In this document: one piece after another, positions 1 through 64,000 of the stretch
Layout of the letters: every line of letters starts with the position of its first letter
How positions within the stretch are numbered: position 1 is the first letter of the stretch
Origin: Lingula anatina
Taxonomy: Eukaryota > Animalia > Brachiopoda
DNA length: 64,000 nucleotides
NCBI GenBank assembly: GCA_051362555.1
Contig: CM120644.1
Coordinates: forward strand, 11,616,567 to 11,680,566
Direction of reading: 5' to 3'
Program-made: the position numbers and the translations under genes
The notes under the pieces: model-generated
What the model was told of the DNA's origin: nothing
The model's database searches: none
What the model saw: only the letters and a program-made list of their open reading frames with translations

Positions 1-228
1 TTTGATTTAAACTGAGCCTAAAATGAGAAATTTTCACAGCTATTTTATCAAAATATAAAATTTAATATTGAAAATGAGTATCATTAGCTTAAGTCAAGTG
101 GGCAATGAAATGATTTGTGAAGATGTACTGGCACTCCTATGAAGTACAAAAAAATATGTGAAACAAAAAGTAAAGAAAAGCCTGTTTGGAAAGGATGCTT
201 CCATTCACAAGATTTTCCAGCAACTTAC

Positions 229-9011
<8,783 letters not shown>

Positions 9012-9279
9012 CCTGGAATAAATAACATTTTGAAACTTAATCGTCGTGATCGTGTCGAGCAAGATGGATCCTTTCAGGGAACTCTGTCCCAAATTAGATA
9101 GGTTATAAAATCATTAATCTCTTAAAGTGACCAGTTTAGTAAGCTGAGAGATGTGAAAACTCTGAAAATGGGCCTCAAAGTTGGTCAGACTGCGGCTTTC
9201 TTTCGATAAATGTAACCATTCCATGGGCGCCATAACAGATCTAAAAAAAGGTTAATTTTATCGAACTCATGTATTGTAA

Positions 9280-9480
9280 GCCTTACCTGACAAAGACGAG
9301 CTTAGAGATAAGTCAAGGTTTCTTTAGACCACCCAATTCGCTCTAATAACAGTTACTCGATGAAAGCGCTTACCTGGAGTTTCACGAAATAGGTCTTCCC
9401 GACGAAAAGAGCTAAACGCACAAGTGAAGGTGGCGCAAGAAGAACAAGACAATACACACCCGTTGCCTTGCAACTGGCTA
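9280..9480 (-). promoter_or_regulatory. Probable non-coding first exon / promoter of DDX42
   Basis: The ATG exon is preceded by a ttccag acceptor (9013-9014), so an upstream 5' UTR exon is required; candidate minus-strand donors CAG|GTAAG lie near 9286 and 9373 in a locally CpG-containing segment. Confidence 0.5.
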
Positions 9481-9794
9481 TTTCTTAAAGGTACATACTA
9501 ACCGAGCTACAGTGGAGTGTGGATTCCCTGTAACACATGTAAACCACTTCTACTAGTTTCTAATACGATTCAAATAAATATTCGACATGCCAAGGGATAA
9601 ACTGAATAGATCACTCAATCAGCCATAAAATAGCTTTAGACTACTCCTTTCTTCAAATTTTTGGTCGGAAATTTAACCTACTTTCGTGGCATACTTTTCT
9701 GCCCCATTGACATACAGCAAAGAATGCTAGCAGAAAATCCGTTCAAACATCATTTTCGGGTAAAATTAAACAATGTCTCTTGGTAATTCTCTTA

Positions 9795-10019
9795 GACCCC
9801 ATTTCCATAGATTTTAGATCGATCTATCCCTGTGAGGAGTCTCACTAGATTACTGTCAGCTTAGCCGGCTTAAACGTCTGCCCCGCTTACTAAAAGCTGT
9901 AAATTGATAATTAACTATGGTGCGCGATCGGCTGACTGCAATTTAGCGTGAACCCCCAGGGAGTTAGGTCGATCTAAATCTTAATCTCTGGATCGATCTA
10001 AATCTCTGGGAATACACCC
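9795..10019 (+). mobile_element. PIF/Harbinger-like MITE, family A
   Basis: Imperfect TIRs (GACCCCATTTCCATAGATTTTAGATCGATC ... GATCGATCTAAATCTCTGGGAATACACCC), TTA on both sides; multiple copies in window. Confidence 0.85.
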
Positions 10020-10185
10020 TTAATATACTACTTGAAACTATAGGCCTATGCTGGCATTTGGTTGTTTTTTGTGACAAAAAATTGACTTTGCATGCATCTT
10101 TAAGACTTCTTCACACACCTGTGAGAGACATAAAATAACGGGAATTAATTCGCCGGTGTTGGCGAGGTTATAATTTTGTCTCAGT

Positions 10186-10386
10186 TAGATTAGATCGACC
10201 TACTTTAGATCGACCTAACTCCCTGGGGGTTCACGCTAAATAGCTGTCAGCCGGGCGGACACGAAAGTTAATTACCTCCTTGCAGCTTGTAGTAGGCGGG
10301 ACGGACATTTAAGTCGGATTATCTGAAGTAATCTAGTGAGACTCCCCGCGGGGATAGATCGATCTAAAATCTATGGGAATAGAGCC
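10186..10386 (-). mobile_element. MITE family A, inverted copy truncated at one end
   Basis: Reverse-complement similarity to 9795-10019; ends ...GGGAATAGAGCC followed by TAA. Confidence 0.8.
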
Positions 10387-10616
10387 TAAGACTCTGAAGG
10401 AGACAAGATCTAGGTACTTTTAGACTGGAATGCACAATGCATATTGTTCATAAAAAAATTTGGGCCAAGTTTGTTTTCAAAAGAAAGAATGGGGGGTTGC
10501 ACACAGAAAACGTATTTCATCAGCAGAGTCCCTGAGAAAGAGCAACTTTTCTTTTAAAAAAAGGTAGGTGCCGGTGTGGCAGGGATGGTGCGTGTCCCGC
10601 TAAGCAACCCGGCTAA

Positions 10617-10716
10617 TAGCACGTAAATTCATGCGTTAGCACTCCTATTGACGATTCTGATATGTACATGTAGGCCTACTGTACATAGGAGTGCTAACGC
10701 ACGAATTTTCGTGCTA
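10617..10716. mobile_element. Short palindromic MITE (100 bp)
   Basis: TIRs tagcacgtaaattcatgcgttagcactcctat / ataggagtgctaacgcacgaattttcgtgcta; flanks cccggctaa / cccggctag resemble an 8-9 bp TSD. Confidence 0.65.
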
Positions 10717-10816
10717 CCCGGCTAGGAACCGTATGTAGTCCTTTCCCATACACTTTTTACACTGTACGCAGGGGCGGATCCAGGATTATTTGAAGGGGGA
10801 TCTGCGAAAGCGAAGT

Positions 10817-10847
<31 letters not shown>

Positions 10848-11080
10848 TGGCGTATTTTGGGATTTTTTAGGGCTAACGATGCCATTTTGTAAGGTTTAGT
10901 CTTTAGAAATATGATTCAGCTAGTCAAAATTTAATTACAAGAGTTATGGGACCATTGGTGTGATTTTTATTTTCAGAAATCGAAGTGAGGATTAGGCAGG
11001 AGACGTAAGAGACGGAGAGACCATTGCAGGCGGTCTTTCTTTCAAGTAAGGTCAAGTAGGGTCAAGACTTTTCTTCTTCA

Positions 11081-11636
11081 GTATTATGTTCACATTGACG
11101 TCGTTATAGGCCTATATGGGATGTTACGAACTCGCACTGCATAATGTGACATGGAATCATTAATTTTTGAATTTCAATTATATTGACGTTGATGTATAGG
11201 ATGTAAACCCGCATTGCATATGGTGATGTGAAATTATTAAAGGTCCAGTGTAACGTGACAGAGAGGCGGTCTTTCTTTCAAATAGGGTCCGCAATATTTG
11301 ATCCTTCGATCAGTTGATACTCGGATCTTCCATTACTAATGGGGCCTTAAATCTATTTTAAATGTGACCCCAAGGGAATTCACCAACCCCGCCCACTCTT
11401 GATAAGAAAAATACTCCTTGGGCGTTAGTGTAGAGTCTAATGTTATTACAAAATGCATTCGAAAATGTAGGAAGCTCAATTTTTAGGTAATGCATATGAG
11501 AAACCCCATGCTGTTGGGAAAAATTAACAGTTCAAATTTCTTGAGAGCACGTGCCCAACGTTTTGAATGTATGGATGAATAAAGAAAAGCAAGTCGCAAT
11601 TTGTAGAAATGCCTTTGTACCGGGCCCCGTAAAAGT

Positions 11637-11735
<99 letters not shown>

Positions 11736-11960
11736 CAACAAGCGTGAGCTTTTTCCGTATTATGTTCACATTGACGTCGATATATATGAGATTTTATGAA
11801 CTCGCTTTGCATAATCTGACATGGAATCATTAATTTTTGAATTTCAATCACATTGACGTTGATGTATAGGATGTAAACCCGCATTGCATATGGTGATATG
11901 AAATTATATGGTCCAGTGTAACGTGACAGAGAGCCCCCCCATTGCAAGATAGAGTCCGCA
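11081..11960 (+). repeat. Local direct duplication (~200 bp): 11081-11290 vs 11757-11960; third related copy near 22499-22610
   Basis: Shared gtattatgttcacattgacgtcg ... gacatggaatcattaatttttgaatttcaat ... ggtccagtgtaacgtgacagagag. Confidence 0.8.
11640..11732. repeat. Compound (CT)n(AT)n microsatellite
   Basis: Directly visible; source of spurious ORFs at 11483-11947. Confidence 0.95.
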
Positions 11961-12174
11961 TCCCATTCATTTCTACAGGTAAGCCTCGCCCAAGATTTTG
12001 AAACTCGTACATGTACGTTAGGCTAACCCTAACCGGTACCTTTATTACTTGAGGGAGGACGGACTTTCTGTTACACGGACCCTTAAGTAGTTTGGTCACA
12101 CCGGCGTACCAAAAAGCCTTCAACTTACATTATTGTATGAATTATTTTCCTGTTGCAGTTTACATCAAGTGGTC

Positions 12175-13162
12175 ATGCGACGCTTAACGAGACATATCAG
12201 TACATGTAGATTAGTTAGATGTATAGGCGTGGCGCTCGTGCTGGTGTACCTTTGGAACAGGAATTCGAAGTTCTTAGGTAAGTACCAGGCGGCATATTAT
12301 AAGCCCCACCTTTTATAATTATATGTTACATCATTGTAGCTAAGTTGATTTATTTTCATCTATCAGTTCCCAACCTACGTTCAATAGGGTGACTCCCGTT
12401 TTCGCCCACACACTCATATAATTATAAAACCTAGCAAATTACGGGGGCGGATTGAGGCGGTCTTCTGGGTTGATGAGTACCTAATTTTTTCTGTCGGAAG
12501 ACGGTCAAAAAATGGAGGATGGATCAACAAAGATAATGTGGAAGACTGTCAGAAATATCTCTGGATCCGCCCCAGAATTATTTTATTCCAAAAGTCTTGG
12601 TTATACTGTAAGTTGTAGGCCCCGCTTTGGTAAATAGTCATACATTAACGCCAAACCCTTCGCTTGCTTCAGCCGTCCGCAGGGTAGCAAAGGCATACAT
12701 GCAGCAATAGCAGAGTCAGACTCTTCCGTGGCCAGTGTTAAGTCCCGACATGTCTCCCACTGAGCATGTGGACTTTTTTCTCTGGCTCAGTACTGAGAAT
12801 AACCAACCAGAAACATATATGTGAATATCTAGTGAAAAAATCAATCCGTGGCCCTGGTAGAGGGAAGCCTTCTACCGTCATAGAGTTAAGAGCTCCACGG
12901 GTGAAAGAACGGAGAAGGATGCCTCAGTTCCGTCATGGACAAAATGTCCAAGGTTCCGTATTCGATGTCTCGCAGTGGCGGATTTATAGGGGGGCCAGGG
13001 GGGTCCTGACCCCCCCCCCCCTCTTCGATTTCTGGCCCCCTCTTGAAATTAGTATTTTGACTAGCTGAATCATAGTTCTAAACCGTACCAGATGGCACCG
13101 TTCGCCCTCTATAATACCAAACTTTTCGGGGCCCTTCCGCAGGTCCCGAACCCCACGCCAAG

Positions 13163-13217
<55 letters not shown>

Positions 13218-16200
13218 GGGGGGGGAAGGGTCGGCTTCGCAGCCGCGGACCCCCCTTCAAATAATTCTGGATCCGCCCCTGTATTGTACAGTAGGGCCTA
13301 CTAGTCTATGAAGGAGCTAGGGCACTAGACTGTATTGCACCCAGGAGAATGCACACATGTTAGTGACGTTGCTGAGCAATATATACATGTACTACCCTTT
13401 TGGCAACACTGTTGTATGAAAAAGTATGTTAAAAACAAACAAATAACAAAGCTTTCTTTTTTGCTAGTCTATTTACAGATCACACTCACAAAATTCCACA
13501 TTTTACTGTCATTGTCCAGATAAACCCCACAGATTTTATATTTCAGATTTAAACAGATTACATGTACCTAAAACGGAGAGTGCTGATGGAAGAGCCAGAT
13601 GCGTGCACATTTCTAATATCATAAAACCGGTAAGATAGCCTATTAGGGATAGATGCGGCAATAGAAAGGATGCGGGATAGAAGCATGGCAATAGTCCCGA
13701 ACTGATAAGTACATTCTGAAAAGTTTTGTGCTTAATAGGCTAAAATAAATTGGCTTTGCCCGAGTCCTGTTTCACAATACGGCTGAAGTACAGGGTTGCT
13801 ACTTAATATGGAATATATTTTATCATTGTTATTTTTGAGTGCTGATTAAAATTTTTTTGGCTTGAGTCATTAAAAAAGTATGTCACTGAGTGATAATAAC
13901 ATCCAGTCTTCTGTTGTGAGATATCTTGGTCAATAATATCAAATCTGACATAAGATGCCATTCAAAAGAAAGGAACACCCCCAGAAAACCATATCAACAG
14001 TTTGATATCAGTATAAACTTTAAGATAAGATATTAAAGGAAATTATAGCCTCCGGACAGTGATATGTTACACCGTCAAAGAACTGACTACAGTAAATCAT
14101 GAAAAGTCAGTAATTGCGGGTATGACCTCCAGCAGCCGCTTGCAGCGCCCTCATCCTACATGGCATACCCTGTGACACGTTTTTTAGAGTTTGGGTGGGG
14201 ATATCATTCCACGCAGTGATATTTGCCTATCGCAGTTCATCACTATTTACCGGCCGAGGACCATAGCTATTAATTCTGTGAGTTACTTCCGCCCACAGAT
14301 TTTCAATTGGGTTCATATCTGGAGAGTTTGCAGGCCAGGGCAGTTGCTGAACCCATTGGTTTTGAAGAAAAACAGTGATTCTGCGGCCTCGATGTGGGGT
14401 TGCGCAGTCGTCTTGGTAAACAAAATTGTTCCTGAAGATGACTCTTACCAATCGAAGCATTGTTTGCTGTAGAATGTCTCTGTAGGAATCCTGGATGAAT
14501 TTGCCTCCTAGAAAAACCAACTGGTTCTGGGCACCGACATGAAATGCTCCCCAAACAGAGACGTTACCATCCCCTGCTTGCACCCTAGGCAGTACACAAT
14601 CATTGTTTTATGCCCCTCGTACACGTCGGTGGACACGGATTCGACGATCAACCCTAAAAAATCCATTTCTGGCCTCATCACTGAAAACGACGTGATTCCA
14701 GTGTTTTGGCTGCAAACGCACGTGGTCCCCAGCCCATTGCAGACGTCGCTGTATATGACCTGCTGTTAACAGTAGTTTCCCTACTGGCCTTCGTGCAAAA
14801 TCAGCCCGGGAGCCACTGGCTGATTTGACGGTTATTTTGGAAAATATTAGATTTGGCCTCGTTTTCAAAACGTGGAGTGGTAGCCCCAAAAAAATTTGGC
14901 GGGAGACGAAGGCATAGAGACAGGTAAGTTGTACATGTGTTTGTGGAATGAACAGTAGATTTAAATACTAATGAATTTGACGGGACAATACAGTATATGC
15001 TTAAGTTACATTTTATACACCGAATAAGTCTTCGTGTATCGATTTCACTGAGTATTCTCTAAAGTTACTGGCGATTAGCAAAATGGCCGCACACAAAACG
15101 TCATTGTAAACATTGACTTTTGAACTGTGCCAAATGCAGCTTAAGGGTTTTTTTCTTTATCTGTTCTTGTTTTTTCATAGTTTGGCAATATTTTTTGAAC
15201 ATATCAAATTTTTAAGATGTGCGATGGCCTGTAATTTGTAGAATTTCAACATTTCCAACAAGCTGTATATTCACCGTGCCGGGTACCTATCATTTAGTTG
15301 ATCGAGTGATGGCAGTGGCTTTCTGGTCTCATGCATGGAATGAATGTCACCGTATAAGTGAAATGTTTGAATCTTGGCTTCTCATGCAATTTCTTCGTGT
15401 TTTAATGTGAAAAGGATGAAGTGGATTGCGAAATAACATTGTCATCCAACCTGCATAGACGTACGTATACGTATGTGCATATCGTGGTGTACCAGTATAT
15501 ACTTGTTTGCAAAGCGATGGGGAGGGGGGGGGGGGCATTGGTACCAGTAGTTGTGAAATATATAGTATTGTAAACTAACCATAGGCATGTTTTGAAATAT
15601 ATGAATCGTAAATTATGTCTTTTTTGCTGGGGGCGGGGGGGGGGGGTTAAATGTATCAATTGTGTTAATTTTTTTAGAAAAAAAACATGTAAACACAAAA
15701 TAAGTTTTATTGCATTGGTTGGGGGTTTTGAGGAGAAGAATGTCATAAAAATGCAAGTTTAAAAAAGGTGAATAATATATGTATGTGTGTATGTACATTA
15801 AATGAAACAGGCTCTTCAATGATGAGGGCATATGATAGTGATGTGGTGCTCTGACTTGCATGTGTTTTCTAATTTTTTCATGCCTTGATTCAAATTGGGT
15901 TTTTGAATTATAATGGGTGTGCAACTTTGCCCAAAGTTCAGTTTCAAATGTTTTTTTAATAATCACTGTTATGAATTAAGTATAAATAGTGCAGTTTAAG
16001 GTAAAGATTGTAAATATAGTACGTGCTGTTTAAGATTGATTGTTACAGTTTACCTATTACAAAGATTGCAATAAATTATGATTAATTTCAGTGTGTATGT
16101 GTGTGAGCAATTGATAAATGTAGTTAGAATTTTTTTATGATATTCTTTTAAAAACTCTATTATTTATTCTAGGCTTGAATAGCATGAATGGGACCAGGAT

Positions 16201-19200
16201 AATTCCTTTTGCCGTGCAATTATCATAACAAAAGCGCCCATCATTTCCAAATGCTGTGTGACAATGAACACCACAACCTCTTGGATACTTCTAAGGGATG
16301 AAAAATATGTGCTCTTGCTAATATAAATAGTTATTGGTTATCAGTACATAGAAATGCAGTTTGTGAAATCAATTTAGGTTTTAACCACATGAAGTTAGTT
16401 AAAAGTGTATGTGCAACTAAGTTAACAATACATTGTTTTATTTTTACTGTGCAGGTTTTTTTTATATATGTGTAGCTTATAGATAATATCTACTTATCAG
16501 AATACAAGTAAAACAAGTTTATTCAAATGCAAATATGGATTGATACCTGGTATCACTGAAAGAAAATTAACATGACATCTTTGGGAAAATTTATGAAATT
16601 ATATTATTTGTAAAAATTCTGGTCCACTGTGTAAAGGGAAATTGTGTGTTAGATGGTTAAATACATATAAATGTGTACCAATCAAGTAAAGTAGCATTGA
16701 ATTATCACCTACTGGGTAATTAATGTACAATGTAATGTAAAATAACTATTTTGCAATGTACATGTCTCACTGGTAAAATATTTCAGGCTAGTTGAATTTT
16801 ATGTAAAATTAAAATAAAATATATAGCAATGTGATTAAATGTAAATTGTCTTTCATTTGTTATTTTTCATATTTAATGAAAGGAATACCCTCATCAGTTG
16901 GCCTCATGTAATAAAAAGGTTTATCTACAATGAAAAAAAATGTTAAAGTTCATTTGTATTAGCACCGTGGTAAGTGCCAAGAAAAAAATTATTTCATTGT
17001 CCCCAATACCCAGTTGCTCTATATAAGTAATACTGTGTGAAGGAAAAACTAAAACGAGACTAAAGCTCATGAGAAAGCACTAAGTCAAAGCGAGGCTTAT
17101 ATGCGGATATCGTAAGTGAGAGTTTTCAGGCTGACATGGCCGTGAATTGATTTGTGCCATTCACAGCTTAAGGCAAAGTTCTTTACATGCTTACATTGAC
17201 AGAAAGCTGAATAAATTTTCCACAACTTGTAGTAATTTCAAGTTGTGCGGAGGCCTCTATAGGTACAAAAATCAAAATCAAAAACGAACTTCCGTAATAG
17301 CTTTAATAAAATTTCGATTTCAAACTCATTTTTCAACATTAAATATGCTGTAGATCAACTTTTGGGTCATCTCACATTATTCGAAATTTATTTCTCAATA
17401 TGACAATGTACATATTGTAACCCCAAGTACGTTAATAGCCGAGATAATACACCGTTTATGACACCCTATAAATCTCAAAAAATATTGCCCAATTCAAATT
17501 CTCGAACTTCCGGTTTGTTTAATAGCCACCTAGCGGCAGACCAGTGGCTCCCGGGCTGAATAACCGGCTAGCAGAAATATCTTGTTCACGTGGGACCTTG
17601 AAACGGGAGTTTGAATGACATTCTGCCTCTCTTTTCTGAGGACACTGGTTGTCTTTGTACGACCAGCACGGCGTCCTTTAAGGAGAAAGCGATCCTGTCT
17701 TCTTGGTGTGATACGCGGACACCCTGGTCGAGGTATTGGAGTAGGTGCCCCTGTTGCAGCATTTCTTTGGAGGACTTCACAAACGTATTGTTATAGAGTA
17801 TATAGCTTAGACTTTCACTGATTACAAGTAATAATTAAAGAGAAATCAAATTAGTAAAAGGATAGTGAGTTGTTGACTATAAGGTAAATTTCTTTAAAAG
17901 TCAACAAGTGTAGGAAAAGATGGAACATGTTAAAGTCACATATAGTTCGCTTTGATTGGTTAATTTCGCAATAGATTTGCAAGTTTCTGCCACGTGTTAA
18001 ACACATGCAAACTAAGGATGGATATGGTGCACCATGAGTTAGATAAATAATATTTTAGGTATTATTAATTTTCATCCGCGGACCCCCCCCCCCTTCAAAT
18101 AATCCTGGATCCGCCCCTGTACTCTGTTCTCTGTAAATTGCACAGGCATAGGGCAAATAAACGGTTATGAAATAAATGGAATATATTACTCTAATAGCTC
18201 CCAATGCAGGGTTACATGAAGGAAAACGTAATTGTACACGTAACAACAGATTTCATCTTATTTAAAGTTTAAAATCATTGTGTGTTATCTTAAATGCTGG
18301 TGTAATTGTTAAATAATTAACTGGAGAGTCATATTGCTATATACATGTATCTAGTTTTTTTACCTGCTCGTGAAGGTTTTACAGTTTTTTTAAAATCCTT
18401 CATGATATCAATTTCTAATAAAATATAATGTAGGCATCTTATATTATTGAATATATTTCTATTTTTAGATGAACTTAAATGAGATAACAACTCTTTGTAT
18501 GAGATCTATATTTCACAATAAATACATGGTAACAACTCATAGAAATATAATACGGTATAGTTAACCACAAAAACGACAGTTATAGCAATTATTCTGAAAT
18601 CTTTGCTTGTCATCGGACCACGTGACCTCCATAGGTGGCCATATAAAATAAGAAAAAAAAACTTATTCGAAAACAAAACCGGGACTATTTATAGCGAGCA
18701 ATAAACCGAAAAATACGTTGAACTAACGGCTCCCCCATGTCACATACATGTAGAGCACCATTTACACAGGTGTTGCAATACTTATAACACCCCTCTGTAT
18801 ATGTGCCGGGTATAAGACACAATAGCAGTGATGTCAGTGAGTAAAAAGTTCATAGGTGAGTTCCGGTCCCACAAAAATGCTCCTATGGTTATTACCTGCT
18901 GCCATATTGCACTGAGAGTCGATTTGGAGAGTAAAAGCTCCTCAATTGTTATTTCCACACGATGCCAACCTTTGATTAAAAGGACCATAAGTGCAACCTG
19001 AGCTTCAGAGATAAATTGATACAAACCTCTGCACCAAAGAAGTATATCCTTGCCGTTTCCAGTTGCCTCTGACCAGGGCTCCGTAACTCGAAAGCATCGC
19101 GTAATGCGGATAGCGATATCACATAGAGGCTACAAAGTATTATATTGGGCGAGTATAGGCGAGTTATGGAATCGAGACGCTTGCGCTCGGTCGCAATGCT

Positions 19201-21289
19201 TTCGAGTTACGGGGCCCAGGTTCGTAGGGCCTGGCTGCCGGCCCCTCAAGCTTTACACCCGCCCCAATGACTCATTGAAGGATATCTTTGAGAGCATTCA
19301 CATCGAGAAGAGCCGAGGTCTAGCAAGGCATGACATTCATTGAGATTCATTGAGAGACCATTAAAGGATTACGTGGTCATCCTTTCATGTAGGTCCGCCA
19401 TATTTATTATTTAGGTCTCGGCCTTGCTAGACCTAGGCTCTTCTCGATGTGAATGCTCTCTTTACGTATCAACACACGCTCTAACGCAATAAACGCGAAC
19501 GAGTCCAAGCGCGGTTTTTAATTTAAGACTAGTTTGTCGGGGTCATTATTGCCGCATCTCAAGCTAGTAGCTTTCGAACAAAATTGCTAAAACACGAGGC
19601 TAAAAATAAGTTTTTTATCAGATCATAGTGAAAAACAAGTAGCCGACAATACACAGCAAATATTCAATTTTGCAACCTCATCTTACAACAACAGGCGCAA
19701 TCGATCTCAAAATATCGGGCATTTTAAATTCCTTCATGAACAAACATATCAAATTCTCACCTAGCTTCCAAAATGAAACAATAAAATATAGTTGCACTTG
19801 ATTTCTATAAGTTCAATCGTTGTGTCTAAATGACATAAAAAGTGAGCGATAACCGCTATCGTGCTTTCTCTGAACGAGAGGGCGCCCGGTCCGAATGCAA
19901 TCGGCTCTGTGCTAGACAAGTCCTGTCATGACCCATTACTTTTGCTTTATTTGTCAAAGATGTGCATATTTCACAATAAATACATTGTAAATAATCCATA
20001 GAAATACAATAAATTCTACTTTACACCCAAAACGGCGGTTAACACAATTATTTTGGAATTTGTGCTTGCCATCACATCACGTGACCTCCATAGATGTCTA
20101 CACTCTGTAATAATCTCTTAAGAGATTATTACAAAAAAACAAACTTTTTAGAAAAAACAGGTACTAATTTTGAATGTGGGAATGGATTCATTTACAATTG
20201 GTAGGTATGGAAAAATTGTCCTTTACCCCTGAAAAATTCTTTTGGCCAAAATGAACAGTTGTTATCCCTTTAAGTATGTATTAAGATTTTGGTTTGTCCG
20301 TTTACTTCCATTTCCTCATAAAGTATGATAAATGTGATAATATATTACAGGCTGCATGAGGCACGCCTGAATTGGCTACAAAACCAACATGTTGATAACA
20401 AAATATCATTTAAAAAATGATACGACAGTATATAATAGTAAGACTTTCTTCTAGAATTTCTCTTCTCTTTTAGAAATATCATTGGGATAAAGTTCCTGGA
20501 GAATGGCAGGAAACTATGAAACGGAGAAGGCAAATGTTGTTTCAGATGTGCAAAGATCAGAATGAAACCATACCACCAGAGGCACCAACTAAAGTGAAAC
20601 AGCCCATTCCAAACAGAATCTTTGTCGAAGACATACATGAAATAATCCTGTGTCCCATGGCAAAAGCAGCAAGTAAAACCTGGTTGAAGATATATTTCAA
20701 ACTAAACAAGCAGATGAACACTTCTGCCTTACATAATGACTGGATTCCAAAGCATGCGATACGTGTGCATAAACTTAACAAGTACACCGACTTTGGTATC
20801 ACCACACGCCTTAACACCTATCTTAAAATAATGACAGTCCGTCATCCTCTGATCCGTCTCGTGTCGGTGTATCACGAACAAGTGGCGCCTCCTGGATCTC
20901 AGTATGAGGGGGATGTGAAGCGCTTTATCGCGAAGACAGAAGGGAGAAAAATCCAGTCTGTTTCATTTGAAGACTTCCTGCGTTACGCCATCCAAACTCC
21001 AAATATGCACTGGGATCCATTCAAAAAATTTTGTGATCCGTGTTATATAGATTATGATCTGTTGGTATATTTCGAAACTATGGAAGACGACGCCAAAAAC
21101 ACGCTGATTCTTTTGGGTGCAGACGACATGATCAAACTTCCTCCTTCACACCGTGCAGATAAAATGTCGGCTGACGATGAAGCTCGAAAACATTATGATG
21201 GTGTAGACAGAGAGCTACTGAAACGAGTTATCGCGATGTACAGGATTGAAGAGAAGTACTTTGGATACAACATGAGTTTATTTTCATGA
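12175..21289 (+). CDS. Carbohydrate sulfotransferase (CHST8-14 / Sulfotransfer_2 family, CHST11-like), paralog 1; type II membrane protein
   Basis: Exons 12175-12277 (MRRLTRHISTCRLVRCIGVALVLVYLWNRNSKFL, signal anchor), 13547-13629, 20474-21289; phases 1 and 0 join in frame. 5'-PSB-like CPMAKAASKTW, 3'-PB VRHPLIRLVSVY, HW...CDPCYIDYD...FET...DA and terminal FGY motifs. Confidence 0.85.
12972..13280. mobile_element. hAT-like non-autonomous element (CAGGGGCGGATCCAG-type ends); related ends at ~10768-10800, 12441-12573 and 18080-18119
   Basis: cagtggcggatt ... ggatccgcccctg inverted termini with internal poly-C/G and (GT)n; no clear TSD seen. Confidence 0.55.
14107..17830 (-). mobile_element. 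Degenerate Tc1/mariner transposase, split in two by a nested insertion
   Basis: N-terminal part ~17560-17800 reads ATGAPTPIPRPGCPRITPRRQDRFLL...VSRSHVNKIFLLAGY; C-terminal part 14107-14801 reads FARRP...HWNHVVFSDEAR...VWGAF...YQDDCATPH...WPANSPDMNPIENLW...AAGGHTRNY*; frameshifts present. TIRs not identified. Confidence 0.9.
14802..17558. mobile_element. 2.76-kb non-autonomous DNA transposon, Academ-like, nested in the Tc1
   Basis: Perfect 18-bp TIRs CAGCCCGGGAGCCACTGG (14802-14819, reverse complement 17541-17558) and 3-bp TSD AAT; excision restores the Tc1 frame AGYFARRP. Superfamily call is inferred from YAG termini and 3-bp TSD. Confidence 0.8.
18476..18720 (-). mobile_element. Kolobok-like MITE family B, diverged partial copy
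   Basis: Reverse similarity to 27492-27828 (tatgagatctatatttcacaata ... gaccacgtgacctcca). Confidence 0.65.
19077..19216. mobile_element. Harbinger-like MITE (140 bp)
   Basis: TIRs GGCTCCGTAACTCGAAAGCAT / ATGCTTTCGAGTTACGGGGCC; TSD CAG. Confidence 0.8.
19290..19460. mobile_element. MITE with ~40-bp TIRs (171 bp)
   Basis: GAGAGCATTCACATCGAGAAGAGCC.AGGTCTAGCAAGGC and its reverse complement; TSD TTT. Confidence 0.85.
19960..20272 (-). mobile_element. Kolobok-like MITE family B, diverged copy
   Basis: Reverse similarity to 27492-27828; ends ...ttatccct followed by TTAA. Confidence 0.7.
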
Positions 21290-21549
21290 ATTAAACATAC
21301 ATGCACACTTTATTAATGTTCAACTTTGATTCAAAAGTGATCGAAATATTGTAAAGTACGTGGTTCGAAAGATTTGAGGGAAAAAACATCAGTGCCGGTT
21401 GTTGTTTAACGGATATTTTCTATATACATGTACTGGTATATGTTACTCAGCAGTCTCATTTGAATAAGTATGTAATTGCTCGCGCATCTACATCCATATA
21501 TAAGAGAGAGATTGAGAGTGATGATTATACAATGCGTGAGGAGTACTTA

Positions 21550-21765
21550 GACCCCCATTCCCACAGATTTTAGATCGATCTATCCCTGTGGGGAGTCTCA
21601 CTAGTTTACTGTCAGCTTAGCCGGCTTAAGCGTCTGTCCCGGCTACTAAAAGCTGTAAGGGGGTAATTAACTGTCGTGCGCGCTCGGCTGACTGAAATTT
21701 AGCTTGAACCCCTAGGAAGTTAGGTCGATCCGGATGGATCGATCTAAATCTCTGGGAATGCACTC
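21550..21765 (+). mobile_element. MITE family A, full copy
   Basis: Same TIRs and internal sequence as 9795-10019; TTA TSD. Confidence 0.85.
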
Positions 21766-22157
21766 TTAGTCATTTACTTTAACCATCTGGGGGATGGATC
21801 CTGATAAATAGGCCAATTTTCCGACTAGAAATTTGACAAAGGTGCAGTTTAAAACATCTTTTTTGGCAGAACGAGGGATAAATTTGGTTTATGACTTGGT
21901 ATGTCGACTTTTTTGTCATATAAGAAACTAGGAAAGGTGGATTATATGTGTTACTGGAAATCCACACTCGCGTAAGGCCCTAAAACGAGTCCAGTGCACA
22001 AACAAGCGACACCATTAGAATTAATTTACAAGTAGGGGGATTTTTTTTTTTTTTTTTTTTTGTGTGAACTGAGCAGTATATAATCTTGCAACAAGCCAAA
22101 GCCATTTGCGTGAACTATTTCCGTAACAAGATTTTTTCTTCTTCAATATTATATTAA

Positions 22158-22494
22158 AGGAATAATAACTCTTCGTTTTGGGCAAAAAATGAATTTTCCT
22201 AGAGTAAACAACGATTTTCCCATACTTACCAATGGTTAATGAATCCATTTTTACATTCAAAGCTAGAACCTGTTTTTTTCTAAAACGTTTTTTTTTTTTG
22301 TTATAATCTCTTAAGAGATTATAACAGAGTATAGCCATCAATGGAGGTCACGTGGTCTAAAGACAAGCCCAGATATCAGAATAATAGCTATAACTGCCGT
22401 TTTTGTGGTACAACAGAATATATTATATTTCTTTGAGTTGTTCACAATGTTTTTATTATGAAACATAGATCTCATACGAAGAGATATTATCCCT
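22158..22494 (+). mobile_element. Kolobok-like MITE family B (337 bp)
   Basis: TTAA on both sides; TIR AGG(A/G)ATAATAACTCTTCGT; nearly identical to 27492-27828. Confidence 0.85.
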
Positions 22495-22805
22495 TTAACA
22501 TTGACGTCGATATATTTGATATAAACCCGCATTGCATTAAAAGACATAGAATTATTAATGTCCCGGTGTAACATAAAAGAGAGTCCCCCACTGCATGATA
22601 GAGACCGCTTCCCATTCATTTGTACAGGTAAGCCTCGCCCCAGATTTTGACCCACTTAGGTCGGGCTAACCCTAGCCATTATTACTAAAGGGACGGCGGA
22701 CTTTCTGTTACACGCACCCTCAGTTTTGTTACACCTGCGTACCAAAAAAGCGTTCAACATTGTTGTATAAACTTATTTCCCTGTTGCAGTTTACATAAAG
22801 CGGCC

Positions 22806-23176
22806 ATGCAACATTTAACGAGAAGATTCATCTGTATTTTAATTACTTGTATGGTGCTCGTGCTGATGTACCTCTGGGACAGGAAGTTCTTAGGTAAGTG
22901 CAAGGGTGCATATATTATACTTTGGTAAACAGTCATGCATTAACGCTTGCTTCAGCCGTCCACAGGATAGCCAAAGTATACCTGCAGCAGAAGCGAGCAG
23001 ATTCAGACTGTTCCATGGCCAGTGTTTAGTCCCGACATGACTCCCACTGAGCACGCCTACCACCGTCATAGAGTTTAGAGCTGCACGGTGAGAAAGAATG
23101 GACAGGGATGCCTCAGTTCTTTAGGCAACACTGTTGTATGAAAAAGTGTGTTAAAAGCATACACATAACAAACGTT

Positions 23177-23211
<35 letters not shown>

Positions 23212-25497
23212 TTGGGGGAGGGGGGCTAGTATACTTACAGACCACACTCCTAAAATTCCACATTTCACTGTCATTGTCCAGATAAACCTGACAGATTTTT
23301 TTTTTCAGATTTAAACGGACTATATGTACCTAAAACGAAGAACGCTGATAGAAGAGCCAAAGACATGGACATTTCTGGTATCTTGAAACAGGTAAGACGC
23401 CATGCAGGATGGAAGAATGGCAATAGTCCCTTTAAAACTAATTAATACGTTCTGTAAATTTGTGTACCTCATTGGGTAAAACCGGAGTGCCTTTGTCTGA
23501 GTCCTGTTTCACAAAACGCCTGAAGTCGGTTTTTTGGGCTAACATCGCAGCTTTAATAGAAAAAGCCGACTAAGACCCCATTCCCATACCTAGATCGATC
23601 TAGCGGGATCGGTCCATCTCCGAGGGGATTCTCGCTAAATTCCTCCCCCTTTCCTCCAGTGACAAACCATGGCGTTGGCGCATGGCTAGAGAATGCCTCA
23701 GTCAAAGGTCTTGCAGTGTTATTCTCACGATGTCTATTCACATAGGTGATTGTAAGCATGCTATCTGTTAGTTTTCGCCTGAGTATAACCCCGAGGAAGT
23801 GCTGTGCCCGAGGAATTTTCCTCGGTTTTACTTATTTCACCACCCAAAGTACAGTAATCTTAATTATCACTTTTAACGACCGCAAAATTGATTTTATTGC
23901 AACACAGTTAAAGTAGAAATGTCATCCAATACGAAAAATAACTTTGTCCATGAACTTCTATAATGTAATGAAAGAGGGCATGGTTCAAACTTTTGCATCT
24001 TAAATGACGCTTTTTTTGTAGTATAATGTAGCATTTTAATATTATCTCGGACGAATAAAACAAAAGGGGTTGGGACGTGGCATCTACCTTTGATTATAAT
24101 CAGTGCCTGCTGCGGCTGTGTCAAGAGAAGTTTCTCTATATCTTTGCATTAATTATATACTTTCTCATGGTCTTGTGGTCGCTATGATATAGCATTGCCG
24201 CCATCTTGAATGCTGCTTGCGGTTAGACGTGGAAATTTATTCGATCTTTTCTGTATTTTTTCCACTTAATCTCAAAAATAAAGGTTTTTCATACCCTTTA
24301 ACTTTTATCTGTTCGTTATTATTACAGCACCGCCATAAAACACCAAACAATATGTAGATATGGACATATCTGATTACATACATGCTAAAATTGCACATGA
24401 CAAAAGTTTACAACCTCGCGGGAATTTTTCACCATGGCGTTCTTTGTCGTCCACGTTTTATTCGTCTAAGATGTTACTGAATATATGCTAGATTAAATAC
24501 GTGTTTCGATTTTGGTTTATCTATTTAATTCCATTTTTTTTCATAAAGTATGATAAACGCGGTAATGTAATACTGGCACGCCTGAATTGGCTTCTAAAAC
24601 GACGGGTTGATAATAATGTTTTTAAACAGTGGTAGTATACAATAGTGTATTTATCTTTAAAATTCTCTTCTTTTTTAGAAATATCATTGGGATAAAGTTC
24701 CTGGAGAATGGTTGGAAACTATGAAACGGAGAAGACAAATGTTATTTCAGATGTGCAAGGATCAGAATGAAACCATTAGACCGGGAGCACCAGTTGAAGT
24801 GAAGAAACATCCTATTCCAGACAGAACCTTTGTCGAAGACATCTATCAAATAGTTCTGTGTCCCATGGCAAAAGCAGCAAGTAAAACCTGGTTGAAGATA
24901 TATTTCAAACTAAACAAGCAGATGAACACATCTGCGTTACATAATGACTGGATATCAGGCCATCTTATTCACGTGCATAATCTTAACAAGTACACTGAAT
25001 TTGGTATCAACACACGCCTTAATACCTATCTTAAAATAATGACAGTCCGTCACCCTCTGATCCGTCTTGTGTCGGTGTATCACGAACAAGTGGCACCTCA
25101 CGGATCTCAATTTGAGAGGTACGTGAAGCGCTTTATCGAGAAGACAGAAGGGAGAAAAATCCAGTCTGTTACATTTGAAGACTTCCTGCGTTACGCCATC
25201 CAAACTCCAAATATGCATTGGGATCCGTTCATTAAATTTTGTGATCCGTGCCATATAGATTATGATCTGTTGATATATTTCGAAACTCTGGCAGACGACG
25301 CCAAAAACACGCTGATTCTTTTGGGTGCAGACGACATGATCAAACTCCCGCCATCACATCGTGCAGATAAAATGTCGGCTGACGACGAAGCTCGAAAACA
25401 TTATGATGGTGTAGACAGAGAGCTACTGAAACGAGTTATCGCAATGTACGGGATTGAAGAAAAGTACTTTGGATACAACTTGAGTTTATTTTCATGA
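22806..25497 (+). CDS. Carbohydrate sulfotransferase (CHST11-like), paralog 2
   Basis: Exons 22806-22893 (MQHLTRRFICILITCMVLVLMYLWDRKFL), 23309-23391, 24679-25497; same phases and motifs as paralog 1; open frame intact. Confidence 0.85.
23574..23640 (+). mobile_element. MITE family A-related terminal fragment (another at ~26005-26056)
   Basis: gaccccattcccatacctagatcgatc terminus preceded by TAA. Confidence 0.6.
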
Positions 25498-26938
25498 AGT
25501 AAACATACATGCACGCTTTATTAGTGTTCAACTTTGATTCAAAGGTGATCGAAATATTGTAAAGTACGTGGTTCGAAAGATTTGGGAGGGACGTATCCAG
25601 ATAAATAGCACAATTTGCCGACAAGACATTTGACGAAGGTCCCATTTTAAAGCTATTTTGGGGTGAAACGAGGGATTCATTTGGTTTTTGACTTGGCATG
25701 TCGAATTTATTTTGTCGTATGTGAAACTAGGAAAAGTGATTCATATGCGTTAATGGAAATCACGCTCGCTTTATATGTTACTTTAAAAGTTAATACGGTT
25801 TTCAGCTGACATCTAACACAGTGTTTTTTGAAAATATTCAATAGAAAGAGCCAATGTTCATTAAAGTCATGAAATGTCTCTTTTGGGAAAAATCCATGAG
25901 CAACGTTCAGTTTGAAATTTGCGCACATACAGTAAGCTCATCAAGACCTTTTCAAAGAACGCACTGACACCACCGCCATGTTATCTTTTCCACCTTCATA
26001 ATTTTGACTGGGTTCCCATACCTAAATCGATCTAACAGGATCGATCCATCTCCGAGGTGCTTAAACACTGCTTTATCTGGGATTATATGCGCTTTTGTTT
26101 GATTTATCGTAGTTTCTATTTCCAGTATTTCAGCTATAAATAAGGTTGCTGGTATTGATAACTTGTACTACGTTTCCTAGCGGACTTCCATTCTTGTTAC
26201 ACCGAAACTTTTGCGCCGCTTTTCCGTCGTTGTGACTGATTTGTAGCCACGTACTTTTTATTTCTGGTAGCCACTTCTGGCTGTCGGTTTTATTTACCAT
26301 CTGAAAAACGTAAGATACCGAAGAGGTCTAAAATGGATATTCGTGTATTTCTATGATTTTGTTGGCCTTAATCTCAAGATTCATCATTATGAAATATCAA
26401 TATTCTGTACATCATTCTTTGAGTAAATAATGATTTGTAAAAATGTCTTACTGTCTTAATGGATCAATTTTTAAAGAAAAAAAAATGTCAACTTCAAGTC
26501 ACCGTAGCAAGCTGACTGTTAGTGTCAACCATTAAAACTGTTGTTGACACGTAGGTTATCTATACCTGAAGACATAGATACTGATCAACAGATCCTAACT
26601 GTACTCTATAATTAACTAGACTTGGTGCGTTCCTCCAGCCTTGTGATCAGAGGTGTCATCCGGCTAGCCGTGGATGACACTTGAGTAAAAGAATAAAAAT
26701 ACCTCCCTTGATTGCAATCAAGCCACTGGATGATTAATCTACCTGTACAAAATAATCAATCGCCTGGACTCCTCCCTTCGAGCCCTATAATTATCTGTGC
26801 GTCATCAGGAATTAATCTACCGGTACGATCTCGCTCCTGTTTCTCTTTTTTTGTACTAATTATACCGTATGGCAATCAGCTGTGACCTGTACCTCAGTAA
26901 ACAATAGAGTGCACGCGCGGGTCCAGGCTTCAGGTGTG

Positions 26939-26980
26939 TATAAAAAGCCACGGGTTGGCGGTAAGTTTCACACATTCAGC
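26939..26980 (+). promoter_or_regulatory. TATA box and candidate initiator of the HTH gene
   Basis: TATAAAAAG at 26939-26947; CATTCA at 26973-26978, about 30 nt downstream and just before ATG 26985. Confidence 0.65.
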
Positions 26981-26984
26981 AGTC

Positions 26985-28114
26985 ATGCCTCTGAACAACA
27001 CCAAAGCACGCTCTACACTTGCAGTTGCCGGGAAATCCGCAGCCACTTCCTCCAAGGGTGGCCAAGGGAAAGGAACAAGTGGAGGAACATCCAAGAAGCA
27101 GTCACAGACCGCCTCTGGGAAAAGCGCCGCCGCTGCCAAGAAGCAAAATACAAAGGGGAAGAAAACCAAAGGGATGCTGCCACCAGGGAAAAAATTCGAA
27201 TCCCAGCATTATGATATCATTCGAAAAACGATGAAGAGAAACCCCTGGACCAGCGCCGCAAAGCTGCAAAGCATTCTGTACAAGAAAACAGGTGAGACGA
27301 AATTTTCCTGTAGTATTTGTTACTGACCACGACTACTCCCTATTATAACTTGACGTTACATTCTTACATTAATTTAGTCCAATGGCTGCAAGTTGCTGGT
27401 AGATAATGAATAAAATAAATGTTAAATCCTCATTAGCACTACGCATGCATTTTTCATTTAGTCTTTACTCAGTCTTGATATTAATCATTAAAGGGATAAT
27501 AACTCTTCGTTTTGGCCAAAAAATGAATTTTCCTGGAGTAAACAACAATTTTCCCATACTTACCAATGGTTAATGAATCCATTTTTACATTCAAAGTTGG
27601 CCCTCGGTTTTTTTCTAAAAAGTTTGTTTTTTTGTTAAAATCTCTTAAGAGATTTTAACAGAGTATAGCCATCAATGGAGGTCACGTGGTCTAAAGACAA
27701 GTTCAGATATCAGAATAATAGCTATAACTGCCGTTTTTGTAGTAAAACAGAATATATTATATTTCTATGAGTTATTCACAATGTTGTTATTGTGAAATAT
27801 AGATCTCATACGAAGAGTTATTATCCCTTTAAGTTCAAATTAGCTATTACGCTTATATCATAGTCGTTATTATCTAAAAATTTAATAGCAATGTACATTC
27901 ATTTATTTCAGGCCTTGACGTCAGTGAGTCCAGCATTAGCAAGGTGAGACATAAGCTCGGTTGCCCCCCTGCCAAACCTAGGTTCGTTTACGTGCCCGCT
28001 TTGGACGAGAGGAATAATCCGAACAGTCCTCTTTACAAGCCCCCAGTAAATGCACCAGCCCCCTACCGCCCAGATTTCCTTAGCAGCAGAATTTCTGGTG
28101 GTGCAAGGTTTTAA
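26985..28114 (+). CDS. 169-aa basic protein: K/G/S/A-rich histone-tail-like N-terminus plus Tc1/IS630 transposase-type helix-turn-helix, no DDE domain
   Basis: Exons 26985-27291 (ACAG|gtgaga) and 27912-28114 (tttcag|GC), phase 1, join in frame: ...QHYDIIRKTMKRNPWTSAAKLQSILYKKTG|LDVSESSISKVRHKLGCPPAKPRFVYVPALDERNN...GARF*. Pattern matches the second Tc1 HTH (K.NP..TA..LQ..L...G..VS.STI.R.LH..G...R.P...P.L..RN). Supported by TATA box and 3' signals. Confidence 0.8.
27492..27828 (+). mobile_element. Kolobok-like MITE family B (337 bp) in the intron of the HTH gene
   Basis: 19-bp perfect TIR AGGGATAATAACTCTTCGT; TTAA TSD at 27488-27491 and 27829-27832. Confidence 0.9.
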
Positions 28115-28145
28115 TGCAGCATATGTAGGAAGTTATCATATTCCT

Positions 28146-28186
28146 CCAAACAGCCCTTTTCAGGGCTACCCATTGATCAAGAAAAG
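28146..28186 (+). terminator. Histone mRNA-type 3' stem-loop plus histone downstream element (U7-type 3' processing signal)
   Basis: CCAAAC-AGCCCT-TTTC-AGGGCT-ACCCA (stem 28152-28167) followed by CAAGAAAAG (28178-28186), 37 nt after the stop codon; AATAAA also at 28212 and 28238. Confidence 0.85.
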
Positions 28187-29326
28187 CTAAACCACTTGTT
28201 TATTTATATTTAATAAAATATTTATTTATTATTTGGCAATAAAATGTTATGGATAAAGTTTGAATACACACAATATAAATTATTTAACAGTTGATAATAG
28301 TTCGAGGAAACAAACTAAAATTAGAAGTAAATTTATTAATTATACTCTCAGGTTCACTGGTTCTTTCGTCTACCTGTTGGGTTAACGCTGCTGCAAAACA
28401 GACGCTTCTTTTTCATATAATTATTCAGATGAATAGATTTCATCATACTATAATTTTTTAATTCGCATAAGATGATAAAACTGTGAGAAAAAAACTAAAT
28501 TTATCCAGAGCTAAGTCTACAATGGCAATGACCACCATCCTATTGGGATAACTGCTGCTCATTTGGCCATACACCGATTTTCCTGGGGTGAACGTCAATT
28601 TCTCGTTCTCACCAATGGCAAATTAATCCGTTCCAAAATTCAAAGTTAGTCCATGTTTTGTTTTTCTATGACCTCTTTAAATATTATTTCCAAGGGTAAC
28701 CATCTATGAATGTCACATTGAGCGATGACAAGAACCCATTCCCGATTTATATTTTTCTTTGGTATTTGCTGGAACCTTTAGGCCTCAAACTTTATGCAAA
28801 ATCTACTGTAAACATGTCTCCCGTAATTGAGTACAAAGAAACTACAGAATACGAAATTGTTTTCTTTATATATTTTTCAATTAGAAGATGTACCTTGGGC
28901 TGCTGCCCAATACATATATATCAATACACTGCAAGTAATTTTTAATAACTGACATTACAAAAAATAAAGCTCACAAATATGCATTTTTTTCTATCCAAAA
29001 GTAAACAATGATATATTTATTATATGAATCCTGTACTTTTGATTTAACTACAATTCATAAACAAAATCAAAGAACTAAATACCAAGAAATACACTAAATA
29101 TTCAGTTTATAAAAGATATAATTCATCAATAACATTCATTTCAATGCATTAAAAATGATCCATATATATTGCATACATAGTATGTCAATAAAAATTATGC
29201 AAAAATATTTATTATTGCATATAATAAACTGTTAGTACATCAGTTTCAAGGTTACAGTCAACTGTAGTTGTCATGGTAACACAGACGTACCAGTACTTCC
29301 ACACAAGTGTCAGGACAGATTCCAAC

Positions 29327-29564
29327 GAGACCATTCTCACAGATATTTGGATCGATCTATCTCCCTGGGGAGTCTCACCAAATTGTTGTCAACTGAAATG
29401 TCTGTCACGTTTGGTAAAGCTGTTAAGGGGTAATTATCTTTACCCCTATCTGATTCAGTAGTTGTGACAGACATTTAAGCCTCTTGAGCTGATAGCAATT
29501 TAGCGAGAACCCCCAGGGAGTTAGGTCAATCCAGATGGATCGATCTAAGTATGGGAACCCAGTC
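29327..29564 (+). mobile_element. MITE family A, diverged subfamily
   Basis: gagaccattctcacagatatttggatcgatc ... gatcgatctaagtatgggaacccagtc; similar to reverse complement of 39438-39663. Confidence 0.75.
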
Positions 29565-30293
29565 AATGGGTCGTTCTCATTGATCTCACAGATATGAAAT
29601 ATACCCTATGAAACAGCAAAAAATAATAATGCTCTCTGTGTAAGGTGTGTTCAGTTCCTTCCCTTATTTTGTAGCTGCTCAAAGAGTAACTTCATGTAGA
29701 AATCTTTTTTTTCTCTGACTGGTCAGTTGCAATATAAACTGGAGGCGAGGGGAACTTACAGTGGCTCGTCTTTATTGTTCCTTCATGCCTTGGTAGTCAA
29801 CAGGAATAACAAATCTAACAATGTACAATACCTCAAGAGCTCTGCTTCACCTCTGGTCATGGTCTGAATGTGGTGTATTCTTCAAAATACACTTGGGACT
29901 GGGTTTACATTACAAGCATTGAAACCACAAAATGAATAAGTAAATAAATAAATGGGAAATTACGTTACACTAATAAACTTTTCATTTCCACAAAAAATAA
30001 AGCTGTGCCTTACAGAGCTTTTGGCCACTCTATGACTTTCCTCAGTGTGTATTACTATGAGACTGATTTATTAAACGTGTGAGGAACCACTTTATTTTAG
30101 TGTAGAAAATGTGCAGTCCTTTCGCATGATCAACAGACTAAATGGATGAATTTGGATCAGAAAAATGGAAATTATCTTTTAAAATCTTTAAAATTCTGTG
30201 CAATGTACAAAATTGCCAAGTTAATGTTTGCATACAGATATAAATCATACATTTATATACAGTCATGAATAACCAGTGATGAGAATAAGTCAT

Positions 30294-31745
30294 TCACAAT
30301 GCCTGTGCTTCTTCATATGTAGGTGGGGCAGGCAGATGCTCCTGTCCATCAGATGTAGGGGGCAGAGCTTCAGGGGGTGGCCCTTCAAATATGGGTGGAG
30401 CTTCTGTAGGCTGTCCCTCACCTGTAGGTGGTACATACTGGGGAGGGTATTCATCAGCCTGTGGCTGTGAATTGATTTGTTCAGTTTGTGAGGTATCTTG
30501 AGAATGAGCTGCATATTGAGATGGTTGCCCTGGAGACAGTTCCCCTGGTGACGGTTGCGCTGGATTATACTGATGTGCAGGATAAACCGAAGAACAAGAC
30601 TGAGCATTTTGCTGGACCCCATTTTGTAAATCTTGTTGAGTAATGTCCCAGTAACTTGGGGGTGCCCCTGCATTCGAGTCTTGGTTAGAAGAAGTTGCAG
30701 TTCCACTGAGATTAGCACTATCTGACTGGTATGTGAGGGTGGTCCCATGAGGTGTGTTGAAATACACTGTTGTCCCAGGCTGTGCTCTAAAAAAGTAATG
30801 AGAAATGAATTATTATTTTCAGATTCCTTGTGGTATAATTTCATCTATCTCAGTCTTATTTATAAACACAAATATACAGCTAAACAGGAAAAAGTATTTT
30901 ATTATAAAAAGAATGAAGTGATGAAAAGAGAGAGAGAATGAGAGGAGAGAGAAAATTTCATGGGAGTCAAACTGAGTCAAGTACAAGAGGAATTCATCAA
31001 ACTGGACTGTTTGCTAACAGCAACTACATTTACACTGTAAACAATTAAGTCAGAATTTGTACTTCCTAGTATAAAACTAACAAACTGATTTTAATCATCA
31101 TTATCTTTATTAATGATGTTTTTGCTGTTGTATTTCTTAATATCACAGGGATGAATGATTAGTTAAGAATTATGAACATGGTGTGTGTGTGTGTGTGCGT
31201 ACATGCACGTGTGTGTGTGTGGGCATATGTTTAAGTAAAACCAGCCTGTGTTCTTACCCAGCAGTAAACTGTGGCTGTCCCTCAGGGTCGTATGCTGCCG
31301 TAACAGTCTGTAGCACAGCGCCCTGTGTCCTACGCTGCCAAACCTTACACAGAATAATCCCAGAGAGCAGAAACAGCCCCATCAGAACACCTGTGGCTAT
31401 ACTTCCACCAGATATCCCTGATGTGACCAGCACTCCAGTGGGGACGGCAAATAGAACACCACATATAATTAAAAAACAGGCACATATGCGTTGTCTCTGG
31501 TCTGGCACTGATGTCTGAGATTGTATGGCAAAGCTCGCTGTGGTTCCTGCTGAAGGAATCGCTGGACCACTAGGTTGGTTACGGCCAGAAAATAAATTGC
31601 CAAGGTGCAATGTCACGTTACCATGGTGCCTGTGGATACGGTGGTGATGTCTGCGGTGGTTTGTGTGATGGGCACGATGATGTGCTCGTGCACGATGGCG
31701 ACGGCGATGAGCTCTTCCTCTGCGTCCCCGTTCTCCACTTCCCAT
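30294..31745 (-). CDS. Uncharacterised ~326-aa membrane protein: His/Arg-rich N-terminus, two TM helices, Pro/Gln-rich tail with PPxY motifs
   Basis: Exons 31745-31258 (GG|gtaag) and 30786-30294 (ttag|A), phase 2 join in frame; hydrophobic segments ICACFLIICGVLFAVPTGVLVT and SIATGVLMGLFLLSGIILC; PPSY, PPQY, PPTY. Upstream acceptor at ~31770 and candidate non-coding exon donor at ~32552. Confidence 0.8.
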
Positions 31746-33258
31746 CAGTATTACTATGTTGTTCAAACCCTAGTCAATGAGACAAGTAATAAAAACATAC
31801 TGTTGTTTAGGTAAGTGTAATTTTTTTTTTTTTTTTGGGGGGGGGGGGATACACTGTTCAATTTAAGTGAAAACAATGCACAACCTACAGCACTACTTAT
31901 GCTCATTGTCATCTATGAAAGAGAGAGCTCTTTGTTCATCAAGAATAACCTGATATTGTCAAAATAAAATTTAAAACATTTGGCCATGTTTTTAAATGGA
32001 CCAGTCAGCATAAGACAAATAATAATGTCAAAATGTAATGAAAGTTTCCAGTTAACAAATTACTCAGTGGCATATATGACACAGACTTCATTCAACTAAG
32101 GAAAAAATTCAGTTACAGGGGGGGGGGGGGGGGGGGGGGGGCATTCTAAGAAAATTTACGTGCAGGTAGTTAAACTCAACATAAGGAAATACAGTTTTAC
32201 TGTGAGAATAGCAAACCTTTCATATGAAATAGCCTACCACACCAAGTGGTGAATGCTGAATCAATAAATCATTTCAAAACTAGATTAGATAAGCACGTGT
32301 GCAAGAGGACTTTAAAAATTATAGAGCAGAGTTTAAGACTCAGAGTGCCGGAAGTAATAAAAATCTTATATCACAACTTTTACAGTCTGACGAAGAGTGC
32401 ACGGTCAGAAAAATCACCATAAGTAACCGTAAGTACGGTAAGTGTGTCATCTTTGACTTTGAAGATTCACTTGAAAAAAGTATTATATATAGTTGAAATC
32501 TGGCCAATATATTAAATAGAAAACAATAAAAAAACTGCCTGCAAGTTCTTACCTCTGTAGTTAAGTGTGGCAGGTATTAATTCAATACTTGAACTGACTA
32601 TGTGCGATCAATTTTGGGGAATCAGAGGTAGGTGTGACGACCCCTTGAGATGTATTATTTACAAATATTTTGCAATCGGCCGATATGGGTCTCCTTTGCG
32701 AAAGAGCAAAAGAGCACTGTTGTAGATGGCGCTACTGCAATACGATACTGTGAAATAACAGAAACTCATTCGTGGCGTATAGTATGCGTCTGAGCAAATG
32801 GATCCATAAATATCCTAACGCAAGGTGTTTGCTAAATCATATGTCATTTTAACGATAAGAAGAGAGTGATGAGTTTTTGTAAATATGAGAGAAACTTTTG
32901 TTTTGTTTTTAATTATTTGCTAATAAACGTAATATTGTGTAATGTTTTCACATTTCCCCTTTTTTGAATTAATTTCTCTCCCCCCCCTCTTATATAAGTA
33001 TATCTCGTTATCAGTTTCCTTTTCAGAAAGATTCATCACCCTTTATCAATTGACTTGATTGTCTGACTAGCTAAGCGAGACTTAACCGGCCCCGGTTCAT
33101 CCATTTATATCATCATTTTCACAAGTCGGCAGACTTTTTCCACACCCTCCCTTTAGATTGTACAAGGTCAATGGTGAAAGGCTAAAAATAACGCACTTAA
33201 ACAGAAATTTGGATCATTTTTATCATTTTTCAAAAGCGTTTAGATGGCATTAACCCCC

Positions 33259-33299
<41 letters not shown>

Positions 33300-34235
33300 A
33301 GCGTAGGGTTAGTAAAAAATGATAAAAACCGACGATCCCTTAATTAGGCCTTACAGCAAAACTAATGACATATGATTGAACGGATTTTTTTATAAGGGGG
33401 GGGGGGGGGGGTCAAAAGTCTTTAAAATGAATAAAATCCCCAAAACAACAGACCTACGCGTGCCCCACGTTGATCAGTGACCATAAAGATTTTCCTTCTT
33501 TCTTCTTCTTTTTTTGCTTGCTTATATTAATTAATTAATTTATTTATTTATAAAAATAACGAAATGTTGCATTTTGCAATTTGGAAACATACCATGATTT
33601 GTATATAACCAAATGTGAAGACCATTTTAAAGTCGTTCACCAGCTTTCCCAGGACTACTCGTTTCACATAACACAAAAATAGACCATTTTCAATCGTTTA
33701 CTATAACAGGTGCCCCGCTGGAGGGTTGAAAACCTCCATGTCACCAGTTTCCATTAATTACAACAATTTACATAGGCTAACGGCGTTTAGAAGCATTTGT
33801 ACAAAATACCAATACTCTCAGTGAATCGTCTGAACACTCTGAAACCACATGTGAGAAGATATATAGGTCTATGCATTCCCACGAGCAAAAACACGTGTCT
33901 TTTTAAAGACACTGCATTTTAAAATAGAAGTAGACGTATAAATTATTCCGTGGAAGTATGTCTAGCACGAGCTTTAGTTAACACTTAAAGAATTTGAACC
34001 ATGATCGATGGCGTATGTTCGGACTTGTCGGTTTTTGTTGAAAAGAATGGCCCTTCATTACAATCAGTTTCTCTTTCAGCCCTCACTCCTAGAACAAAGT
34101 CCATAAAATACTTGTTTCATGTAAGTCACTTAATTTGGTGACGTCACTGAACAATGGACACTTTAGTGTGGAAGCAAGGAGTTATAACTCCTTGGTGGAA
34201 GGCTGCCAAAAAGTTAGGGCATTTAATACATCTAA

Positions 34236-34464
34236 GGCTGTATTCCCAGAGACTTAGATCGATCCAGAGATTTAGATTTAGATCGACCTAACTCCCTGGG
34301 TGTTCACGCTAAATTGCAGTCAGCCGAGCGCGCACCATAGATAATTACCCCCTTACAGCTTTCAGTAGGCGGGACAGACGCTTAAGCCTGCTAAGCTGAC
34401 AGCAATCTAGTGAGACTCCCCACAGGGATAGATCGATCGATCTAAAATCTATGGAAATGGGGTC
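34236..34464 (-). mobile_element. MITE family A, full copy
   Basis: Close reverse complement of 9795-10019; TAA/TTA flanks. Confidence 0.85.
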
Positions 34465-34980
34465 TTAAGCTGGGCCATATATCTGTCTTATGGGCGCATT
34501 CGGGATGAAGAAAACCAAGATATGTACGGTTGTAGTTGCTCCGTGCCCGTATTGTTTTCACTGTACTTTCTGTCGTTACAAGCGAAGACAAAAAACAAAC
34601 GAACAAGTGATGTCAAAACTCACCTATCATTTAGCCTCATTGATATTATACAATTACTGATTTGGACGAGGTCAGTGTGTTCTTTGGCTGACATAGAAAA
34701 TGACCGAGGCGCAGACTTTTTCTGCCAGGAGGTCATGGGACAACACAACTTTCCGTTGACATAAGTCGTCACGCGTGTAAGGTTGATTGCGGCATCATAA
34801 AACAATGGGGCAGGGGTGACAAATTTAAAGGTAGACGTGACCTTTTTTTTATGACGTCAGGGAGGTTCACGAGAAGTTTTATCACACAGCAAATCTCCAG
34901 TTATGATATCGTATCATATGCCAATTACGTAATAAATATTGACCTATGCTTCTTTAGCATTCACCTACTGTATGTAACAT

Positions 34981-35154
34981 GGGGGCGTCTCGATAGTCCG
35001 AAGGTTCATTAGTCCGAAGGTTCATTGGTCCGAAAAGTGGTAACATTTTTATCGATTTTTTAATCAAGGGTTCATTGGTCCGAAGGTTCTATAGTGAACA
35101 TTCGGACCAATGAACCTTCGGACTATTGAACCTTCGGACTATCGCTACGGCCCC
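34981..35154. mobile_element. MITE with TIRs built from 15-bp subrepeats; 8-bp TSD (Merlin/MULE-like, superfamily uncertain)
   Basis: GGGG...(tagtccgaaggttca)n ... (tgaaccttcggacta)n...CCCC; TGTAACAT at 34973-34980 and 35155-35162. Confidence 0.85.
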
Positions 35155-35837
35155 TGTAACATTTTAACTAATGCTTTATAGGCCTAACACATGCACAATG
35201 CCATATGTCTAAGCTAAAAGAAAAAAAACATGGTGTTACGTTAAGCATTTTGTTACAGATGTCGATTTGGAGTTATGCGACAGATAATGACAACAGTTCT
35301 CCATTTTGGAATCAAAATCACATAGATTTACGTATCAAAGCAGACGAAAAAAGAAATGTTGTGTGCTCAGTTACTTTTTTTTCAATGTTTTTTGGGCGTA
35401 TAAATGTATATATGCTATTAAGCTAAGTACGAGGAAGTATTTATGCTCAGGTAAGAAGCCGTTAAAAACGTAACAACATGTTATAACAGTCGACTGTGAG
35501 TGTCACTACAGAAATTGGATGAAAAAGAACACCTTTTTGTCTCTTTCTGTAGTTGCATTGTTACATTTGTTCAAAGGATTTCGCATAAAATCTTACAATA
35601 GCATTTGTACCAATTTTATGGACTTTGAAATTAACACCCAACTTCTAAACGGTACCGCATTCTGTTCTCTTTATGTCGCCGCCATTTCGGAGAGATAAAA
35701 TGGCGTATTTAGTAATGTTATATCAAACTCTTGGCTGAACCTTATTTCCGTTTTATCTGACTTTATCTGTTTGTATATGTTACTGTTGAAACCTCTGATC
35801 ACGACGCGGAACAGCGTTGTCGTCTGCGCAAAAAACA

Positions 35838-35961
35838 ATGGCGGCGGACTTGGCCAGAGCCCCATCTCTCCAAATCGTCTGCGCTCACAACTTGAAGAAC
35901 GCGCGGTCAGCGGGGAAAAAATCCGAGGACAAGGTAAAGGAGGTCTCTGTCTGTATGAAAG
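35838..35961 (+). CDS. Candidate first coding exon of an unidentified gene
   Basis: aaaacaATGGCGGCG start context, CpG-rich surroundings, MAADLARAPSLQIVCAHNLKNARSAGKKSEDKVKEVSVCMK, strong donor AAG|gtaagc (phase 1). Downstream partner exon not identified. Confidence 0.45.
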
Positions 35962-37522
35962 GTAAGCACGGGGACTTCAACGGTGTCATAATCGACTGGG
36001 CTTTGCCCTAACACTCACAACGTTACGTGACAGAATGCATGCGTTCAATCGTCTGTCAGCCATGTGTGCCCCCCTCCCGCTCTTTGCGCAGTGCTTGGCC
36101 TACGTGTACCTGCTGCCTGTTTGACATTCAGATCGACAGCCTGTGACACGGAGCGTTGAACGCACCAACTCGAGTAAACGTTATTTCTTTTTAATTACCT
36201 TTTTTTACTGAAGCGTGTTGCATTCATCCGTATTTCATTATTATAGCGCCTTTAATCTCGCATTTTCATATTTATTCATTAAGCTTTGGATTAAAAAGGG
36301 GAAGACCGTTGCGTTTAGAGAGGGAGATTCGAGAACGCTTGCCTGCCGTTATCTCACGCGTGATCCCGCCCTCTCTCTCTATCCAGCCTTAACATCAAAG
36401 GGAATGGCGTCACGGACGTGTAGACAGAGGAGCCGGTCTTCAGACTCCTTTATTCCTTGTTTAGTTTTATTTTTCTGGGTTCTCTTGATCATCACCGAAA
36501 GCTAATTAAAAGTAACCATTGCGCATGCGTAGCAAAATGGAATCGGTATCAGAAGAAGCCGACTTCATGATTTAAATTAAAGTTATAAAACTCTTTCAAA
36601 ATAACGGTATGTTTGACGTATGAAGTTTTTTTTCCTTTAATGCATAATTTTTTGTCGTAATGGAATATGGGATTAGAAGTAGATTTTTTCACGTCTAAAT
36701 ATTTATCCTATGACCTCTCTAAAAATAGAAATAATAAACTACTATATGTACAACCTTGAACAATAACAGCAACAGGCCCTTGTCTCTAATTCAGGAAAAA
36801 CAACTGTAGATAAATCAAAACAAAACAATTTCAAATTAACTCAAATTTTAACCTCATCTTTCAGTTAAGTACTTCACACTATCTTACAAAATACGGCTGG
36901 AGAAAGCAGTCAGAAGATAATGTGCAAGTGCTTTCTGGCTACTTGGTGACACTGAAACCCTTCAATGGAAAAACTTCTGAAGAACAACGAACAATTCGAA
37001 ATTTGTATCGCCTTAATATTCCCTGCGGCGCCGGTGAAGAATGAAAGACAGGGACATTAATACCTTCCCTTTTCACTCTTGTAATTACTTATGATCAAAA
37101 TGAAAAGAAAGTCATTAAATCACACGATCCGTGGAAAATACGAAAAATTAAGGTAAAAAAATCACTTTTTACAGCACTGACAAGAATGCTTTGAAGGCAC
37201 AGCTCTCTACCAAGTATTATATCTTCATTGATATCTGCTAATTTTTTTAATAAATTAAATATTAAGAGGAGCTTACCTTTGGGTATATTAGAATGGTGTT
37301 CTTTTTCACTGGCGGTATATCGCCTTTCATTCAATGCGGACAAAAATGATTTAGATCGTTTTTGTTTGATTAAATTTAATTTAACTACGTCAGTATCTCC
37401 CTTTTTATTCACAATCACTCGAGATGTTAGACTTTTTAAAATTATATAACAGCAAAATTTTTTTTTACTATAGCCATTGTCTTCACTTATGTTATGTTAT
37501 GTTAAGTTATGTTATGTTATGT

Positions 37523-37557
<35 letters not shown>

Positions 37558-39437
37558 TTGATACACCAGACGAAAGTGAAAGACCAAAAAAAAAAAATCT
37601 ACCAAATTGTCCGCCAGTTTCATGGTCGCATGGGTGTCACTACGTCTCCCCACCGTTAATGTGGTCTTTACGTAACACCGGAAGGCGTCGAGCACGGTGT
37701 CCATCCCGGCTGAAACTGAGAGCTGATATACGTGCCAGATAGAATCACAACTAGCCGTTTGAAATGTGAGCTCCAAGACAATTTGATCCTCTGAGCAAAC
37801 AGACCCGCCTTGATAACTCACGCGCAAGCTCGTGGACTCGTGATAAATTCCATTCTTGAAACGTGTAAAAATCCTTTTGAAACCTGCGCTGGTGAATTGA
37901 GGGTCTATTCCATTCTTCCCCGATGTCTTTCCGTCTCTCTCTCTCTCTCTCTCAACAATGATAATTCTTACTGTCCATGTTGTTATGTTGTTTGCCATTC
38001 TTCATCTTCGTTTATGGACATTTTAAACTAAATGTTGTGCGCTGCTACTTTCTGAAATATATCGCTTACTTTGATATAAGCTGTTCTTGGATTATAAAAA
38101 AACCTCTGAAATGCGAGAAAGTTAACTTTAATTTGTTCGTGTCAATCCGTTGAAAAAACAAGCCAAATTTAATCAGTGATTGCACAAAATACACAGGATT
38201 TCAAAGCGTTTTTGCATAACGACCTGCGTCTCCCGCGTGGCTTCAATTATTCTGTCGACTCACATCATTGGACAAAAATAAAAGGAAAAAAATCATTAAT
38301 TCGCCACATAACTTGGATTTCGTTTGCTTTCAAATAATTTCTTTGTATATCAGCAATTTCCGACTGTACTAATTCGTGAATAGGGCACTGTTTTTTATTA
38401 TTTGCGTATGAATAGCGCTTCGTCATCCGTCGACTAAATTGTGTGATTTAAAATCATCAGACGGAAATTTTACTCGGCCAGCGCGTCTCACAACTGCGTT
38501 GTCACGTTACGTTATAGTGACGTCACTTTAGGAATTTAGTTCTTCGAGAGACCTTGTGTGTAATACTCTTTCGATTGCTCCATTTCTTAAAATTTACCGC
38601 ATTTCATACAATTACGGTGAATTGGAAAAATGTCATCCTGAGTTAAAAGTGGGGACAGACCTCTTTCAGCTTCTTTCGCCGAGTGGGGCGTGCTGGGACG
38701 GCAGGCACGGGAAGGGGAAACTCGCTGCTCTTAAATTGAGAGTTTGAAAACGGGCCACAACACCTAGACTGGCCATAGGGGATGGAAATGGAGTTTCATA
38801 ACTGTCTCACCGTCTTCACTTAACAGCCTACGCTTCACTTGCGTCCTAATATAAATTTAACCAAAATTTAGATTGACGTTTTGTAAACAAAATCAAGCGA
38901 CAATAAAGACTGTGGCTCTCCTAAAACTGGCACATGCAAACAACAGATACTGGCTGCAACACTCTGCAAAACACCAACAAAGATTGCGTCCTTCGTTAAC
39001 CGTTTGAATGGACGCGCAAACCAATCAATTTTTGATTCGTTAATCAAAGGTTTGCTGTACCCATGGCTATCCGCCCGTCGGTCATCCTTTGTGCCAACTT
39101 CCGGTTTTTGTTTTGGAAGAAATCGGGTGTAAATATCGGGCCGTAGAATATAACTATAAATAGTGACCCGTATTGTGGGAGGTGTGTCATCAGGCTACAA
39201 TGTATAACAAACAACCCCTGGTCCGATCACACCTCAACGCACATACTGATTCCCTTCTGACATTGGTGTATTATTTGGTGCCTCATAACATCACCAACCA
39301 AATGGCTCTCCACAGAATGGTGGTCTGTTTTCAGTACTGCAAACTGTGGCAAACAGACGTCCCCTCTCTTCGACAAGGCTGTTTGTGTCATAAGGTAAAC
39401 GTGAATGTTACGATTCATCCAGTTGTGTTTTAACTTA

Positions 39438-39663
39438 GACTGGGTTCCCACAGATTTAGATCGATCCATCTGGATCGACCTAACTCCCTGGGGGTTCACG
39501 CTAAACTGCTGTCGGCTTCTGGGAGCCGAGCGCGCACAAAAGTTAATTACCCCCTTACAGCTTTTAGTAGGCGGGACAGACATTTAAGCCGGTTAAACTG
39601 ACAACAATCTAGTGAGACTCTCTAGGGGAATAGATCGATCTAAATATCTGTGGGAATGGTCTC
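39438..39663 (-). mobile_element. MITE family A, full copy
   Basis: TTA TSD, family TIRs and internal sequence. Confidence 0.85.
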
Positions 39664-39708
39664 TTAAGTACAGAAAAAATCTCTGCGTAAGTAGTACCTG
39701 ATTAGTAA

Positions 39709-39936
39709 GACTGCGTTCCAAAAAATCCATCACAACCGCTGGATCGATCTTACTCTGTGGGGCCTCTTGCTTTTAAGTGCTTTCAGTGTAATCAGCTTAA
39801 TTGTCTGGCACGCCACTTTCAGTAAATAGGGGGTAATTGACTATCGTAGGCCTTTCAGCCGCTTACACTGAATGCAATTTTAGTGAGAATTCCCACACAG
39901 TTAGATCGATCCAGCTAGTACGATGGGAACGCTCCC
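39709..39936. mobile_element. Distant relative of MITE family A
   Basis: TAA TSD; termini gactgcgttcc / ggaacgctccc; internal ggatcgatct and ggggtaatt motifs; same length class. Confidence 0.6.
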
Positions 39937-40762
39937 TAAGATCCAATATCAGGTCCAATGTTTTCGCTACGTATACTTCAGTTAAACGTTACTAGTTATC
40001 ACATCGTCTACCTGGATTATTCGTTTGGCAATCAATGGAGAGAGAGAGAGAGCAGTTGCACTAAAGATAAACGTCGTGAATATCTTTTTCAATACAAATA
40101 AGAGAGGCAAACGCTTCTGCCATGACACTGGCATTCCAGTGTTCCCGACACGGCGGTAGACACACTTGACTTCTCTTTGTTCGCGTCACGACCTCTTAGC
40201 CCTCTCACCGAGATGACGAACTGGCACGTGCACTTATGCCATCTTAAACAAAACGCGTTCCGTTTTACGTTCTTCTACATTAGGTTACCGTTTTTAAAAT
40301 ACTTTGATGACGATATCACCCCGATATTTCACAGACGCTGGTGATTTGATATTTCTATTTTCATGATATTTTTCGTGGATCTGACTGGTTGTAGCAGAGA
40401 ACATATGTTAAATAAAAAAGATTTATGTATAAAAACGAAGTGAACTGAAACTGTTCTGAATACAAGCGGCACGAGCACAGTCGGAAAAAGGTCATCCGTT
40501 GTGTGGATTGTGCGGCATGTAGATAAAAATATCTTATCTTTTACGTTACGGAATTCTGACTTTTGTAGATACTTCTCATGAGACCTCTTACGTTTTTTCT
40601 CTGTTTTGAAAGATCTATAATTCCCCTCTCTCACGTTTTCATGAACTTTGTATTAAAATTTCCTTTTACACGGCAAGTAATCTCAAATTCAAAACGTTTT
40701 CATGTCTTAAAAGGCAGCATATTTCTTCTATAGTTTGTTTACAATACTTAGCCCCCCCCCCC

Positions 40763-40794
<32 letters not shown>

Positions 40795-43700
40795 ATACCA
40801 ACGCACGTAGACTTTTGCTACACTCTCGGGTGGACATTTTCGATTCTTCTGAATACATTATGAATGATTGTTTCAAAGAAGCAAATGAAGCTTTATCTAA
40901 TGGTTTAGCAAAATTCAGTTAATGGCATTTTTAAATTTATATAAAAATGCATCATAACGTTTGGTTACGATTTCATTAATTCAACAACTTTGGGGATTAA
41001 TGTATAAAATATGAGATAAATGAGAGGAGAAGCGCAACGAAATGGAATAAAGAAGTATTTTTAAAAAAACATTACAGAGTTTGTAGTTTTCCCTCTCCCG
41101 TTCATGCAATGAAAAGGGGCTCAAAATCGAAGATTTACCTAGAGTAGAGGCAGGTAAATAACTGTACAAATTGATCGCCGGTTATGTCGACCAAGAGGTC
41201 CTACTTTTCGTCGCTTATAAATTTAACTTGTGGCTGTCTAATGACGTCATATGTAGACTGAAATCTCTTTTAGGCCTTGGTTCTAGGTTAAAACCGGTAA
41301 GAAGAAGACGCTATGTGACTGAGAGACTCTTGAGTAACAATTTAATTTATTATTAAATGGAAACCGTTCGGTCACTGTGCATCACAGTGACACTCCTTTC
41401 AACTGTTCGTAAGGCAGAACGAAGGTTCAGTCACACCTAGCGCAAAGAAGTACATATATACATGAGTATCGTATGTGACAGCTATTATACGTACAGCTTT
41501 GAGCTCATGAAATCACCATATTCCAGCGTATGAAAATTACCACATAAAGCAGCGTGGGGAATTGTTTTGGAACGTGCTCAAAACATTGTAGGCCTATCCC
41601 CCTCCGCGTAAGAGAAGGTACACCTGCGTACTCGAGACGTATACGACGTAAGTCTAAGGAGCCCCTTACGTTTGTCTGCGTAAGGGCAATTCTTCTCATG
41701 CGTTACTGCTTTACGCTAGATGTGACAGTGCCTTTATCAACCGAGCGGTCCCCCGCACACCGCTGACGGTAAATTCTTGGGTGATCAATTTGGTCGTTTA
41801 GTGACGTATTTTTGGCCTGAAACGGTTTCAGTAAAATTTCCTACTTTGAACGCAACTGATTACCTCTGCACTCTCCTAACCTCATAGACATAATAAAGGA
41901 GAATGATTTATAGGGAACAAAATGAACTACAATAGAATAACAGATTAATGAGTTCATATTTTATGACTGTTTTGCCATGCACGTGTTTGATTATGTAATA
42001 TTAGCGGGAAACCAGTAATTGGCATATTTAATAATGGCGAAATGCCGGGTTTAAAGACCGTTTGTCTGATTGATCGCCAGGTAGTTTATAGAGACCAGCA
42101 TCGGGAAATAATGCACGAGATATTGTTTGTTTGTTCAATCGTTCGATCTCTCTTTTTACCGCAAGTCCATGAGTAATTAATTTATTGATTAAGTTATGTT
42201 TATTTATCTTTTCACTTATTGTTCGTTTACTTATTATCTTTTTACCTATCTGTTAGTTATCGTTATCGATCACACCATGCGGTTGTGAAAACGCAATATT
42301 TGTTTGTCGGATTGGGGTGTCGAGCCTACTATAGAGCCTATACAGCAGGTTAGTGAAAACGGTGCAATCTGGACGTTGTACCAGTAATTACACCGATCGC
42401 AGATAAATCGTTCTTTCCTTTTGGCAAGGAGACAAGATTTAATTCCACCATTTTGATCTGGAAACGCCCCGTCCCACCCTCTTCCAGCCATCATCAGATG
42501 AGGTTAATTAGCAGGTGTGACACGTTGGAATAGTTCCCCGACAATATCGACATGTCAAATTAGCGACTATATTTTCCAGTCGATATTTTTACCTACAAAA
42601 ATAATGTGTAAACATGCGTCCAACTTACGGACCTTAACCCCCATGCCTTTCATTTCCGTATTGCAAAAACATTATAGTAAATAACGATTGATGTTAAACT
42701 GACGTTCTTTGAAGAACAAAATAATAAAAGCATCATAAACAGTCTTAGAAAACGATTGGGCTCAGATTTCTTTCTCCTATGATTACTGTACCGAGATGTT
42801 AAATCGATGTATAATTAAGTTAATTAAGTAACCCCAGTAAATATTGTGCAATTGGTATTCGATAATCTGATAATTATATTAATGATTGATGAAATTATAA
42901 CTGATATCCAATTGATATTGCATTCTAATTAACTGCTGGTGACTGGGACTGTTTTGTTCTGGCTAGAATAAAGCATGGAACTCGACCAACAGGGAAAACC
43001 AAAATCTTTGAAGCTCTCCTGGACCCTGTGCAGTCCCACACAAATCCATGGGAGGGCTAATGCTTTTTAGTTTAACACGAGTAATAACAAATTATGACTC
43101 AAAACTAGTGAAAAAAATATGATCGATGTTGAAGTAGAATCTTTTATAAAAAGAGCATGGCAACGGATCGCAACAAACACCGGGCGTTTCTATTTTTTGC
43201 AAATCATTAGGAAGCGGTTTTCACCTGTCTCGACAATCAGTATCTTCGTCGCTCCCTTTTTTTCTTCGATTTCTAATAAACGATTCTCTTTAGACGCCCA
43301 TAATTATTAAAGAGTTCCTGACATAGCGCTAAATGGCTTTTTACAACACCCACGACACGCAGAGAACTATTTTTCCACTTCCGCTGCAGACGTCTCTGAT
43401 CGTTGGCTAAATTCACAGAATTTTAATGAATAGAAAACACAATGGATGGATTTGTAAAGGTGTGGCTTTCTATGATATTTTATTTAACAACGGTCATTAA
43501 AGAATCCCACGACGCAGACTGTCTACCTCTTATAACAGGTAAAACTGTTTTAAAGATCTACTCGGAAATACTGCATTTCACTGAGTAATCCTTGCTTTTT
43601 CGAAACTTTTTTTATTTATCCGAAGCACGGGGATAATTGCAGAGAAATTGCACGTCATGAAGAAAAATGACAAATCATTTGTATGAATACGCCCACGCGT

Positions 43701-46700
43701 CTCCCGGTAAGACACTTAGCTGGTGAAATAACTATGATAACCATGCCAATTTTAAAAGATATTTCACCCCACAGCAACTGGTGTAGATTAATATTAATGG
43801 AGTCGTTATCCCGTCAGCGGTAATATGTGACGAAATAACAAGTTGTTTTCCCTAAATGGCAGGAAAGTGATTCAGTCTTAGAATATCTCGCGGCTTGTGA
43901 AACCCGTCCACAAACCCCCTCAAACACTCGTATGTGTTGAAGCAAACCGGATTATCATTAGTCAATTAACCAATGTCCATCAATCTTTTTCTATTTTCCG
44001 GAAGTTTTACAAGCTCAGTGCGCCATTTACTCGATGCCAAATTTGGTTCAGTTCAGGGTGAACCTGGTTCACTATATTCCAACGGTGACAACTTTAGAAG
44101 ACTTTAGAAGGTTAGAGAAATTACAAATTAGAATTCTAACAGCTAGTTGCTGCTTATATAGGATAGGTAGTTGTACTTTGTAGATACAGCTACATTGCAT
44201 TCTGTGTCAGTGCAAATTTTCATCAATTTCAAAATTCCATCCAAGACCGAACTTTACAATCATACCTGAGTAAAAAGTTGGACACAGTCATGAATCTTTT
44301 GACAAAAATTGAACTACTGTAATCCAAAAGGAATGCTGCATAGTTCCATAAAATAAAGCAAGTAGCGATAGCATTACTCATTCTTTTATCATTATTATTT
44401 AAAGGGCCAATTTGTTTTTCGTTTGACTACCACTAATATATCCATGGACAAAGTAGACTAGACCCTTTGGTCTAAAAGCTAAAACTAAATCACATTTTCC
44501 CTTTTTTAGGTAGGTAATTCGTCTCCTTCAATAAAATTCGCCTTTCATCTCATGAAATTAACTGGAAAATAGAATTTGGCCTTAAATTGCTGAAAGTTTT
44601 TTTTTTTTTTTTTTTTTTGGGGGGGGGGGGGGTGGTTGCGCTGTTTAGTCGATGCTTAATTCTTATTTAAACCGCATTCCTGTCCTCGAATCAGGGAGGT
44701 TTGCGCAATAGTAAGCCTGGTGTTTGAAAAAAGCAAGCAAACAAGATTAAATGGGATAAAAATAGTGGAAACTGAAATATGTACGCGGTAAATTTCGATC
44801 TAAAAGTGCGTGCATATGCGAATTTGAAACGAAATCGTATCTGCAAAATAAATCCTTATTATTTTCGAACCGGGCTCGTAGGAGAGTCCTCACCAACTAT
44901 ACACCAGGGATTTGTACGCAGCTCGCTTTAAGCCAGAAGTGCGAATCACTTCACATAGCGGTGACAAATAGAAGCGGACTGTTGCGTCGGCGTTGTCCTT
45001 CGCGGTCACGCTACAGCTACAAGACAAAATACCTAGAAACACCTGGGTTTAACAGTATAATCCTCTTTTCAATCACACCATTGCACTTCCTTGACCCCTT
45101 CCAACCCTTCTTCACTAAAGTGGAGAGGTTTTTCATTTCAATAAAGAAAGCAGACGATCAAAGGATCAAGACAATTCCGCGGCTGCAGAGTGTATCAGGC
45201 GCGTGCTACCCCGTTTCCAAGGCGTTCGAGATGAATCGCGAAAAAATCACTCTTTACTGACTATCAAGTCCTTCACACTCATACAGTTTCCGGTTGCTGA
45301 AAAGAAAACTTCAAAAGGACCGACTCTGGCCTGTCTTAAGGTAAAACAATTCTTTTCACACCTACTTGGGTGTTTCATTTGACTTTAAGTGGTCTGACTG
45401 TTTGGCGTGTCGCGAGTTCAGAGACGCGTTTTTAACACTAATGCTTTATCAGCTGCGTTTAAATGAAGGCGGTAAAGGTTTGGTCTAATTGATGATGATT
45501 AGGTAATTCCACTCGAAATTTGTAAATTCACGCTATTTAGCGATTAACTCTCGCCAAACTGCTACAACAAAACAAAAACGCCAACAGTCAACTGCAGAGT
45601 AATCCATAATCCCCCCCGCTACCTGAACATGGAAGGCACTCGGAGGTGCCAGACGGCGGTTTCTAAGAAATTTTGCAGAAATTTCCGACAGAATCAGACT
45701 CGAGTTTGGCGGTTCTTTTGCAGCGGAGGATGGATTATTATCTTTTTGTGGGACTGTCTTAGGTTGAAAACGCGGAAACGCACTGGATATGAACCTTTAT
45801 CAAGTGCATTATTGACAAACACATAGTTTTGTAAAGGAGAAGTACAAGTGAGAGAGACTTATATTTTTGTCAAATATGCTTTTTATTTTCCAAGAGACAG
45901 CATAGCTGAAGATCGTCAAAATAATTTAATTATTAACTACGTTCTAAATCATGAATACCCTTTTCTGACAGTTCCATTGTTGATCTTTTATTCATGTCTT
46001 CCCTGTCTTCTTTTAAAGAAATTATTCATTTATTCATTCGTTTTCTATTGAAGACTAAATTTGTTTACCTCAAGCCGCTATCAAAATGCTGGTTCGGTAG
46101 AGCGTTCGCAAATAACAATTTGACGCGGTTACAAAGTCACTTTTTCCTTCATTAATCTTAATCGTTTCCCCACTTAATAATTGCGCAATTATAAATTTTA
46201 ATTTAACGACCATATTGAAGATGTGTTCGCGGTTTTTTATGACAAAACGGTATACAGCTCGCAGATGTTTGCCCGACTATGACATATGGGCGCCGCGGCT
46301 CGACTTCTCTGTGAAGACACGGGGTTGGAAGTTGAGCAGTAAAGTGGTTCACCAGCCAGCCTTTCACATACCACATAAATTAATATTTCCACGTACAATG
46401 TAAATTTCTAGCATTGTTTTTATCGCCCCACACACCGAGTTGAAACAGCCTGCCGTGTGTGGGTTGTCACAGAGCCGCTGTATGCTGAAAAATAGGGAGA
46501 GAGTCAGCGTCCGTAAGAAAACGGAAAGGGGAAATATTGGAATATAATTTTGCCTTTCTGAGGGGGCGTTTGTTCAACTAACAATAATAAGAGACTGGTG
46601 GATTTGTCCTGCGAGACACGACTAAACGTCCCGCATGAGACGGCGGCGCTTCAAACCACAGCCGTTTCAAAGGCACTTTTTATTTAACAATTGAAGCAAT

Positions 46701-47239
46701 TTGTTAATAGGCCTAAATTGCTCGCTATCTGAGCCCGTAATCTCTCATCTGACAGCCGTCACGTTAACCGCGACACCTCTTTACCAGCGGTCGGAAGTTG
46801 GAGGCAGACGACCTCTAAAGGTAAATTTCATTCATCTTCCGCCTAAGATTATGGAAGAAATTTGATAATATCACCTGGCCTATGTTGCTCCTTAATCTAT
46901 TTCGTTTCCAAACCCACCCTTTTACTGAACACTGATTGAACAACAGCACATCACAAGTCCCCTGTCGTCTGCTGAAACTGATGACGTCACCCACCATTCA
47001 CACCTGTAGAATCGCGTAATCAATGAAAACTCTCGCCGAACGTGTCGAATGTAATCGCGTTATAAGGCAGCCTTTCAATCGGAATCAAGGCAAAAGCACA
47101 GCTTGGCCCGATTATATTAAAGGGTATATCTATCTCGGCAGAGCGCCTATCTTCAAAGACGGCACCGGTGCTGTTGGCAGCGGTCAGAAGAGGTGTAGAA
47201 CGTTACCCGTAATTACAAGTCCGTGGCACCATCTAATGC

Positions 47240-47420
47240 AGGCCCCAATCACCGGCTGAGCCAATCAGGAGGACGCTTAAAGAACCTGTGTATTTTTTAC
47301 CCAATAAATAGGAAGCATGGACTCGTACCGGGATACGTTGTTGGAGCTCCAATGCTTATGTCCTAGGGCCGGCGGCGTCCTTTGATCTCCTCACACCGCG
47401 CCATTTAAATACAAATCCTT
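47240..47420 (+). promoter_or_regulatory. Probable promoter of the secreted-protein gene: CCAAT boxes, TCF/LEF site with adjacent GC-rich Helper-like motif, TATA-like element
   Basis: CCAAT at ~47245, 47261, 47302; GGCGGCGT-CCTTTGATCT at 47371-47388; ATTTAAATA at 47403. Confidence 0.55.
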
Positions 47421-47691
47421 GCTATGCGAAACGTGATTGCTTGCCATGAGTCCGCAGTGCTGTACTTAGCTGTCGGAGAACAACATTATATCTAGCTCGG
47501 TTCTCATTTATTTCTTTTCATTCCATACAGGGACAAGTCTAGAAAGAGCACGGTCGGGGCTAGTTAACTGTGAACCAACGACAGGCAACAAAGTGCTGCT
47601 AAAACTTAAAGACTGCGGTAGTAAAGGCACGGAGATAGGCAGCGTCGCATTGGGTGGACTTAAACTGCGACTCAAGCTGATACACCGAGCC

Positions 47692-50600
47692 ATGGCCGAC
47701 GCGAGACCGTCCTCACACGCCGGGGCGTTGATGTTGATGATGTCGGCTAAACTGTTATGTGGGATTTTACTGTTGCTAACGACGAGTCAGTTTTACCGTG
47801 CCGAAAGTCTTGCCCTTCATGACAATCACCGGGGAAGACACCATGTACATTTTAACACGGCAAACAGTAACAGTGACGGGAGAAGTAACAGTAATCGAAG
47901 GATTGACAGTGACAGTAACGGTACAGCGGTGCAACACCAGCAACAACAACAACAACAACATCAAAGTTTGCACCAGCAGCCGCTGCTTGTGCGACAACAA
48001 CAACAACAACAACAACAACAACAGGAGGCATACAACATTACAACAGTAACAACAACAATGCTCCCTGCCTCAGAGAAACAAATACGGTGGGCCAACGCCG
48101 CGTATAACTATGTGACAAATTTGACGTGTGAGGATGTCTTTTTCACTACGGAGAGAGAATGTGAAAAGCTAGTGAGACTTAAGAAGTCAGAACTCAATAT
48201 TTACCTGGCAGATCCGGTACCATCCGGGCGGCTGTCCTCAATTCTACCGGATGGGGGTCTGTCACGATCAGGCACCCACGATGCGGTGTTGACCTTGGAC
48301 CCCTACCCCCGGGCCAACTTCGGTCATCTTGTTGTTGTGTTTTATATCGACTTCGGATTATCCAGATCAATGTGTGAGCTGAAGGGTGGCCAATATATCG
48401 GTAAGTTTGACGGGTTTATTTAAAATTCTTTGTCCGATTTATTACTTTTTCCATAGATTGATAAGATGTTTTTATATGCCACATTTGAGCCTGAGTAGTA
48501 ACAAAAAGTATCTGTTCGAGCCCTTCTAGCTACAGTGCTTTGTCATTTATGGGTTTCTTAAAATATAAATGTCATTTATATGAAGTCGAGGTGACAATGT
48601 CACCTACCGCCCTGAGATTTCTACTCGCAACTTCAATTTTTCAGTCCTCTTTTCTCATTCCAAGCCACACGTAAATGAATAGCAGTCGTACGTGGTTTGT
48701 TTTGTTGATACAGCGACAAAATAGGCCCAATAATGTATTAGGGTGCTACTTTGTTTATTTTCCTTTGCGGCGTGTTTTAGTTAATGACATGGGGGATTAC
48801 GGAACGGTTGAGTTGACACAGTAACACGACAGCAATAACCCCAGGATAGGATTTAGAATAAGGCTCCGATATTAGTGAATCGTGAAGTTCTCGATTTCTC
48901 TTTTAGCAACACTGGACAACTTACCTTGTATGGCCTGCGTAGCTGTTGTGAAATTTGAAAACTCGTTTTGGAGATTTGTTTTAATTTGAGATGAGTGAAC
49001 ATTATCTGATTAATCTAATGATTAAAACAGCTGTAAAAATCACAAGGCAATACCTTCCCACCAGAAGGAAAACTAGGCAAAACGCTGTGGAGAAAAATTT
49101 ACGTATAGCGCAGCACATGTAATAGACACGTTTGCGGGGTATTTCATGATACCAAGTCTGGAATGCGTTATTATTTTCAAAACAGATTATTGTTTACACG
49201 TATATTTATAACAGCGGTGAACTATTTTCCTTTTTGAAACTGACACTACGCCACATTCCAGCGTCGTGTAGGATGTCTTGTTAACAATGTCGCAGGGCAG
49301 CGGTCGATGACGCTGGCGGACTACTCTGTAATGGCCTGGTCGCATGATGGGCTTGCGGAACGTGAAGGAAGCGCGAGGCGAGTCACCGCTGACGCGAGAC
49401 GTGCAATGCACGCGCCTGCTCCTCGGTCATGTAATCTGGGTGCATCGACCGAGATTACAGATTGGAAATCTTTCGGTTATATATTAAACTCTTAAAGCTG
49501 AACGTCCCTTCACCCTGCCTATATACGCCCCCCCCCCTCCTCCTCCTCGTAGGTAATGCATTTTCCAAGTACTGAAGCAAATTTTGAGATAAATTTTAAT
49601 TTTAGTTCTACACTCTCTCTCATAATTTCTGCAAAGTAGACTCAATCCCTGGTAAATCTCCTAGTACTGTATAAGCGCTCAAGTGCTTACAAGGTGTTGT
49701 TATTATTCCGTGTATAAATCCTGGTTCCCCCTATTCTAAATTACTTCTTCACAAATTCACACAGTTGTAACAATTTCTCCAGATGTCCCCGGGCTGTGTG
49801 TTAAACTACTCAAAATGCTTGTACGTGTGTGTTACAACTGTGCATACTACGCTGTCGTGGAGAATGAACACAAGCAAGTTTTTTTTATAAACGTTTGTGC
49901 GTATTTCGCTGTTGGGTTTTATGTTGATGATTTTGAGATCAACAATGACTGACGTATTTCTCTTTCATTTCTAAATCCCTGGATGCAAATGGTGTTTTTG
50001 CGACAGAGCAATGTTAACTCCGTTATACTTAACAGAATTAGCATGTTTTCGGTTTCCCTCTAGAAAAAAAGCTATGTGGAAAGGGGTGTTGATAGAAACC
50101 GACCATCTCGGTACACTTCAGCGTACAGGTAACAATGCCAGGTTAAGCGAACGAAGCTCAGGCGGTAAAGATCAAAGGAAAGAGGCCTCTAAGCTTGAAC
50201 ACAACAATAGTCAGAACACCAAGCACGGGGAGGGGGAGTAAGGACTCGGAGTCGCGGAATGAGTCTCATTTGTGCCTTAAATCAACGATTTGCTTTGATG
50301 CCTTGTTTCGTAATCACCGGGTCGCAGCTGGAAGGGGGGGGGGGAGAGAAGAGATGAAAGGGGCTCATACTGATCACACACGGGCAACGACCCTTGATTC
50401 TGATTTTGATATCAAGCGCTTTTTCGCAGTTGTTGTTTTGGGCGTCTGACCGACAGTCCCGATAGTTCGCGCATCTTTATATCTATAGATGATGAAGCAC
50501 GCTGGAGATTCGTCCTTCTCCCTCTCTCTCTCTGTGAGATACACACTTATCCAATGGCTCTGACAGTCATCCAAACCTTTAAAAAAGCGAGGGAGTGGCC

Positions 50601-53600
50601 TTTCTCCCTCCCCAGCTCTCTCTCTCTCTCTTTCTCTCGCAGCAAGGGACAGTAAGAAGAAAAACGATAGCCGTAGCATTTACCAACCACTGTGATAAGC
50701 TCAACGAGTCCCTCACGTAGTGTAGTGCTTGTGTCCATCCTCTCGTGTATATATGTCTATGTAAATATATCTTTGACCAGATCGATAGGTGAGAGAGAGA
50801 GAAAGGGGGGCATCGTAGAAGGCATCGGAAAAGGATTTATATGCTCAATGGATATGGGAGCTTGGGGGCTTTTCCCCAAGTTTGGACAGGAGCGACTACG
50901 ACCACAGTGATACCCCATGGTGTTGTCTTGACCATCAACGTCAACGCTGTCATTGTGGTCCGCGCTCATTGCTGGTAAATACGGGCTGTTAATAGGTCAC
51001 TTTTAACTAAACATCAAAGGGACCGACAACCAATTACGGCGCACTCCTAATCGGCACCCTGCCGAAGGCCTCAAATATTGATTCGGCGTTTCTATTCTCA
51101 TTTGTTGGTATATAATATAAGTGTAGTATTTTCATTCTCTCCCCTTGTTAGTGTGTTGTAATGAAAGCACGACTACCCAAGGAATCGGAGTAGTCGTGTT
51201 AACGCGTTTGAAACGCACCGTGTTGTTACCTAGTTAAACGCAAGCAAGTTGTATTGAAGGATCTGCGGCCCATTAAAATATCACACCTTGGCGTTTCAGA
51301 GTAGGAGTTGGTCAGGGAAACTCTGCTCAGTCTCCTGGCGGCCCGAGTGCCGAGTTGTGAGAACTTGGAGAGAAAACATGGGTGACGGAGATAAAATGGT
51401 CGGGATTTATAGAATGTTACATCCCCGTGAGAGGTGTACATTGTATAGCACCTGTGTGGAAAGATAGCATAGAAGAGGTCCATTCCTTTGATGTGCCCGC
51501 TTCTTCTGTTTGACGCGAATGAATAAATAGGGGAATGTCTGAAATTAAAATACGAAACGGCATTAAAGTGTGATTCTAATTATCAGAATTGCAGGCTGTC
51601 TCGTTTTATGATTATTAGCACCGTGTCTCTCCGTGTGGCGGTTTTGTCTGTTATCTTATTTTTGAAGAAAAAAGTCAACAGTGGCGCGAGGTCGTATTTG
51701 ACATGTGTTGTTTCTACATGTTCTTTTTATACAGGTATTAAAAGAGTCTCATACAGATTCAGATCGCTTGGCAGATATTCACCTGTACAATCATAACTTT
51801 TGGCTACTAACTGCACCGTTATATAAATAAATAAACAACACAAACAGATAACTCGTATATGTGTCATGTATGTGAGTTTCCAGTGTCTTTACGCATGCGG
51901 GCGATGAGTCACATAAAAGATTTGATATAAGCACACATGCCAAGGACATAGAATCTAGACTAAAATCGTTTTCATACATGTCTTCGCACTCCAAAAATTT
52001 CTAACCAGAAGATGGTGTGGTGATGTACTCTTGATCATGGAGTGTATCTCAGTCCAATCACCTCGATCAAATAATGGCATTATATGAGACAGAAGACAAC
52101 CTCTTGTTCCTCACTGCCCTGTGATACTTGCCGCTGTGTACACTCGAGTGTCCCTGTACTTGTCAAAACCATTGAGCCTTCGTGTATCGAGTGTGTCAAA
52201 TAAGCCGCCGATCCCCCCTTCCTTTTGTCCCCGGCGGCGCACATGTAGCGTGACCGCGTTGTACACGGGGCCTTCAACTCCTCTTGTCGACAGGCGAATT
52301 AATATGTTAAATTTTCTGGAAAACATGGTTCTTTTTACTCCTTTTTTCTGTCTTACACGCCGGCTGGATGCCGCAAGGAAGAGGAGAATAGTCGGATACA
52401 AAGGAGATACGGTGCTTGCTTGTGATGGTTTTATTGCAACTTCAAAGCACCTGAACGCTTTTCATCCCAGCGAACGCTACCTGCAAATGCTTAAGGTGGC
52501 GAACTGTGCCATGCCAGCAGCGTGCACATACGATCCTGTGTAGTCTTGAAAGGCTTCTCAGCGTTCCCCAGGGTTTTAGAAAAAACACTCTTTTCTGTCC
52601 ACGCGTGCGTTGCGAAATGACTTTTAAAAATGACAATATTTTCTTCTTAATGTTGCAAATAAAATTTAAACTAGCGGTACATAAAACTATTTTGGTTTTA
52701 TTCATGCGTAAACCCGCTTACATTTCAACTCATTCAGTGCCACAAGCTATTTGCTAAAGAGTCCGCAATGTCGAAGCCTATTTCGTCCTAAGAAAAGTCA
52801 GTTCCAGAGTGCTTTAACCCCCCAAATCACCAATAAATTAGTGTACCTTTTCATAAAGACATAAGCGGACTATTACCACTTGGCCGTTACCCCTAAACAG
52901 TTATTTCTTTGATAAAATTTAATCCCGTGCTACAAGAGCTCTGCTTGCGCGCCGTATCTTATCTGTGAAATAATAGGGGACCCGGGAAACCTAATTACTT
53001 TTCAATACGCCGCTTGCCAGATTTACAAGAACGAGTGATTTGAAGTACGTTTAGGCTCCATGAGAAAGAACGAAGATTGAGTTTTTTCGTAAACAACTCG
53101 TTGCTAAAACCTACAAATTAAACCGTTATTTAGAGTGATACTAGACGTTAAAGCTTCTCGAATAAATGCACTCAGCCGAAGTGATATGGCTTTGCTTCGA
53201 CTTCGTTTGAAACCCAACAGTTGGGAAAGAGACGCTAAATCTTTGACTTTTTAGCTATGCCCATATTGAATTTTGAAATAAAGAGTTCACTAAATTCCAT
53301 TCACAAGATCTGGTAATGGTCATACATATGGTGTTAATAGCCCAAGCAATAAGCCGCCATCACGGTTACTTAAACCCCACGAAACTGACTAAAATTATTT
53401 GGAGATGGGTTTTCGACCGGTCGCCGCAATTATCCTTCCATCACAATATTTCACCAGTCATCATCCCTCCCAAACCACGAGATTACGTCCCCCTTTCCCT
53501 GCCCATCATTACACGGTCAATTGGGCGCTGCGGGACCCCCTTTTAATCTCCAAACAGCCCGACTTTGTGCTTTATGCGTTTTGACCTCTCTTCTAAAACC

Positions 53601-55578
53601 ATCAAACTTTAAACACTGTGTCACGGCCATTTCGGACGGTAAACCTTCATTTGCGGTGGCTTTTGAGTATGAAAGAGAGAGATTGTAATCAGATGAGCAC
53701 GTGACGACTTGTTAAGCTGGGCAGACGACAAATTAACAGCATTCAACCCGGCGGGAAAACGCTGCCCGATTTTATCGTCTGATTGCCTTAGGACTGAAAG
53801 AAGTTCAGTTTAATTTTAATTTATAGAAGTAAGACGAGGTCATGGACACTGCCGGCCGTTGAGATAACGTAACAGGTAATAAAAAAGCTAATTGGGCTGG
53901 TTTTGATGTGCCTAATTTCTTATACACTTCAAAAGGAGCGTTCTTTTGATCTTTTCTTTGCAGTTTTTCATTTCGGTGTTCCTATGTGTGTTCACTCCTA
54001 CTCGCGGCGATCATGAGATCGCAGGAAAACTGAACTCTTCACAGACTGAGACAGTAAGCTCACTCTCGCTTACACACACACAAACACAGGACTTTGGTTG
54101 TTCGATCAAAGGCACTACCTTCTAATTTCTTCACCAAATTGTCAACAGTAGTATTGACTCAGGAACTCATAGTAAATAACGTTTCACAAGGGCGTCCCGC
54201 TCTTCTTTGACTAGAGACTCGCCCTTTTTTCAATAGAGCCCAAACCGACAGAAACCCAACCCCAGTGACAAATTGGCTGGTTTAGAAAAGATTATTAGAG
54301 CTTACTAAAAATTCTATTCAACTTCAAACTATGTGCAGGTTCCTACGCCCCAACTCGGTCAATATCAAAATATTATCCTTATTAAGCGAGAGGGTCATTA
54401 AGCGATAGTGATAGCAATTTCTCAACGCGTCTTAACGGATTCTTCCCCAGTAACTGTTATTCTATTTGTTTAAAAAGCATGAGTCACAGTGAGAGGCAGA
54501 CTAAGACACCTCATACCTGTTACGAATTGTCGTCCAAATCACTGTTGATTAGACCGGTATTTTCTTTCCACAAAAAATAAATCGCTGCGATTATCTAAGC
54601 TAGCAAACATCAAAGGCGTAAGGTTTCACTGCACACACCGGGGCGCTCTCTTTTCACTCAGTTTTTTTTTTCTGTTTTATTTTTTTTTTCAAGCATGAAT
54701 TAATTTCGTTTCCTTCACACCTGCGGAACACGACGTTGAGAAAGCAAGCCGGCGGATTTCCGCAGTATTTTGGGATGTGGGTTTTGGGGATTCCTTTCAC
54801 TTGCATTCGATCCCGTACACCTGTATTTACGAGATCAAATATGATTTGATACCTGAGAAAGTCAGACTTTTTTGTCATCTCTCTCTCTCTTTCTCTCTCT
54901 CTCAAACACACAGTCATACATAGGCCTACACACAGACACACTATATTTGACCCCCCCCCCCAAAAAAAAAAAAAAAAAAATCCTTATACGGATAAGTCAT
55001 CCAGTTGAGAAAAAAAACAGGATAAAAAATGAATTTTACTTAATTAAATTAAAATCAAACATTGACAAAGCCAGAAGCGTTCCCCAGCTCTCCCGGTGTG
55101 TATGTATAGCCCAGTGGACCGTGCACTTTCCCCGCTACCGAACACCCCACTCCGCCCTCTCAACCGGCGGATTAAACCCACTTGAGAATTCGAGGACGCT
55201 GTGCCTTAATCTCCCCTCACACACACCTCCGCGCGGCACGCCTTCAAGTGGGTGATTTCTAAACTTTCATCACTTAATAGGAGTGACTCTCGAGCGTGTC
55301 ACCCTCATGGTTATATCCACATCTCCCAAGAGGTCTTTGAAGATGATTTTTGATTTCTACGCTCTTATGAGTCTTCCGGTTTACGACAAGAGCCTGTTGA
55401 CACATAATATCATGAGTTCGGGTTTACTTTGCGTTCAAGCGAGCAGTTTAGTGGTTTTACTGGAGTACTAGCACGGGAGTCTAGCTACATACATTGTATA
55501 ATAATAATAATAAAAAAAAATAATAATAATATAACTACCTAATCATTTTCTGTGATAGAGAGGTTAACCCATTTCATA

Positions 55579-55619
<41 letters not shown>

Positions 55620-55682
55620 AAACAAACAAACAAAAAAACCGATTCTCTCTTTCACCACCTCCGCCACTCTCTCCCTCTTCCT

Positions 55683-55719
<37 letters not shown>

Positions 55720-57863
55720 TCCCGTTCTCTCCCCTCAGACAAAGGTTAACCTTAGGCATATGTCGTGAAGCCGTAATGTGGCAGGCTCTCCTCTGTGGGA
55801 TAAATGTTGTGTTTTAAACTGTTTAAACAACTGTTGAGAGCTGTTAAACTCATCAGAGGGGTTGGGTTACTAGTCTACAGCAGAGCTCAAAATTTTCACC
55901 CACTTTTTACACATCTTTCAATGATTAAGCATGAAAACGTTCGACATGAATTAATGTTTTGGTTTTAGGCATGATTGTTGCAAAAATATCTCTGTCACTC
56001 ATTTGCACGTGTCAGACAATTACTTTGGTCTATCTTTAGATTTTTCTTCTTAAAATTTCGCTTGAAAGATGGGGCACATGATTTCCACACTTCCTCAAAT
56101 GTTTCACGGCTCGTTTGTCGACGACACCATGGCTTATGTTCCTAAAATAAGTGTGAACCGGAAAACGATTTTTTCACAAGCTGGTATGCTTTAGATGCGT
56201 TTTCATTAATGCTCATTTGTCAAGTTCAAAAACACCGCCACCCGAAAATAGTTCCGATTACGACGAGTGGTTTATTAAAGTACGTTCTTGTCCGTGAAGA
56301 GTTCGCCGTCATAGGATTTGATAATCCATTCAAGTTACTGTAGAAATTACTCTCTCACCGGCGGCGCAGCGGGCCCAGTGAGTTCAGGATGTGAACATGT
56401 CTGACGAAATATGTGTCAAGCTATAACGAGAGATTTATGGAACAGAGGAGTGTATGTTTTATTTTATTTCATCGTCCGACACCAAAGTATCGACAATGAA
56501 AATAGATGCCTTCTTTTTCTTTTTCCATCTCTCTTTCTCTGTCTCTCTTGCGACAAATCAAATTAACAGTTCAAAAACATACCAAAATACACTTTCTTTC
56601 ATGATAATCAATGTTAGCACTGCACGTAACAAGCACAAATTGAGAGCGATTAGCGTCAAAGAGGAGTTTAACTTATTGATGTTAATCTGGTTACTGGTAA
56701 TAAGCCTATTCTGAGAGTCGGGTGTACTCTTTGCCATGATGTGCCTTGAGAGTTTGTCCATATTGCACTGGAAAAGATGGGAAAAGATCAAAAGTCGAAG
56801 GAAACATTGGATGATGTTTAAAGTGCCTAACGTTATTTTTAAGAAAATCATTATCTAAGCCCCATTTTTGTTAATCTTTTTTGTGTTATGCATCAATCGA
56901 TTGCTTAAAGCAATACCACATTTGCATTCTTTAAAGTCTTCTCGTTGGCAAACTCTTCATTTTGTATTTCACCATTTTAACCGGTGTTGTTTAAATCACG
57001 ACATAAGGGACAAGGATGATCAAAGTGACTTCCTATTACATCTAACAGCATATTTGTTTCTTTAATCCACAAAATGTACATTAATTGAAAGTAAATGATT
57101 TTATTTCATTCCTTGTGACCCCTGTATTTTATTTACTTGTTGCGTTCCTGAGATGGGATTGATCAAAGGGGTTTCGTATTGGTAGAAACAGCAGGAATGT
57201 CCTCACTGGCCTAATTTAAATATTTTTATGTCCTTTTAGTCCTTGTAACATTTTTTGTCTCCAAAGAATGTTATGATCCAGGGAAGGGTTGATTGTTTTT
57301 AACAAAAGGAAACCACTTCATGTAACGGTCAAGGAATACTTGTCTCAACTGAATCACTGATGAGATCTACTTTTTTTCGATTTTAGGGGACGACGAGTGT
57401 CTGAGTCTCGCTCTTAAGAAAAGGTGCAAGAATGCTCTAGAAAGTCGACGGAAACGTAAGAACTTCGCCAGACGCTGCGAGATCAACTTTTTACCTCTGG
57501 TTTACGAACACGGGGAAGGCAGCAACAAACGGACGCAATTACTTTCCTGTCGGAACAACATCCCTGACTTTGGAGCCTGTCCCGAAACTAGACCCGAAAG
57601 CGAAATGTCTAAATTATATTGCGATCCAATCGCTGAAAACACACGACGGTGTGAAACCACGCACGATATCGTTAGGACGAGATGTCGTGTGTTCGAGATT
57701 TGCGACCATGCTGTCTTGCTCTCTGGAGGCTGGGACAAACACGGGAGCTTGATGAGACACAAGCAAAACATTATAGAGTTTTATGGAATGCTTCGAAATA
57801 ATGGATTTAAACGAGGCAATATCAAGATTTTCTTTGCCAACGGCCTGGAAAACGGAATCGAAG
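47692..57863 (+). CDS. Uncharacterised secreted Cys-rich protein (signal peptide, polyQ, legumain/clan-CD peptidase-like motif); first two coding exons, gene incomplete in this window
   Basis: Exon 47692-48400 (ATCG|gtaagt) and exon 57387-57863 (ttttag|GG ... GAAG|gtgagt), both phase 1, in frame. Hydrophobic leader LLCGILLLLTT, polyQ, many Cys, then DHAVLLSGGW...RHKQNIIEFYGMLRNNGFKRGNIKIFFANG. Confidence 0.8.
47938..48023 (+). repeat. (CAA)n coding repeats (two polyQ tracts)
   Basis: Directly visible within the exon. Confidence 0.9.
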
Positions 57864-60800
57864 GTGAGTTTCTTTAAAATCAGGTACATGTGGAAAAACT
57901 GGCTGAGAAGAAAATAAAAAGGAATGAATGAATGACTGAAAAGAGTGAACAAGTGGCCACACATTAAACAGTAGATTAAGCGTTCACAGGCAAAATAAAA
58001 GCAGGCGATCTGGAAAGCCTAAAAATTGTTTTTTAAAAATTTCAAATTGAAAATTTGTGTGGTGAATAAGTTGAGCTTTTGCCAACCAGGTGTTGTAGAC
58101 AAATGAAAATTAGGGACAAGATCGTGTCAAGCGGATAGGAATGGGAACGTCTTGGGTTGGTCGCATACCATGGCGCCGCCGCAACATCATTTTTCCTTCA
58201 GATCTTCACACTCTCAAATAACACCAAATATTACAACAGAAAATTGTTTATATTAGGCGGCTAAATGATAAGAATGTCAACATAACCCGTACAACAAGGG
58301 ATGGGGCACTGGGTGTAATATAGATAAAAGAGCTCGCATTCTTGGAGAAGGGAAGGTTTTTAGCTTCAAAGAGAAGGTGTTTTTCAGAAGAGCCAGCCTC
58401 CGTAACGTGAGGAGCGAAGAGTCAAACACATGTCCTTGATATGGAGAGGATAGAATACAGAGAATGAGTACACTAGCATTGTGTGCATAATTGGGCCTCT
58501 TTTGATCCTGTCCTTTCTCTACTCTTCTCGCCATATGCTTGCACGATCTAAGATGCATTCAGGGTCTTGTGCATGTGTGAAAAGGACGCTCTTTGGGGGG
58601 AAGAAAACAGATGGAACGCGCTCCAGTAAGCGCCTATGGCCACTCGCCTTTGATGACGAGAGCTCAAACGCGGGTCCCCATTCTTGTTCGCTTTGAGTCG
58701 CGTAGCTGAGGCGAGTGGAAAGTAAGCATCATTACTGGCACATTACAGCCTATTTCCCATTGTAGTGCATTGACGGCCTAATGTTGAAGCTTTGTACGCG
58801 CCCTTTTCATTGTGGAGAAACTCGGGGGAAAGCCGAGATGGGAATTCCTGTCTCCACTCAGCTGTGAAAATGAGCTCCAACTCTGACACTGTGGGTTAGA
58901 GAACTTCTAGATGCTCCTGTCACAGGCGTCAAATATTTATGAAGTTATTGATCGTTTAATTGCAATCAAGCTGCTGAATGCACATTGTACGGTCAGTCCA
59001 GGAAAACGATTTGATTTCAGTCTATCAGACACTGTCTATGACCCGCGGGCTCGCTTTTCACTTTTGGGCATGACGAATTAAAAAATCGTGGAATTAAAGA
59101 TGGGAAAAACGAATTAGATTATATTCTTATATTAGGACAAACATGTATACTACTATTAATAATAATTTTGATGTTGTTGTGAATCTAACTGAATACGGGG
59201 CCTTGTTTTACTATTACATGTAGGAAATGATGAGAAGTGATGGAAATCCCAAATGCAGAAATCCTCCCACCTGCGGCAGGAGCCACAGGGGCTAACACGC
59301 GTGAAAAGTTTTAAACAAACTTTATTTGTTTACTTAGGTTAGCCGCTTTCTGTAGCCATTGTATGTGCACGTGCGACAGGGCCTTAAGGAAAACAATCAC
59401 AGGAAAACAGTAGCAAAATTTATGGGAAGCTGAAAATGTAATCATCTCGGTGAAAATAGCCGCTCATGGGCGCTGCGTTACAATTATTCTAACGCAGGAT
59501 CAGTCTGGTTGGTACGCTTGCTTTCATAGAATGGAGATCGAACATCTACCCTAAATGTTTGAATAGCCAAAAAGCCTAAATCTAGATCTTCAAAAAATAA
59601 ATCAATCCATTAATGAATACCCATTAGGTGTCTTACAATGTCTGATCTTCTGAAATTTTGGCTTGATTTGTTGGTCACTGAGATTGTTAATAGTATACAC
59701 TCTTACCATTTTGACAAAGTAAACAATTTAAAAACGCCAGTGTAACCGATTTGTGCTTTGTGACGTCACCATACGGATTTGATTGCGTCACATATAATCA
59801 GTCTGTTGATAATTTCTGACACTCTATCATATTGGCACTTTTTCACAAAGTTGATCAGTAGAAATAGGACTGCATGGCCTTGGCAAGTGGAAAAAGCTCC
59901 CAAGTCGTCCTTTCAAACATGTTCTAAGGCGCCTAAATGATACATAAATTACCTACGCATTGCAAATTATTATTTATTCATTTTTTTATAAATAAATTAG
60001 CAAATTTTGATACAATGCCAATGATCTAAGAATAGAGCACGCAGTGATGATATATGTACAATTATATATATGTATATAACAGAAAAAAGGGGATATCTTT
60101 TTAAAATCCACAAAGTGCATATAGTGCACAGGGATCAAATACCTCATTTTGCTAAAATATAACAATATATGTGTCGTGTCGGGTAAATGTTTCTTTTGTA
60201 CCGCGATAGGCATTTTACGTCATTTGAGTCAACATGGACACATATTTTTTCTGGCTGATTCTTTTAAATCAGTCTTGATTGAAATTGCACATTTCCCTCC
60301 CCGTATTTTAGAGCAATACTTTGACACAGAATGCGGTATAAATGATGATCATAACGTTCAGATTGTGCGGTGCAGTATTCACATTGAACACGCATAAGCT
60401 CAACTTTACTATATTTATTACAATACGTGCCTGTGAATTTCAGACCTTTCTTGACTTTCTTGGGCCACCAAGATTTTGACTGACAAGGGGTGGAAAGGGG
60501 CGGTTATAGAGATGGTGTGTGTATGTGTGTGTGTGCGTGCGTGCGTGTGTGTGTGTGTTTGAGGGGGGTAGAGGAGGGTAAGGGACTTGGAGTCACGACG
60601 CCTGCCCTCCTCTCTGTTAAGTTGCAAACCTGTTATTTTTGAAAGCACAACCTCGTGGCCCCTCGTGATCATAGCGGCGTTGGCTCCCTCAAAGTTTTCT
60701 TGTAGCACGTGGAGAGAAGGGTCGACTTTATCAAAGGTTTCTCCTGTAACTCACCGTGATTTGATTAGTTAGACTAACGATTCTAATTACGGCTCTCTTA

Positions 60801-61546
60801 CCACCAGTGGGCTTTGATCTTCTGTTTGTAACCAACCTCCTCTCGTTGGTTATCCACTCTATTCCGCGTCGGGCTCACTTGAACCAGAAATTTCTTCTAA
60901 CTGATCAGCTGACATGAAAACGTGGGTTAAATTGAAACATTAAACCAATATGTGACAATTTAGAAAAAAACATGTATCTCATAAACGAACTATTTACCCA
61001 TAATGATGCCGTTTGGCAAATTAAATTGTTATTAAAATACTCTTTTTATAGCATATGACTTCTGGTTGTTGGAGAGGCGGGGGCGTTCTTCGGAATTCTT
61101 CCCCCAGGGTTTCAAGGGTTAGAAACCGTGCCCCGAATCTTGGTCCCAAGACGTTTCTTCAGAGCCCAGGTGTAACTGCGCTGGGTCGGTTCGTTAATGT
61201 CAAGTTTGACGGCATACTAAGGTCTTGATCAGAGCACTATGTGCAACTGTTTCGCGTGTACTTAATGGCTCGGATCGCCTCTGGTTAAAGGGGGAACAGA
61301 TTGGCAGGTTTCGGGCGCTTTGATGCTTGGCCGTTTGATTGACAATTTGTGCTCAGTCAAAGAGTTTGCTTTTTAGTATTAATCTGCAGAAACGCCTTGC
61401 AGTACATTCCCCGCTCTTTCTGAGCGCTGCGTTGGCCTGTTGTTTATCATCTTAAGTTGTTTCTTATTATTTCCCAAAATATATTTTGCTGTTTGTTATC
61501 TGGGGGCATTGTTCTATGGTGTGTGGTGAAGACCTGGACTCCACTG

Positions 61547-61588
<42 letters not shown>

Positions 61589-64000
61589 ATTAATTAGGAT
61601 TCAGAAAAATAGTTGAAGGTATTTCATTTGTATAAGATGTATAGTTTCATCACACATCCGGGTGGTTATTGCAAACTACAATATCTCCCTGTTACACCAT
61701 GATAATTTACAAAACTAGAAATAATAATTTGTCAATATTTGCATCAATCTCTGAATTATTTGATTGATGATTGTTTTATCTTTATAAACTGTTTGTCCAC
61801 TGCATGTTCCTTTGAATTAAACATAAATTTAAACTTATTTATCTATTTATTCAAAAACATTCAAATGAGGTTAAGTATTAAAAAACGTATCAATGCCCTC
61901 GTCGAAATATGACATTGTTACCCTTGACCCCCCCCCCCCCCCCCCACTCTCTCCATCAGTCACTTATTCACAATTCCAGCGAACTCACTCCAGATTCAGT
62001 AACGTGAACTAGTACCCGAGCCTCTCGGCAACAACCTCCAAAGACCTTTTCTCAAAACAACAAACAAAATTATAGAAATCAAAGTTAAGAAGAATTAGTT
62101 CCAATGTAATGGAACGCTAGGAATGAGGCACTGGGCCGTGGAGAGAAAAGGAGACGCGAATTAATAATGATGATATGCAGTGACAGATTGCTCTCCTCTC
62201 TGAAGAAGTTCAAGGGATCTGAAAAATCTGCTACATATTAGAGGTCCCCCTTCAAAGGGATTCCGGTCTTTTTGCAGCTACTGTTTTCCGTGTAGATATA
62301 TGAAAGTTCACATCAGCCACCGAATCTCATTGTTATTTCCTCATTCCGCGTTCATCCCCATGTCGTGCAGTAATGTCCCCCCGGTCGTGTTACCTACATT
62401 CATATTAATTAATCCGTTAGCACAACCCCCCCGTCCCGCCGTGCTTTAAGACAATGTGACTCATTTGTGGCTTTCTTTCTACCTGTCTTCGACATATTCT
62501 TTGTGGATATAAATATATTGCTGATTAGTGAGGCGCGAAGCACCTCAGGAGCACTAATGACTGTCTGCCAACGAGGCCAACAGTAACGAATTAAAGCTGT
62601 TTTTACAGGTACTTTGTTCTATTTTATAAATACAATTTGTTTCTGCTGTGAACAATAATAAGCCTGTGGATTTCTTGTTCTTGTTTTGTGTTCCTTTGGA
62701 CTAAACACCAAAGCGAAAATTCAAGGCACGAGCGCATGTAAATATTCCACGACGATTCCTTTGATTATTCATCAAAGAGAAAATGATTATGGAAGAAATT
62801 ATTTTGCAAGGATTCGCGCATGATACCCCAGAAAAAAAATTCTGAAGAACGTTTCGGCGCTTTTGGCGAATTTCTGCAAGGCTTTTGGCCCAAGGATATC
62901 TAAGTAAACAAAGTATGTTTCAGATTAACTTCAATTCGATAAAATAAACCATTTGTCTCGTTCGTTTTGCTGCGAATGTCCAGGTTAACAGGCTACTTAA
63001 CTGATACTGCTAGAACGTGAAGCTACCTGCACGAGAGCGCTACGTCGTCTTTGAAGTCGGGCATAACAAGTGTTAACGGGGGAACATCAAAGGGATGCCG
63101 ACAGTTGGGGAGAATGGTACCTTGCTGATGAAAATTGGGGGAGGGGGTGATGGTTGAGTGAGGGGGTTGGACAAAGGGAGAGGAGATCGGAAGGAAGAGA
63201 GAGGGGGAATAAAAGAAAGAGTGGAAAGGGACAGAGAAATAGAAAAGGAGGGGAAGTACTTTGTAAATTATCTTAATGTTAGTAAAAAATGGCGATGAAT
63301 GCAAGCACATGAACGCTGCATGAAACAAACGAAAGTCCAACACTACGTGCTGCCCTATTCACACGAGACCAGTGTCGATATTTAAACATTTATCTTGACT
63401 TGGGCACTCGCAGGGTAGAGGAAAAATCAAGTACAACTACAACATCAAAATGTGTACTATATTTGTGACATAGACCTTGAAGATTGTGGAACTTAGCCTG
63501 TCCTCAACACGCTCATTTCTTTTCGGATATATAGAGGCCGTAAAATGAGATCAAGAGCCGTCCGTTAGCACGGTGATCTTCTTGAAAAATAAAAGAAAAT
63601 GTCCTCTCTGTAATAAATCGAAATAAATTTATCACTCATTTGAAGTGGAAATAACGTGTTACGTCATATAAATAAATTAAAATATGATTGAAAATCTAAT
63701 AAATTGCAAATGATGAAATAACACTTTAACCCACGTACACAAGAGATTATGTTTTATATCGTATTAATAATACCAACACGTATTGACAGTCTTTTGTCAA
63801 ACAAAAAAATATTGTTGTCCTCTTACGAAGCAAATGACAAATTTCAAACAAGAACGAAGAACACTGGTTTTGTATAGTGCGGTCGCTTGTGAAGAAATTG
63901 AAACATTGTTAACACAGGCGACGCTTTAACACATCTTATTATGATTTCCCCTCCGTCGCAACGCCCGGTGGACGGTCTTTAAGTGGGGAGCAAGCGGGGT

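Follow-up and report, generated by a model that had tools for sequence, protein, structure and literature searches.

The window, by which we mean the whole 64-kb stretch of Lingula anatina DNA analyzed here, contains on its plus strand a gene that, as read from the sequence, has two exons, a 169-aa product and a TAA stop ending at 28114. Two sulfotransferase ORFs in tandem and a DEAD-box helicase gene lie nearby, and a broken remnant of Tc1 is found 12 kb upstream. The features of the locus are as follows:

26939..26945, plus strand: TATA box (TATAAAA), from the sequence
26973..26977, plus strand: CATTC, probable start-site motif (sequence; reads of RNA run X3 start in the bin 26971-27027)
26985, plus strand: ATG, from the sequence
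26985..27291, plus strand: coding exon 1 (307 nt), a basic K/A/G/S/T-rich tail followed by helices 1-2 of a helix-turn-helix (HTH) domain (homology to XP_013390612.1; sense reads in runs X1, X2 and X3)
27189..27982, plus strand: span encoding residues 69-126, the IS630/Tc1-like HTH, intron included (NCBIfam and Pfam matches and predicted helices, obtained with the RefSeq homolog P0003)
27292..27911, plus strand: GT-AG intron of 620 nt in phase 1, interrupting the HTH (sequence; join common to two RefSeq proteins)
27488..27832, no strand assigned: MITE-like multicopy insertion of 345 nt within the intron, with a perfect 23-nt terminal inverted repeat (repeat comparison)
27912..28114, plus strand: coding exon 2, HTH helix 3, a basic linker, a Pro-rich tail and the TAA stop (sense reads in X2 and X3)
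28147..28172, plus strand: histone-type 3' stem-loop with flanks (26 nt), core at 28152-28167 (Rfam RF00032)
28178..28186, plus strand: purine-rich motif resembling a histone downstream element (sequence; 4/5 bases against the U7 box partner)
28212..28243, plus strand: two AATAAA hexamers in a stretch of 19% GC, possible fallback poly(A) signals (sequence)

An initial annotation of this DNA had described an intact two-exon ORF of 169 aa behind a TATA box, and all of these features were found where it had placed them. The CATTC motif at 26973, which we take to resemble the histone cap-site motif, would set a probable 5' UTR of about 12-16 nt, and no RNA depth lies 5' of 26956 in any of the eight RNA runs. 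The 3' UTR, too, is short, at the far end of a gene whose promoter bears a TATA box. Two L. anatina proteins of RefSeq support the predicted exon join, because theirs is identical. Further copies of the MITE-like insertion lie at 22153, 19966 and 18470, and the intron measures 275 nt when this insertion is subtracted. An inverted pair of repeats (26004/29566) brackets the gene, but we reject it as the ends of a mobile element: its sequence is that of a MITE family with many copies, and no target duplication accompanies it. A tblastn search of the 24-30 kb region with the Tc1 remnant of the window gave only a weak HTH-side match within a sulfotransferase ORF.

The protein combines a strongly basic N-terminus with a single compact domain. 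Residues 1-70 carry 16 K+R and are devoid of D and E, in a product with a pI of 10.6 and a charge of about +26. Two AlphaFold2 runs on P0003, made with shallow alignments, predicted three helices at 73-118, with block-wise pLDDT of 82-91, and disorder in the rest; a beta-wing after helix 3 is absent from both models, in which pLDDT is below 60 beyond residue 120. In profile searches, residues 69-126 align to positions 55-116 of the NCBIfam IS630 transposase model NF033545 (E 2.6e-4, 20.6 bits) and match Pfam PF01498 (HTH_Tnp_Tc3_2; E 0.021), in both cases below the cut-off. The best ten Atlas structures for residues 62-135 come mostly from transposase HTH/DDE_3 clusters (TM 0.67-0.73). Among solved structures, VIA-align ranked sigma54 (RpoN) best (Z 6.6), with many HTH families tied and with the second HTH of Tc3 (chain 1u78) at Z 6.0 (rmsd 2.9, 49 aligned). 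Foldseek returned nothing from the PDB at E<=0.001, Pax paired domains being among its weak matches (E 0.4-0.6), and a profile of four sequences gave nothing clear against the PDB. As for the DDE catalytic domain, there is no DDE_3 match, and the ORF ends about 40 residues past the HTH in all three copies of the protein that were compared. The resemblance to the second HTH of IS630/Tc1 transposases that the initial annotation had pointed out is therefore upheld in part: the best family matches are of this kind and the catalytic domain is indeed absent, but the matches stay below the curated cut-offs and the solved structures tie. With moderate confidence, we consider the domain to be probably a transposase-derived DNA-binding HTH of the IS630/Tc1 type, and the protein is predicted from the models to bind DNA.

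A basic disordered tail joined to a three-helix domain in a protein of 169-174 aa and pI 10.6 would also suit a linker histone, or a sperm protein derived from H1, that had diverged so far that its globular domain took on the look of a transposase HTH; the histone-type hairpin would then be inherited, with no need for a special origin. We hold this to be quite improbable. No histone family, Linker_histone included, matched in Pfam at E<=10, and no histone occurs among the PDB sequence matches at E<=10. These results agree with the earlier claim of a non-histone product and, at the level of sequence, speak against the ordinary H1 winged helix that had been named as its possible undoing. H1/H5 is not among the best 50 VIA-align matches, an absence that does not in itself tell against a linker histone. 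In addition to the missing sequence matches, both models lack a beta-wing past helix 3, the long basic tail is N-terminal, with the C-terminal part only weakly basic (5 K+R and 3 D+E in 41 residues), and the family matches favor IS630/Tc1 over a linker histone.

The close relatives recovered in the searches made so far appear to be restricted to Lingula. A search with exon 1 returned one cluster among 132 candidates, that of L. anatina XP_013390612.1 (92% identity), with XP_013417889.1 as its second member; each of these proteins is 174 aa long and shows the exon join predicted in the window. The window copy differs from each RefSeq protein at 23 columns, and the RefSeq proteins differ from one another at 6; because 23 differences exceed 6, the window copy may be a paralog of the RefSeq pair or stem from a separate lineage. 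A second homolog search gave one cluster among 2 candidates, and none of 23 candidates among longer proteins was a homolog. No homologous locus emerged from 9 candidate stretches of viral contigs or from 258 of metagenome contigs, PHROGs yielded no match, and plasmids yielded nothing better than two matches at E=9. When 1.84 billion representatives were searched exhaustively, six matches resulted, the query itself included. Two of the others are repeat proteins with several HTHs: KXN74106.1 of Conidiobolus (E 9e-9), one repeat of which shows 27% identity over 82 residues, and a JGI entry named as a transposase (E 4.5e-5). The remaining three, P0006 (long and repetitive), P0007 (an unrelated repeat) and P0008 (polyubiquitin), were rejected as repeat-driven.

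Comparison with these homologs shows the changes to be unevenly spread. The HTH region is changed at 2/70 positions as opposed to 21/104 elsewhere (Fisher p 0.001, with region boundaries set post hoc); against the N-terminus alone the difference has p 0.09. Between the two RefSeq copies there are changes at 0/70 HTH positions and 6/65 N-terminal ones, and the C-terminal coding part of the window copy has drifted from the homologs at 14/39 columns. We read these figures as an HTH better conserved than its tails, that is, as a domain under constraint. The window holds one copy of the gene and RefSeq two proteins.

What sets this gene apart is its 3' end. A 6-bp stem with a 4-nt loop begins 37 nt past the stop, flanked by CAAAC on the 5' side and ACCCA on the 3' side; it folds as expected (6 bp and 4 nt, -9.0 kcal/mol), with a G-C at stem position 2 (G2-C15) and U at loop positions 1 and 3. 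A check against the Rfam Histone3 model (RF00032) gave a full-model match of 32.9 bits (E 9.3e-8 for 501 nt searched), in agreement with the earlier report of a correctly flanked stem-loop at this place with A-U as its first pair. A scan of the whole 64-kb window at the gathering score of that model, 34, gave no match, because the hairpin falls just short of it. Of the 16 positions, 11 agree with the Rfam consensus and 13 with the human H2AFX hairpin (PMC2413145). The two changes in the first stem pair compensate each other, and an A-U first pair is not peculiar to this gene, for it recurs 3' of non-histone ORFs in metagenome contigs. A use of the same pair in mussel H1 genes found no confirmation in the literature consulted, PMC6210712 included. 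From the sequence, cleavage is predicted just 3' of 28172.

Ten nucleotides past the stem, at 28178, begins CAAGAAAAG, in which 28179-28186 are eight purines. The downstream element posited by the initial annotation thus has the expected place and purine-rich character, but only 4/5 of its bases fit the pairing partner of the UCUUU box that is conserved in U7 (PMC5054213). Could such an arrangement be a chance match, as the sub-threshold Rfam score might suggest? In a simulation of 120 million strand-bases with the composition of the window, the core pattern arose 190 times, the core with both flanks once, and the core with flanks and downstream purine element not at all. The core with flanks is expected about 5e-7 times in the 60-nt slot after a given stop, even with the downstream element left uncounted, and for the downstream 7-mer in its 6-nt slot the chance is about 7e-4. 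The hairpin with its flanks is no chance product, and we give practically no credence to a coincidence. No further hairpin with both flanks exists elsewhere in the 64-kb window; a hairpin-like core at 33896 was rejected, having neither the 3' flank nor the purine element.

On the strength of a 3' signal whose flanks and purine element follow the order expected of a histone 3' end, we favor, at a probability of roughly 45%, the reading that this is a domesticated HTH protein gene whose mRNA would be cut by SLBP/U7 past the hairpin, left tail-less and supplied with histone-like timing. The steps of the SLBP/U7 pathway are established histone biology; in their putative use here, SLBP on the hairpin and U7 on the downstream element would direct a cut after 28172, yielding a tail-less mRNA. 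In evolutionary terms, an IS630/Tc1 transposase would have lost its DDE domain while its second HTH was retained, and this fragment would have acquired a basic N-terminus resembling a histone tail. The donor of the 3' end may have been either a histone gene or a mobile element with such an end of its own. The HTH would then enter the major groove with the basic tail neutralizing the DNA backbone, in a protein predicted to be supplied during DNA replication or in germ cells and embryos, where it might serve as an H1-like packaging protein or as a binder of transposon ends. On the other side of the ledger for SLBP/U7 processing stand the intron, the sub-cut-off hairpin score, the 4/5 downstream element and the transposase match below its cut-off. 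Introns reportedly interfere with histone 3' processing (Pandey 1990).

RNA evidence comes from eight of nine same-species runs (all but X8), of which 6-30% each was examined and which are mostly poly(A)-selected; for X1, X4, X5 and X7 the threshold was 95% likeness, so that diverged alleles can be missed there. Exonic reads occur in three of the eight runs (X1, X2 and X3, from one poly(A) study), at about 4, 7 and 5 read-lengths per roughly 12 million records, and the other five have no exonic depth. In almost all of these reads the first mate is on the minus strand, which corresponds to sense RNA in most stranded libraries. Run X2 has depth on the end of exon 1 and on exon 2 and zero depth at 27313-27426, with bin sums that fit stops at the splice sites; no read of the exon junction is among the joints listed. 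Of the five variants listed for the exonic reads, three are silent when taken alone and two are conservative (V128I and K29R), as in the RefSeq proteins. We take X1-X3 to show sense transcription of both exons, from the gene itself or a close copy, at what looks like a very low level. The slight depth that X2 and X3 show, on opposite strands, over the AT-rich, repeat-like stretch 28168-28281 was not trusted.

How this RNA ends is where the preferred cleavage by SLBP/U7 meets its main competitor. There is no depth at 28111-28167 or across the hairpin in the runs examined, and this scarcity in mostly poly(A)-selected libraries is what a tail-less mRNA would lead one to expect. The 3' gap in itself decides nothing, since there are only 4-8 reads per run, and since these stem from a diverged allele or paralog with a 3' UTR that may fail to align. 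The provenance of the reads from poly(A)-selected libraries, in turn, suggests at least some tailed RNA and therefore counts against a tail-less transcript. The gene might be a functional HTH gene with a spliced and polyadenylated mRNA, in which the hairpin, having arrived together with the 3' end of the gene, would be a relic or an SLBP site for storage or translational control. The intron, the imperfect downstream element and the two downstream AATAAA hexamers (starting at 28212 and 28238) would be at home in such a gene, and some human histone mRNAs carry a poly(A) tail in addition to the hairpin (PMC5100578). However, the hexamer pair is at the chance level: shuffles of the stretch contain at least one AATAAA in 47% of cases and at least two in 12%, so that the pair carries no weight, and the intron likewise has two. 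The dual 3' ends that the initial annotation drew from these hexamers accordingly lose their footing. In C. elegans, moreover, AATAAA lies 3' of the hairpin and yet mRNAs end at the hairpin (PMC1924863). Further, the whole signal, from the hairpin with its two flanks to the purine element, is intact next to a C-terminal coding part with its 14/39 drifted columns, and there is no 3'-biased pile of reads at 28111-28250. We therefore rate an ordinarily polyadenylated mRNA as rather unlikely.

The identical 26-nt hairpin also occurs in three metagenome contigs (L001, L002 and L003), as against about 1e-4 occurrences expected by chance in an assumed 3e11 bases. None of them follows a histone gene; all three end non-histone ORFs and score 26-34 bits on RF00032. 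In the near-identical L001 and L002, a TATA box precedes an intronless ORF of 123-126 aa whose end is rich in Arg; the hairpin lies 47 nt past the stop. This ORF sits downstream of one for a cysteine protease (Pfam adenovirus endoprotease, E 0.034; ASFV S273R, E 0.0033). CE-clan proteases being typical of Polintons, we infer that L001 and L002 may represent a Polinton-like element; their protease, searched for with the L002 copy, has no relative in the viral contigs. In L003 the hairpin is 66 nt past the stop of a 161-aa orphan ORF. Scans of viral contigs for the hairpin gave 0 and 2 matches, the latter both inside long phage ORFs and taken as chance.

These contigs lend some substance to another possibility, namely that the Lingula gene is no host gene but the cargo, or what is left, of a mobile or virus-like element that gives its own genes histone-type ends; the gene would then be young, low in copy number and weakly constrained. 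A transposase-type HTH, the want of close relatives beyond Lingula and the recurrence of the hairpin after non-histone ORFs in 3/3 metagenome matches, two of them past a CE-clan protease ORF, would all fit such an origin. However, L001-L003 have nothing in common with the gene beyond the 26 nt. Near the gene there is no DDE remnant and in the window no second copy, and the inverted pair at 26004/29566 is a MITE family, as noted above. Whereas the intronic MITE attracts hundreds to thousands of reads, which continue into unrelated flanks, the exons and 3' UTR have almost none. Just two RefSeq copies, a spliceosomal intron and conservation biased to the HTH are further features at odds with an element of this kind, which we consider improbable in comparison with the domesticated, SLBP/U7-processed gene.

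We regard the histone-type 3' signal as real and well formed, with a putative role in processing, and the gene that bears it as expressed, under constraint, interrupted by an intron and not a histone gene. A broader proposal, which we put forward as tentative and rather doubtful, is that a spliced non-histone mRNA comes under SLBP/U7 and places a transposase HTH with a basic, histone-like tail in the histone regulon, as a chromatin protein timed to replication and as one of a wider class of so far undescribed cases in invertebrates, in which transposons or Polinton-like elements pass histone-type 3' ends to host genes. The hairpin in the Polinton-like contigs suggests such a class, which surveys confined to histones would miss. 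If this is true, a natural spliced non-histone substrate would break the histone-only and intronless rules, the coexistence of splicing and U7 cleavage on one pre-mRNA would become testable, and a fragment of a transposon would have gained cell-cycle timing in a single step.

The gene can be set against several known systems. According to earlier work, only histone mRNAs end in this manner (PMC4604434, PMC5054213, PMC1924863), CLIP of human SLBP turned up no expressed target other than histones (PMC4604434), and both the stem-loop histone genes of Hydractinia (PMC5011920) and the clustered histone genes of the annelids examined (PMC12153100) are without introns. Searches of the open-access literature brought up neither this gene nor any non-histone substrate of U7, and the terms 'non-histone', 'intron', 'Lingula' and 'transpos' are all absent from the main text of a 2026 survey. 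Like replication-dependent histone genes, the present one has a TATA promoter, short UTRs, a hairpin about 30-40 nt past the stop, the ACCCA flank and a purine element at 10 nt; unlike them, it has a non-histone product, a 620-nt intron, an A-U first pair and the only hairpin with both flanks in 64 kb. With the DNA-binding region of IS630/Tc1/mariner transposases it shares a three-helix HTH followed by a basic linker, but it differs from these elements in having one HTH, a long basic N-terminal tail, apparently low copy number and scores that fall far short of the curated cut-offs, and in lacking DDE, terminal repeats and target duplication. H1 and the H1-derived protamine-like sperm proteins resemble its product in being small and very basic, with a disordered tail, a three-helix domain and a histone-type 3' end, whereas the missing sequence match to H1, the lack of a predicted wing, the N-terminal placement of the tail and the intron separate it from H1. 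As in domesticated transposase domains and in KXN74106.1, a transposase-type HTH is kept without catalysis; in contrast to these, there is a single HTH, restricted to Lingula so far. The Pax paired domain and CENP-B are domesticated transposase DNA-binding domains, and no such domain is known to us whose mRNA ends like that of a histone. The gene thus belongs neither to the replication-dependent histone genes, with its non-histone product and its intron, nor to the transposons, with no DDE domain or element ends; it looks like the former at its RNA end and like the latter in its DNA-binding domain.

Two short motifs that resemble each other and three CAATC boxes lie upstream of the TATA box of the two-exon HTH gene and are possible promoter elements. 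The intron of the gene houses a copy of an abundant MITE, and copies of this family and of a second MITE-like family recur in the window, which holds these features:

26737-26751 and 26810-26825, paired short motifs
27488-27832 (intronic), 22153-22498, 19966-20273 and 18470-18643, abundant MITE
29327-29566, 21555-21747, 23581-23651, 26004-26062, 34252-34460 and 39438-39663, second MITE-like family
20474-21289 and 24679-25497 (+), tandem Sulfotransfer_2 ORF pair
~1000-9100 (-), DEAD-box helicase gene with several exons (DEAD, E 2e-11)
30290-31769 (-), probable membrane protein, in two ORF stretches
14227-14967 (-), broken Tc1-like transposase remnant (DDE_3, E 3e-8; HTH_Tnp_Tc3_2, E 7e-4)

The abundant MITE, whose family is very common in the RNA reads, has 23-nt perfect terminal inverted repeats, which begin and end in TTAA, and a 28-nt palindrome at its center. 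In the second family the palindromes are subterminal, and an 18-nt extremity common to the ends at 26004 and 29566 is absent from the other inspected copies. The Sulfotransfer_2 ORFs are ~89% alike in DNA over aligned stretches, and the helicase, judging by its motifs, is presumably DDX42-like. The probable membrane protein, of which one part is rich in His and Arg and the tail in Pro, gave no match in Pfam.

KXN74106.1 and a JGI protein named transposase consist of HTH units of the transposase type repeated in tandem and lack a catalytic domain, possibly reflecting another domestication, in Conidiobolus.

The 26-nt histone hairpin of the HTH gene recurs in three metagenome contigs:

L001 53-78 (-), hairpin
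L002 92-117 (-), hairpin
L002 160-531 and 825-1382 (-), ORFs
L003 487-972 (+), 161-aa acidic orphan ORF (no match in Pfam or PHROG)
L003 1034-1059, hairpin, 66 nt past the stop of that ORF

In L001 and L002, the hairpin ends a small, intronless, TATA-driven ORF with an Arg-rich C-terminus. As these two contigs carry a CE-clan cysteine protease ORF, we infer that they are Polinton-like; the histone 3' pathway may serve virus-like elements.
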